64,000 nt of DNA from positions 1,984,001 to 2,048,000 of the forward strand of contig BROI01000001.1 of assembly GCA_027923505.1 (NCBI GenBank), in the 5' to 3' direction. This DNA is from Mayamaea pseudoterrestris (taxonomy: Eukaryota). The position numbers and the translations under genes are program-made. This document shows positions 1 to 64,000 of the stretch, one piece after another (positions within the stretch are counted from its first letter, which is position 1; each line of letters opens with the position of its first letter). The notes under the pieces were generated by a model. The model had not been told where the DNA came from, did no database searches, and saw only the letters and a list, made by a program, of their open reading frames with translations.

Positions 1-325
1 GCGAAAATGACCAGCGAAACTCGAGAAATGCCAGCATAACCACGTGGCATTACGCGGAATGCCTAAGAGGTTAACTAATCGGTCGTGTGTACAAACGTCA
101 TAGTCATAGCAGACCGAAGTGTTTCATGTCATCAGTCATTGCGATGGTTTCGTGGTCGACGCATCGTCGCTTGTTCTATTATAGAGCCTGTCCGGTAGCA
201 TACCGGTAGTTAAATATAATGTGTGTGATGCTCAATGTAGCGGAGTGGTGTATAATGCTCAAGCAAAGAGATTTCTACTTTGCTTCTAAGTCTTTTACAG
301 TCCACCGTCAATCATCTCGAGCACC

Positions 326-2461
326 CTACCTTCTCCGCCACATTGGCATGGTTTGCAAGCTTGTGGGCTCCACTCTTCGCCAAACTGCAAAGTAGTCCTT
401 GTCGTCGTCAGTTTGGCGTACTCGTCGCGATGGGACGCCACGAGTAACAAGCAGGACCGAGTCGACCGACATGACTTGCTGGGGCGCTCGAATCGCACCG
501 AAACAACCAGCAGTCTTTCCACCAAAGAGCCCGGTAAACACACCCCCACTCGTCACGCGCACGCCAGAGCGCCAAAGTATTCGTCGTTTCCTGTTGAACT
601 CGATTCTACCGCTCTGTTCAAACCTGGTGAATCCTTGTGGTCCAGAGGAACTAAACCTGCGATTGTCCACGTCAACAGACTGCCAAGATTCCGTCTTGTT
701 GAAAAATTTGACGCCTTCGCCTCGCTTATCAGCAAGAAGTTGGAGCCTCCAGTAGCCATCCAAATTTTCAAGCATTGCATCCGCGTCGCCGAGTATGAAA
801 TCGTCCGCTCGAAACGAAGATACACTTTCTTCCATAGTCTGTTGTTTGGCTGCAAGTATTGGTCGTCCGTTTATGACAGCTACAGCCTCTGGCTGAGGAG
901 TATTCAAAGTAATCTCCTTTTGAAGAGCGTCATCGAATCGACGAGCGATAGATCGAAGCGCCTGGACAATTTTGAGGCGGCTTTGCTCACCTCCATCCGT
1001 CGCCCGCAGTAGCACTTGTCGGGCTTCTCGGTGCGATCGGACAACATTTTCCGATAGTTTCTTGTAGAAACCTCCTTCAAGGTCTATATATGCCGTATTG
1101 TAGACATCATCAAAGTTCTTGGCAAAGTTAGCAAGTCCAGTGGTATCAATGAATGTATTTTTGGCCTGCTTTCGAGAGAATTCTGATGCCTTGACGTCAT
1201 CGCGCATAAAGGTGAATGCTTCAATGCCATAGAGGAGCTTCTTGGCGTTGACCTTGATTCGTTCTATCCGCGATTCGGTCAAAGCTTTGTAGACCGCAAT
1301 TGCTTCTTGCGTTCGTCCGGCCGCTTCATATGCCATGGCCAGCTCTAGATATACCGATCCTCCCACCTGACTATTCGTGGAACAATATTTGGTCACCTTT
1401 TCAAGCGCCGACACTGCATTGCTGTAGAGGCCCCGTTGCATTGATCGGCTTCCAATCTCCAATGCTTCATTTATTTCTGATGCAAACTCTCGTTCCGACT
1501 TGACATCAATGCCCGCTTTTTCGCGATACCGCTGCAGAATCGCTCTCGTTTCAGCGTCAGCGTCGACGGTTTCCTGCTCCTGACTGTAACCTGGACCAAT
1601 ACGCCTGCCACCGCCATATGCCTTTGATATATCCCGTGGACGAGGAAACGCTCCCCAGGTACCAACTTTGGGCTGATACATGTCTGATTGCGCAGTCTCA
1701 TTTTGCGAAAAAGATCCGCCAATGCCGGTTGTCAGCTGCGCCGACGACGATTGCTGTGCTCGTGCAGCCGCTACTTGCGCCTCGTCCGCCTTGAGTTGTG
1801 CAAGACGTTCCTTCAGCTTCTCGGATGACTGACGTTCCTTTTCAGCTTGCTCGCGTTTCTTCTTTTCGGCAAAGCGCGCTGCAACCAAGGCGACAAGCTC
1901 GTCCTCGGAGCGCTCCTCCTCGACGTCAGCCTTGTTAAACAAGTCTGGGTTAATCAGCGGCTTTCTCAGTTCGGAAGAAGAAGCAACTACTTGAGAAGTT
2001 ATTTCATCTTTAAATAAGGATGCGTCCAGATCACTTGCTGGCTGTGGAAGGGCTCCAAGGCGAGCTTCAAGTGGGCGGGTGCTGTCTTTCTCGAGCGTTC
2101 CATCCAATGAAACAGCTGCGTTTCGGTCGCTTCCACTGCCCATGCCTAGCATTTTGATCTGCTTATCACCAAGTTTGTTTCTAATCTTTATTTCATACAG
2201 TGCGTTTCGATCTGACATTGTCGAGTCGTCATCGACATTGTCATCGTCCTCGTCGATTTCTGCAAAGGATGCATCCGCTTCTCCCTTTTTTAAGCGGCCT
2301 TCGCGTTTCAGTTGTATTATTTTCCGCCGAATTTCATCTTCACGTCGCACTTTTGCAGCCAGTGGAAACTGATTGAACAAATGCATTGGTCTCGTCGTCG
2401 TTTGGAATGCAGAGGCAATGTCGAGCAATGGAAGTAGTAGGAGAACTAAACGAAGCATCAT
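326..2461 (-). CDS. Predicted plastid-targeted TPR-containing protein with possible C-terminal fibrillin/lipocalin-like domain
   Basis: 711-aa ORF. Hydrophobic signal peptide ends in IASAF (diatom ASAFAP-type cleavage motif). Contains the YQPKVGTWGAFPRPRDISKAYGGGRRI motif I recall from plant chloroplast TPR proteins, TPR-like helices (VYLELAMAYEAAGRTQEAIAVYKAL) and a beta-rich C-terminus starting LDGYWRLQL. Confidence 0.75.
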   Translation of the reverse strand: MMLRLVLLLLPLLDIASAFQTTTRPMHLFNQFPLAAKVRREDEIRRKIIQLKREGRLKKGEADASFAEIDEDDDNVDDDSTMSDRNALYEIKIRNKLGDKQIKMLGMGSGSDRNAAVSLDGTLEKDSTRPLEARLGALPQPASDLDASLFKDEITSQVVASSSELRKPLINPDLFNKADVEEERSEDELVALVAARFAEKKKREQAEKERQSSEKLKERLAQLKADEAQVAAARAQQSSSAQLTTGIGGSFSQNETAQSDMYQPKVGTWGAFPRPRDISKAYGGGRRIGPGYSQEQETVDADAETRAILQRYREKAGIDVKSEREFASEINEALEIGSRSMQRGLYSNAVSALEKVTKYCSTNSQVGGSVYLELAMAYEAAGRTQEAIAVYKALTESRIERIKVNAKKLLYGIEAFTFMRDDVKASEFSRKQAKNTFIDTTGLANFAKNFDDVYNTAYIDLEGGFYKKLSENVVRSHREARQVLLRATDGGEQSRLKIVQALRSIARRFDDALQKEITLNTPQPEAVAVINGRPILAAKQQTMEESVSSFRADDFILGDADAMLENLDGYWRLQLLADKRGEGVKFFNKTESWQSVDVDNRRFSSSGPQGFTRFEQSGRIEFNRKRRILWRSGVRVTSGGVFTGLFGGKTAGCFGAIRAPQQVMSVDSVLLVTRGVPSRRVRQTDDDKDYFAVWRRVEPTSLQTMPMWRRR

Positions 2462-2895
2462 TGTGTCGCCAAAACTTTTCTTCTTACGTGCAAAAAGATG
2501 TATGACTTTTGTTTCTCACGGCAAATCGTTGGAGAAGGTTCCCGCAGAGAGTTGCAGGCCGTTTGACAGCAAGCTGTCAGGCGAAAGTTCTGGACGACAG
2601 AAGAAACCGCCATGGTCAGAGTCGCTCGTCTCATTCAAATTCTTCAAGGCGCGAGCTGACGTGGCAATGGTGTACCGCTACGACTCGCAAGCTATCTAAC
2701 ATGACCCAGCCGTTAACTTAAAGAAAAAAGTCCCTAGCAGCACCACTATCACATCCCCAGCTTGAAAAATAATATGCATCAAATGAGTAAGCTCAAGTGG
2801 TTTTGTTTTTTACGCGAGAGACGTATCTGACATGTTAGCTACTCGTATATGCCAAGACGTGATGTAAACGGAACGAAAATGTTCAGCCTCTGCCA

Positions 2896-3699
2896 CTATA
2901 AGAAGTCGTCAGGATTCTCTTTTGTTGGTACCGCTTCTGGAATGTTCGTCAGAAAATGAAGAGCATCCTTTAGTTCCTTGTTGTTTACCATTTGTGGATG
3001 AACATAGAGAGGCACGCCTTTGGCTGTAAAGTTGCACATGGGCCTGTATCCCTCGTAGGCGGCCAAGTCAAGGGACGGATCAAAGACAGTCTCAGTCCGG
3101 CCAAGGAACAAACTCTTGGACACTGCCTTGAATAGAAAGGGGCCTTTTAATGTTGTCGGATCTGCAGGGGTTGGGATGTCCGTTTTAGATTGTACGGCAG
3201 CATCCAAGTGGTCATCTTCGTTTGGTTTCTTAGACGAACAAAGGCGAACTGGTATCTTGTAGATCTCGTACACATATGGATGGAAAATGTAATGAACAGC
3301 GGCAGTTGATCCCCACGACATCATGCAAAACATGATCCCAGTTGCCAGCAATCCAGTTGTTGGTAACTCGCCTCCCTTGAGCGAAATGACCAAGGGCAAA
3401 CCAAGGCTTCCGCAGACTCCAGTTGCAAGTGAAACGGTGCGCAGGCGAGTCACTACTGTCCCGAGAGGACTTTCGTAGAGTAGTTGCGATATTCTAGACT
3501 CATCTTCCACTGGTTTTCCATCATCATTTGCATTGCTTCCAAAGGTGCGTCGGATTATCGGATGACTATGATCCGGTCGCAGCTTCCACTCCGATGTTGC
3601 GCTCATGCGAAGTGTCCGCGCAATTGATGAAGAGCAACTCATTCGGAGTTTCAATTTCACAGAAGAAACTCCTAAACTCCTTGCTAGAGGCGCCAACAT
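2896..3699 (-). CDS. TMEM70: TMEM70-like mitochondrial inner-membrane protein (ATP synthase assembly factor family)
   Basis: Arg/Ser-rich presequence; LLYESPLGTVVTRLRTVSL followed by two TM helices, HYIFHPYVYEIY and C-terminal TETVF...NFTAKGVPLYVHP follow the TMEM70 family pattern. Confidence 0.7.
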   Translation of the reverse strand: MLAPLARSLGVSSVKLKLRMSCSSSIARTLRMSATSEWKLRPDHSHPIIRRTFGSNANDDGKPVEDESRISQLLYESPLGTVVTRLRTVSLATGVCGSLGLPLVISLKGGELPTTGLLATGIMFCMMSWGSTAAVHYIFHPYVYEIYKIPVRLCSSKKPNEDDHLDAAVQSKTDIPTPADPTTLKGPFLFKAVSKSLFLGRTETVFDPSLDLAAYEGYRPMCNFTAKGVPLYVHPQMVNNKELKDALHFLTNIPEAVPTKENPDDFL

Positions 3700-3887
3700 G
3701 TTCGAAAAAAATTGGTGGTGTGTGACAGCAATCGGCCATCGAACAATCGAAAGAATTACGAGTACCGGAGCGATGTTTTACTATGTCACCATGCGCTATC
3801 ATCATCCCGGATGTTTAAACAACTTGACAGACTACAAGTAGACCCAGTGATGATGGAAAGTAATGCAATGGGCTCTATAATAAGTAT

Positions 3888-5523
3888 TTAAGGAGTATAG
3901 CGGCCTTGCGTTGCCGCTGGGTTGCCACACGACTTAAGGTCGACACAAAGGACTGAAAAATTGTCCGTCGACCCGCATGACCGGGCATGCTCACAAAGGT
4001 TTCGTGCCGCCCACTTGAAGCGATTCGTGTCAATCTTTAACTTGCCATCCTCCATGGCGCATGACGACGCTATCACTACATGAGCAGCCTCTTCATTGTC
4101 CATGACGTCCCAAACACCGTCGCTTGAAATAATGAGGAATAGATCATCCTTTCCGACATCATACTCGCAAATCTCCGGCTCTGCGGTAATGTATGGCTTC
4201 AACGAGGCATCCCCAATGCTTCTTGAAACAGCCAACAAGCCTTCGACGCGCCATCTACCCCAGTAAATGACACGTCCACCAAGTTCCGAAATGCGTCGCG
4301 TCTCGTCTGGCATGCCTGGCTTGTGGTCGCGGCTAAGACGCACAATGGACCCATCGCGTCGTACAACAATGGCTCTCGAGTCGCCCGCGTTGGAACAAAC
4401 AATGCGACGACCACCCACCATGGTGACGCAGCAAGCCGTTGTGCCATCGGGATAGCCAGTTCCCACAAAGTCTTCATCGACTGTTGTAAATGCATTCTTC
4501 ATCGAGTAGCCAAGGTCATAGGGATATGATGCATCGTTGCGAATATACGCCGACATCCAGTCGGCGCAAAACTGACTCGCCTTGTCGCCGCCGTGGCCGT
4601 CAAAAATCCCAAAAAAAGTCAGCGGCATCGTAAGTCGCTTCGTCTTTTTCGGCCCGTACGTCACCTCAACGTCTTGTGAGTTTGTCCTTGATGCAACTGG
4701 ACTGACTTCTACTTGAACGGCATCCAAATCTTCAATTACATATCTGCAAAGGAGAAAGAGAAGAGTGGTTCGTAAGAAGACTAATCATCTGCGGACTATT
4801 CAACACGACTGCACACCACCGCCATGCAATAAATACATACCTGTCTTCCATGTACGGTCTCCCACCCATGTCACTCCAATGACTAACATTCAAATGAACA
4901 TGGTTCGGCCTCAGCTCCCGTCGCTCCATGACGCTTGGTCCAGTCGGTTGCTTCTCGGCACCATCCGTCACACTCGACCGGAGCGAGTACCTGACGCGAT
5001 GAATGTCTGGCGGCAGACTGGCGGGCAGGCTTCCGAACAAGTCTCCCATTTCACTCGCCAACGGGCTTGGAGGTGCCGTCAGGACCGTTTCGCCGCCTCC
5101 GCCCTGTAGACGCTTGCTTTTGAACATGGTGGGGACTCCCAGACAAGTCTTGGTGCCAATGCCATTTAAGGACATGCAGTGCTGTCTATAGGATTGTCCA
5201 GGATCAGAGTCATATGGATCAAGCTCCTCGTCATCGTCGTCGTCAATCACATTGGGACTTTTGGGATTACGAAAGGAACGCCGACTGTTCTTTTTGGTGT
5301 CCGTCGTTCGACTCTCCAATGGAGTTCCAGCGCTTGCGGCTTGCTGCTGCTGCTGCTTGTCGAGTCTTCGTCGCCTTCGGTCAAACATTTGAAGTCTACT
5401 CTTTTGCTGTTGTTGCTGCTGCTGCGGCGGCGGAGGATAGACTGGCGCCGACTCTTGCGCGTAGCGGTCGTTGGCGGCCAAGGTTGCCGAGACTTCCGCG
5501 GATGATCGATACGACGGTGCCAT
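3888..5523 (-). CDS. Protein phosphatase 2C (PPM family), two exons, intron 4744-4840
   Basis: A GTATGT donor at 4840 and TTGCAG acceptor at 4744 join GGRPYMEDR|YVIEDLDAV in frame. PPM motifs MED, FDGHGG, GTT, NAGDSR, DHKP, LAVSRSIGD, SDGVWD and DN are present. Confidence 0.93.
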
Positions 5524-6191
5524 GGTGATATTGCTAAAGGTGCGAATTGATGCGTTTCTATAGCCTCTGTCGCTTGATCAGACAGTTCCTTGCCAAAATG
5601 CAATGGAACGGGACTTTTTGGATCGCTAGCTCTGCAGCAGCAAATCGTGTTCAATTCCAAGGACTTTGAGTTGGTGGCACTCCAATGGATCGCGCCAAAA
5701 TCTCAAGTTCGTCTGGCGCGTCGTTGAAAGAATCCCGTTTTTTACTTTGCAGGTTGTCGACTACTAGACTGTCAACGTCTCGTTTCTAGCAAATGCTACA
5801 AGTAAGGATTGCAAGCAAGGAGGTAAAGAAACAGGCGGGGACGGGTGTGACCAATTGCGGTCGGAGCAGCAGCGCCACAGAAATTGCGCGGAGGCAACTT
5901 GCGACATCTCCCGCAACGGCCCCTGGTAGGAAAGTCTACGTGGCCTTGCGGGACTCCTGGAAGAAGATACCTTGGAAGCCGAATCGGCGAACAACCAGCG
6001 ATCGCAAGATTGATATCCCTAGCTGTAAGTGAGTAATATAAGCCCCTTTTCATTGCCGCGTGTCGTCGTGGGTACTGCTACGACACGCAATTCATGATCG
6101 AACGTTTCACGAGAAACAACCATGACGAATGCTCCGCACTCCGCACCCTTCCAGTGTGCTTGGAAACTGCGACGGCTAACGCACTCTTACC

Positions 6192-6809
6192 ATGTCACTT
6201 GCCGACTTTCAGCGACGCCTAGCCGCTGTGGAGCTGGAAATGGGCATTGATGCCGCCAGTAAGGGCGATACAAACAACAATGATTTAGTTCGTCGCCTCG
6301 ACATGCTGGAGCATCAACTGGCAGCCAAACTGCGACCACACGAGCTTCAAGAAGTATTTGCTGAATCGGAACGTTTATTTGAGGAGCTAAATCCAGGAGC
6401 AGCGCTTACGTATCAGACGGATGTTTCGGCTCCATTGATGTACCGGAAACAGATGGTGCTCGCGTCGGCACCAGATACGCTCGACGACTTGGATCAACTA
6501 GCTAGTATCTATTCATTGATTGCCATTGGACAAGATATTGACAATAAGACGAAATGTCTAACGGAGGATCAAATTGTTAATGCGCCGATTCTGTCGACGG
6601 AAGTTTCCCAAAACGACAAGGATCGACTCGAAACGTGTGTCGAGCAGTTTGTGGGGATGCAAAAAACAGTGGAACAGGCTGCTTCCGATCTTGATGTCAT
6701 TGTGGATGAATACCAGCGACTCGTCTCGGCTACATCGGCCAAGATGCTTGCCTTGGACGAGGAGCTGCGGCGACGAGAAAGTAGAAAGGCAAGCGAAGCT
6801 AAACTGTAA
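6192..6809 (+). CDS. DCTN3: Dynactin subunit 3 (p22/p24)-like coiled-coil protein
   Basis: 205-aa all-helical protein. N-terminus LADFQRRLAAVELE and C-terminus IVDEYQRLVSATSAKMLALDEEL resemble DCTN3 (LTDLQRLQARVEELE ... [23 protein letters not shown], from memory). Confidence 0.6.
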   Translation: MSLADFQRRLAAVELEMGIDAASKGDTNNNDLVRRLDMLEHQLAAKLRPHELQEVFAESERLFEELNPGAALTYQTDVSAPLMYRKQMVLASAPDTLDDLDQLASIYSLIAIGQDIDNKTKCLTEDQIVNAPILSTEVSQNDKDRLETCVEQFVGMQKTVEQAASDLDVIVDEYQRLVSATSAKMLALDEELRRRESRKASEAKL

Positions 6810-6861
6810 ATTGTTTACATGAAAATTGATACATTAAAATTATATAGATAGAATATGTGAT

Positions 6862-9341
6862 TTACTTTGGCAGCAGACTCTTGTATCGGTTTGTCACCTG
6901 GTCTCTCTTGACCTTGTAGCTTTGCGTCAAGAGACCATTAGCCATTGCAAAGGGTTCCAGCGTCAAGTAAACCTCTGACACTTGCTCCCACTTGCGGAAT
7001 TCCTTGGTCGCTCGAGAAACATCAGCCTTTAACGCAGCCTTTAGATCAGAGTTGCTACGAAGTCGGTCGGCAGCCTCATTTAACGCGCGGCTGAACCGTT
7101 CGCAGTCTTCCTCGCTGCACTTTGGGTCGTTGACCTTGTCACCGGCAACTTGAAGTATGTCGGCTTCTTCCTTGGTCAAGAAATTACCATTGAAAAGCTC
7201 CATCACACTCAATACAATAATGGCAACCAAGCTTCGGCCATCCTGGCCCGTCAGCATTATCTGACTCACATAAGGTGACGCTCCCATGATGGCGTCTTCT
7301 ATTGGTACTGGTTCAATGTTCTCGCCATTCGATAGAACAATCGTGTCCTTGGCTCGGCCTGTGAGTATTAAATCGCCAGTGGCAGGATTAATCCGGCCAA
7401 GATCACCCGTGTCAAACCAGCCGAACTTGTCAACAGCCTTGGCTGTGTCGACTGGGTTCTTGTAGTAGCCCTTCATGACTTGCGGACCTCGACCAATGAC
7501 GACGCCAATTTGTCCGTCTGGAAGAGCTGGCCTAGGTCGATCAGTCACTTTGCTTTCGGGATCGACTATTCGAATCTCAGTGTCGAGGCAAGGTAGGCCA
7601 GCACATCCGGCGGTGACAAGGTTGGCATCACTTCGTCGATATGCGAGAAGAGGCGAGCATTCCGTCAGTCCGTATCCGACGCATACCCGAAGGCCAGCTG
7701 CTTCGTAGAATGATTCGAGCGATCCTGCTAATGCGCTTCCGCCTGATATAATTGTTTTGACTCGCCCGCCAAAACCATCCTTCACCTTGCCCCAAACCAA
7801 CTTGTTTCCAACGGCATTGACTGGTGCTAGTGCGGCAACAATTGCTTTGGATGTAAATTTCGTCAACGCTCCCGGCTTGTCGTCCGCGGCAACGACGCTG
7901 CTTGCAATCTTGCGATGTTTTGCTGCCGTGGAAGATGTTTTTGTAAAGAATTTGGAAAGCGCTTGCACCGCGGGTCCGCCTGTCGAAAACTTGTCCAGCA
8001 CCCCAAACGCAATCTTTTCCAACACACGCGGTACAAGTACCATCCATTGTGGCTTGTGCTTCGCCAAGTCATTCTTAAAGGTGCGAATGGTGCTGTATAC
8101 GACGGCGCACCCGCGCGAGGCCATCCATAGTTCGAACGTTCGTTCCGTAATGTGCCAAACCGGAAGCAGTGACACCATTATATCACCAGGCATTGGTTCT
8201 GATTCCTCATATGGCTGATTGATTGAGAGGCGATGCCCTGTTTGATGCAGCAAGTTGCCGTGGGTAAGCATAACGCCCTTTGGTCGTCCCGTAGTGCCTA
8301 AGAAAAGACGGATCATCGGTAAGTGCTGTGCGTGGCGAAAAGTTACGTCACAAAGGGACGATCGGTATATTTACCAGACGTGTACACAATTGTTGCCAGG
8401 TCCTCCTTTCCAATCTTTGGTCGGCGCGATTGACCCAACGGCTGTGCAGCCGCAAGAAGGTCGGAAAAGACGAGAATGTCAATGTCAAGTTGCTTGGCCA
8501 TTTTCGCGATATCGTCGTCAGTCTTTTTCTCACGGTGCATGAGTATAATAGTCTTCAGTGGTCCATATTTCGCATTTGACAAACCAAGAGATGGCATGTT
8601 CTTTGCCTTTGCATCTGTGGCTAGCCGCTGCAGTAGCTTGGGGCCCTGCAAAACTACAACGCCTGCCGAGTCGCTGTGCTCGTAAATGTATCGCAGCTCA
8701 TCCAACGGTGCGTCCGCACCTCTGACGGCGGAGGCTCCGCCGGCTAGTTGTAGGCCATGATCCACCAGTAACCAAACAGCACTATTTTCCGCAAAAATGG
8801 CAACGTTGACTCCCTTGTTGACGCCAAGATTAGTAAAGACGGATGCACTCTTTTGTACGGCATCATTCATTTGCGCAAACGTATAATCAATCTTGTCGTC
8901 GCACAAGTGCTCGTCCAGCAAGGCTCGTTTATCGGGACAATATTTTGCCAGTTCCATCCATAGTTCTGGACAGCTTTGTAATTGATTTCGCATTGTCGCG
9001 AGCTTGTTGACGAGGGGATCAGACGCGCAGTAGTCGAGCGGACTGAGTGGATGGACAGGATCATTTAGTATGTTACCAAACTTGTCCTTGACGCGATGCT
9101 GCATCGGAAATGGAGGATGGGGTACATAGTCTGCGTCTTGTCCGAACAGCAAATCTTCCTCCTCTGATGTTAGTCGTTCCGGCTGTGGCTTCTTGTCGAT
9201 ATGCGTCCCCTGTTCAATGGTGCTGGCATGAAGCTTCACGACCGATCGGGTCGGACGATGCGACGGAGTAAAAGCATTGCTGTAATCAGCTGATAATGAG
9301 AGTAGAATAAGGCTAATTGGCAGCAGTCCTAGGGACATCAT
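6862..9341 (-). CDS. Plastid-targeted long-chain acyl-CoA/acyl-ACP synthetase (AMP-binding family), intron 8298-8374
   Basis: Start MMSLGLL...YSNAF (signal peptide + AF). A GTAAAT..TTAG intron restores the P-loop YTSG|TTGRPKG. GYGLTE, GWFDTGDLG, GRAKD and LLTQSYKVKR motifs are present. Confidence 0.92.
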
Positions 9342-9561
9342 CGTTGCTTCCAATCGTCCTTGTTGGTTGCTGCAGTTCCCATCAGTCGATGATGGCGTCG
9401 CGTTCCACTTGGCCTTGAAGTGGGCGCGGCGTTGAAGATCCCCGCGCCGCACCGCGACCAGTGTGTCGCAGCATGACTCGAAAACTAGCGCGCGTTTCGT
9501 TTGGCGATCTCCTTGTACAACTTTAATTTGACAATCCATTCAAAAATGTGAAAGTTATTGC

Positions 9562-11702
9562 TTACGACGAGGCTACTCGCTCATCGACATCTCCTTCATC
9601 ATCGCTACTTTCAGCAGCTTCGGCATCGTCTCGTGCCAACCTCTCCCGCAGCAAGGCAGCGCTCGCATCTGGCAAACTGTGATGGGATAACAGTGGATTT
9701 AACTCGTCCAACCAGCCCAGATGCTCCATCAACTCCAATAGAGTCGACTCACAGTCACCAGCTGCAAAATAGTCGCGCTTTGATTCAGCCTCATCAAAAT
9801 TCATGCCCAAGTGGTGGCCCTCGGGATCGCGGTTCACCAGCACCCGTAGCGCCGATCGCGGAACGCGCCAAACAATGCTGTTGGCTGGTGCAACTCGCAG
9901 CGATGTACCAATGACGAGCAGTAAATCCACGTCTTGTACGTCATGAGGCAAATGATTGAAAAACACTGGTGGCAAGCTGGCTCGAAAAAGGACTATGGAT
10001 GGTTTCACTGTTTTGCTGCCGCAAACGTTGCAAATGATCGGACTCGATTCCGCAGGCGCGTCAGGATCTTGCCCCGAAAGGTCCTTGATTTGTGTCTTGA
10101 CCTTGGCAGCAAAGTCTGCAAAGTCACTTTCATTGTGACACATGGCGCATTCCGCGCGATCCAAAGAGCCATGCACAGCAATCACCTTATCGCGAGGCAA
10201 ATGTACGCATTGATCCTCGAGTCCATCAATGTTTTGCGTATACAAGCGAACAAGCTTGTCACCCAGTTTCCGGTGTAACAGTTCGACAAAGCGATGCGCC
10301 AGCGTTGACTTCCACTTTTGCTCTCGCGTTCCAATGATAAAGTCGCGCGTCAGCTCCAAGCAAGGCAACGGATTCTCAATGAAAAAGTGATGGTCAAGCG
10401 CCGATGATGGGTCAACTCTCATTTTCCGGCGGTGCTCCAATGACGCCGTTACCAAATCGGGATTCATGGTCGCATACAAGCCGTCCGAACTCCGAAAGTC
10501 CGGAATGCCGCTCGCTACTGACATGCCGGCACCTGCCAAGATTAATATTCGTTGACACTTGTCGGAAAGTATAAACTGCGCCAGTGACTCCAGAGAATTG
10601 GGTTTCTCCTCAAACGGATACTCAATTTCCTCATTTTCGTCGCCAATGAGACCAGCCAGCTGAGCCTCCTGTAGAATGAGCTCAATGGGAATGCCTTGCT
10701 CCGCCGCTGCCGCCCTTATCATGTCGAGAATGTTTCGTCCGTTTGGGCCCGCCAAGTCAAGTTCGATCGAGCCTGGATCCTCGTCGGAGCTCTCGGACGC
10801 GTCATTGTCGTCGTTTGATAATTTGCTTTGAAGCGTTTGTCCTGCAGCGGATCCAACGATTCGCGTTTCGCGAACTACTTGTAATTGGAATGGTTGGAGA
10901 GTTAAGACACGCGAAAGGTTAACATGCAGCATAAATTGTACTGCCCTGCCTACTTCTACTCACATTCCATGTCGTCGTCCGAATCGAGCTTTGCCTTCTT
11001 GTTGGATGACTGCTGCGGCTGCTGCTGCTCTGCTTGGCCAAACTTGAGCTCCTCCAATCGCTGCACAATAGGCTGCAACTTGGGATTATCGTGTGTCACC
11101 AAGTAACGTTGGCACTCGTGACACCAAACACTAAGATCCGCCAAGCTTACAACAAGGGCATGCCCCGAAGCTGCATCGTCATTACTTGACAACTGCTCTC
11201 GCTTGGTTTCCTTCCAATGATCGAGCGAGTGTCCATTGACGTAGCGACTGCAACGCACGCACGCGCATGACAGGCACAGCCAGTTTTCGCCGGGCGGACA
11301 GGCGCCCGACTCGTCTTTCACCGCCTTGGAGCGACCAATACATGATTGGTTCTTGCTACTTTCACTGGTATGATAATCGCAAATGCAATCTTGTGGTAGA
11401 TGCGGCAGCTGATCCAACGCGACCATTACCAGCGAGTCAACGTGAGGACAATTGAAAATGGGCGTCACTGGACCGCCTTGATCTTGCGCCAAGTCATGAT
11501 CCAAAATATAATTGTACGCCATTGTCACATCATAGGGACTACCAATGGCATCTAAAGCAATCTCGGCGACGGGTCGTTCGAAACCAAAGGTCGAGACGAG
11601 GTGATCCATTGCTTGACAGCGACGAGCGGCGGCTTCGTCATTGTTTACGGTGGACGCTGCTGCTGCAGTAGAAGGGGGTGAGGGCTCACTGCTATCTGCC
11701 AT
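9562..11702 (-). CDS. UBA-like + ZnF-UBP + class I sirtuin (NAD-dependent deacylase) fusion, intron 10875-10963, ~683 aa
   Basis: Exon 1 has UBA-like helices ([23 protein letters not shown]) and a ZnF-UBP ([34 protein letters not shown]). A GTGAGT donor at 10963 and AAGTAG acceptor keep frame into the sirtuin ([26 protein letters not shown], CxxC..CxxC, KPSIVLF, GTSL). Confidence 0.85.
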
Positions 11703-11986
11703 TTCGTTGCTTTGTCGCTACTGTTTTCCTGGAGCAATGTAATGTAGAAATGTAAACGCAGCTTGTCCAAGTGCGAGCGCAGCGGCCTCTCCGCCATGGT
11801 GGATGCGCCGGCGAGGAATCCCGATGCGATGACGTGGCGCGCTCATCCGTTTCCGAATCCACGTCATTCAATACCGCAGCGACATCCACAAAACCGCACC
11901 TCGTCGCGACGACCAACCATGGATGCAGCACTATAGTCTCGACAGACGACCTTGCAATCTAGTCTTGATACTTTAACATAACAATC

Positions 11987-12925
11987 ATGCCTCCGCGCCC
12001 TCGCACCAAGCTTTCAAACTGCTATCCGCTTCTCCCGCTACCTAGCCATGCTTTAAATTCTCGCCAAAGTATAATAAAATCGCGCGACGGCGGCGATGGA
12101 ACAAAGCGATCATCAAACGAACTTCGACGACTCTATCTAGAATCGGGAACAACTGATGCAAACGCACATCAAACACCAGCAACCCTCACGGAAGGTCCAA
12201 CCGGTGTATCACTCGTGGAACTTGGACATACCAAGGTGGTTTGTCATGTTGTTTTGGCGCCGTCAAGCATCAGTGACGACTACTCCAGCGAATCACCAAT
12301 CACTTGCACGGTCCAGTATGCTCCCTTTGCGTTTCCCGTCGATCAACTCGTGGCGGAAACGACGACTGCCGTTGGATCAGCCGACGTTTCCGGAACGACG
12401 CGCCTGCTGCGATCGACGCTGCAGATGCGACAGAATGAACTGTCTAACAAGTTGACAACGGCCATGAATACGACCGTGCCATGGCCGCCACTCAGTAGTG
12501 ACACTGCGCCATTGACAGCGAGCGCGCTAATGGTTCGCTTTGTCATTCTGCAGGATGACGGAGGCGTCTTGGCTGCCTGTTTGACGGCGGCAAGCTTGGC
12601 GCTGGCCGACGCTTGCATTGAGCAGTACGATGTCTTGGTGTGTGGCAGCGTGGCATGTATGCGCGGCAATAGTAGTAACAGTGCTACCAATACGAACGAC
12701 AAGTCTGTTTCCATGACTTATTTGGCTGACCCAGACTGGCGGGAAATGGCAGCCGCCGACGCTACCATGACGCTAGCCATGTTGCCAAATTTGAAGCAGG
12801 TGGTGCTGTGGGAGCAGGCGGGCAGCTTGACTCTAGGGGACGCCAACCAAGCCATGGAGACTTGCCGAAGCGCATGTCGCACCATGCACAAGTTTTTGAG
12901 GCAGCATTGGATAGATAAGGCATAG
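11987..12925 (+). CDS. RNA exosome RNase PH-ring subunit (MTR3/RRP41-like)
   Basis: RDG..R..ELR, GVSLVELGHTKVVC, QDDGGVLAACLTAASLALADACI and YLADPD..E motifs of the RNase PH fold. Confidence 0.85.
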   Translation: MPPRPRTKLSNCYPLLPLPSHALNSRQSIIKSRDGGDGTKRSSNELRRLYLESGTTDANAHQTPATLTEGPTGVSLVELGHTKVVCHVVLAPSSISDDYSSESPITCTVQYAPFAFPVDQLVAETTTAVGSADVSGTTRLLRSTLQMRQNELSNKLTTAMNTTVPWPPLSSDTAPLTASALMVRFVILQDDGGVLAACLTAASLALADACIEQYDVLVCGSVACMRGNSSNSATNTNDKSVSMTYLADPDWREMAAADATMTLAMLPNLKQVVLWEQAGSLTLGDANQAMETCRSACRTMHKFLRQHWIDKA

Positions 12926-12960
12926 TAAATACAATATACAGCAACCCGTTGAATAGTTAT

Positions 12961-14094
12961 TTACAGTAACTTTGCTAGTAGTTTCGTCTTTAGTTGCTCC
13001 TGACGCAGTTTCCAGTACTTTTTGCGAATCAAATCTTGTCGTTCAAGCTGCTCCAGCAACGGCATGGCTTGCTCCAAGTCTGCTGGCGTCGCACGAAGCT
13101 CGAGCAAGTCGACCAGTGTCGACAGGAGGTGGTTGCACTGCGCGTAGCGATCCGACTGCTGCAGCGCCTTTAGTCGCTGCAGCATGTTTTCGGCCAGACT
13201 ATGAGAGGCGACATTGCTTACGGAAGCTTCCTCCTTGATCAACGCCACCAGAAAGCGCCAAGGAGACTCGTTGAACTCGTCGAACATGGCTTGCGCGAGC
13301 GCATATTCGGCCAGTTCCAGTGCGCCGGTTGCTGGTGCAAGAGACTTGTGCATGACGAAATCTTCACCAGTGCTGATATGACTCAGATACCAAAGATAGT
13401 TCCATGCCGAATTGTTGCGGATATCAGTGTCAATGAGCGACTTGCCGTAAACCATTTCGGCGGAAATGATTGATTTGGTAGCAGACTCGTTGCCATTGGT
13501 GAGACGAATCAAAGTCTGAACGACCCACTGCCGGTAGCTCCACGCGTGGTAGTTCTTGGCATCATGGTTCAAAACGGAATAAATGTAGTCGAGCTCGGAT
13601 GGCCCAAAGCGCATGGAGATTTCGTCGCAACATTCAGCTTGATGCAACAGACGCTCCATCATGGCGCGGCGATGGTGCCAGACTTGGTAATTCTTGGGGT
13701 TTTCGCCTCCGAGGCGAGCGGCGAGGAGTAATTCGTCAGAGATCATGGTTGTTAATGTTCTTGAAGAGTCGGCAGCTGCATCGCTGCTCTTCTCCTCGCC
13801 GTCACTCAAGCGGCAATGATACTTTTCATCAAGACACTGTCGTCGGTACTGCCAGACTGTATAATTAGCAGGATTCAACTGCAAGCAAGTGACTGTCAGT
13901 TGCAAAACCCGATCCGAATGTTCATTCACCTTCCAGACGGCTCGCATATAGTCATGAGCCGTCCGAAAGGATTCCTTGTAGTCAATGCAACAAACGGCGT
14001 TTTCGTCGTCCTGCGGCACTGGCTCCAAATCAGAAAATACCTCTGGAAGCTGAGCTACTAACAATGAAGAGCAAATGTTTGGTTGCGATGACAT
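12961..14094 (-). CDS. FNTA: Protein farnesyltransferase / geranylgeranyltransferase-I alpha subunit
   Basis: PPTA repeats NPANYTVWQYRR, PKNYQVWHHRR, AKNYHAWSYRQW, IRNNSAWNY and NESPWRFL; C-terminal DLIRKKYW; N-terminal DLEPVPQDD. Confidence 0.93.
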   Translation of the reverse strand: MSSQPNICSSLLVAQLPEVFSDLEPVPQDDENAVCCIDYKESFRTAHDYMRAVWKVNEHSDRVLQLTVTCLQLNPANYTVWQYRRQCLDEKYHCRLSDGEEKSSDAAADSSRTLTTMISDELLLAARLGGENPKNYQVWHHRRAMMERLLHQAECCDEISMRFGPSELDYIYSVLNHDAKNYHAWSYRQWVVQTLIRLTNGNESATKSIISAEMVYGKSLIDTDIRNNSAWNYLWYLSHISTGEDFVMHKSLAPATGALELAEYALAQAMFDEFNESPWRFLVALIKEEASVSNVASHSLAENMLQRLKALQQSDRYAQCNHLLSTLVDLLELRATPADLEQAMPLLEQLERQDLIRKKYWKLRQEQLKTKLLAKLL

Positions 14095-14329
14095 GGCTAG
14101 TCTTTAGGTTGCGAGTAGGTAGCACAATACTATCGAGACTTCATGCAAAAATCTCATGGTGTAGATGCGAGAGGTGTCGCGCGAGGAGTTTTGCATGTCG
14201 CATCGGTTTGTTTAAAACCGCTGCGATGTCAGCCAGCCGCCTCTCGTTTGAACGTTTCGCTCACCATGGCGAGACAATCCTTGCAGACTGCTCTCTTCGG
14301 TGTTTTACCCTTTCCTCCTAATTACCTTC

Positions 14330-14974
14330 ATGCCTAGATTCTTCGACGACTACTCCGCTTCATATTTAACACATGACAGTTCCGCTGGTCGCAAGCAGCA
14401 ACGTCGGGGATGGAAGTTTCGAGAAAATTTCAAGCTGCACTACGAAAAGTTTATTGACGATTGGCGGCGCGGTCCCATGGGACTGGCATCGGCGCAGCAA
14501 GCCTTTCTGCGGGCGCGTGGAGCAGATGATCCAGCCGTGCCGCCTCTTCCAGAAGGATGGAAGGAGGAACTTGATCAAGTGACTGGAATATCATACTACG
14601 TTGATACTGCGACAGGTATTCGCACGTGGGTTCGTCCAGGATTCATTCCGCCGCCACCGGGGCGAGGACCGCCTCCTGGCGCGCACATTCAGCAGCGTGG
14701 TCCGCCGCCGCCACACATGATGCAGCCTCCGCCGCATTCTCAACAGCAGCAGCACCATCATCAGCTGCATGCTCCTCCACCGCCACACTTTCATCAGCCG
14801 CCTCCCATTCCGAATCAAAGCATGCCTCCGCCGCCGCTACCAGGTTATGGTGGAGCCAGTCTACCGCCGCCGCCGTTTCCAGGAGGTATTCCGCCATATG
14901 CAGCTGGACCGCCGCCGCCACCAACCAACCTTCCACCACCTCCTCCAGGCGGGCCGCCAGGTGCATATCAGTAG
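14330..14974 (+). CDS. SNRPC: U1 snRNP protein C homologue with degenerate zinc finger, WW domain and Pro-rich tail
   Basis: ATG at 14330 gives [38 protein letters not shown], colinear without gaps with the U1-C N-terminus (YLTHDS, RK, G.K..EN). WW domain [31 protein letters not shown], then poly-Pro. Confidence 0.85.
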
Positions 14975-15098
14975 ACGTCAATGTAAGAAACGTTTATTGT
15001 TCATGTTATAGGCACATATAAAGTGGCAATTATTAGTTGCATAAGCTACGATACTCCTTTAGAAAGACGGTAAGGTTCATTAGGTCTGGTACGCCATA

Positions 15099-16568
15099 TC
15101 AATGGTGTGAGTAGGATTGCTGTCGCTGTCCATATTGGTAGTACGATGGCTGCTGCTGATATTGGTGGCTCTGCATGGAAACTGCTCCAACTCCACATCC
15201 GATTGACGGAGGATTGCAAGCTGAACTATCATGCATTACCATTGTTCCCGCGTGCGCCGCGGCTGGATGAAAGGCATGCGTCCGCATCACCTCCTTGGTG
15301 GGTCTTGGCTTTGGGCCGACGCGTGTTTGAATGTCAGCCAGCGTTGCACAACTGCCAAGGTAACCGGTGCGGGCGGGACAAGGCTTGCTGCGCACCATTG
15401 CGCCTTGATGCTTTAAGCGAGTCTTTTTCGCTTGCTCCGGAGTCTGCATTGTTTCGGTAATGTCGTCGACGTTAACCAAGCTTTCTAATGCGCGCTCCAA
15501 CTCCGTCTTCGGTGATTGATCACAATTCATCTCCTTTTCCAAATCGGACAGTGAGAGAGGAGCCATGGTCAGCATGGTTTGAGGCTGCTGCGATGGAAAC
15601 AGTGGCGAGTGGTCTGGTGATATGACCATTGTTGACGGAGGCTGCGCATAGTACATTGTCGTCTGCTGTGATGATTGTTGCGGGTACACTGATTGGTAGT
15701 TTTGAGAATTTGCCGACCTAACGTTGGTTTGATTTTGATAATCCGCGGGATGCTGCGGAGCACGGTAAGTGTGCGACTCATTAGCCAAGGAAAGAATGGG
15801 GAACGTTGGAGACGAACCCGTCTGGTAGTTATTTAAAGGCTCCAACGTCAGCTGTGTATACTTTGGGACCGACGTGATGTCGAATATACCATCGCTGATG
15901 AGATCTTGACCCATCAAATCTACTGGAGCATCGAGCAAGTCAACCGCCACGGCTGTGGGAGCCGCTGGCGTCATTGTTGCGTCTTGTTTATCAGTTGCAG
16001 ACGGTGCAGCATCATTGTTGTTGGACATTTGGCGCGACTCTGGCACACGCGGATCATGACTCACATCAGAGGAGGGCGGTAAAGCGAATGCATGATTTGC
16101 GAGCGTCGGTCCACCGACTAAACGCGTCGCGCGATCAGTTCCGAGCTCATAAATCTTGGGCATTTTGTATATGGAACAGCCATCCAACTGGAGGTCAAAC
16201 TGGTGGATCCCAGAACCACGGTTGACCGGTGGAAATGCATGTGCCATTACCTTGATAATATGACCACCATTCATGGTCCAAGTGCAGTCAAACGACGTTT
16301 CCGAGCGATTCCCGCGTGAGTAATGCACTTCCTGGCCATCGGCATGTACATACCGCTTGCCCGACACGAGCGACCAAACCAGTGTGACTTCATGTTCCTC
16401 TCCTCGCGCGTCTACACCGCAAAGTCCCTGCGCAATGGCAGTCTTGTTGGAAAAGCCAAACTTGAACTGAACCTTGCGCTTTGTGGCCGCCAACAACTTT
16501 CCCGTGGGGAGATTTTGGACGTCAATGTGATATACTGGATTGATGCGGAAATCATATTTTGGAGACAT
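15099..16568 (-). CDS. Hypothetical protein with N-terminal FAIM1-like beta domain and low-complexity Q/S/P tail
   Basis: 489-aa ORF; EHEVTLVWSLVSGKRYVHADGQEV...FDLQLDGCSI resembles FAIM (HKIEFEHGTTSGKRVVYVDGKE...YTLEINGKSL). Confidence 0.6.
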   Translation of the reverse strand: MSPKYDFRINPVYHIDVQNLPTGKLLAATKRKVQFKFGFSNKTAIAQGLCGVDARGEEHEVTLVWSLVSGKRYVHADGQEVHYSRGNRSETSFDCTWTMNGGHIIKVMAHAFPPVNRGSGIHQFDLQLDGCSIYKMPKIYELGTDRATRLVGGPTLANHAFALPPSSDVSHDPRVPESRQMSNNNDAAPSATDKQDATMTPAAPTAVAVDLLDAPVDLMGQDLISDGIFDITSVPKYTQLTLEPLNNYQTGSSPTFPILSLANESHTYRAPQHPADYQNQTNVRSANSQNYQSVYPQQSSQQTTMYYAQPPSTMVISPDHSPLFPSQQPQTMLTMAPLSLSDLEKEMNCDQSPKTELERALESLVNVDDITETMQTPEQAKKTRLKHQGAMVRSKPCPARTGYLGSCATLADIQTRVGPKPRPTKEVMRTHAFHPAAAHAGTMVMHDSSACNPPSIGCGVGAVSMQSHQYQQQPSYYQYGQRQQSYSHH

Positions 16569-16874
16569 GGTATGGCAGATATTGATGCAAGAGCTTGTTG
16601 GAGGATTGTAATGCGTTTCGCGCGTAAACTTTGGAAGCTTGTGGCCGGTGCAGCAAGTCCGTGCTCGTCGCTGTCAAAATCTCATTCGTGATGGGTTTGA
16701 ATTATTGTGCGAAGAGACATTGAGCATGAACGGTGCGCTACTCTGCGGCAAAAAAGAAGTGATGGGTTGCATACTACGATATTAGTAAAGTTACTGCTAA
16801 ATGATTGGCTTTTGAGAACATTTTGTACTACTACTAGTACATTGGTTGGTGAGACAACGCCATTCCGTACTATT

Positions 16875-17669
16875 CTACGGACCAGCCGCAATGAGTATTA
16901 AAATTGGTGCCAACACGGCTGCAACGCCCACCAAATACGCCGCCGGAAACAAGTCGCGGGCAAGCTGCTGCACTGCCAGCGCCACCAAGTAGATGGCCGC
17001 CGTGTAGAATGGAAAGATGGCCAAGTAGCTGCGCAGCTCCGTCACGTGAAGCGGATCGAGCTTGTCGCGCAAAAAGTCGTAGGCCAGCTGGTTACCCTCA
17101 CTCCACTGCCCTTGACTCAAATTATCTTTGCGTGACTGAATCACCGAAGCGACGAGTCGCTCCTTCTCCGACTCTGTCAGTAGCGTCAGGCCTGGATTGT
17201 AAATGCTTTGGTCCTCATCCGCAATGTAACCCCTATCCAGCTGGACTCCTTTGTAGTTGATAATACCTCCTACGCCACGTCCTTCTGTAATGATGGAACC
17301 AATGTTTTCGTAAGTCTTGAAGGTTTCTTCGATACTGCCGGTGGAGTCCTTGAGCGATTGGACAGCAGAGACGACAACGTCGCTTGCGTAGTCATCGGGG
17401 CTGAACGCGAGCGTTTCTTGCGGACTGGAAACTGCGAGTATGCCGGCAAATATGATACTTGGCAAAAAGCGGCTTGGAGAACAAGTGTCTGATACTTCTG
17501 TATTTTGTTGGGATCGAGACGACAAATAAAAAGTCCGTCGATAATGATGATGCGCTAGTGGATCATGTCGTGTAGAAGATGGTTCAAAAGTTGTTCGTGG
17601 CGAAAAGGCGACAGCAAAGGGTATCGCCAAAATTATCACTATAGAAGAATGCATATTATGGACTCTCAT
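16875..17669 (-). CDS. Predicted thylakoid membrane protein of unknown function
   Basis: Signal peptide ending AVAF, Ser/Arg-rich transit peptide, a second hydrophobic stretch ending ETLA-F (lumen-type cleavage) and two C-terminal TM helices. The true start may be the Met a few codons downstream. Confidence 0.7.
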   Translation of the reverse strand: MRVHNMHSSIVIILAIPFAVAFSPRTTFEPSSTRHDPLAHHHYRRTFYLSSRSQQNTEVSDTCSPSRFLPSIIFAGILAVSSPQETLAFSPDDYASDVVVSAVQSLKDSTGSIEETFKTYENIGSIITEGRGVGGIINYKGVQLDRGYIADEDQSIYNPGLTLLTESEKERLVASVIQSRKDNLSQGQWSEGNQLAYDFLRDKLDPLHVTELRSYLAIFPFYTAAIYLVALAVQQLARDLFPAAYLVGVAAVLAPILILIAAGP

Positions 17670-17916
17670 ATTCTAACGCAGTGCAAAGACGGTGCAAAGT
17701 GGCTCTCGTTTGATTGTTGATGCAAATCTTGTGGCAGCCTGATCGCTGATATCGTACCGGTACGACAAAAGTTGGATGACGTTTCCAGAATTCGGCGTCT
17801 TCGTCCTTCCGAAGCAGCAATTGTTCCGTCGTCTTGATGAGGGACGCTGAAAGAATCCTTTGTCCGGAAAGCAACTCCATTGAACCTATATAATAAATTT
17901 GGAAAGAGACAGGAAA

Positions 17917-19318
17917 ATGAGATGGATTGTATCTGGTAGCGTACTATTGTCGCTTACTGTGACTTTGCAGGCATTTGCTCCCCAGCGACGGACAAAGTTT
18001 GCGACGAGCCAAAGTCGTCGAATACGGCAGCAGCAACAGCCTCTCTATTTTGCCGACCGAGCGACGGATGCTGTATCAGAGTTGAAGGACAAAGTAGCAT
18101 CTATAACATTATCGACAAACGACGCTACCATATTGAATCAAAAACAGTTCGACATTGACTTGACATCCTCGTCACCATCACCAGCAGATTCAAAGAACAG
18201 TTTCCTTTCCGACGACTACAAGAAGGGCTTCGCCATTATCAGCTTGATTACACTCTTTAATGCATCAATCGCCCCAGTCTGGCACTATGTGTATGAAGGG
18301 AACCATTCTCCGCCGCCACTCTTTTTGAATGCCATTGTTTCCGCCGTTGCCTTTTTGGGTCTCGTTGCCTTTGCTCCCATCCTTGACAGCAAGGTGGACC
18401 GAGGCTCCAAGAATATGGCAGCCATCGGAGAAACCAAGTGGAGCAAAAAGAGCTTTCGCGGTGGCATGGAGTTGGGCTTATGGAAGGGACTGGGTAAGTG
18501 ATCAATGCAAGCAATACTCGTAGTTGACATGGCTGATGGAATAATGAATCGCTCATTCCTACATTCTCTCCACTTATCTAGGTACAACTTGTCACATTTA
18601 CGGAATGGCCTTGACTACAGCCAACCATGGGGCTTTTCTACTGCAGCTTACGACTCTTATAGTCCCTGTATTGCAAGGTCTTCGTGGAGCCGAAGTCATT
18701 CCACGTCGCGTGCAACTCGCCGTTGCCTTGGCATTGGCCGGCATTTTTGCCTTTACCCAGGACCCATCAGGAGTCAGCGATGTGCCGATTGACGCGGCGC
18801 AAATGCAAACGGGTGACTTGCTCGTCCTTGGTGCCGCCTTCTTTTACTCCTTGTACGACATTCAGACATACTACTGGGGCAAGGAGGTGCCGCGAACGGA
18901 GTTGGTCACCATCAAGGTTGGCTTTCAGGCGATTCTATCCTGCGCACTCTGCGCCATTGTCGGACGACAAGAGGTTTTGGAATATTTTGCAAATGCTCCA
19001 AACTATGCAGTGCTTGTTCCAACTATATTGTGGTCTGGTTTGATTGTGAATGCGCTCGCTACCTTTCTTCAAGTGGGAGGCATTCAAGCCGTCGGTCCGA
19101 CGCGGGCGCAAACTATTTTTGCTTCACAACCCTTGTGGGCCAGCATTATGGACTTTTTCTTCTTGGGTGAAACCATGGGACCACAAGGCTTTGTGGGTGG
19201 TGGCTCATTCTTGGGTGCGCTGTTCCTTGCTGCAACCAGCGACGATCCAGTTGATCCAGAAGGCAATGACAGCAAAAACAATTCCAAGATACTCGTTGAT
19301 GCGGCGAAAAAAAGTTGA
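17917..19318 (+). CDS. Plastid-targeted EamA/DMT-family transporter, intron 18494-18581
   Basis: Signal peptide ending LQAFAP. A GTAAGT..CTAG intron joins GMELGLWKGLG|TTCHIYGMALTTANHGAFL. About 10 TM helices with GDLLVLGAAFFYS and ASQPLWA..FFLGE EamA motifs. Confidence 0.88.
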
Positions 19319-19636
19319 GTCTGCCGACAAAAGTTTCTTGACCACGCTGCCAATTCGCCGGACGAGACTGGCTCTCGCTGTCCGGCGCAACAAATTCCAT
19401 TTTTCCCATCTACCATCCGCTTTCTCGCCTGGACTGTAACAACAGAATAAACATGGCAACAATTTAGTGCCCAGCAGTCTTTTTCAATTTTTACTTAGTT
19501 AAAACGACCTCGACTAGCGTATACGCACATGTTATACTCAACAACAAAGAGTCCAGTACGTGAAGTTATATTGCAACGTAGATATTACGTCGTTATCATG
19601 TAAAATATAAGTAGTTTCTTCGCCAGACCGCATCGA

Positions 19637-20794
19637 TTATCCTGTTGACTGTCCAAAAGGGTAAAAGGCGGGGGAGTCGGCCGTCAGGCTTGTCGCCTTG
19701 GGGTCGGTAGTTGTCGTGGCGGCAGAAGTTGTCGTTGCTTCTGCTCCTGCTGCGACGGGTATATTTGTAGCCGGAGGATAGTAGTAGCCTGCTGGGGCGG
19801 CTGCAGCCGTAAATATAGATGAAGGATACATGATAGAGGCCCCATCTTGCGATACAAACGGATAAGTCGGTGCACTGGTAGCTACAGCAGTAGCCGCCAC
19901 TGGAACGTACGGCGCTGGTGCGTAAACGGCGACTCCCCGTCGAAAGTCGGGATCAGCAGCCTCTTCAAGACGGTTCCGGTATATTGCCTTGTTTTCAATG
20001 TTTGTCGAAGAGGATGACAGCGTCGCTAAATTGCTTGACGATGAGTTTGGTGCCGTTTCAAAAGCGTCGGGGTCAGTAAACCAAGGCTGGCTAGTGGGAG
20101 TCTCTAGAAAGTTGCTCGCCGACTCATCGTCACCATCGTCATCTTCCGAACCAGGTCCAAAAATACGAGCCCGAGCTTCTTCGTAGGCTCGTTCCTTGTC
20201 AGTCAATGAACCTGAACTACGGTTCTGCTGCAACGACTTGGACTGCTTCGATGAAGCGGACGTATTCGAGTCCTTGCGCTTCATTAGCTTCATTTTTTGC
20301 GGTCGCTTGCCGCCATTCTCGCTCGGCAAGGAATTGGGAGCGTCCGCTTGCTGCTGCGTGTCGTAAACGCTAACGTCAACATTTTGTAGCAGCAAGGTTG
20401 GTATCCGCGAATCGGGAAGCTTGATGAGCCGAATAAAGCCATCAACCGTCACCCCATTTTCTCGAACAATATTGAAGCGATCAGCTAGCCGATGACAAAT
20501 ACATCGCTGAAAAGACGTAGCAGGCCGATAGTCTGGAGAAAGCATTGCTTGCTGCGTCACTGATGGGCCGATGATTATGGCATTTCCAAGCCCTCCCACT
20601 TCGAGCCAATCCGCCGCGCTATTGACAAAGTCAATGACTGATTGTTCCAATTTCAGCAAGCTCAGTCGCTCTCGCGGATCCCGCAGCGCCGCCTGCAGAG
20701 CAGAGTCAATTTCGGCATCATAATTGCTTGCTTTATTAAAGTTAGGCTCATCAAGAGGCGCTCCTTCTGTCGTAAATGTAGCCGGAGCTTCCAT
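19637..20794 (-). CDS. R3H and SUZ domain RNA-binding protein
   Basis: PRERLSLLKLEQ, SFQRCICHRLADRF (RxxxH), KMKLMKR...LTDKERAYEEARARIFG (SUZ), and a C-terminal LTADSPAFYP resembling PAM2. Confidence 0.88.
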   Translation of the reverse strand: MEAPATFTTEGAPLDEPNFNKASNYDAEIDSALQAALRDPRERLSLLKLEQSVIDFVNSAADWLEVGGLGNAIIIGPSVTQQAMLSPDYRPATSFQRCICHRLADRFNIVRENGVTVDGFIRLIKLPDSRIPTLLLQNVDVSVYDTQQQADAPNSLPSENGGKRPQKMKLMKRKDSNTSASSKQSKSLQQNRSSGSLTDKERAYEEARARIFGPGSEDDDGDDESASNFLETPTSQPWFTDPDAFETAPNSSSSNLATLSSSSTNIENKAIYRNRLEEAADPDFRRGVAVYAPAPYVPVAATAVATSAPTYPFVSQDGASIMYPSSIFTAAAAPAGYYYPPATNIPVAAGAEATTTSAATTTTDPKATSLTADSPAFYPFGQSTG

Positions 20795-21493
20795 GTTGTG
20801 CTAAAATGTGGTTTGATTGTCGGTTCTTTGATATACGATCTTGATTTGTACCCGCAAATTTCTTGTAGCAGAGGCTTCGCGGGTCAATCAGATAATACAA
20901 TCGCGCGCGTTCGGTAATAGTTTACTAACTGTAAAGACTTTAGCAGAGGAACGGCAAAAGTGACGTTCGACGCAAGTCGGCGCAGACGAACGTGCAATGG
21001 AGCGCTAATTGGCTCAGACGAAACTTTTTTGTTTTCCCTTAACTCTTACGCTCGATTCAGCGTTTCCTTGTGTCTACAATAAGCAAAAAGTTGGAGAAGA
21101 GGTTGCTCAAAGACTGGCTTGCGAGGACTTGCGCTTCTTGCATTGCGTGTGTTGTTCGCGCGTTTTGCAGCGCTCGAGGCAAAACCGGACGAAGGCTGGA
21201 CGCGTTGAGCTCGGCACGCGCGCGTCACATGAAATTCTGCATTTTAGCTACGTAGCAAGCCACAAGAAGCCAGTGCGAATTCAACAATCTGCGATATCCT
21301 TGAAGAATACCGGGCAATCCAACAATCTGCCGATGTTAGTGACCTACGGTAAGAATAATCGCATAAAGTTACTTTTAGCCACAAATGTATTGTGCATAAA
21401 GTGCGCATTCAGCATTCCAGGCGAACATTATTCAGTTTCGTTTCCCATCGAATGTTTCACAACTTCCCCATGCAACGATAACATGCGTAACGC

Positions 21494-22558
21494 TTAATAT
21501 CCTCGATACATCCGGGATGTAAATCTCAAACTTCGAACGAGAAGCTCGGATAGAACCCTTCCATTTTGGTTTCGAAGTGTCGGCATTGCCTCTTCCTTGA
21601 GCAGGTTGTCAATTTGATTTCTGTCACGAGTAAATGCATCAATACAACGCTCCTGCAGCGATGTAAGAGAGCTATCATCAGATCCAAATAAGAGACGCTC
21701 TGCCTCAATCAAGGAAAGTGCAACTTTGCCATCAATGTGAGGTAGGACGTCGGCATTCGTGAGTTTCTGAAAATTTTCCTGGTCAACTGGGACTGCACAA
21801 ACGAAAGCTGCAACGAGCTTACTAACATGACGACTCCATTTCACGTCACCATCTCGATAGATATTATATCGGCCGTCCCATCTATCGCCGCCATCGCGAT
21901 AGACGTTACGTTCAATGGGAGCGCCATTTTCAAGAACTTTGATCCAAAAGGATGTATCAGGAACATGAACGATTCGTGAACTCGTATCGATCCTCATGAT
22001 ATGTTCACGACATGCCTGGACTGCGGCCTGAAGAATCTCGTCTTGACTCAAAATGTGTGCGTGTTCATAGTAAGTACCGCATGTTTTCGCATTTTTTATG
22101 TCTTTCATCCAAAACTCCCGGACCGTCCATCGCAAATGTTTGAAACTAAAGTACTCCGACAGATAGTTAAGAGCTGTCGCATTTTCCGTCGTAAGCTTTG
22201 GCTTTGCATCGGCACTGTACAAGTAGTCGAGCAAGACAGGGAAAGCTTTGGCTATGAGTTCATGAAGCTCGATTGAACTCTTGCGAAGTTGAGCTTCCAT
22301 ATATTGCCCGCCCTTGAACAACTTAGCAAAATACATGCTTTTGCGTGGGCCGCCTGCGAGGAAGCACCTGTGAACATAATAAATATCTTTTTTGTTGCTC
22401 ACGACTCCACTTTCGTCCGTATGGTCGTATACAATCTCAATTTTCCAGTCACTCAAGCTTACTTCTGGAGCCATTCGCCAGCTCAACAAACCGCCGCCTG
22501 GAGGCTGAGTCGGCATGTCGCCTTCGTCGTCCGACAAGCTGCTTCCGTCGTCCGACAT
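21494..22558 (-). CDS. BTB/POZ domain protein
   Basis: SDWKIEI...YYVHRCFLAGGPRKSMYFAKLF...AFPVLLDYLY...ENATAL: BTB signature of the diatom-type family. Confidence 0.85.
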   Translation of the reverse strand: MSDDGSSLSDDEGDMPTQPPGGGLLSWRMAPEVSLSDWKIEIVYDHTDESGVVSNKKDIYYVHRCFLAGGPRKSMYFAKLFKGGQYMEAQLRKSSIELHELIAKAFPVLLDYLYSADAKPKLTTENATALNYLSEYFSFKHLRWTVREFWMKDIKNAKTCGTYYEHAHILSQDEILQAAVQACREHIMRIDTSSRIVHVPDTSFWIKVLENGAPIERNVYRDGGDRWDGRYNIYRDGDVKWSRHVSKLVAAFVCAVPVDQENFQKLTNADVLPHIDGKVALSLIEAERLLFGSDDSSLTSLQERCIDAFTRDRNQIDNLLKEEAMPTLRNQNGRVLSELLVRSLRFTSRMYRGY

Positions 22559-23704
22559 GCTCTATCGTTCTGACAAGAATGGTAATAAAGTAGTCACTGC
22601 ACTTATGTGGTTTCGCCTCCTTGCAAAAGAGTAATGAGAACGACAAGCTATAAGGAGCCTCGAAAGATTTTTTAGCGAACCAAACATCGGACCTATCCTA
22701 CCGGTACTGCTCATTATGATCGATGTCGGGACACTATCTGGCCGTCGATCACTGGTCGTGCCATGCCAAGATCGTGAGATAGCGAATTTTGATATGAATG
22801 ACCGCTGATCATCACTACATGGATACTTACGCGACCTTTAACATGTCGCTTTGATCTAACTTGTTTTCTGTCCTGATTCTAGCTAAATTTCTACCATCAA
22901 GTCATTCGCTATGTGAAACGGAGCTTGGAGACATGCAGGAGTGTCTCCTGAAAAAGATGTTGCCGTAGTTGCTCCTTTTGGTAACTGGGGAGTCGGTCTT
23001 TGACGACAATAGATAGCGGCAGTGTCTAAACTAGCGTCGCCATTTGCATTGATGGTTTCACGTGACATGCCAGTAAGCTAATTGTTTTTCCTTTGATGGA
23101 GTGCTACGGTAGTTACATGCTGCGGTTGCCGGCAAGAGATATCGACAGCATAATAATACATGTCTGCATGTCATGCAAAACAAGTCGTATATGCAAGTAG
23201 TAAAGTACCAATGACACTCCTAGCATTGCAGCAAAACAAAAACAAGAACACCTGGGATTCCAACGTGGTCCCCCACCGTAGTACTAACCAGGCCAGGCGC
23301 TGCTTAACTTCGCAGAGCAGACGGGATGCGGTGCTGTCAGCGCTGTATGGTCCTTGCTGTGGTGGATGGAGAATCATGAGTATATAAAGCATGAAATTGC
23401 AAGTACGCATTGTTGACAGTTTCCGAGCAGTCATATATGACTCGTATCCCATAATCATCCAATCAGATATCAATGACAAGAGCCAACAAAAGTGCGTACT
23501 CCAAAGGGCTATAGTGTTACGAACACAAAAAGTGCCTTGATAATTGCGCGTTACGACCAGACAAGACCACGACCAATCGTTTTCACAGCGGCATGCATCG
23601 GATGCCAAAACGTGAAGCGAAAAACACCAATGCAAGCATGCAAAAAACATTATTCGACTCCGATTGCAGCTCCAACGAACCATTACCAGCTCCTCATCAC
23701 TGTC

Positions 23705-25489
23705 ATGTCTATCAATCAAGATACCAAGCTAATCTCCAAGACCATGGCGGGCCTCATTCACAGCGTTCCTATCCGAAAGCCTTCGACCGAACGGTTTCAA
23801 GCCGTCCTGCTGAAACAGCTCGAACACCATCGCCAGCGACGACTTGATTGGGTCCAAGACAAGCATCGCCGCCATAAGACAAGGAAGAGGTCACTCCAAG
23901 AGTCGGCGCAGTGGCGTCATCGATATGCGGCAGCGGACGCATTTACTGATGAAAGCAGCAGCAACTCGCGCAGCAACAGAAAAACGTCAAAAACAGGCTC
24001 ACTCAAGCTCTCCAACTGCCACAATGTGTTGTATACGGGCGACATTAGCATTGGAACGCCGCCGCAGCTCTTCACAGTGGACTTTGATACTGGAAGCAGC
24101 GACCTGTGGGTGCCTTCCGCAAAGTGCGACTCTTCCTGCGATCCCTACTCCGACTGGCGCACCTATCGTCAAGACGAATCAACAACTTATCAAGCAGTTT
24201 CAAGTAGTAACAACGAGAATGACTTTCGCGACGAGTTTCTCGATGGCGAAGTTGTTGTTGGTCAGCATGCCAAGGATGTGCTGCGCTTGGGCCCCGACTT
24301 GACAATCTACAATCAAGTGTTTGCGCAAGTGACGAGTGTGGACAATTTCCAAAGCTGCGCCGGCGAGGAAGGATTGCTGGGACTTGGCTTGAGCGAAATT
24401 TCCAGTCACAACTTTTCCACCGTTCTTTCCAACCTCAAAGAGCAGCTGCGCTATCCAATCTTTAGTTTGTACTTGAGTCCGAATGAGGATTACTCGAACA
24501 GCAACGACTCTGACAATCGCGATAAGCCTATCAGAGCATCATCCGAACTTTTGTTTGGAGGAGTCAATCAAAAGTACTACAAGGATTGCATTACATGGCA
24601 TGAGCTTGGACAGTTTCAACTCGATAATGGACAAGCGTTCCAAGGATACTGGGACTTTAAATTGGACGGCGTCAACGTTGGCGGAGCAGACCTTCCATCG
24701 AGTAACTTGGCAATCATTGATTCCGGCTCGAGCTTTCTCATTGGACCGCCGGAAGCGATTGGGACTCTTGCTGTCATGAACAATGTGGTTTGTTTCAATT
24801 TGATGGATGTCAGCAATCCGGAGGAGGTGCCTTGCGATAATCCCGATGGCTTTGACGCCGCCGCCATTGACTGTGAGGCACCAATGTTTAATTTGAATTT
24901 TGTGGCCGACGGACAAACGTACTCATTGGCCAAGGAGGAGCTTGTCACGGAGTTTGTCACTGCTGATGGAATTGTGTGCTTGCTGCGACTGCTCGGATCG
25001 CAGGACTTTCCTGGTTGGATCCTCGGAGATGTCTTTTTGAATCGATACTACACCGCCTTTGACTTTGAGAATCGACGAGTTGGCTTTGCCTCACTCTCGA
25101 CGGAAGATAGTGGAGCTATTTGTCAAGCGGATTGGCCAATGGATGTGGCTTATAAGGGTGATGATAGTAAAGACTTTGATGCGGCGCCTTTGGATAGTGC
25201 GTCGACCAACTTCGCTATTCCAGCTGGGTCGCTTCCTTCTGTGGCGGAAACGTCAACTTCAACCAAAACTAGTGCAGACATACATTTCGATCAACGATCG
25301 CCGACAATTACTGAGCAGGCTACGTCTCATTGGTCGGAGAGGGATATTATTCTATCGGTGGCCGCTGGAGTTGTACTTGTCACCCTTATATTCGGCTTGA
25401 CGATGTTTAGAAGACGAAAATACACTCGAGCCGCAAAATTTGACGAGATGGCGACGGAACTGGAACTCTGCGGGGGAGTGATGGGCTAG
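23705..25489 (+). CDS. Pepsin/cathepsin D-like A1 aspartic protease with C-terminal TM anchor (start uncertain)
   Basis: YTGDISIGTPPQ.F.VDFDTGSSDLWVPS, IIDSGSS and WILGDVFLNRYYTAFD; TM IILSVAAGVVLVTLIFGLTMF followed by RRRK. The frame is open from 23492 and no clear signal peptide is visible. Confidence 0.9.
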   Translation: MSINQDTKLISKTMAGLIHSVPIRKPSTERFQAVLLKQLEHHRQRRLDWVQDKHRRHKTRKRSLQESAQWRHRYAAADAFTDESSSNSRSNRKTSKTGSLKLSNCHNVLYTGDISIGTPPQLFTVDFDTGSSDLWVPSAKCDSSCDPYSDWRTYRQDESTTYQAVSSSNNENDFRDEFLDGEVVVGQHAKDVLRLGPDLTIYNQVFAQVTSVDNFQSCAGEEGLLGLGLSEISSHNFSTVLSNLKEQLRYPIFSLYLSPNEDYSNSNDSDNRDKPIRASSELLFGGVNQKYYKDCITWHELGQFQLDNGQAFQGYWDFKLDGVNVGGADLPSSNLAIIDSGSSFLIGPPEAIGTLAVMNNVVCFNLMDVSNPEEVPCDNPDGFDAAAIDCEAPMFNLNFVADGQTYSLAKEELVTEFVTADGIVCLLRLLGSQDFPGWILGDVFLNRYYTAFDFENRRVGFASLSTEDSGAICQADWPMDVAYKGDDSKDFDAAPLDSASTNFAIPAGSLPSVAETSTSTKTSADIHFDQRSPTITEQATSHWSERDIILSVAAGVVLVTLIFGLTMFRRRKYTRAAKFDEMATELELCGGVMG

Positions 25490-25595
25490 TATATGACGTT
25501 GGAGCTAATTAAAATACAATTTTTTATATAATGCACCGTACGTTACAATTATGCGAGAGCGTATGAATGCTCTGTGTTTGACCTAAGACGCTCCA

Positions 25596-28500
25596 TCAAG
25601 CATAAGTTGACAGGATGTTGCGTATAATGGTCGGTAACTCTTTTGTCTGCATGCATATGTAGGCCCGTCCTGTGGGCAGCTCACGTTTAATCTCGTCAGC
25701 CTCTTCACCCAAGCTACCAATAAAGACGCAATGAGCTTTGATTTTGTGCTCGTTACCGTCCTCAATGATCTTTGCCAGATATCGAGGATGAATGCCATAG
25801 CGTCGCAAGTTGGCATCGGAAACGGCAATGACAATCCCACCGCCTGACTCATCGTCCCCTTGGTGCACATCAGCCAAATCAGCGATAGCTTGCTCAACTG
25901 CCTCTAAGGTATGATCACCGGACTGACAGTACTGACTATGCGCAATCATTCCTTGCAAAACTCGCATTCGCTGCTTTTCTGTCGTGGGTGGAAGCCCAAA
26001 TTGGACAAATGGGATGCTCGGTGAGTCGCCACTATGTCCTACAATTTGATAGTCAAACCGCTGCTGCATTCCATCGAAGCTGGCCATGATCAAATTGACG
26101 CTTTCCAGGCAGCGATAAAGTCGTTGATCGTAACCATTAAATCTGTACATGCTTCCCGAGACGTCCACGACGAAAGTAAGCCTCTTTGCGTTTACCATGG
26201 GCCCTGCATCTTCTGCAGACCCTCGACGCTTGTAAATGAAACTGTCGCCCGTCACTCCTTCAACAAGTCTACCGTCGTCAACTTCGCCATGGCTTTGACG
26301 CTTCAGCCACGTCTTTTCCGATTGTTTTAACTCGACTTGATTAAGAATCGCCCTTAAGTTGGCAATATCATTCTTGATTGGTTCAACGAACCGCTGATAC
26401 ATGTCCCATTCAGTCTCAGTCATATCGATCTCCTCCAACTTTTCTTTCAGCGCTTTCTCCGCCATTGCGCGAGCTGCTTTTCGCGCATCCTCGCTCACTT
26501 CCGCCTTCTTCTCGTCGCTAATTTGATGCACTTGGTGTCCGCGGTCTAGACGGTAAGGGCCCCCTCTGCCACCTAGTCCGGCAGTGTTCGATCCTCCAGT
26601 CCCACCTGCCCACTGATTGCCTCCGACGTGAGCTTCGTTAGCGGCATCCCACTTTCCTTCCTTGGGCATGTCGATAGGTGGTGGATTGCTGCTGCTTCCG
26701 TCGGGCGGGCGACCATCGGAATACTCTAACGTAAGTTTACCAGCTTGTCTGTGTACCGCGTCTTGCCATGACGCATATCGCTCAACGGGGATACCATGCC
26801 GTTTGAAGACGTCGCCAAGCATACCGTACGTATTCGCATCATAGCTGTCAAAATCCAATACATTGTGAAGCGTCGAGCTGATGTCATCCGATGGATAAGC
26901 TTGTAGATGCTTTATTACAGCAACTGCCTCTCTTGTAGAATAGGGATATAAAATATCTCCTCTGTCAGCAAATGACCTGAGTTCTGCAAAGCTACCAGCC
27001 AGGCTCCGAATTAAGGCCTCGTCGACGTCCGGCCCGTAGTGGCGCAGGAGCTCAATTTCGGAGTCAATATCAGGATTACCTATCACATACGTCGAAAAGC
27101 AATCTCCAATCTGTTTGAAAAATTGGTTACCTTGGAATGGAAAGCCTGGTCGATTAGCGAGTACAACCAGCGTGAAGTTCTTGTGCATTTCGATTATGCC
27201 AGGTCCTGTTTCGTGGCGACTTATCCGTCGGCCATCTCCCAGAAGTAGCTCTCCATCCTCTGCTAGTCCTTTAAGTACAGCCAAGACCTCCGTTGGTGCT
27301 TTATCAGCTTCATCAATGACCAGCGTCAATCCTTGCTCGGCAGCCCGTACGAGGGGAGAATCCGTCCACACAATCTGCCCGTTTTGAATTGAAGGTTGTA
27401 AAGTCAGTTGCGGTATGGTGCTGTCTCGATGGAGCTGAATATATTCCCTTTCAAAATTAACAACTTCACATAGCCTGTAGCGACGTTATAATACTTGTGA
27501 GAAATAGCTGGCACATCAATATTTTGTGTCCCAGTTGACACGACGCACCTATCAATGATAACATTCTTCCCAACCCCTTGATTTCCTAGAACGAGGAACG
27601 CCCTCTCGCCACTACTCCAATCCAGTAGCAAATTTTTGATAGTGCGTACGTGACTGGGAATATCGAAGAAGCGAGGTGATGGAACCATTTCCGGTCGTTT
27701 CGCCGACTCGCGATGCATCGTGAAATCCCCAATGCGGAGAGTTTTGTCTGTAAGCATGATGTGATTGTCAGCAGCTTTAGTCTCTGGCGCCGTTCGACTT
27801 ATTTGTGGCGTGCGCGACGTTGTCTTGATTCCTGCTTTCTGTAGTACTGAGTTGAGAGCTGCCCGCTGCGTGGGAGGTAACAGATCAGTTACCAGCACTT
27901 GCCTCACTGCTTCTCCTATGCTTGCTGTACTGGCACGCTTAGCAATGCGAATCAGATTACGCGTCGATAATTGACCGACGCCGCAGTCAGCAGCAACATC
28001 CGCCGTCAGTAAGGACCTGAGTTTTAAAAGCTTGCTAATCGTTTCTTCTGGACATAGCGGGTTTGCGGATCTCAGAATTGCGCGGGTACATTCCTCACCC
28101 AACGGAGGTATCACAATGGTCGAAAACATGCTCATAGCGTCCTGAGTCAACCATGAGCCTGCTTCCTTATTGCTCGTGGCAAGCGCAACAATTCGAAAGG
28201 CCGGATGAGCTTGAATCACATTAGGATCCATTGCCTCCAGAGAATCATCAACCGGCATGATCCGCCGACCATCTGGCAAATACATATCACGGGACAAGCA
28301 AAGACTCTGCAAGGCAGCCAACACATCGGGTCGCAACTTTTCCACGCCATCCAAAACGCAAAGATCCCCGTCGCGTATTGCATTCAACAGCGGTGACGCC
28401 TCCCATGCCGTCTCTCCAGTGAGTGGATTAGTCGCACGGCGAAGGAACAGATCCGTCAATGTCATTTCGGAAAAGACGTGCACCAGCTTTTGTCGATATC

Positions 28501-30079
28501 CTAGTAGACTCGCAAAATAGGCTGTGGTCGCACTCTTACTTTCTCCTGGCGGCGAAACCAATAAAATATCCTTCCCAAGTGCATGCGACGTCAGCAAACC
28601 TTCAATAACGCCTTTCAAACTCTCCGTCAAACAGTAGTTTGCCGGTGTCTGCTGCAATTCAAGTCTGCCACAATGAGCAGTCATGTCAATATTCGTTTTT
28701 GTTGGTTTAATCGTTGACGAGGCAAACCATGACGCATCGTCGCTCGCTTGTTGTGCGCATGACATTGTTACGACTGCTTCATCATCTCCAATTCGTTTGA
28801 TCGACTGTAGTTCGTACGTAACATTCTCGTCTACGCCTTCACCAATATTGGTTATTGATCCAAACGTCTGCGCATAGGCCGCATCAAACGCTTTGCGGTT
28901 CGCCTCCTGCGCATTGTACCATGGCATGCGCGTATCATGCACGCCGACGGGATAGGCTCGAAGCAATACATTTTGTAAATCCATTCGAGGAAACAGTGTC
29001 ATGGTTTGTTGAATGCTTGATAACTGATGAAGAGGAAGCGGCCATATCTTATTCTTGCTGGTCGCAGTTGTTACTGACTCTTGACTCGCCGCTTCCATGG
29101 CCATGGTCAATTTAACGAGCAAGTCTTGCGTTTGCTTGTCAATTTCATCATCTGCACTTCCTGCTGCTCCATCAACCCTGGCTGACTTTAAAAAACTATA
29201 GACAGTATCAATCGTTGTTTCAATTCGTCGAATCTGAAACCGCGATCGTAGTGGCGGATCCAGTGGCCGCCCCGGCCACGTTGGCGCTGGAACGCACGTG
29301 GCAATGACTCTGAAATCCTCATGCACCGGCACGAGCGACTCTGAAATTTGCTGGTGACTCGCCAGTAGTTGATCGTAGCGCTCTCTGCTGATGAGAAACC
29401 GACCATCCTCCAAGTTCATGCTGCGATGCTCGAGCAGATTGTTGAGTGTGGGCAAGACGTTGCGCGACGCTCGCTCCAAACCATCCAGTATCAGAATGCG
29501 ACCGTGAATGGCGGCGTCCACGGGAGCGGCATTGACAAAATCTAGTTTCAATAATTGTTGTTGGCGCATGTCATCTGTCGCAGCATCGGTCGTCATGTTA
29601 GTAGCATATGGTGTTTCCGCAAGCACCAATTCCCGTCGCTGCTTCAAATCGGATTCCGTCAGGTCCGATGTCACGTTCACAATCTGAACCTCCCGATGGT
29701 GTAAACGCGCATACAGCAGCGCCAAATTGCGACGAAGCGCCGCGGAGCTGCCAGGAGGTCCAACGAGTAGCATGTCCTGCGCGAGCGAATCCTTTTGCAT
29801 CATCCACTGCAAGTGTTGCAGCAAATGAGAGTCATGATGAATGTTGTCAAGTAACGTAGCAGCTGGTTTCGGAGTCAAGTGAGCAAGTGGTAATGTCTTG
29901 TGAATGGGTCGTTCCACATGGCCGATTCGGATAGTTGGGTTGCACTTTGTATCTGTAATGCTAGAAGATGAAAGCGATTGAGATCGGACGCTGCTGCTCG
30001 CATTTAATGGCAGCGGTCGATGCCTTTGTCGCAATAATCGACGAGCCGAATTTCTGAGTGCAGGAGAAATGAGTATCAT
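25596..30079 (-). CDS. VWA8: VWA8-like mitochondrial AAA+ ATPase with C-terminal vWA domain, intron 27475-27548, ~1469 aa
   Basis: Mitochondrial-type presequence; HLQWMMQKDSLAQDMLLVGPPG, LPTLNNLLEHR and GNQGVGKN; the intron joins IIDR|LCEVVNFEREYIQLHRDST; GGNQWAGGTGG..TAGLGGRGGPYRLD; vWA MIDAS DVSGS. Confidence 0.92.
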
Positions 30080-30330
30080 TCTTCAAGCAGACTGTCTATG
30101 TACAATAATATGTGCAAGGGGAAGCCAATCTCATTGTGATGGTTTACTTCATTTCATGGTTGTGATGGATCGAGCGATCCATTTTTTTGCGAGGCGTTGT
30201 AAACGCTGCGACATAGAGCGGTACTGATATGTCTGTCGCATGCGACACGACCACATCCGAGTTCGATGTATGGTTTGATCCATCACAACCTTGGTTGTTC
30301 TCACACAAGACCAAGACTATACCCACGACA

Positions 30331-32523
30331 ATGAGTTACAACGGACTCGCTGAACAATCAATGAGTAGTAACAGTAGCACTCATTTGAGGATACGCTTGC
30401 ATGCCGCCAATCTTCCGCGACAGGGTCGCTTCCTCAAGAGCCCTCCAGATACCTTTGTCGTTGTCACCTCCCTCACTGGTAGCAGCGGTGCCGTTGTTCC
30501 GAATGCAACGAGTCGAAACGGCCAGCAACAAAGTGACTCCATTCCGCAAGGCGTCATTTGGGGACGTACCGAAACAGTCTACAAATCGAGCCATCCGCAG
30601 TGGACCGAATGCATTGCCATTGACTACGTTCCGCATCAGGAGCTTTACTTTTACGTGCACATTTTTCAGGATGAATGCAACGAAAAGGACGATACTATAT
30701 CAGCAACAACTGGAACGAGTCACGAAAGCTGTAACAGAAAGAGTAGTAGTCAGTTACGACTATCACAACGTCGCTCCATCTCACAGCAGCCCCTCGACTT
30801 TACCAAGTCGCTCGGCAGCGCCATTTTCGAAGTCTCCAACGTGTTGGCTTCGTCGCAGCACACGCGCGTCAAGCGACTCCGCAGCGGCGGCTGCATCTTT
30901 TGTCGGCTCGAGCAATACGCGACGCCTGGCGACAATAACAAATTGGATTGTCTATCGCAACGATTCATATTGCAACTGGCAGCCTTGCAGCTAGACTTGC
31001 CGGGGCAGTCGAAACATGCACTCTTGAGCAAGCGGCGGCGGAGGCGGAAACGTCCAGTGCCGCTGCTCGTTGAACTAGCCAAGCGACCAGCGGGAAGGCA
31101 AGCCATGATGTGGGTCGTGACGCATCGATCGTCGGTGGTATACTCGTCGTCGTCAATAGGATCGGAGAGCGACTTTTTGACGGTGGTCTGGGAGGAGGAT
31201 GACATTGACCTCATGACGCTTTGTCACGGCGACGTTTCGCAATCTATACTGATTACGGTAAAGTCAGTTTCGTCGACGCGGGGAGAGCAGTCCAACATGA
31301 AGGTGATTGGAGTGACGGAAACTAGTTTGCAGCATTTGTTACGACTGGGCGAGTTGGCGCGGGATCTGCCGCTGCAGTTACATTACAACAATAATGACGA
31401 CGATGAGTCGTTAACGCCAGTTAGGCGGCAAGAACAACTATCTGCGGCAGTGACTGGAGAAGCAGACGATAGACGCTCCGGTAGCGAGGATTTGACCGAA
31501 AGTTACTTGGACGACAGCTCCAGCGACGATGACGATGACGACGAACATGTTGCTTCCGGACAAGCGAGCGGCCAGGATGGACAGGAGGCTCCACTGCGTC
31601 CGAACGAGCTTCTCCTACAGCGTAGTCAAGTCAAGATGAAGAGGGTCGGTCGACTGCAGGTGTTAAAGGCAGAACTAATATCGACGCAGTATGACGACGA
31701 GACGTTTCAACATGTTTCGCCATTGTCGCCAATGAATGGGAACGTTAACGAAGTGGTCGACTTGGCAAAGTTGCAATCAACAATTGCCATTCAACCACGC
31801 GCTGATCCCGCCAGGTTTCAACACTACCTTGATCAAGGTCTTGAGCTAGACTTTTGCGTCGCAATAGACTTTACATCAAGCAATGGCAATCCACGAGAGG
31901 AAGGAACAAACCACTACCAAGATCCTGCGGGTGCATTGAACGACTACGAGGAGACGATTCTCGCCGTGGGAAAGGCTGTTGAAGCTTACAGTCGTAGCAA
32001 AGAATACCTAGTTTGGGGATTTGGTGCCAAGTTTCATGGTGCAGTGAGACATTTGTTCCAGCTGGGACCGAAGCAAAGGGTGCAAGGTGTTGATGGAATT
32101 TTAAATGCATATCGATCCGTCTTTGCGTCCGACTTTATCATGTCTGGGCCTACTCTGTTGATGGAGGTCATGCAAAAAGCAGCCATACAAGCCAAAATGT
32201 ACCAGGCTGATGAATCACCTTCCAAGCTTCGCTACAACGTGCTGCTCATTATCACGGATGGTTTGGCAGACTCGTTTGAAGAGACGCAGCGCAAAGTCTC
32301 CGTCTACACACAGGTTCCACTAACTATTGTGATTGTTGGTGTCGGCGATGCATCGTCCGATTTTCAGAAAATGTATGAGCTCGTCACGACACACCGGCCT
32401 CGGCGAAACCTCTCATTCGTCGAGTTTTCCAAGCATCAAGATCACCCTGGAGCATTAGGTGCGGCTGCGCTACAAGATCTTCCCTCACAAGTCTCCGAGT
32501 ACATGAGCATGAGGGGGTTGTAG
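30331..32523 (+). CDS. Copine-like protein (two C2-like domains + vWA)
   Basis: C2 features (LHAANLP, PDTFVVV, GRTETV...HPQW); copine vWA motifs VAIDFTSSNGNP, WGFGAK, SGPT, LLIITDG, PLTIVIVGVG. The start could be upstream (frame open from 30229). Confidence 0.88.
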   Translation: MSYNGLAEQSMSSNSSTHLRIRLHAANLPRQGRFLKSPPDTFVVVTSLTGSSGAVVPNATSRNGQQQSDSIPQGVIWGRTETVYKSSHPQWTECIAIDYVPHQELYFYVHIFQDECNEKDDTISATTGTSHESCNRKSSSQLRLSQRRSISQQPLDFTKSLGSAIFEVSNVLASSQHTRVKRLRSGGCIFCRLEQYATPGDNNKLDCLSQRFILQLAALQLDLPGQSKHALLSKRRRRRKRPVPLLVELAKRPAGRQAMMWVVTHRSSVVYSSSSIGSESDFLTVVWEEDDIDLMTLCHGDVSQSILITVKSVSSTRGEQSNMKVIGVTETSLQHLLRLGELARDLPLQLHYNNNDDDESLTPVRRQEQLSAAVTGEADDRRSGSEDLTESYLDDSSSDDDDDDEHVASGQASGQDGQEAPLRPNELLLQRSQVKMKRVGRLQVLKAELISTQYDDETFQHVSPLSPMNGNVNEVVDLAKLQSTIAIQPRADPARFQHYLDQGLELDFCVAIDFTSSNGNPREEGTNHYQDPAGALNDYEETILAVGKAVEAYSRSKEYLVWGFGAKFHGAVRHLFQLGPKQRVQGVDGILNAYRSVFASDFIMSGPTLLMEVMQKAAIQAKMYQADESPSKLRYNVLLIITDGLADSFEETQRKVSVYTQVPLTIVIVGVGDASSDFQKMYELVTTHRPRRNLSFVEFSKHQDHPGALGAAALQDLPSQVSEYMSMRGL

Positions 32524-32574
32524 GATAAGTACTAATTTTGTAATTATATTTACAAGCATAAGCAGCCACGCAGT

Positions 32575-32741
32575 TTACGATTTTAGCCTCATTTGCCTTT
32601 CTAGGGAACCCACGTCATATTATGTTCATCGTGGACTGCTCGAAAGTACGGCAATGCCATCTCATCTCCGACACTTAAAGCCGTTCATCATGGACTGCTC
32701 GAAGTACGGCAATGCCATCTCATCTCCGACACTTGTAGCCG
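32575..32741 (-). pseudogene. Decayed fragment of the 3' end of a STAND-like ATPase paralogue, containing a 59/58-bp tandem duplication
   Basis: 32636-32674 matches 39204-39245 at 37 of 39 aligned positions with one 3-bp gap (VGDEMALPYFRA vs VGDVEMALPYFRA). Tandem copies lie at 32624-32682 and 32683-32740. Confidence 0.8.
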
Positions 32742-35564
32742 CTAGTCCAAGTACATGACAACAATGCTTACATTGTCCGATGAACCCTTCTCCACAGCAA
32801 GTTTTGTCAGTGTTTTGGCTGTTTCCGTCGCAGTTTCCTTCTGCTGAAATCGTAGTCGACGAACGATGATAGCAGCTTGTTCGGAGTCAATCACCTCCCA
32901 AAACCCATCCGACGCAAGTACTGCCGTCAATTCGGATTTGATTGGAACTTGCGCTACATCGGCTTCACTCACGATGCCTCGTGAAGTTGCAAAACCGCCT
33001 TCCAGAGACCGACTCACGGCGTAATCGTAGTCACCAACATGGACTTTCCACTTGTTAAAGCTGCATTCGGGCATTTCGTACGAGAGCCCCTCGCGTATAC
33101 CGGCCTCGAAACGCTCCAGTTCTGTGGCAGGCGAGTGATCCGCAGTGGCATATATTACGTTTCCGGTCTTGTCGACGACAATGCAACGAGAATCACCGCA
33201 ATGCAATACTGATAGCTGACCTTCCTGCAGATCAAGAGCCACGGCAACAATTGTAGTTCCCGCTACAACGTCTTGGCCACCGGTAAAGGCCTGAAGGATG
33301 CCTTCGTCCGGGTCATAGTCGGCCGTACACGACGTTCCGTCCTCACCGCACAACAGGCGATAATTGTCGCAAATGGTATTCCACGATGCTTCGAGTAGAC
33401 TTGTCGACGATGCCTCGCCATTTTCTCGAAGTGCTTCCGAGACAGTGTCTGCCAAAGAGTCTCGGACAAAGTTGGAAGCAGCCGCTCCAAGGTGGCCGTC
33501 CATAATGGCTGCAAGTCGAATTGACCGCTGCTGATTGTGCACTTCGCTCAAAACGAAGGCGTCCTCTTGCGCAGTTCGCCGGCCCGTGATCGACCATGCG
33601 CCCGCATCGACAAGTAGTATTGTTGGAGTCTTTTGGGCAGATGCATCTTGTAGTTGTTGCATTGCCTCTTCAACGCGCGAATTGGTTTTGGCAAGGGACG
33701 ATCTCCGATCAAAGTGCAGCGTCACATATTTGGATGTCCTCGGCTGTTCCTGCAGCATGGCCACGGCCTTTTCAAATCCTCCCTGTCCAATTGGTAGCTC
33801 TCCTATCCCAATCAAATGGTCGCCAACCTCGAAAATACCCATTTCCTCAGCCTGGCTGTCGTCTGCAACGCCTTTGACAAACACTTCACCAGGCAATGCA
33901 TCGCTTGTTGCTTGTTCCCACTGCTTCATTGCACTGAGGTTTAATGAAGTCCTATCGTCTCCATCAACGTCTCGCTTCGAATCTCCGTCACTGTCGACAT
34001 TTGCTTCAGCCAAGATCAAACCAAGTGGCGCATTGCGCGCAAACGTTGCAACGAACTGCAACGGTCGTACCGACGGTATCACGCAATATTCCATTGCCTC
34101 CAACACTTCCGTCAAAAAAGCTCCATCTGCATCCCAACTAATTTCCAAACGCTGAATTTGGTTCCAGTAAACGAGTGCATCACTACTTGACATGCGCATG
34201 CGAGGATCCGGCCGCAGCAAATTTTGCAGCAGTGCCCATAGTCCGGGTCGCTCATTCAGAACCTCCAACGCTTCCACCAAGCCCGTCGCTGCCACTTTGC
34301 TTTGCAGCTGCTTATCCAACCATGTATTCAAATCCCAGTCGGCCGCCTGTAGTTGCGCTCGAAAGCCAGCGTCGGTCCGGTCGTCGGTATACTGCAGCAG
34401 CAACTGGCAGTACAGTAAGGCCAATGAAAAGCAGTCAAACTTGACGGCATCCTTCGGCGAAGAAGCATCAACAAAGACTTCGGGTGCGGCATAGACTGGA
34501 CTCACGGCAACTGTGGCATCCAACTCGGTAATGAAGAATCCGTTGCTTTGCTTCTTCAAGTCGGCTGCCGATCCAAAGTCAATCAGCGTCAGTTTGTCTT
34601 GCGATACTAAAATGTTACCAGGTTTAATGTCGCGATGCAATATGGAGTTGGAATGCAAATGTGCCAAGCATTCCAATAGTTGCTGCATCACAATGTCAAG
34701 TGTTTCGACCAATCGAGTCATTGTTGGTAGACCAAGTGCTTGGGCCAATGCACTCAAATGGTGATTGTGACTATTACTCATGCCATTGTTGCTGCTTTCG
34801 TCGGCATTCTTGTGATTTCGAGTCTGGCTCTCTAGAATTAAAACGTCGGCCAAGGAAGGAGCTGGTCGTATGGTAGTTGTCACGGATGAAATTGGCACGG
34901 AAGGGTCGTAGGCTGCAGCAGCAGCAGCAATCATGTCGGTAATGAGCCACGAGTAGTTGACACCTTCGACTTTTGCTGGCAGCATTCCCCGATATATTGG
35001 TACATTTGAGTGTCCGGAAATTTTTTGTAGACAATGAGCTTCTGTTTGCAGGTAGGATTGGCATCGCTTGTGCTTCTCCTGCAGCTCCTTGGGCGTTAGT
35101 GACGGAAATTTGGTTCTTAGTTCATCCAGGGTCCATGATCGCTTGGCAATCGCTCGAACTGTAGTCAAGTCGACACTTTCGGATTGCTGCTTTAATTCTA
35201 ATTCCACTTGATGGACTGTTCCGTAGCTGCCGCTGCCAACATGGTCGAGTATATTTACGGAGAAAGAATTGGAGGAAGCGAAGGAAGCAGACGTTGCAGC
35301 AGCGGTACGACTATCGCCGTTACTACTACTTGGATTGTCTCGTGGCAAGGCAAACGGAAATAGATTCCTTCTTGTTGCAGACCGTCTCGAGTTGTATGCG
35401 TCATGATGTACTTGACTCGACGAAAAGGAGAGTGCTTGGTGATGCCGACAGCTCCCTGGTCTCGTCAGCCGGAACGCTTCCGACGTTAAGTAATGACTGG
35501 TAGCAGCGACAGTCAGGCAGACAAATAATGATTGTTGATGATACCTGCATGTTCGTCGTATCAT
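32742..35564 (-). CDS. Predicted plastid Ser/Thr kinase - PDZ - PP2C phosphatase fusion
   Basis: Single 940-aa ORF with a presequence ending TSEAF. Kinase motifs GSGSYG, IAK, HRDIKPGN, DFGSAADL, YAAPE; PDZ motifs PLGLIL..VFVKGV..SQAE..GD; PPM motifs QED, DGHLG, GTT, GDSR, DH, SDGFWE, GSSDN. Confidence 0.9.
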   Translation of the reverse strand: MIRRTCRYHQQSLFVCLTVAATSHYLTSEAFRLTRPGSCRHHQALSFSSSQVHHDAYNSRRSATRRNLFPFALPRDNPSSSNGDSRTAAATSASFASSNSFSVNILDHVGSGSYGTVHQVELELKQQSESVDLTTVRAIAKRSWTLDELRTKFPSLTPKELQEKHKRCQSYLQTEAHCLQKISGHSNVPIYRGMLPAKVEGVNYSWLITDMIAAAAAAYDPSVPISSVTTTIRPAPSLADVLILESQTRNHKNADESSNNGMSNSHNHHLSALAQALGLPTMTRLVETLDIVMQQLLECLAHLHSNSILHRDIKPGNILVSQDKLTLIDFGSAADLKKQSNGFFITELDATVAVSPVYAAPEVFVDASSPKDAVKFDCFSLALLYCQLLLQYTDDRTDAGFRAQLQAADWDLNTWLDKQLQSKVAATGLVEALEVLNERPGLWALLQNLLRPDPRMRMSSSDALVYWNQIQRLEISWDADGAFLTEVLEAMEYCVIPSVRPLQFVATFARNAPLGLILAEANVDSDGDSKRDVDGDDRTSLNLSAMKQWEQATSDALPGEVFVKGVADDSQAEEMGIFEVGDHLIGIGELPIGQGGFEKAVAMLQEQPRTSKYVTLHFDRRSSLAKTNSRVEEAMQQLQDASAQKTPTILLVDAGAWSITGRRTAQEDAFVLSEVHNQQRSIRLAAIMDGHLGAAASNFVRDSLADTVSEALRENGEASSTSLLEASWNTICDNYRLLCGEDGTSCTADYDPDEGILQAFTGGQDVVAGTTIVAVALDLQEGQLSVLHCGDSRCIVVDKTGNVIYATADHSPATELERFEAGIREGLSYEMPECSFNKWKVHVGDYDYAVSRSLEGGFATSRGIVSEADVAQVPIKSELTAVLASDGFWEVIDSEQAAIIVRRLRFQQKETATETAKTLTKLAVEKGSSDNVSIVVMYLD

Positions 35565-36124
35565 TGTATATAGAGAGAGAACGGACTCTGGTTGGATCGG
35601 ATATGAATCTGATGGATGAAAGATGAAACAAATCCAAGATCCTTTTCGTTGATGCGGCGATGCTGCGTTCGCGATGCGACATTCATGCCGTCGCAGTGGT
35701 TTTAAGATTCAAGGACGAAACATCCCCGCCTGTTTGTCTGTGCAGGATTTCATCCTCTCAGCGACATTCACATTGAAGTAACGAGACGCTTTCAAGACAC
35801 AAAGGCAATACGATGTAATTGCGAAAATGTCGCGGCGAGGCACCAACCGCCCACTGATACGAGAGCGCATGTTGAAACATGCATGACGTGCCCAACTTCC
35901 GCGTCATCGGCCGGAAGGACGACTGAGAGAACGCGTTAACGGTCGACCTGCTGATCCCACGGGAACCAGCTTCAATGCCCGGTCCGATATGATAGACAGG
36001 AAACAACCAGTGCATGCCGTAGTTAAAGAGTTTATGTTGATTCTATACAATTATTTACAGTCTAGCAGTGAAAGAGAAAGAAAATGCTTGCGCTTGCCAG
36101 CTCGCAGGAATGTCGCATCTATTT

Positions 36125-36706
36125 TCAATCCGAGAGCGAAATCGTTGGCAGCGGATGAGAGAATGTTGTCACGACTAGTTGCTCCTCCGCATCATCTTCG
36201 TCGGCAAAGGAGCTGCTTCGCACTGGTGGACGAAGCGTCGTAGTAACATCAACGGCTAGTAGGTTTCGCAGTGACCGTTGGCGCGGAGGCGGCGTGATGG
36301 GTGAGTCCTTTCGCACAGTTGAAGTCGAAACCATGCTTCCCCATCGACAGTTTGGTACTTTTCTTGGTGACCGTCGTGGACTAGTCGTAGTGGATAATGA
36401 TGATGTCTTGGTCAAGCTTCTCGGCCGTCGCCTTGTGGCTTGCTGCAGCTGCATGGAGACGCGCTCGTGAATTCTGGCATTGTCGGGTGTGATTGTTAGC
36501 GGCGCTGCATGGCCAAGGAGACTTCTCAGTGACATGATGCTTGATTGTTGGTGCTGCTGTTGCTGTTGCTGCTGTATCTTTGTAGTGGTAGCTCTTGGTG
36601 CAGAAGTAAGCAGGTCATTCTGCGAGCGTCGCTCGGGCGAGTCGATCGCACCCATGATCCAAATATTTGTGGCGACATGCAAAGCAAGATTCGCCTCGCG
36701 CATCAT
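36125..36706 (-). CDS. Hypothetical low-complexity S/T/R/P-rich protein
   Basis: 193-aa ATG-started ORF filling an otherwise empty interval; poly-Q and P..P.R..S motifs (TPPPRQRS, RPPVRSSS); no recognised domain. Confidence 0.5.
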   Translation of the reverse strand: MMREANLALHVATNIWIMGAIDSPERRSQNDLLTSAPRATTTKIQQQQQQQHQQSSIMSLRSLLGHAAPLTITPDNARIHERVSMQLQQATRRRPRSLTKTSSLSTTTSPRRSPRKVPNCRWGSMVSTSTVRKDSPITPPPRQRSLRNLLAVDVTTTLRPPVRSSSFADEDDAEEQLVVTTFSHPLPTISLSD

Positions 36707-36999
36707 CGCGACGCTGCCGCGTCAGCAGTTTCGTCGAGCCATGGTCAATCGTGCTTGCAGTCCAGCTGAAACTCCGAATGTCTTTCAAACCCGTAACTGA
36801 CGTCGCACCCGGCTGGCGCGCAGAGAAAGGGGGTGGGGGTCGAAAGCGAAACGCATCCTGCGCGTGACGGAACGAGCCGTCACACGGTCACACGACCAAC
36901 AAGGCTTTCTCCGCGGTTCCTTCCTCATCGTTGCTGCTTCTATAGTGCAACGTGTTGGTTACACAAGTCTTTACTCTTATTGTTGTAAATTAATTAATT

Positions 37000-38920
37000 A
37001 TGATGATGTCTACTGCGGAAAAGAAGAAGGATCCCGACGAAGTTTCGACGAGAACGGATCCTCCAGCGGCGCGGCGCAAAACGTCAAGCAGTGACGCTGT
37101 CGCCAACTTGGAGCGTCGCTTGCGAATGCTGGAAGAGTTTGGACCGATTACGACGACAAAAAATACAAGTGATGTTACTGCTATTGCTGGAAAGGGAACG
37201 ACCATGGATGCGCCTTCTGCTGCTGCTACAGGTACGGCAACGTCGACTTTGGCTGGGGCAGGAACCAAGCAGACTGGAAAGAGCGCTTTGCTGGTAAGTC
37301 AATTTATAATAAATGCGAGCGAAGGAGTGGAAGAGATGATAATTTGAGATCCGAGTCTTGTTTCTCACGCATGAATTGATTTTTTTTAATTCCTAGGCTC
37401 GCATCATGGCAGCGCAGGAAAAGGCCAAGCAGGCTCAGAATTCTACTTTGCAGCAACAACAGGAAGCTTCTCTGAAATCCACTGCAACAATTATCAATGA
37501 CCCTCCGCCAGCCTTTGACTTGTTGGATGAAACGTTTGACAATCGTAAGGATGATCCGCCTCCGTCCTTTGACGTTTCGCTGTTGCCGCCTACCTTGCCT
37601 CCACCAGCCTTTGACGCGCAAATCTTGCCTCCGCCTAGTAGTACTCTTACGAGCAAATTTAATCATTTTGATCCAATGGCGGCAGCAAGTCCCACTATAA
37701 TGGCTCCTCCCGCTCCATCGGCTCCAGCCTTTGAGGATGTCTACGTCATGGAGCCTCCTGCCAGCATGATGGAGGATCACAATGCTACCTATGCGTGGGA
37801 ACCTCAAGCTCCTCCGCCCCAGCCGCAGGAAGAAGTAGGCATTGATCCAGCCACTTTGCAAGCAATCATGAGTTTGGATGGCTTGTCGGAGGCCGATAAA
37901 CGCGCCTTGATTGACGAGCAACTGCAAGTGTTGAAGCAAATGACGCAGCAGCAGAATGCAAGTACGACTCAATCTGCCGCAACGTCGGCAGCGGATGCGT
38001 TCGAGCAGCGATCACTGGCCATGTCGCTCCGTACGCCGCAGCAGCCAGCCCGCAGTAAGCCAACTAGTAGCATTCGCAAGGAAGGTGGAACGCATGCTGG
38101 CATTCCAACCGACCAAAGCTTGGCCTCGCAAGTCGAGCAGGCGCAGCAAGCAAATGCAACATTGATTAATATTGGAAGTGACCAGAAAGTTCCGTTGCAT
38201 GGTCCGGAAAAGACCAAACTAGCCATTCAGTCGGGCATTGCCGTGATCGTGCAATGCCTTGGATGCGAGCATGCCATGCAAGTAACACCGGCCGCGACGT
38301 TGATGTTTTGTCCAGTTTGCGAAACAATTTCGGCAGTGAATGATAATAATGTCATGAGTATGACTGGTAATGATGCTGCCAAGGCGCAATTGGAGGCAGA
38401 CTTGAAATTGGCCGAGGAGTTGCAGAAGGAGGAGTATAAGCGAGCCGAAGGTGGTGGCAATGCTACTCGATCGAGTCCGTCTCGTAGCAGCACCACGCCA
38501 CGAGCGGCATCGTCAACCAGCAGTCCGAGTGCCGCTTCTGGTGGATGGCTGGATTGGTTGGGAGTCACGTCGACGGCGGCTGCACCGGCTCCTGCAGCTA
38601 CTTCGCCGGCTCGGTCGTCGTCATCATCTCGCTCTGGTTTAATTGCGGCGAATACGGATACGGTCCATTTTTCGTCCAATTCCGATTCCATGCAGCAGGC
38701 ACGCGTGGCGGAATCAAAACCACTCTTTAGCTGCGTGGCGGACAGCATCATGACGACGGCCAATCAGTACATGGCTGCAACGCTCATGGATGCGCCTGAC
38801 GAGGAGGGCAATGTGCATGGCGTTGATTCGAGCTCGCTGTTGGCAGTTCCTATGAGCGGAGTGGGACGCAACGCGGGCAAGAGTCAAAACGATGACGATG
38901 GATATTCGGCGTACGAATAA
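37000..38920 (+). CDS. Protein with LSD1-like C2C2 zinc finger and MIU-like ubiquitin-binding motif, intron 37294-37396
   Basis: A GTAAGT..CTAG intron joins KSALL|ARIMAAQEK in frame. CLGC..MQVTPAATLMFCPVC, then EADLKLAEELQKEE; repeated PP(A/S)FD motifs. Confidence 0.75.
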
Positions 38921-39114
38921 GTTGAATGTCGATATATTGGTGTAGATGAGGCGAGTCGAACAGTTTTCCATTAAACAATTACACGAGGCATTGATTCTGG
39001 CGCGTAAATATTTAGGATAAGTATTTACCGGTATATTACAATAAAGGATTTATGACGCCGTGCATTTTTGCTGTTCTGCCTCATATAAAGAGGATCATAG
39101 GATCACATGTGAAA

Positions 39115-42100
39115 CTAAGCACTTTTAGGATAGTATCCTACAATCTTTGTCTCAAGTTGCCTCGCCTTTGCCAGTGCTCCCCACGAGTTATAGTTATCGC
39201 AAGCTGCTCGAAAATACGGCAATGCCATCTCGACATCTCCAACACGATACAAGTGTCGAGCAAAAATTTCATTGACTAAAGCTCGCATATAAACAAATCC
39301 GTCCTGATGAGCAAGTGCGTGAGAGCACCGATAGTACCGAAGTGCGCGAGAATTGTCGCCTCGGAGGGAGCACAGTTCCGCTTTCAGTAGGTAAACCTTG
39401 TCCAAAGCACTGGTTGGAGCATACTTTTCTATCCGCTTTAGAACGTGGATGGCGAAACGACGACTTTTCCGTTGCTTCAATCCCATTCGCGCTGAACTAA
39501 TTTTCATCATGGCCACGAAAAATATAGTTGTGACAACCCCAGTGTTGACAGGGACGTTCCAAAGATATTTGAGGTAAGGTTCCACTAAAGATGATGCCAG
39601 CGCGAACTCTTCAAACATGAATGCAACAATCATACGAGTGAATGGAACAATTAAAGCATTCATAAAATTGCCTCTTGCCAGGGCCGCAGAATGGGCATCG
39701 TCATGATTCAGCAAGTCTCCTTGAACGCAAAGAGGGTCATCGCTCAAACCCAAATAATGGTGAAGGTTCTGAGCGGTAAGAAGAAGACTGAGGACGGCGT
39801 GTTGCTGATGCCTAGCTGTCAACTCATTTATGAGCCACATTATTTTGGGTTCCAAAATCGTCAACTTCTCGCCGGCTTCAAGACAGGTAAGCGCGTAAGC
39901 GTTGGCACAGAGGCCAGCAGCAACGATATCGCCGGTAAACTTCCCAATCTGAAATGCATCAATAAGTGGCGTAACGCACTCTGTCATGGGTTTGCTCCAA
40001 TGAGCAGTTACTCCGTAGTAAAGAAAATAAACTCTCGGCTTAAATTCTTTCGCACCGAAACGATGAAGAAATTTTAAACTTAGCTCGCCACAACGGAGTC
40101 CGGTATGCTGATCACGCGAAAGGATAGTGACCCCGAAATAAACAAAAGCCGCCGCAGTAAAAGCGCTAAAGCCGTGTTTTATTGTAAGTCTCATCAGCTT
40201 CACCGCAATAAAGGGACAGTAGAGGGGATCGCAAATCGAAGCGTCCAGAAAAATTAAGTGGAGAAGCTGCATGCATGCAATTTTCTCCGTTTCCGTAGCT
40301 GGCGGCAGCCGAAGTAGTTGCTCGTCACTCTTGCTTCTGAGAAGACGAAGTATCGAGTAGACTTCAATGAGTAAAATGGGTATCGAGGGGCGTTTTGGCA
40401 ACGGTTCACGAAGCAAGCGCAAAGCTTCTTTGCCGACTTGAAGTGCCTCCGGTGACCTTTCCGTTGCCGCGAGACCACATATCCGAGTCGAGTATGCAGG
40501 CAGTCGATCGTGCAAAGTACGAGTATTTGCAAACACGTCCGACAGTATCTCGTCCATTCGTCGAAATGACGCCGTGCACATGTGAATCTCCGCAAGCGCA
40601 CTGCTCAAAAGCAGAGTCAGATCATACTCGTCGCGCCAGCGTCGCGGTCCGAGAAGATTTAATCCCATTTCAAGAAAAGCAAGCGAAGTTGTGTTCGCTG
40701 ACGACCTAGCAGCTTTGGACCCTGCATGCAAACAAAGTTTTGCCACATCAACTCGCTCATCCTCTCGTATCAGATTTTGACATAGCTTCAACTGCGATAG
40801 TACTAAAAATATTGCGCGCTCCATCTCGTCGGAGTTCAAAGCCCGGAAGATGCGCCGGCCAATCTTAAGGTGCAGCTGTTCTCTGGCCTCCATATCAATC
40901 AGTTGATACGAAGCGACCCGAACAGTTTCGTGAGCAAAAGAATACCGATCTGTAATTTTGCTATGAGCAAGCAAGCCACGGCGGCTTCCTTCTTGGATCC
41001 CTTGATCAAACTGCTCTACACTGAGTACCTTAGTCATTAAGGATGGATAGAGATCAGGTCCGAGACAAGCCGCAACTTGGAGCACCTCACTCGCTGCTTC
41101 AGTCAGCTGACCCAGTTCAAGCTTGACGTAGTCATCCACTGTCATGGTTGGGTCAATGCTATGTCGAATGTCTACTTCGTCCCAAGTCCATGCTCCCGAT
41201 ACAACGTCAAACTGAAGCAACTGTGCATGGACCAGCCACCTTATCAGCGACGTGATTAGCAGCAAGTTGCCAGCCGTGTGCTCGTAGACGAGTTTACTGA
41301 TAGAGACCACCTTTTCCGAATCTTTCTCCAAATCCAGCTCAATAGCTCTTGCAATCATGCTCTGCACTTCCTCATATTGTAGATTGTTCACATCAAGGTT
41401 TACAATCGGTTTTTGCAACTGATCCTCAATCTGTCGCAACTTGCATGACAAATAACTCGTTCCCGAGACACCGCTATTACAAGATCCGATTAAAATCAAG
41501 CCAGAGTATCGGGGATCAGTCGCAAGGAGGCTGTAATAGTCCAGGGAGCTAGCATCACAAAGGTTCAAGTCTTGCAGAAACAGTACAATGGGACGACCCG
41601 ACTTGCAAATCGCCTGTATTAAGCCTCCAAACGCAAAGACAAAGCGCGGATGACGCTGTCCACATTTGTCAAAATCAATTTCATTGTCTACATTCTGCAA
41701 GACATCGCCTCCAAGAATCTTGGAAAGGGCAGGAATCATATCAACTAGCACCAGAACCTGCGCCGAACTCAAGGCATTCAATATAATTCCCTTCATTTCC
41801 TCCTGCAAATTTCGTCGCATGACGACATGAACAAACTCGGTAAAGGCTCCCACCAATGCCGGATACGGCAAGTCATTATGATGAACATGGCACTTGCCCT
41901 GCAAAAAGTAGCCACCTTGCTCATTGAGCGCGTCCTGAAGACTCATGCGTATCACGTGCGATGTTCCGCAGCCTCGGGGACCAGTCATTAGTACTAGTGG
42001 AGGTGACTTGGAGTCAATCTTGTTCATAATCAAGTCATGTACAAGTTCCTGGAGGCGAGCGTCGGTGCGGTGTATCCGCAATCGTTCCATGAGACGCTTG

Positions 42101-42372
42101 AGAGGAAGCTTGAGGCCCGTGGTGATGGTTTGGTCAATCTTGGTGCTTTCGTCTTCTTTTAGGGTTGACATTGTCTCGGCTTTTTGTTCTTTAGTAGTTA
42201 AAGATGTCTTTGCCGGAACGCTGTTTTGTAACTGCTCCGATGCCATGATTTTGCTGCCATTGCTTGATGCCATCGTTGCGCTGCTCGTCTCGGTCACCGA
42301 AGACTCTCGCTCGGCGACGAGCTTCTGCGCCGTCAAGACCGGTTCACTGCGAAGGACCCGAGGCTGATCCAT
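39115..42372 (-). CDS. STAND-like AAA ATPase (COG3899/AAA_16 type) with helical-repeat C-terminus and degenerate Walker motifs
   Basis: 1085 aa. GPRGCGTS (Walker A position), GKC..PY, IVLFLQDL (Walker B position), HTAGNLL, LQVAACLG, FAHETVR..SY, HLKIGR, W..EY.LTL and C-terminal WGALAKA follow this family's layout. Confidence 0.85.
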   Translation of the reverse strand: MDQPRVLRSEPVLTAQKLVAERESSVTETSSATMASSNGSKIMASEQLQNSVPAKTSLTTKEQKAETMSTLKEDESTKIDQTITTGLKLPLKRLMERLRIHRTDARLQELVHDLIMNKIDSKSPPLVLMTGPRGCGTSHVIRMSLQDALNEQGGYFLQGKCHVHHNDLPYPALVGAFTEFVHVVMRRNLQEEMKGIILNALSSAQVLVLVDMIPALSKILGGDVLQNVDNEIDFDKCGQRHPRFVFAFGGLIQAICKSGRPIVLFLQDLNLCDASSLDYYSLLATDPRYSGLILIGSCNSGVSGTSYLSCKLRQIEDQLQKPIVNLDVNNLQYEEVQSMIARAIELDLEKDSEKVVSISKLVYEHTAGNLLLITSLIRWLVHAQLLQFDVVSGAWTWDEVDIRHSIDPTMTVDDYVKLELGQLTEAASEVLQVAACLGPDLYPSLMTKVLSVEQFDQGIQEGSRRGLLAHSKITDRYSFAHETVRVASYQLIDMEAREQLHLKIGRRIFRALNSDEMERAIFLVLSQLKLCQNLIREDERVDVAKLCLHAGSKAARSSANTTSLAFLEMGLNLLGPRRWRDEYDLTLLLSSALAEIHMCTASFRRMDEILSDVFANTRTLHDRLPAYSTRICGLAATERSPEALQVGKEALRLLREPLPKRPSIPILLIEVYSILRLLRSKSDEQLLRLPPATETEKIACMQLLHLIFLDASICDPLYCPFIAVKLMRLTIKHGFSAFTAAAFVYFGVTILSRDQHTGLRCGELSLKFLHRFGAKEFKPRVYFLYYGVTAHWSKPMTECVTPLIDAFQIGKFTGDIVAAGLCANAYALTCLEAGEKLTILEPKIMWLINELTARHQQHAVLSLLLTAQNLHHYLGLSDDPLCVQGDLLNHDDAHSAALARGNFMNALIVPFTRMIVAFMFEEFALASSLVEPYLKYLWNVPVNTGVVTTIFFVAMMKISSARMGLKQRKSRRFAIHVLKRIEKYAPTSALDKVYLLKAELCSLRGDNSRALRYYRCSHALAHQDGFVYMRALVNEIFARHLYRVGDVEMALPYFRAACDNYNSWGALAKARQLETKIVGYYPKSA

Positions 42373-42769
42373 GTTTACTCGTTATAAGGGGTGTACAATG
42401 AGTTGAATGCATTGATACAGAATGGTAGCTCCCTTTTCCGGCCTCACTTTTCGTCTCGTTCTTTATCGGAACGTGCTGCAGTGGGGTTGAAACGTGCGAA
42501 CCTCGAGTCGTAGCGGTACTCAACGGCGACAAGGTTTTTTCTTCGCCTCGAAAACGAGTCAACGCAATGAGGATGAGGATGAGGATCACTACTCGGTTTG
42601 ATCAGCAATTACCTGCGATCCAAAAGTCGTTCTTCAAACACTCTTGCCTTTTTTGTCGACTGCTTGAATAATCTTAGGTTATTGCAAGCTGTCAAGTTTA
42701 ATCACACGCCTTGTCAGCGTCGGGCATCGGCATAGACTTTCACACAATCGTCCTTTCTCACTGTACGAC

Positions 42770-43645
42770 ATGGTGAACCAGCTGACGCAGGAGGCAGCTG
42801 GAGGTTTTTCTGCTGGAGTTGTTGGAACAGTGATTGGTTTTCCTCTAGACACAATCAAGGCCCGTCAGCAAGTTTTGCAAACTTCTGGCATTCGTCGAAC
42901 AGCGTCAACCATATTGCAAAAGGAAGGTTTCTTGGCCTTTTATCGAGGACTTGTCCCCCCACTGCTGTCACTGAGTATATTGAACACAATCAACTTTGCA
43001 GCGTACGCTTCCATTCAGCAAAGACTTGACGCCCCGCGCGGCTGGTCGTGGCGAAACGCTGCGGCTGGCGCACTGGTGGGACCATTGTCGAGCATCATTT
43101 CGACGGTGGAAAATGTCATCAAGACGCAGCTGCAGCTGGATAACGTTTCGGCAAAGCGGTTCGCAGGTAGCTACGATTGCCTCAAAACGCTAGTGCGAGA
43201 AAACGGGCCATCCGTGCTGTACACTGGCCATGTTGTCAATACGTTTCGAGAAGCAACGTTCATAGCCGTTTACTTTGGCATGTACGAGGGATTGCGTGCG
43301 GAACTTGCTCACATACATCGATATAAAAATGATTCTGCTACAACCTGGAACCAATGGGCGATCCCGGCTGCAGGTGGTTTGTCCGGAGCAATCGCTTGGG
43401 CCGTGAGCTTCCCCTTGGACGCTGTTCGGGCGGGAGTACAGGGACAGGATTTGTCCGCCGGTGCCACCAAGAGGAAATCGGCCTTGGTTGTCGTTACGGA
43501 TCTCATGGCGCGTCAAGGGATTCGAGGTTTATACTCGGGCGTGGCGCCGAGCATTGTTCGAGCGTTTCTCGTTTCTGCCAGTCGCTTTAGTGCCTACGAA
43601 GGCGCGCTGTATATGCTACGCGGCGGTCGAGACAACGTTCTCTGA
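42770..43645 (+). CDS. Mitochondrial carrier (SLC25; carnitine/basic amino acid carrier-like)
   Basis: Three repeats with PX[DE]XX[KR] signatures (PLDTIKAR, TVENVIKT, PLDAVRAG) and EG..AFYRG / G..GLYSG motifs. Confidence 0.92.
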   Translation: MVNQLTQEAAGGFSAGVVGTVIGFPLDTIKARQQVLQTSGIRRTASTILQKEGFLAFYRGLVPPLLSLSILNTINFAAYASIQQRLDAPRGWSWRNAAAGALVGPLSSIISTVENVIKTQLQLDNVSAKRFAGSYDCLKTLVRENGPSVLYTGHVVNTFREATFIAVYFGMYEGLRAELAHIHRYKNDSATTWNQWAIPAAGGLSGAIAWAVSFPLDAVRAGVQGQDLSAGATKRKSALVVVTDLMARQGIRGLYSGVAPSIVRAFLVSASRFSAYEGALYMLRGGRDNVL

Positions 43646-43911
43646 ATATCATCCGCAGTACTGAATTAATCAGCTCGTGACTGGGTCTAGAAGGGTACAG
43701 AAATAACTGCTAAAGGTCAGCTTTGAGCGAAACAGACAAACTGCTGTCCTACTAATCGACGACGACCTTAAGCAATGGATAAACGTCTTGGCTTATAGTA
43801 AGGCTCTTAAGCAATGTATAATCATGTAAGTGTGTGTGATGGAAACTCCATTCCTTCATGTAGAGAGCAATGATCAGCCCGTGTCGTCGTCGGGTGGCAA
43901 GCCATTCAAGT

Positions 43912-45515
43912 TCACAACGCCGTCGGCCCAACAAACTCGCGCAGTACCTTGGGAGATGTGCTTTCAAACAAAATATCGTGCAGGAATCGCTCAAGCAAAA
44001 ACACCTTGAGACTCAAGTAGCCTGCATCGAGGCACCTGTACCAACGCTTGCGCTTTTGCAGCAGGCGCCAACTCATAATCGCATTTGGCAAATGCTCCGT
44101 CTCTGGTTCCTCCGTCACCGCCAGTGGAGACATGTTTGACACAAGAGCCTTGCATCCTTCGTGCGCAAACGTAATCCTTCGAGCTAGCTCCTCAAAGTCA
44201 CGGTACCGCTTCCACACTCCAATGGTATCTTGAATCGAACCTTCGCGGTAAATTACCAAAAATTGCGCATACTTGCCATGATGCGGCGATTCTACCACGC
44301 GATAAGACGCAATGGAAACGTTAACAGTGTCAACGCACTGCTGCTGTCCAATGAATCGAACAAAGCTTTTGGACACCGTCGTTCCAAACACATTGTCACC
44401 CCGCACCAAAATAATCAAATCGCCCTCACTTCCATGCACGCGTCGATTAATCACCTCCGAAATCTCGTGCGAGTCTTGATTCATGCGCGACACCAGTGCC
44501 GCTTCGGCAACCTCGCCATCCTCGGCGGCCGAGTGGTGCCGCTTGCTACTCGTTCCACTCGCTAACAATCCACTGTAATGCTCCAAGTCCGCAGTATTTC
44601 CTTGCGAAAAGTTTCCATCCGTCCACGGACTTAACGAAATGGGTGAGACTGCCGTCAATACTTCCGATGGCATGGCGTAGTCGACCTGGGAGCGGTAAAA
44701 GTTTTGCGCCCACATTTTTTCGTAAAAGGCGCGCTCCTCAATGGGCTGAGGCGGGCGCTGACCGGCGGTGCGCTTCCACAAGTGCTGGCTGGAGAGGGAT
44801 TCCTCCAACACGTAGGTTGGAGCAGTGACGGCCATGGCAGCGGCAGAGTCTGTGTAGAATCAAAAGTAAAAGTTTGAATGAGAACAGATCAAAGCGGAAC
44901 TGGTCTCGCAAGATTTGCACGCGCACAACACATACCTTCCGGATTCAAGTCTCGCATCATCATTAATTGTCCCACATCCGAGTCGGTATCAATGCTGCAT
45001 TCATCTCCTCGCTGATGCTTGCGCTTGCTTGCTTTATAGTGACTACTACTGCCTCCTTGTTGATGAACATCCTCGAACCAGCCCCAGTCGCGTGAACTGT
45101 TCTGCGAGCTCATGGCCCGCTGCGAAAGCTCCTCCGAATCGGCGCGACGAATGTGGCGATGCGGAAAAGCGTCGTTGTTATGCGTCGAGTTGTCTGTCAT
45201 TGTTTGGTTATTGTCGTCTTTGCCATCAGCATCATTGCCTTGACGAATATCAAGCTCATGGTCATCCTCCGAAAGTGTCGAGCCGGACATGGCCGAGCTG
45301 TTGGAGCGACTGTGAATCAGAGTCATTGGCGCATTCAGATTCGTCTGCAAATTGGAGACCTCCGACGTATCTATAATGACAATATTGCCGTCAAAGTCAG
45401 TGTCGTCGTCCGCTTCATCAAGTTGTTGCCGCATGTTCGTGTCAAAGTTGTTGCTGCCTTCGTCGTCCATATTGTCAGGATTGGAAATGACGCGTCGGAG
45501 GATGCCGCCAAACAT
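43912..45515 (-). CDS. PX-domain protein, intron 44850-44935, ~505 aa
   Basis: A GTATGT donor and CACAG acceptor join NPE|DSAAAMAVTAP in frame. C-terminal PX motifs VWKRYRDFEELA, LERFLHDIL and LREFV. Confidence 0.82.
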
Positions 45516-46321
45516 TGCTCAACGACTTGCCTATCTACTATATTACAGATACGACCAATAGACTACACGAATGATTGAAACAATGCAGTCCTTGGCTGGC
45601 TGTAAAACGAGGCCTTCCCCTCGAAATCCGCAGCAAGCTGCTTTTGTTTTCGGTGGTGCGGCGACGTGACGCGCCATGGATCATCGACGCGCGCCAAAGT
45701 GACGTGGCGAATCGTTAGAAACCAGTGCGACATGAAGCGTGACTGGAAACGATGGAATCCTTCTCGAAGGTGAACCGTGCGTAACTTCACGTTTGTACCA
45801 TGGAGATGAATGGATGCACCATCACCATGGCTTCATTTGCGTGAAGTGGGGGTTGGTTTGTTATTTGGTTGGGGGGGGGTCGCCTGTTCAAAATGCAGGG
45901 TCAGGCATCAACACTTGGAATGAATGTCGACGCAGCTCTTCGCACGGAACCACAAGTGGTTTCCAGCTTCTCGCGGAGTCTGACCGTGCTATTGCTTGTC
46001 ATCACAGGTGATGTTGATTTCTGATTTGAGTTTATCAAAACAGAAGGCTGTTCAATATATAGAGATTCTATAAAAGTACAGTCATGGTTGATCAACATGA
46101 GGTGAAGATGCCGATAGTGAGGCGATGGAGTTCTTGATTGGAGGTGCAGCATGTCTAGGGTCAAGACCATTTCGTTCGTCTCGCCGAAACCTTCCTCGAA
46201 GGTCGAATGAGCAAACATCCAATACGAGGACTTGCTGCTTCCAATCATTCTGCAATCAAGCAAAGCCATAAAGATTGTCACCATAAATTACCATTGCTCA
46301 CACGATCTTTTAAGCTTGAAC

Positions 46322-47314
46322 ATGTTCAACACCCGCCCAACAGTCCGCAATCGAAGACCCGTTAACGCGACGCATCATGCGGGTGCAGCAGCTAATCAGC
46401 GACCACTACCATCAGCGTTTGGACGAACCCATCCGACTCCAACGACGAAACCAAGCAACATGACGTTACAGCAAAAGCTAATCTACATGGCTGGAACGAT
46501 TGCCACCTTTGCCGTTTTTTACCTGACTCCAGCATCGGAGATTGTCACCAACGAACTCCTCCTTCCCATGGTACCACTCGCATCCGACTACGAAATGGGT
46601 CGACAAGCCTTGCAGGAGCTGCCGTACGACAATGTGTATCGATCCTCCTGGGCGCCAATGCTCAAAACGGTCAGTAACGACTTGATCAAATCATTCCAAG
46701 CCAACAACGACAAGCACAAGTCCTACGTTTGGGACGTTGCCATTGTGCGATCCGATGCCATCAACGCCTTTGCCCTGCCGGGTGGCGTCATTCGCGTCAC
46801 CGACACGTTGCTCAACGCCATTAAGCCCACCAAGGGTGAATTGGCCGCACTCGTCGGACACGAAATGGGTCACGTCATTCACCGCCATTCGCAGGCGCGC
46901 GTGCTGCAGTCCAAGGTGGTGTCGTGGATCATTCAAGCGTTCGTGTACGACGACAAGGACGACGATCAGGAAACCTTTGGCCAAGCCTTGGGCGAGCTGC
47001 TCGCCAAGTCGGCGGCCTGGCTCGGGCAGCAAAAGTTTTCGCGCCGCGACGAGTATCAAGCTGATGCCATGAGTTGGGAGTTGCTCATGTTGAGTGGCAA
47101 GTATGGCTACAATCCACAGTCGCTGCATTCGTTGCTGGATAAGCTGTGGAAGATGGAAAAGGGACAATCGGGAAGTAAGGATCAGGTCACGAGTACTTTG
47201 GAGAATTGGAGTCGCACTCATCCGGCGACCAAGGATCGGATTGACGCGTTGGACGAAAAGTGGAAGGCGCTGCCGACGAACGAGCGACGGCAACTTGGTA
47301 GGAATCCAGTTTAG
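46322..47314 (+). CDS. M48-family zinc metallopeptidase (Oma1/YfgC-like)
   Basis: NAFALPGG, ELAALVGHEMGH (HExxH), FSRRDEYQAD and RTHPATKDRI; one N-terminal TM; first ATG at 46322. Confidence 0.92.
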   Translation: MFNTRPTVRNRRPVNATHHAGAAANQRPLPSAFGRTHPTPTTKPSNMTLQQKLIYMAGTIATFAVFYLTPASEIVTNELLLPMVPLASDYEMGRQALQELPYDNVYRSSWAPMLKTVSNDLIKSFQANNDKHKSYVWDVAIVRSDAINAFALPGGVIRVTDTLLNAIKPTKGELAALVGHEMGHVIHRHSQARVLQSKVVSWIIQAFVYDDKDDDQETFGQALGELLAKSAAWLGQQKFSRRDEYQADAMSWELLMLSGKYGYNPQSLHSLLDKLWKMEKGQSGSKDQVTSTLENWSRTHPATKDRIDALDEKWKALPTNERRQLGRNPV

Positions 47315-47386
47315 ATTCGTAGACTAAACAAAAGAGCGCTAAGACTAACAATATGAAATTCTATTAGTGTGCATTTCTCCATGCCA

Positions 47387-48418
47387 TTACTCACTTGCTA
47401 AGCTTAGCTGAGCCGCATCGTCAGCAAGCGCTGCAATTTCCAGTTGATCTGGCTTGGCACACTGGCCAGGCGACGACACACTGTCCTGTATCAGTTTCAG
47501 CATGCCTCGTCCAAGCGCTTGTCCAATATGAAAAAAGGTATCTGCTCTCCCATTGTAGTGGAATGGTTGATTGAACGTTTCCTCGCCAAACACCATGTAT
47601 TCGGCCGTCTTGACGAAGATGGTATTCCCCCGAAACTCTTTCTGCTGCGTCACGTCGTATTGATGCTTGCGAAAGGCCAAGACGCGCGGCGTCCATCGCT
47701 TGGACGGATCCATGAGCTCCGATGGTCCATGTTGACCCAGTTCGCCAATGACAAACGGCAGCGACGGAACATGTAAATCGTGGCGCACGTCGCGCACCAA
47801 ATTGGCAAGGTTTGTTTCGTACTCGTTCACCGTTGGCCACGTGAGCATGTCGTTCCAGCCTTGGAACCAAACAAAGCCGTCCAGCTGGTATCCAACAGTG
47901 TCCGTGTAGTTTGGAATGATGCTGGCAAGATTCGCCAATGTATCTCTTACTTCCTGAATCATTTTTCGATAGAATAGTCCAACTTGACCCTCCTCGGGTT
48001 GCTGATGCTTGTCTAGAGGCGGCATTCCAGACGACGGCGGTCGAAAGTCGACGGATAGACTCTTGCCTCCCCAAGCCGTCTTGATGAGTAAAATGATTGG
48101 TGATTCATGATCATCATTGTCGGCATCATCAAACGCATCGGCAATCGTCCAGCCAAACATGAGCTCTGGTCCAAAGCAATTCTTGGCGGCATAGCCAGGA
48201 GCTACAGTCAGCTTGCCGACTGTTTCTTCATTCTTGATGTAAACATTGTCTCGCACCCAAAAGGAGTTGGTGTTTTCGTTCCACAAGTTGGTGCGATACT
48301 CGTTGGGAGTTGTTGTACCATGCTCCTTGTTGTCAATGAGCTGGTGCAAGTGCTTGACAGAACCCATGCCCACCATGTTGGACTGGCCGGCTAGAATGTA
48401 GATTTTGATTGGTGCCAT
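47387..48418 (-). CDS. Sialate O-acetylesterase-like SGNH hydrolase (SASA/DUF303)
   Basis: YILAGQSNMVG, FGPELMFG, LIKTAWGGKSL..DFRPPS, FVWFQGWND, LPFVIGEL and FHYNG; ATG at 48418. Confidence 0.88.
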   Translation of the reverse strand: MAPIKIYILAGQSNMVGMGSVKHLHQLIDNKEHGTTTPNEYRTNLWNENTNSFWVRDNVYIKNEETVGKLTVAPGYAAKNCFGPELMFGWTIADAFDDADNDDHESPIILLIKTAWGGKSLSVDFRPPSSGMPPLDKHQQPEEGQVGLFYRKMIQEVRDTLANLASIIPNYTDTVGYQLDGFVWFQGWNDMLTWPTVNEYETNLANLVRDVRHDLHVPSLPFVIGELGQHGPSELMDPSKRWTPRVLAFRKHQYDVTQQKEFRGNTIFVKTAEYMVFGEETFNQPFHYNGRADTFFHIGQALGRGMLKLIQDSVSSPGQCAKPDQLEIAALADDAAQLSLASE

Positions 48419-48669
48419 ATTGTTGCGAGTGCTTGTCGTTATTAGCAAGCGGATGGAATAACCATGTTCAATGAAGCAAGAGCAAGATGCCTTTCGCTTT
48501 TCTTTTCGAACAAGGCGTGACACGAATCTTTTAGTACCGGTAAGACGAGTCGATCCGGTACACAGCGTCCGTCATTCGTCCGTTCAAGGCGGCAACCTCA
48601 CATCACGATGAATCCAAACGTTCATTCGTTCGCAGCAAACAACAAACAAAGCGAAACTTACTATTAACC

Positions 48670-49395
48670 ATGCCGCCCCGACCAAACGAAGATGAAGTCG
48701 AAGACGAGGAGGAGGCCGATGTTGCGGCCATGCTTGATCTAGGCAAGAAGAAGAAGAAAAAGAAGAAGAAGGAATCGGATACAGCAGGAACATCTGCAGA
48801 CGGCACCAAAGCATCATCAACCACCAGCGCCACTGACTCTTCGGGACAGCGCTTGCTACTGGAGCAGCAGGATAAGGAGCAGGAACTCTTGGACGGACCA
48901 GCGGCTGACTACACTTACGAAGACTTGCTGGATCGCGTCGCCGCCTTGCTGCAAGCCAATAATCCCGACTTGGTGGAAAAGAAGCGCACGCGCATCAAGC
49001 CTCCCCAGCTCCAGTTGCTGAGCAGTAAAAAGACGTTGTGGATCAACTTTCAGGAAATTTGTACCATGATGCAGCGAGACTCGCAGCACGTGTTTGCCTT
49101 TTTCATGGCGGAACTTGGAACGGAAGGTAGCTTGGATGGTAACCAGCGTCTCATCATTCGCGGCAAGTACGTGGCCAAGTACATTGAGTCGCTGCTACGT
49201 AAATATGTGGTCGAGTATGTGACTTGCGAAATGTGTCGGTCGCCGAATACGGATCTAGTCAAGGATCAAGGCAGTCGATTGTACTTTTGCAACTGCCGCG
49301 ACTGTGGTTCCTCGCGCAGTGTGGCGCCGATTCGCAGTGGATACCATGCGACCAGTCGGGCGGATCGGCGGGCGGCGCGAAACGCAAAGGGATAG
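48670..49395 (+). CDS. EIF2S2: Eukaryotic translation initiation factor 2 beta subunit
   Basis: Poly-Lys box, YTYEDLLDR, KKTLWINF, FFMAELGTEGSLDG, and the zinc ribbon EYVTCEMCRSPNT...CRDCGSSRSV. Confidence 0.95.
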   Translation: MPPRPNEDEVEDEEEADVAAMLDLGKKKKKKKKKESDTAGTSADGTKASSTTSATDSSGQRLLLEQQDKEQELLDGPAADYTYEDLLDRVAALLQANNPDLVEKKRTRIKPPQLQLLSSKKTLWINFQEICTMMQRDSQHVFAFFMAELGTEGSLDGNQRLIIRGKYVAKYIESLLRKYVVEYVTCEMCRSPNTDLVKDQGSRLYFCNCRDCGSSRSVAPIRSGYHATSRADRRAARNAKG

Positions 49396-49514
49396 TTGGT
49401 TTATTGACATTGATGACCTTAAGTTGTTGACAGAGTTTCCTTTTACGTACTTGCTAATTTGACTTTCGTTTTCGTACAGTAGTTCGCTTATACGACACTA
49501 GTACGATCATTAGT

Positions 49515-49533
49515 GGTAGGATATATCCGGACA
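49515..49533. repeat. 19-bp direct repeat GGTAGGATATATCCGGACA, left copy
   Basis: Identical copy at 59833-59851; contains the palindromes GGATATATCC and TCCGGA. Confidence 0.85.
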
Positions 49534-49892
49534 GCACTGCCGGACATGCTTCACGACATTGATTGGAAGGGCTGCCACTGCACGAGTCTATGACTTTGCA
49601 CACTGTCTTTGACAAAATGACCGTGTCGTTCTGAGACATCACCAACCTTTTACACTCGAGTGAAGCAGTTACTGTACATAGCTATGGAAAGAATTGACTC
49701 AATACTACGTGTCCTTTTATTGAATTTGTAGTTTTTTCCTGACTCAGACCATGCAGCAAGATTCCACAGCTTAGATTGATGGTAACTGGCTATGAAGGAC
49801 CCCAAAGTGCTCGGTGGTGTGGTTATTGCCTACTGTTGGAGTAGCAGTTGTGTTAGCGAGTGCGAAGCGAGGAATGACCTTTGTACCTACAC

Positions 49893-52800
49893 GTGGCAAT
49901 GGCTAAAAAGACAATCACATCCATAGTTTGATTGGTTCAGATTTATAGACTGTGCTGTTGTTCTATTTGGCCCATCTACTCCCACAGCTTTCCCAAAACT
50001 TGAGCTTGCCAGGTTTGTTTGGGTTTGTTGGCCTCATTGATACTTTGGCTGAAGGTGGCAATGTTTGTAATTGACAGAGATGCCCAGCGGACCTGGTGGT
50101 GTGGTGTGGCGACGTATGGGATACTTAGCTATGTGGAAGCAAGCATATTTATTACCCAAACTTGAAGGATTTGCATGACCACCAAGGTTGCAGAGGTTGA
50201 TTGACCTTACCAAAAGCATAATGATAGGTGAGAATGCTTCAAATGATGCTGATAGTCAAAGTTCTGTGGTTGCTGCCGCTGCCGCTGCGGGACATACAGT
50301 CGCACAGAATACAGCGTATCTACTCCTGTTTTGCCAGGAAAACATGAGTTGTCCAACATTGTAAGTGTTATGAGTACCTCATGTATACCTTGTCTAAAGG
50401 TGGCAATGGCTAAAAAGACAATCACATCCATAGTTTGATTGGTTCAGATTTATAGACTGTGCTGTTTTTCTATTTGGCCCATCTACTCCCACAGCTTTCC
50501 CAAAACTTGAGCTTCCCAGGTTTGTTTGGGTTTGTTGGCCTCATTGATACTTTGGCTGAAGGTGGCAATGTTTGTAATTGATGGGGATGCCCAGCGGACC
50601 TGGTGGTGTGGTGTGGCGACGTACGGGATACTTAGCTATGTGGAAGCAAGCATGTCTATTCCACAAACTTGATGGATTTGCATGACCACCAAGGTTGCAG
50701 AGGTTGATTGACCTTACCAAAAGCATAATGAAAGGTGGGAATGCTTTGAATGATGGGGATCACCAAAGTTCTGTGGGTGCTGCCGCTGCTGCTGCTGCGT
50801 GACATACAGTCGCACGGAATACAGCGTATCTACTCCTGTTTTGCCAGGAAAACATGAGTTGTCCAACATTGTAAGTGCTATAAGTTCCTCATGTATACCT
50901 TGTCTAAAGGTGGCAATGGCTAAAAAGACAATCACATCCATAGTTTGATTGGTTTGGATTTATAGACTGTGCTGTTGTTCTATTTGGCCCATCTACTCCC
51001 ACAGCTTTCCCAAAACTTGAGCTTGCCAGGTTTGTTTGGGTTTGTTGGCCTCATTGATACTTTGGCTGAAGGTGGCAATGTTTGTAATTGATGGGGATGC
51101 CCAGCGGACCTGGTGGTGTGGTGTGGCGACGTACGGGATACTTAGCTATGTGGAAGCAAGCATATCTACTCCCAAAACTTGTAGGATTTGCATGACCACC
51201 AAGGTTGCAGAGGTTGATTGACCTTACCAAAAGCATAATGATAGGTGGGAATGCTTCAAATGATGGGGATCACCAAAGTTCTGTGGGTGCTGCCGCTGCT
51301 GCTGCTGCGTGACATACAGTCGCACGGAATACAGCGTATCTACTCCTGTTTTGCCAGGAAAACATGAGTTGTCCAACATTGTAAGTGCTATAAGTTCCTC
51401 ATGTATACCTTGTCTAAAGGTGGCAATGGCTAAAAAGACAATCACATCCATAGTTTGATTGGTTCGGATTTATAGACTGTGCTGTTGTCTCTATTTGGCC
51501 CATCTACTCCCACAGCTTTCCCAAAACTTGAGCTTGCCAGGTTTGTTTGGGTTTGTTGGCCTCATTGATACTTTGGCTGAAGGTGGCAATGTTTGTAATT
51601 GATGGGGATGCCCAGCGGACCTGGTGGTGTGGTGTGGCGACGTACGGGATACTTAGCTATGTGGAAGCAAGCATATCTATTCCCAAAACTTGTAGGATTT
51701 GCATGACCACCAAGGTTGCAGAGGTTGATTGACCTTACCAAAAGCATAATGAAAGGTGGGAGTGCTTCAAATGATGGGGATCACCAAAGTTCTGTGGGTG
51801 CTGCCGCTGCTGCTGCGTGACATACAGTCGCATGGAATACAGCGTATCTACTCCTGTTTTGCCAGGAAAACATGAGTTGTCCAACATTGTAAGTGCTATA
51901 AGTTCCTCATGTATACCTTGTCTAAAGGTGGCAATGGCTAAAAAGACAATCACATTCATAGTTTGATTGGTTTGGATTTATAGACTGTGCTGTTGTTCTA
52001 TTTAGCGGCCCATCTACTCCCACAGCTTTCCCAAAACTTGAGCTTGCCAGGTTTGTTTGGGTTTGTTGGCCTCATTGATACTTTGGCTGAAGGTGGCAAT
52101 GTTTGTAATTGATGGGGATGCCCAGCGGACCTGGTGGTGTGGTGTGGCGACGTACGGGATACTTAGCTATGTGGAAGCAAGCATATCTACTCCCAAAACT
52201 TGTAGGATTTGCATGACCACCAAGGTTGCAGAGGTTGATTGACCTTACCAAAAGCATAATGATAGGTGGGAATGCTTCAAATGATGGGGATCACCAAAGT
52301 TCTGTGGGTGCTGCCGCTGCTGCTGCGTGACATACAGTCGCACGGAATACAGCGTATCTACTCCTGTTTTGCCAGGAAAACATGAGTTGTCCAACATTGT
52401 AAGTGCTATAAGTTCCTCATGTATACCTTGTCTAAAGGTGGCAATGGCTAAAAAGGCAATCACATCCATAGTTTGATTGGTTCGGATTTATAGACTGTGC
52501 TGTTGTTCTATTTTTGATCTTACCAAAAGCATAATGATAGGTGAGAATGCTTCAAATGATGCTGATAGTCAAAGTTCTGTGGTTGCTGCCGCTGCCGCTG
52601 CGGGACATACAGTCGCACAGAATACAGCGTATCTACTCCTGTTTTGCCAGGAAAACATGAGTTGTCCAACATTGTAAGTGTTATGAGTACCTCATGTATA
52701 CCTTGTCTAAAGGTGGCAATGGCTAAAAAGACAATCACATCCATAGTTTGATTGGTTCAGATTTATAGACTGTGCTGTTTTTCTATTTGGCCCATCTACT

Positions 52801-55800
52801 CCCACAGCTTTCCCAAAACTTGAGCTTCCCAGGTTTGTTTGGGTTTGTTGGCCTCATTGATACTTTGGCTGAAGGTGGCAATGTTTGTAATTGATGGGGA
52901 TGCCCAGCGGACCTGGTGGTGTGGTGTGGCGACGTACGGGATACTTAGCTATGTGGAAGCAAGCATGTCTATTCCACAAACTTGATGGATTTGCATGACC
53001 ACCAAGGTTGCAGAGGTTGATTGACCTTACCAAAAGCATAATGAAAGGTGGGAATGCTTTGAATGATGGGGATCACCAAAGTTCTGTGGGTGCTGCCGCT
53101 GCTGCTGCTGCGTGACATACAGTCGCACGGAATACAGCGTATCTACTCCTGTTTTGCCAGGAAAACATGAGTTGTCCAACATTGTAAGTGCTATAAGTTC
53201 CTCATGTATACCTTGTCTAAAGGTGGCAATGGCTAAAAAGACAATCACATCCATAGTTTGATTGGTTTGGATTTATAGACTGTGCTGTTGTTCTATTTGG
53301 CCCATCTACTCCCACAGCTTTCCCAAAACTTGAGCTTGCCAGGTTTGTTTGGGTTTGTTGGCCTCATTGATACTTTGGCTGAAGGTGGCAATGTTTGTAA
53401 TTGATGGGGATGCCCAGCGGACCTGGTGGTGTGGTGTGGCGACGTACGGGATACTTAGCTATGTGGAAGCAAGCATATCTACTCCCAAAACTTGTAGGAT
53501 TTGCATGACCACCAAGGTTGCAGAGGTTGATTGACCTTACCAAAAGCATAATGATAGGTGGGAATGCTTCAAATGATGGGGATCACCAAAGTTCTGTGGG
53601 TGCTGCCGCTGCTGCTGCTGCGTGACATACAGTCGCACGGAATACAGCGTATCTACTCCTGTTTTGCCAGGAAAACATGAGTTGTCCAACATTGTAAGTG
53701 CTATAAGTTCCTCATGTATACCTTGTCTAAAGGTGGCAATGGCTAAAAAGACAATCACATCCATAGTTTGATTGGTTCGGATTTATAGACTGTGCTGTTG
53801 TCTCTATTTGGCCCATCTACTCCCACAGCTTTCCCAAAACTTGAGCTTGCCAGGTTTGTTTGGGTTTGTTGGCCTCATTGATACTTTGGCTGAAGGTGGC
53901 AATGTTTGTAATTGATGGGGATGCCCAGCGGACCTGGTGGTGTGGTGTGGCGACGTACGGGATACTTAGCTATGTGGAAGCAAGCATATCTATTCCCAAA
54001 ACTTGTAGGATTTGCATGACCACCAAGGTTGCAGAGGTTGATTGACCTTACCAAAAGCATAATGAAAGGTGGGAGTGCTTCAAATGATGGGGATCACCAA
54101 AGTTCTGTGGGTGCTGCCGCTGCTGCTGCGTGACATACAGTCGCATGGAATACAGCGTATCTACTCCTGTTTTGCCAGGAAAACATGAGTTGTCCAACAT
54201 TGTAAGTGCTATAAGTTCCTCATGTATACCTTGTCTAAAGGTGGCAATGGCTAAAAAGACAATCACATTCATAGTTTGATTGGTTTGGATTTATAGACTG
54301 TGCTGTTGTTCTATTTAGCGGCCCATCTACTCCCACAGCTTTCCCAAAACTTGAGCTTGCCAGGTTTGTTTGGGTTTGTTGGCCTCATTGATACTTTGGC
54401 TGAAGGTGGCAATGTTTGTAATTGATGGGGATGCCCAGCGGACCTGGTGGTGTGGTGTGGCGACGTACGGGATACTTAGCTATGTGGAAGCAAGCATATC
54501 TACTCCCAAAACTTGTAGGATTTGCATGACCACCAAGGTTGCAGAGGTTGATTGACCTTACCAAAAGCATAATGATAGGTGGGAATGCTTCAAATGATGG
54601 GGATCACCAAAGTTCTGTGGGTGCTGCCGCTGCTGCTGCGTGACATACAGTCGCACGGAATACAGCGTATCTACTCCTGTTTTGCCAGGAAAACATGAGT
54701 TGTCCAACATTGTAAGTGCTATAAGTTCCTCATGTATACCTTGTCTAAAGGTGGCAATGGCTAAAAAGGCAATCACATCCATAGTTTGATTGGTTCGGAT
54801 TTATAGACTGTGCTGTTGTTCTATTTGGCCCATCTACTCCCACAGCTTTCCCAAAACTTGAGCTTGCCAGGTTTGTTTGGGTTTGTTGGCCTCATTGATA
54901 CTTTGGCTGAAGGTGGCAATGTTTGTAATTGATGGGGATGCCCAGCGGACCTGGTGGTGTGGTGTGGCGACGTATGGGATACTTAGCTATGTGGAAGCAA
55001 GCATATTTATTACCCAAACTTGAAGGATTTGCATGACCACCAAGGTTGCAGAGGTTGATTGACCTTACCAAAAGCATAATGATAGGTGGGAATGCTTCAA
55101 ATGATGGGGATCACCAAAGTTCTGTGGGTGCTGCCGCTGCTGCTGCGTGACATACAGTCGCACGGAATACAGCGTATCTACTCCTGTTTTGCCAGGAAAA
55201 CATGAGTTGTCCAACATTGTAAGTGTTATGAGTACCTCATGTATACCTTGTCTAAAGGTGGCAATGGCTAAAAAGACAATCACATCCATAGTTTGATTGG
55301 TTTGGATTTATAGACTGTGCTGTTGTTCTATTTAGTGGCCCATCTACTCCCACAGCTTTCCCAAAACTTGAGCTTGCCAGGTTTGTTTGGGTTTGTTGGC
55401 CTCATTGATACTTTGGCTGAAGGTGGCAATGTTTGTAATTGATGGGGATGCCCAGCGGACCTGGTGGTGTAGTGTGGCGATGTATGGGATACTTAGCTAT
55501 GTGGAAGCAAGCATATCTATTCCCAAAACTTGTAGGATTTGCATGACCACCAAGGTTGCAGAGGTTGATTGACCTTACCAAAAGCATAATGATAGGTGGG
55601 AATGCTTCAAATGATGGGGATCACCAAAGTTCTGTGGGTGCTGCCGCTGCTGCTGCTGCGTGACATACAGTCGCACGGAATACAGCGTATCTACTCCTGT
55701 TTTGCCAGGAAAACATGAGTTGTCCAACATTGTAAGTGCTATAAGTTCCTCATGTATACCTTGTCTAAAGGTGGCAATGGCTAAAAAGGCAATCACATCC

Positions 55801-58800
55801 ATAGTTTGATTGGTTTGGATTTATAGACTGTGCTGTTGTTCTATTTAGCGGCCCATCTACTCCCACAGCTTTCCCAAAACTTGAGCTTGCCAGGTTTGTT
55901 TGGGTTTGTTGGCCTCATTGATACTTTGGCTGAAGGTGGCAATGTTTGTAATTGATGGGGATGCCCAGCGGACCTGGTGGTGTGGTGTGGCAACGTACGG
56001 GATACTTAGCTATGTGGAAGCCAGCATATCTATTCCCAAAACTTGTAGGATTTGCATGACCGCCAAGGTTGCAGAGGTTGATTGACCTTACCAAAAGCAT
56101 AATGAAAGGTGGGAATGCTTCAAATGATGGGGATCACCAAAGTTCTGTGGGTGCTGCCGCTGCTGCTGCTGCGTGACATACAGTCGCACGGAATACAGCC
56201 TATCTACTCCTGTTTTGCCAGGAAAACATGAGTTGTCCAACATTGTAAGTGTCATAGTACCTCATGTATACCTTGTCTAAAGGTGGCAATGGCTAAAAAG
56301 ACAATCACATCCATAGTTTGATTGGTTCGGATTTATAGACTGTGCTGTTGTTCTATTTGGCCCATCTACTTCCAAAGCTTTCCCACAACTTGAGCTTGCC
56401 AGGTGTGTTTGGGTTTGTTGGCCTCATTGATATCTTAACTGAAGGTGGCAATGTTTGTAATTGATGGGGATGCCCAGCGGACCTGGTGGTGTGGTGTGGC
56501 GGTGTACGGGATACTTAGCTATGTGGAAGCAAGCATGTCTACTCCCAAAACTTGTAGGATTTGCATGACCACCAAGGTTGCAGAGGTTGATTGACCTTAC
56601 CAAAAGCATAATGAAAGGTGGGAATGCTTCAAATGATGGGGATCACCAAAGTTCTGTGGGTGCTGCTGCTGCTGCTGCAAGACATACAGTCGCATGGAAT
56701 ACAGCGTATCTACTCTTGTTTTGCCAGGAAAACATGAGTTGTCCAACATTGTAAGTGTTATAGGTTCCTCATGTATACCTTGTCTTAAGGTGGCAATGGC
56801 TAAAAAGACAATCACATCCAGAGTTTGATAGGTTCAGATTTATAGACTGTGCTGTTGTTCTTTTTAGCGGCCCATCTACTCCCACAGCGTTCCCAAAACT
56901 TAAGCTTGCCAGGTTTGTTTGGGTTTGTTGGCCTCATTGATATTTTGGCTGAAGGTGGCAATGTTTGTAATTGATGGGGATGCCCAGCGGACCTGGTGGT
57001 GTGGTGTGGCGATGTATGGGATACTTAGCTATGTGGAAGCAAGCATATCTACTCCCAAAACTTGTAGGATTTGCATGACCACCAAGGTTGCAGAGGTTGA
57101 TTGACCTTACCAAAAGCATAATGAAAGGTGGGAATGCTTCAAATGATGCGGATAGCCAAAGTTCTGTGGTTGCTGCTGCTGCTGGTGCGTGACCTACAGT
57201 CGCACGGAATACAGCGTATCTACTCCTGTTTTGCCAGGAAAACATGAGTTGTCCAACATTGTAAGTATTATAAGTTCCTCATGTAACCTTGTCTAAAGGT
57301 ACGTATGGGATACTTAGCTATGTGGAAGCAAGCATATTTATTACCCAAACTTGAAGGATTTGCATGACCACCAAGGTTGCAGAGGTTGATTGACCTTACC
57401 AAAAGCATAATGATAGGTGGGAATGCTTCAAATGATGGGGATCACCAAAGTTCTGTGGGTGCTGCCGCTGCTGCTGCGTGACATACAGTCGCACGGAATA
57501 CAGCGTATCTACTCCTGTTTTGCCAGGAAAACATGAGTTGTCCAACATTGTAAGTGTTATGAGTACCTCATGTATACCTTGTCTAAAGGTGGCAATGGCT
57601 AAAAAGACAATCACATCCATAGTTTGATTGGTTTGGATTTATAGACTGTGCTGTTGTTCTATTTAGTGGCCCATCTACTCCCACAGCTTTCCCAAAACTT
57701 GAGCTTGCCAGGTTTGTTTGGGTTTGTTGGCCTCATTGATACTTTGGCTGAAGGTGGCAATGTTTGTAATTGATGGGGATGCCCAGCGGACCTGGTGGTG
57801 TAGTGTGGCGATGTATGGGATACTTAGCTATGTGGAAGCAAGCATATCTATTCCCAAAACTTGTAGGATTTGCATGACCACCAAGGTTGCAGAGGTTGAT
57901 TGACCTTACCAAAAGCATAATGATAGGTGGGAATGCTTCAAATGATGGGGATCACCAAAGTTCTGTGGGTGCTGCCGCTGCTGCTGCTGCGTGACATACA
58001 GTCGCACGGAATACAGCGTATCTACTCCTGTTTTGCCAGGAAAACATGAGTTGTCCAACATTGTAAGTGCTATAAGTTCCTCATGTATACCTTGTCTAAA
58101 GGTGGCAATGGCTAAAAAGGCAATCACATCCATAGTTTGATTGGTTTGGATTTATAGACTGTGCTGTTGTTCTATTTAGCGGCCCATCTACTCCCACAGC
58201 TTTCCCAAAACTTGAGCTTGCCAGGTTTGTTTGGGTTTGTTGGCCTCATTGATACTTTGGCTGAAGGTGGCAATGTTTGTAATTGATGGGGATGCCCAGC
58301 GGACCTGGTGGTGTGGTGTGGCAACGTACGGGATACTTAGCTATGTGGAAGCCAGCATATCTATTCCCAAAACTTGTAGGATTTGCATGACCGCCAAGGT
58401 TGCAGAGGTTGATTGACCTTACCAAAAGCATAATGAAAGGTGGGAATGCTTCAAATGATGGGGATCACCAAAGTTCTGTGGGTGCTGCCGCTGCTGCTGC
58501 TGCGTGACATACAGTCGCACGGAATACAGCCTATCTACTCCTGTTTTGCCAGGAAAACATGAGTTGTCCAACATTGTAAGTGTCATAGTACCTCATGTAT
58601 ACCTTGTCTAAAGGTGGCAATGGCTAAAAAGACAATCACATCCATAGTTTGATTGGTTCGGATTTATAGACTGTGCTGTTGTTCTATTTGGCCCATCTAC
58701 TTCCAAAGCTTTCCCACAACTTGAGCTTGCCAGGTGTGTTTGGGTTTGTTGGCCTCATTGATATCTTAACTGAAGGTGGCAATGTTTGTAATTGATGGGG

Positions 58801-59631
58801 ATGCCCAGCGGACCTGGTGGTGTGGTGTGGCGGTGTACGGGATACTTAGCTATGTGGAAGCAAGCATGTCTACTCCCAAAACTTGTAGGATTTGCATGAC
58901 CACCAAGGTTGCAGAGGTTGATTGACCTTACCAAAAGCATAATGAAAGGTGGGAATGCTTCAAATGATGGGGATCACCAAAGTTCTGTGGGTGCTGCTGC
59001 TGCTGCTGCAAGACATACAGTCGCATGGAATACAGCGTATCTACTCTTGTTTTGCCAGGAAAACATGAGTTGTCCAACATTGTAAGTGTTATAGGTTCCT
59101 CATGTATACCTTGTCTTAAGGTGGCAATGGCTAAAAAGACAATCACATCCAGAGTTTGATAGGTTCAGATTTATAGACTGTGCTGTTGTTCTTTTTAGCG
59201 GCCCATCTACTCCCACAGCGTTCCCAAAACTTAAGCTTGCCAGGTTTGTTTGGGTTTGTTGGCCTCATTGATATTTTGGCTGAAGGTGGCAATGTTTGTA
59301 ATTGATGGGGATGCCCAGCGGACCTGGTGGTGTGGTGTGGCGATGTATGGGATACTTAGCTATGTGGAAGCAAGCATATCTACTCCCAAAACTTGTAGGA
59401 TTTGCATGACCACCAAGGTTGCAGAGGTTGATTGACCTTACCAAAAGCATAATGAAAGGTGGGAATGCTTCAAATGATGCGGATAGCCAAAGTTCTGTGG
59501 TTGCTGCTGCTGCTGGTGCGTGACCTACAGTCGCACGGAATACAGCGTATCTACTCCTGTTTTGCCAGGAAAACATGAGTTGTCCAACATTGTAAGTATT
59601 ATAAGTTCCTCATGTAACCTTGTCTAAAGGT
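49893..59631. repeat. Tandem satellite array: 18 full ~510-bp units + 2 partial units, each full unit a trimer of ~170-bp monomers
   Basis: Unit starts (gtggcaatggctaaaaag) at 49893, 50400, 50910, 51420, 51928, 52438 (partial), 52713, 53223, 53733, 54241, 54751, 55258, 55771, 56283, 56790, ~57300 (partial), 57589, 58102, 58614 and 59121. Full units are 507-513 bp. Confidence 0.97.
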
Positions 59632-59832
59632 ACTGTAGCACTGTGTAGCTGGTTACTGTGTGGATGTTTGCCCTCCCAAACAACTGATGCTATGTGTGAG
59701 CTGGGAATGATTGTTTTGCACCAGTCTCACTGCATCCGTGTCCCCAATGATAGCCAGAACAGAATTCATGGAACAAGATTATTGTTGGTAGTCGTTGAAG
59801 GCCACACACTGTAGCACAATGGATTTGGTTGC

Positions 59833-59851
59833 GGTAGGATATATCCGGACA
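59833..59851. repeat. 19-bp direct repeat GGTAGGATATATCCGGACA, right copy
   Basis: Identical to 49515-49533, same orientation, on the other side of the array. Confidence 0.85.
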
Positions 59852-60473
59852 TGTCTCAGGATATTTCTTGGAATACTGCAGCTGCGACATTGATGATGTC
59901 ATGGTTGTGGTGCATGCAATGACCCCTAGGGTAAATGTGTTAGCTATCCCAAACACATTGCTTTACTTTAGTAGTATGCTCTCATAGAGCCATTGATTAC
60001 CACTCAATTACTGCAATTTCTAGCCTCTTCTTCTGTTCCATATAGACTTAAATTGTTGGCACCGACCCATTAAATGGTTGCTTTGAAGGCCAGTGTTGTT
60101 CTTACTGTGTCTACTGTTTGACAGTCTTTGTGTGAGCGGAGCACGTAAAAGTCTTTGCAGGCTTTGTGACACCATTGATCCTACCACCTCCCCGCCCCGC
60201 GAATGTGTTTTGCTTTTGTTTACTTGTTTGATGTCGCCGCGTTACAGTATCGGGAGCTACGGAGGAGACAAGACGTAAATGAGTGACGAGTTGGAAGATG
60301 ATGAAAGATCCAAGCCTTCATTCGTGATTGGGTCTTGCAATGACTGGAATTGTGACCGCGCCATCGCGCCCTCGGCAAATCGAGGACGATCACTTCACAT
60401 GCATTTATCACATTACTTGTTAAGACGCACACTGACCTAAATTATATTGAATAACTCACTACTACTGTCACAT

Positions 60474-61169
60474 ATGAGTGGAGAACGATCAATCGAGGAG
60501 ATTCAGGCTCGAATCGCTGCCTTGAAAGCCACGATTGCCGAAGCGGAAGGCAAGCCAGTTGCCAATATTGAATCAACGAACACTAGCATCAGCAACCAAG
60601 GCAATAACAGCAGCAATGCACCAGCAACAAAACTCTTTACACCAAAGCTAGCCGTCGATCAAGTTAGTACAAAATCGGATCCGCGTCACGCGGTCATTCA
60701 GTACGCCAAACCGCAAGGCATTGACGTTGTTCCAACTCCACTGAAATCACAAAACGACGACGTTGACTACAGCTACGCCAAGGACGGATCCGTCTACTAC
60801 ACAGACAAGCTTGAAAAGCAAAGAAACGTTTGGGAGAAACCTGCCTGGGCCATGGGAACAAAACCACTCAAAACGTCGGAATTTTCGGAGCAGCTGCGCA
60901 GTGGCGACGACTTGGCCCGACCAATCACCTTTTTCAATGGCCGCGACGAGTCGGAAAGTGCCGAGGCAAACGGCATGATTGTCAATCTGTCCGGCAGCAG
61001 CGGCAATCGCATCAAGCCAGTCGATAGCAAGATTGAATGGACAAAGCCGGCGTGGAGTGAAAAGGTGAATTTGCGAGAAACCAACAATGGAGAAAAGCTA
61101 CATCAAGGACGAGAGATTGCCAAGCCGATCGGAGGCATTCGGGCGCCGGAGCGAGTGGCTGGATCGTAA
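60474..61169 (+). CDS. Hypothetical protein with two WxKPAW repeats
   Basis: ATG at 60474; N-terminal coiled coil; repeats WEKPAWAMGTKPLKTSEFSEQLRSGDDLARPI and WTKPAWSEKVNLRETNNGEKLHQGREIAKPI. Confidence 0.75.
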   Translation: MSGERSIEEIQARIAALKATIAEAEGKPVANIESTNTSISNQGNNSSNAPATKLFTPKLAVDQVSTKSDPRHAVIQYAKPQGIDVVPTPLKSQNDDVDYSYAKDGSVYYTDKLEKQRNVWEKPAWAMGTKPLKTSEFSEQLRSGDDLARPITFFNGRDESESAEANGMIVNLSGSSGNRIKPVDSKIEWTKPAWSEKVNLRETNNGEKLHQGREIAKPIGGIRAPERVAGS

Positions 61170-61331
61170 GGGAGACGAACTTGTATTTATGAATCTAGTT
61201 GACTCTTTAATTAACAGTTAGCAATGTGAATTTGCGTAGTGCACGCCTAGTGCTGCTGACAAGCTCCATGACGATGAACCTCTGCAATAAACTGTATTAT
61301 GACACATTACTCATCTATTACATCAGTCACT

Positions 61332-62351
61332 TCAATCACAGTACTTAGTTGACAGTCCCATGCTGTGCATCATGGCGACATCCACCGCATACATTTCGCA
61401 AATCTTTTGCAGCATGTCCTGCGTGCAGTCGCTCGCCGACATGTTTGCCAACACCAAACTCGTTGCCGTCTCTGAATCACTCCGGTCGCGCACGCGAATA
61501 GTTCGGTTCGTAAAGTAGTTTGACAAGACGTGTAAATGCTCCAACTGAAACACGCGCAGTTTGACGCCATGTAGCAGTCGCAAGTGCGACAGCATTGGAA
61601 CCAAGTGAACGTCATTGGCGGCCTGCGTCTCCATGTACGTCATGGCGCATTCAATGGTGCGCGTCGCCGACGGCAGGAGACATGCTTTTCTCAAATCATG
61701 GTGATAGTGCATGACTTGCTGGACGGCGCTGATGAAACGATCGACTGGATCGCGGACAATGGTAAAAACAACTTGCTGAGACGGGTGTAGCGACAGGCTT
61801 TCAATATGTATTTGCCGTTCATGCTCATTTCGTAGTCGTTGCTGCAGATTGCTGGAACCAAACGAGCTTTGATAAGTGTTGACATGGACGTCAAGATTCG
61901 GATTCCGCCTTGACCACTGCTTCCGCAGCGCTTGAAAGATAGCCTTGACACTGCTTCCTCCACATTTATGAATGTGAATGAAACTGACGTTTGCCGGAAT
62001 GTGCATCCATGATGCTTGGGTTGCAGCCATGACGTTTCGCGTCGACCAGCGCAAGGACGTAATGGCTGGAAGATTTGGATTCATCGAGCGCCACGTTTGA
62101 TTCAAGGTGATATTCTGCTGCTCCAGAAACTTGCCGAGCTCAAAATAGACACAAGGAGACTCGGGATGACTGCAGTTGAACATATGGCGGCGTTGGCTGT
62201 TTGTGAGACTCTTGTCGACGAGACTTTTTTGTCGAGAGATGCTCGTCGTTCCTTTCGAGCTTGTAGACAGCTGCATATATTGCAAGCTTGCAAAACTTGC
62301 GACAAGAACTAGACATACTATGACTGACAAACCAAACCGAAATAGTCTCAT
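61332..62351 (-). CDS. Golgi-type (type II membrane) sulfotransferase, Sulfotransfer_2 family
   Basis: N-terminal signal anchor; 5'-PSB motif FIHIHKCGGSS; 3'-PB motif IVRDPVDRFISA; HLVPM; C-terminal ICEMYAVD. Confidence 0.85.
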   Translation of the reverse strand: MRLFRFGLSVIVCLVLVASFASLQYMQLSTSSKGTTSISRQKSLVDKSLTNSQRRHMFNCSHPESPCVYFELGKFLEQQNITLNQTWRSMNPNLPAITSLRWSTRNVMAATQASWMHIPANVSFIHIHKCGGSSVKAIFQALRKQWSRRNPNLDVHVNTYQSSFGSSNLQQRLRNEHERQIHIESLSLHPSQQVVFTIVRDPVDRFISAVQQVMHYHHDLRKACLLPSATRTIECAMTYMETQAANDVHLVPMLSHLRLLHGVKLRVFQLEHLHVLSNYFTNRTIRVRDRSDSETATSLVLANMSASDCTQDMLQKICEMYAVDVAMMHSMGLSTKYCD

Positions 62352-62567
62352 GGAAGCTAATAGTCAAGCTGTTCAATCATGGCATGACAGCGTGGACCGA
62401 TCATCCAATGCGGAAAAACTGTCAGGCAAGTATGAGTACCGTAAAGACCTGATGACGTTTTCCATCGAATTGCCTTCCGTTGACTTTGAAATTTGAAATT
62501 CGACACAAACGATGTGCGCGCAATTGAACCCTACAGTACACTTGACACCACTTGATCGATCCAAAGC

Positions 62568-63409
62568 ATGACCATGGTGCTTGGAACAAGAGGAATGTAA
62601 GTTAGAAAGTGCAAAAGGTTAAAAGCTAGAGTGCTGCCGCGTGCGAAGCGAGATTTCCGCAATCTTTGTCATCGTCATTGTCCGGCAAGTAGAAGGCTCT
62701 CACCGCTCACCGCTCGCCCCTCACTGCTTGCCGTGATGCCAACAGAAAGTTGGTTGCTGCTCTTGGTTGTTCTATTGCGTATGCCTTTACACTATTTGGA
62801 AGTTTCAGCCGACAGTCATTCAACTTGAAGCTTGGCGTCGGCGAGGAGCAGGAAATTGAACTGACGATACACTTTGGCTACCACGGCTACTGCATCGATC
62901 ATCCTAGCGTAGGATGCACCAACTATGCCAACGATGAAGCAATACTTCAGCCAATCGACGAGGAGTTGCTTCTTCAAGTGGGACAGTACTTGTCGTACGC
63001 TTCCATTGGATTGGGTTTCATAGCAATGTCCTTCATCGGTATGAGCCTCTTGGTTGATTTTAAACGAAAAACGCACGTCATATGGGGCATGCTGTTGGGA
63101 ATGACACTTCCACTGTCTTCGTTCGGAGTAAGTTCATTGGCATATGCCTTTACTGACTGCATCAACCAAGACGATCCTTCGCAGTTTCGTTGTCGACCAG
63201 GTTTGGGCAGCATTCTCGCATTCGCGGGAGGTGTCCTGTATTTTGTCACTACTTGCATCCTTTGCTGCTGCTGCATCTCACAGCCCGTTTTGGAGGAGGT
63301 ACGATTTCAAAATGGACCCAAAGTGGAAGAGGAAGCTGGGTCCGTCCTTGATTCGACAACCTCGGAGCCTTGCGCGGAAAGCAGCATATCGTCACGGTCC
63401 GAGGAATAA
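62568..63409 (+). CDS. Four-TM claudin/PMP22-like membrane protein, intron 62597-62745
   Basis: A GTAAGT..AACAG intron gives MTMVLGTRGI|KLVAALGCSIAYAF in frame. Four hydrophobic helices, FGYHGYC..C in loop 1, a C..C pair in loop 2 and a CCCC cluster after TM4. Confidence 0.7.
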
Positions 63410-64000
63410 GGGTCAACGGCGTTCTTTGAAATAATAGATATATATGTAAGAATGGAATGTAAAGTATATGTTGACTGCTCAACCGGTTAAGCTAGCTAAT
63501 TCGGCAAACGATACTCGGACTTTCGCACACATCGAACTCGCGCTGGTTCAATCATGAGTGTGGTACTTCGATTCTTTCCTTTAGCGTCTTGACTAACATT
63601 TCTCCAGTACCGCGCATAAACATCATTGCAGGTCAGGAGTCAAGTGATCAAGCGATACATAGGACGATGGCAAAAAATGGATCGATGCAAAGCGTCGAGA
63701 CGGGACCAGTTCTGGGCGTCGGCGTCATCATGAAAAGTCGAAATGACTCATTCAATGACTGCAGTCGTGCATTCTAATCATGCGCCCAAAAATTTGGAGT
63801 TGTGACCAAAAGCATTGGCGGTTGCAGTAGCAGCCGCATCGAAACAGCATGACGATGGCATGACGAAGACGACCTCTCTCTCACACAGGTTTGTTCATTG
63901 GCATGAGCAGTCCGTCTAAAATTCACTTATTGTCGAGAGAGTGGGACAGACAATAGCATTGAGGCTGCAAGGAACGAGGCGGTAGCGCAAATAGGTCAAC

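Follow-up and report, generated by a model that had tools for sequence, protein, structure and literature searches.

RESULTS

A noncoding tandem array in a gene-dense region

The window analyzed here, a stretch of 64,000 nucleotides of Mayamaea pseudoterrestris DNA, is gene dense apart from one interval of about 11 kb between the gene for the translation initiation factor eIF2 beta and an open reading frame (ORF) of 231 amino acids without a Pfam family (Table 1). Between positions 49396 and 60473, no ORF starting with ATG and encoding at least 150 amino acids was detected, and all other gaps between neighboring listed ORFs are below 1 kb, in agreement with a first-pass annotation, which had singled out this interval as the only gene-free stretch of such length in the window. 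The interval harbors satellite DNA with a higher-order repeat organization, a 9.7-kb noncoding array of 510-bp units, each composed of three sub-repeats of approximately 170 bases. Since the unit lengths 507, 510, and 513 bp are multiples of three, a coding repeat was considered, but it is ruled out by 80 to 178 stop codons per frame in all six frames, with a longest open stretch of 114 codons. ORFs of at least 100 amino acids are absent from the plus strand of the array, and two ORFs of 103 amino acids on its minus strand matched no Pfam family. A search of the array against Rfam yielded no match at an E value of ≤1, and ARAGORN detected no tRNA gene in it.

Table 1. Features of the satellite locus and its surroundings (window coordinates)
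Feature	Position	Strand	Remarks
Left neighbor gene, translation initiation factor eIF2 beta	48670..49395	+	Ends 497 bp before array
19-bp exact direct repeat, left copy	49515..49533	+	Brackets array, unexplained
CpG-depleted domain (putatively methylated)	49534..60150	.	Array and flanking sequence of ~360 bp (left) and ~520 bp (right)
Whole satellite array	49893..59631	.	Repeat finding, 12-mer lags, box spacing, unit alignment, edge reading
Duplication 1 (period 2313), first copy	50201..52513	+	Sequence self-comparison
Example monomer 1 (162/165-bp type)	50398..50559	+	Box anchored
Example monomer 2 (173-bp type)	50560..50732	+	Box anchored
Example monomer 3 (172/175-bp type)	50733..50907	+	Box anchored; short variable GCN tract inside
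Duplication 1, second copy	52514..54826	+	Junction 52513/52514 out of register
Duplication 2 (period 2331), first copy	54970..57300	+	Sequence self-comparison
Duplication 2, second copy	57301..59631	+	Right breakpoint coincides with array/flank boundary
19-bp exact direct repeat, right copy	59833..59851	+	
Right neighbor ORF, 231 amino acids, no Pfam family	60474..61169	+	Starts 842 bp after array

Units and sub-repeats

The array spans about 19.1 unit lengths arranged head to tail and comprises 17 in-register units of 507 to 513 bp and two stretches disrupted by junctions. Lag 510 was the commonest distance between identical 12-mers (2758), followed by 2331 (2322) and 2313 (2297), and a repeat search recovered 18 to 20 copies at a spacing of 507 to 513 bp. 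The 510-bp period exceeds the maximum of 500 handled by TRF and was therefore missed by this program, whose output was limited to the 275- and 289-bp junction repeats. Identity among the 17 in-register units ranges from 92 to 100%, with a mean of 96.3% between neighbors. The lowest identities (92 to 95%) were those of units 1, 13/16, and 17; divergence is greatest in the edge units. No further match to the 510-bp unit was found elsewhere in the 64-kb window.

Within each unit, three sub-repeats of 162 to 175 bp follow each other in a fixed order and are marked by two short boxes. All 52 matches to AGGTGG[CG]AATG in the 64-kb window fall between positions 50053 and 59457, and they are spaced by 162 to 175 bp, apart from two junction spacings (275 and 289 bp) and three 345-bp gaps, each with a mutated box in between. 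Likewise, all 50 matches to [AG]TCTA[CT]TCC in the window lie in the array. In the first example monomer (50398..50559), the box AGGTGGCAATG is located at the start and ATCTACTCC lies 83 bp downstream. Applying a looser version of the box resolved 56 monomers in strict three-type order, leaving just two irregular fragments, 103 and 289 bp long. The motif positions and spacings given in the first-pass annotation, as well as its view of the near-identical ~510-bp unit as a set of three diverged monomers, are thereby substantiated.

That annotation had named a lack of significant alignment between the monomers as an argument against its proposal. While mean identity inside one monomer type is 95 to 97%, nominal identity between types is 53 to 58%, compared to 49 to 54% for unrelated flank sequence under the same scoring. 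Pairwise global alignments between types nevertheless exceeded shuffled sequences, with z scores of 2.6, 5.4, and 4.8, and a three-way alignment contained 52 invariant columns out of 174, versus 22.6 ± 5.9 in 200 shuffles (largest value, 36). After removal of both boxes, 34 invariant columns were left, versus 20.6 ± 4.9 in shuffles (largest value, 35). In nhmmer searches across monomer types, E values were 0.36 to 0.77 at best, and the 173-bp type gave no match at all. The homology among the three sub-repeat types is therefore real but weak, and the two boxes hold most of its signal.

Array edges, flanks, and 2.3-kb duplications

Both edges of the array are sharp. The left edge reads CCTACAC followed by GTGGCAATGG, the right edge reads CTAAAG followed by GTACTGTAGC, and an internal unit junction reads CTAAAGGTGGCAATGG. 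The array starts and ends in the same unit phase, and the two bases GT are common to both edges. Such sharp, in-phase edges point to in situ amplification of a single 510-bp segment. The possibility that the flanks represent decayed monomers is ruled out, since a pooled monomer profile had no nhmmer match in them at an E value of ≤10 and alignments of flanks with monomers remained at background (z scores of −1.4 to 1.5). For the same reasons, a near match to the box at position 59699 is regarded as fortuitous.

The array is flanked by an exact direct repeat of 19 bp, located 360 bp away on the left and 200 bp away on the right, whereas the expected number of such matches is 0. Beyond the 19-mer, permissive scoring detected a weak similarity over approximately 350 bp, with a score reached by 1 of 300 shuffles; strict scoring detected none, and its score was reached by 91 of 300 shuffles. 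Interpretation of the flanks as long terminal repeats is thus unsupported, as almost all of the similarity stems from the 19-mer itself. Inverted termini were not found around the array, nor was a second copy of either flank in the 64-kb window.

Self-comparison uncovered two tandem duplications. In the first, positions 50206 to 52513 are exactly identical to positions 52519 to 54826 (2308 bp), with 5 bases at the junction that differ at one position; the out-of-register junction accounts for the 275-bp box spacing. In the second, positions 54970 to 57302 are exactly identical to positions 57301 to 59633 (2333 bp), with an AC microhomology of 2 bp, and its junction accounts for the 289-bp box spacing. 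Both duplications are thus perfect, out of register, and associated with a microhomology of 0 to 2 bp. Hence, the ~2.3-kb blocks listed in the first-pass annotation as a further level of the repeat hierarchy do exist, but they do not form a periodic third level and instead represent two one-off perfect tandem duplications.

CpG depletion of the array and its near flanks

The observed/expected CpG ratio is 0.34 in the array and 1.09 in the remaining window, a threefold depletion. In 2-kb windows, the ratio ranges from 0.30 to 0.38 in the five located wholly inside the array versus 0.97 to 1.30 in the other 27. A single unit contains 9 CpG dinucleotides, compared to 25.9 expected, and TpG/CpA is in excess in the array. 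With only the first copy of each perfect duplication retained, 9 of 20 CpG positions showed transition variants, compared to 29 of the 487 remaining positions (Fisher P = 2.7e−6), so that CpG positions in the array vary 7 to 8 times as often as others. This combination of CpG deficit and hypervariable CpG positions suggests long-standing cytosine methylation, an indirect footprint with about 510 bp of independent sequence behind it. The depletion extends approximately 0.35 to 0.5 kb beyond each side of the array, and the neighboring genes have normal CpG. Confined in this way, the strong footprint supports the heterochromatic character that the first-pass annotation had suspected.

Array-related sequences in other data

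No look-alike of the array family was detected, either by sequence or through relatives, among the other examined windows of the same genome. In a metagenome scan, a three-box pattern returned 0 loci. A two-box pattern returned 83 loci with one match each, which we judged to be chance matches, because BLAST searches with two units against all 83 yielded at best 25 bases at an E value of 0.03. The public sequencing runs listed as containing the sequence included no RNA run.

Contigs from public sequencing runs were placed on positions 47500 to 53300 of the window; as these runs are represented by contigs, depth does not equal copy number. Summed contig depth over the array was tens of times that of the flanks, with contigs that fit at multiple places being placed unevenly, and no copy number was drawn from it. 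The contigs of two public runs included repeat variants not represented in the array as assembled; the closest matches in the window differ from them at 2 of 21 and 2 of 24 bases. Further copies must therefore exist, either elsewhere in the genome or on the other haplotype, and would be unexpected for a strictly local family. Two runs, X6 and X7, are labeled as other organisms but stem from the study that also includes the run best matching the locus; they contained short satellite pieces at a depth of 1 to 23, with the flanks uncovered. These pieces could be carry-over or derive from a relative and were not counted as evidence.

DISCUSSION

We consider it probable that the array is a locally arisen noncoding satellite island, silenced by CG methylation, which is most likely selfish or neutral and not an element of chromosome segregation. 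In this scenario, an ancient tandem repeat of ~170 bp would have decayed until two boxes and a faint similarity were left, and one 510-bp stretch would then have been duplicated in place via the GT microhomology. Unequal exchange or replication slippage might have amplified this stretch to about 19 copies, with partial homogenization by gene conversion, and growth may be ongoing through illegitimate segmental duplications, the latest of which would have doubled the final 2.3 kb of the array as far as the flank. Once recognized as a repeat, the array would have been CG methylated, as are transposable elements and repeats in other diatoms. Methylation would reach a few hundred bases beyond the array and stop short of the neighboring genes, and deamination of 5-methylcytosine would erode the CpG dinucleotides of the array. 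Retention of the two boxes in all three monomer types, with the remainder decayed to background, is left unexplained by a neutral reading.

It is conceivable, though rather unlikely, that both 2.3-kb duplications are assembly artifacts and that the true array is a plain 510-bp run of undefined length. Their complete lack of differences, compared to 1 to 8% between ordinary units, their nearly equal lengths, and the odd single base at one junction would be in line with such an artifact, which would affect the third level only. However, the out-of-register junctions with minimal microhomology and the reuse of the true array/flank boundary by one of them fit illegitimate tandem duplication and not the in-register collapse or expansion made by an assembler. 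The junctions were bridged by none of the contigs listed from public sequencing runs. A different origin is raised by the bracketing 19-bp repeat, which together with extra contigs on the left flank hints at a link to a dispersed element. The array could be the internal tandem array of a dispersed nonautonomous element, or a satellite born from one, and the array and its short flanks would then constitute a single unit delimited by direct repeats at its ends, with copies at other loci. The similarity past the 19-mer under permissive scoring agrees with this idea, as do the limits of CpG depletion, which roughly coincide with the outer limits of the two 19-bp copies, the repeat variants missing from the window, and contigs of at least 85% likeness that pile up on positions 49440 to 49827 and diverge at 49581 to 49654. 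Yet there is no space for a coding part in the interval lacking long ORFs, strict scoring leaves nothing beyond the 19-mer, and neither inverted termini nor a second flank copy in the window were detected. No transposon protein or recognizable transposable element sequence was found in the array region, considering the lack of long ORFs and of Pfam matches to the 103-amino-acid ORFs, and methylation spreading from the array accounts equally well for the depleted flanks. We regard derivation from a mobile element as improbable.

The first-pass annotation had proposed a satellite-type centromere or a nucleosome-phasing locus. In the centromere reading, the array would be the CENH3-bound region of a 3-Mb chromosome, and the boxes recurring every 170 bp would act as CENP-B-like boxes or position centromeric nucleosomes. 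No other ~11-kb stretch of the gene-dense window is devoid of long ORFs, the monomers of the array are of nucleosomal length and arranged in higher-order units, and the two boxes are conserved far above the remaining monomer sequence. Moreover, the array is set at least 1.19 Mb into its 2,994,718-bp contig and is therefore not located at the left end. Against this stand the small size and young age of the array, in-phase edges indicating a recent local origin, the lack of family members in other examined windows of the genome, and genes with normal CpG at distances of only 0.5 to 0.84 kb. Dyad symmetry was not detected (DNA fold z score of 0.17), apart from two short, imperfect inverted repeats. 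The WW periodicity of 10 bp was also absent (power of 1.10 versus a shuffle mean of 1.42), leaving the phasing idea unsupported. With a GC content of 45% and a lowest 500-bp value of 0.41, the array does not conform to the low GC content that characterizes the only diatom centromeres tested; windows of 100 bp with a GC content of ≤32% numbered 0 in the array and 2 in the whole 64-kb window. The centromeres of Phaeodactylum tricornutum, the only experimentally defined ones in diatoms, are described in the accessible part of the source as having <33% GC over ~500 bp and no repeats (10.1101/096016). Candidate centromeres of Fistulifera solaris have 36 to 42% GC and, in the accessible part of that report, apparently contain none of the highly repeated elements that are usual in other eukaryotes (10.1101/2021.11.10.468027). 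The array shares with the P. tricornutum centromeres and the F. solaris candidates a diatom host, kilobase scale, interior position, and lack of genes, but it is wholly repetitive, whereas the part of the F. solaris report at hand mentions small-scale repeats at most. Neither the low-GC cluster nor the absence of repeats and conserved motifs that the available text gives for centromeres of the Phaeodactylum type (10.1101/096016) is seen in the array. In sum, we obtained no positive evidence for a centromere, and it is very unlikely that the array is that of the 3-Mb chromosome, with its 11- and 9-bp boxes serving as sites for CENP-B-like proteins one nucleosome apart.

In its layout, the array resembles primate alpha satellite higher-order repeats, which likewise consist of head-to-tail monomers of ~170 bp, several diverged ones per unit, with unit copies about 95 to 100% alike, one set of short conserved boxes per monomer, and edge units more diverged than inner ones. 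However, primate alpha satellite arrays extend over hundreds of kilobases to megabases, and the monomers within their units are far more alike than those of the array, which are near background. The array measures 9.7 kb, has been seen at one locus so far, is unrelated in sequence, and has genes within 1 kb.

Diatom genomes themselves, according to the accessible part of one study, contain isolated, highly CG-methylated islands of transposable elements and repeats (PMC9998398). Like these islands, the array is an isolated repeat block amid a gene-dense, CpG-normal genome, and its mutational footprint is restricted to the repeat itself and the adjacent flanking sequence. The published islands, as far as that part describes them, are mainly transposons and often located near telomeres, whereas the array, with methylation deduced from base composition and variation, consists purely of tandem satellite units and has an interior chromosomal position. 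Among stramenopiles, satellite families termed PpSat1 and PpSat2, of open function, were reported from a long-read assembly of the oomycete Phytophthora parasitica (PMC7290008, accessible part); they belong to another lineage, differ in sequence, and are likened to the array by description, not by unit size or organization. Full-text and literature searches retrieved no published study on higher-order satellite repeats in diatoms, nor any dedicated to diatom satellites. The array may be viewed as an ordinary silenced satellite in a lineage for which hardly any such repeats have been described.

If the centromere reading were nevertheless true, the array would represent the first satellite-based, higher-order-repeat centromeres in diatoms, and a switch of some diatoms to satellite centromeres would have a bearing on the design of artificial chromosomes. 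As a satellite island of local origin, the locus provides a tidy example of satellite birth, in which an old decayed repeat would have been reamplified at its original site, with a still legible record of the founding junction and of the two most recent steps of growth.

Organization of the satellite array

Between 49 and 61 kb of the window, the top 12-mer self-match lag was 510 (2758 matches), ahead of 2331 (2322 matches) and 2313 (2297 matches), and a repeat-family search recovered 18 to 20 array copies at a spacing of 507 to 513 bp, together with two irregular spacings of 782 and 799 or 275 and 289 bp, depending on the repeat family. TRF returned only 275- and 289-bp rows for the array; the 510-bp period is absent from its output because the maximum period was 500. 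The two short motifs (boxes) noted in the first-pass annotation, AGGTGG[CG]AATG and [AG]TCTA[CT]TCC, proved exact: all 52 occurrences of the former and all 50 of the latter in the window lie within the array, spaced by 162 to 175 bp, save at mutated boxes and at two junctions. With a looser box, clustering yielded 56 monomers of three types in strict order, interrupted solely by 103- and 289-bp pieces. Monomer 3 contains a short, copy-variable GCN trinucleotide tract (50770-50800 and the equivalent phase of every unit), which is a microsatellite nested inside the satellite.

Features of the array and its surroundings (window coordinates)
Feature	Position	Size or period	Remarks
Tandem satellite array	49893-59631		
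Example unit (monomers 1-3)	50398-50907		
Monomer 1		162/165 bp	
Monomer 2		173 bp	
Monomer 3		172/175 bp	
Duplication 1	50206-52513 = 52519-54826	period 2313	identical
Duplication 2	54970-57302 = 57301-59633	period 2331	identical; 2-bp AC overlap
19-bp direct repeat	49515-49533 and 59833-59851	19 bp	exact, brackets array; 0 expected
CpG-depleted zone	about 49534-60150		0.36 kb and 0.52 kb past array ends
eIF2 beta gene			ends 497 bp left of array
M48 peptidase ORF			left, beyond eIF2 beta
SASA esterase ORF			left, beyond eIF2 beta
ORF	60474-61169	231 aa	starts 842 bp right of array; no Pfam family
Sulfotransferase-like ORF			right, after 231-aa ORF

Copies of the same monomer type share a mean identity of 95 to 97%, and the 17 in-register units are 92 to 100% identical, with a mean of 96.3% for adjacent units and values down to about 92-93% for the farthest pairs. 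The most diverged units are the first, the last, and 13/16, the usual pattern where homogenisation acts on the inner part of an array. Across types, global alignment against shuffles gave z values of 2.6 (monomers 1-2), 5.4 (1-3), and 4.8 (2-3), and 52 of the 174 columns of a three-way alignment were invariant (200 shuffles, 22.6 ± 5.9; maximum, 36). With the boxes removed, 34 invariant columns were left, versus 20.6 ± 4.9 in shuffles (maximum, 35). Type-versus-type nhmmer profiles matched at E values of 0.36 to 0.77 for monomers 3 and 1, and monomer 2 matched no other type at E <= 10. Cross-type identity of 53 to 58% is a poor measure, as unrelated flank scores 49 to 54% under identical scoring. 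The alignments and shuffles therefore show that the proposed 170-bp sub-period is real. Judged by alignment, cross-type homology is weak, and the sub-period rests mainly on the two fixed-phase boxes, with faint residual similarity beyond them. The earlier description of near-identical ~510-bp trimers of highly diverged monomers holds. The unit looks like an old triplication that has since decayed almost to background.

Blocks of ~2.3 kb, previously read as a third hierarchical level, turned out instead to be two separate, perfect tandem duplications whose junctions both break the register of the 510-bp unit, which gives rise to the 275- and 289-bp spacings. The junction of duplication 1 comprises five bases with one position differing. 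The right breakpoint of duplication 2 coincides with the boundary between array and flank, so that the segment copied was the last 2.3 kb of the array. The duplications are near-equal in length (2313 versus 2331 bp, ~4.5 units) despite different breakpoints (52513/52514 and 57300/57301). No contig bridging a junction was found among the sequencing-run contigs listed, and both duplications could be assembly errors; we consider it quite likely that they are real, very recent illegitimate tandem duplications.

Genomic setting and local origin

Stop codons number 80 to 178 per frame over the array in all six frames, with open stretches no longer than 114 codons. Two 103-aa minus-strand ORFs of the array matched no Pfam family, Rfam gave no match to the array at E <= 1, and no tRNA genes were found in it. 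The array is not a gene. The best named relatives of the neighboring eIF2 beta protein (73% identical) are from raphid pennate diatoms (Amphora, Entomoneis). This protein is encoded on a contig of 2,994,718 bp, whose left end is no closer than 1.19 Mb to the array. Positions 1-49395 of the window are very gene-dense, with 36 ATG ORFs of at least 150 aa in 49 kb and gaps of <1 kb between adjacent listed ORFs.

The left edge of the array reads ...CCTACAC followed by GTGGCAATGG, the right edge ...CTAAAG followed by GTACTGTAGC, and a unit junction inside the array CTAAAGGTGGCAATGG; both array edges thus fall at one and the same position in the unit and share GT. Such in-phase edges would arise if a single resident 510-bp segment were duplicated again and again, whereas for an imported array the edge phases would agree to within a few bases in only about one of every hundred or more cases. 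A search of the flanks for decayed monomers with nhmmer gave no match at E <= 10, and alignments of flank to monomer gave z values of -1.4 to 1.5; by these comparisons, the flanks are not decayed monomers. We conclude that the array was most likely amplified locally.

CpG depletion

The CpG observed/expected ratio is 0.34 in the array versus 1.09 in the remainder of the window (0.30 to 0.38 in the five 2-kb windows fully inside the array, 0.97 to 1.30 in the other 27), and a single unit holds 9 CpG versus 25.9 expected. TpG (1.52) and CpA (1.40) are both elevated, compared with 1.19. With only the first copy of each perfect duplication retained, transition variants among copies affected 9 of 20 CpG positions versus 29 of 487 others (Fisher P = 2.7e-6), and at one site CG, TG, and CA all occur. 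The depleted zone ends short of the neighboring genes. Across 1-49395 the ratio stays at ~1.1, so that methylation decay is restricted to the satellite. In other diatoms, one report places CG methylation on isolated islands of transposable elements and repeats (PMC9998398). From its base composition and variants, the array is probably methylated.

Copies elsewhere and possible functions

No further unit copies lie in the window outside the array, other windows of this genome that were compared yielded no look-alike, and nothing was found in metagenome contigs. Contigs of two sequencing runs from two studies carry repeat variants missing from the assembled array (nearest window matches of 21 and 24 bases, each with 2 mismatches); therefore, other copies exist, either on the second haplotype or at another site. 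Contigs cover the array tens of times more deeply than the flanks, a depth that is not a copy number, multi-fitting contigs being unevenly placed. A link of the array to a dispersed element is suggested by the exact 19-bp bracketing repeat, 360 bp to the left and 200 bp to the right of the array and without a third occurrence in the window, and by similarity extending ~350 bp past it under permissive scoring (a score attained by 1 of 300 shuffles). With strict scoring, however, 91 of 300 shuffles do as well. Extra contigs from two runs (at least 85% likeness) also pile up on 49440-49827 in the left flank and diverge at 49581-49654, which suggests a short dispersed repeat. On balance, we regard the link as unlikely. 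The 19-bp repeat is itself partly palindromic, and the CpG-depleted zone ends at approximately the outer limits of the pair. Contigs in both runs omit 36 bp (49651-49688) and 78 bp (49763-49842), as alleles or paralogous copies.

A satellite-type centromere, as initially proposed, would be in keeping with the nucleosomal monomer period, the conserved boxes, and the interior, gene-free position. However, the only experimental rule for diatom centromeres, based on P. tricornutum, asks for <33% GC over ~500 bp and clustered 100-bp windows of <=32% GC, with no repeats (10.1101/096016), whereas the array has no 100-bp window of <=32% GC and a lowest 500-bp GC of 0.41; nothing in the remainder of the window qualifies. 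Candidate centromeres of F. solaris are also low in GC, and none appear to hold highly repeated elements of the kind that typify other eukaryotes (10.1101/2021.11.10.468027), whereas the array is wholly tandem repeat. Neither dyad symmetry nor 10-bp WW periodicity was found in the array. A centromeric role seems to us unlikely.

In the full-text literature covered, mostly outside subscription journals, no account was found of diatom satellites with higher-order repeats or of satellite centromeres in this group. The array is a real, neatly structured satellite, a type of repeat hardly documented in its lineage.
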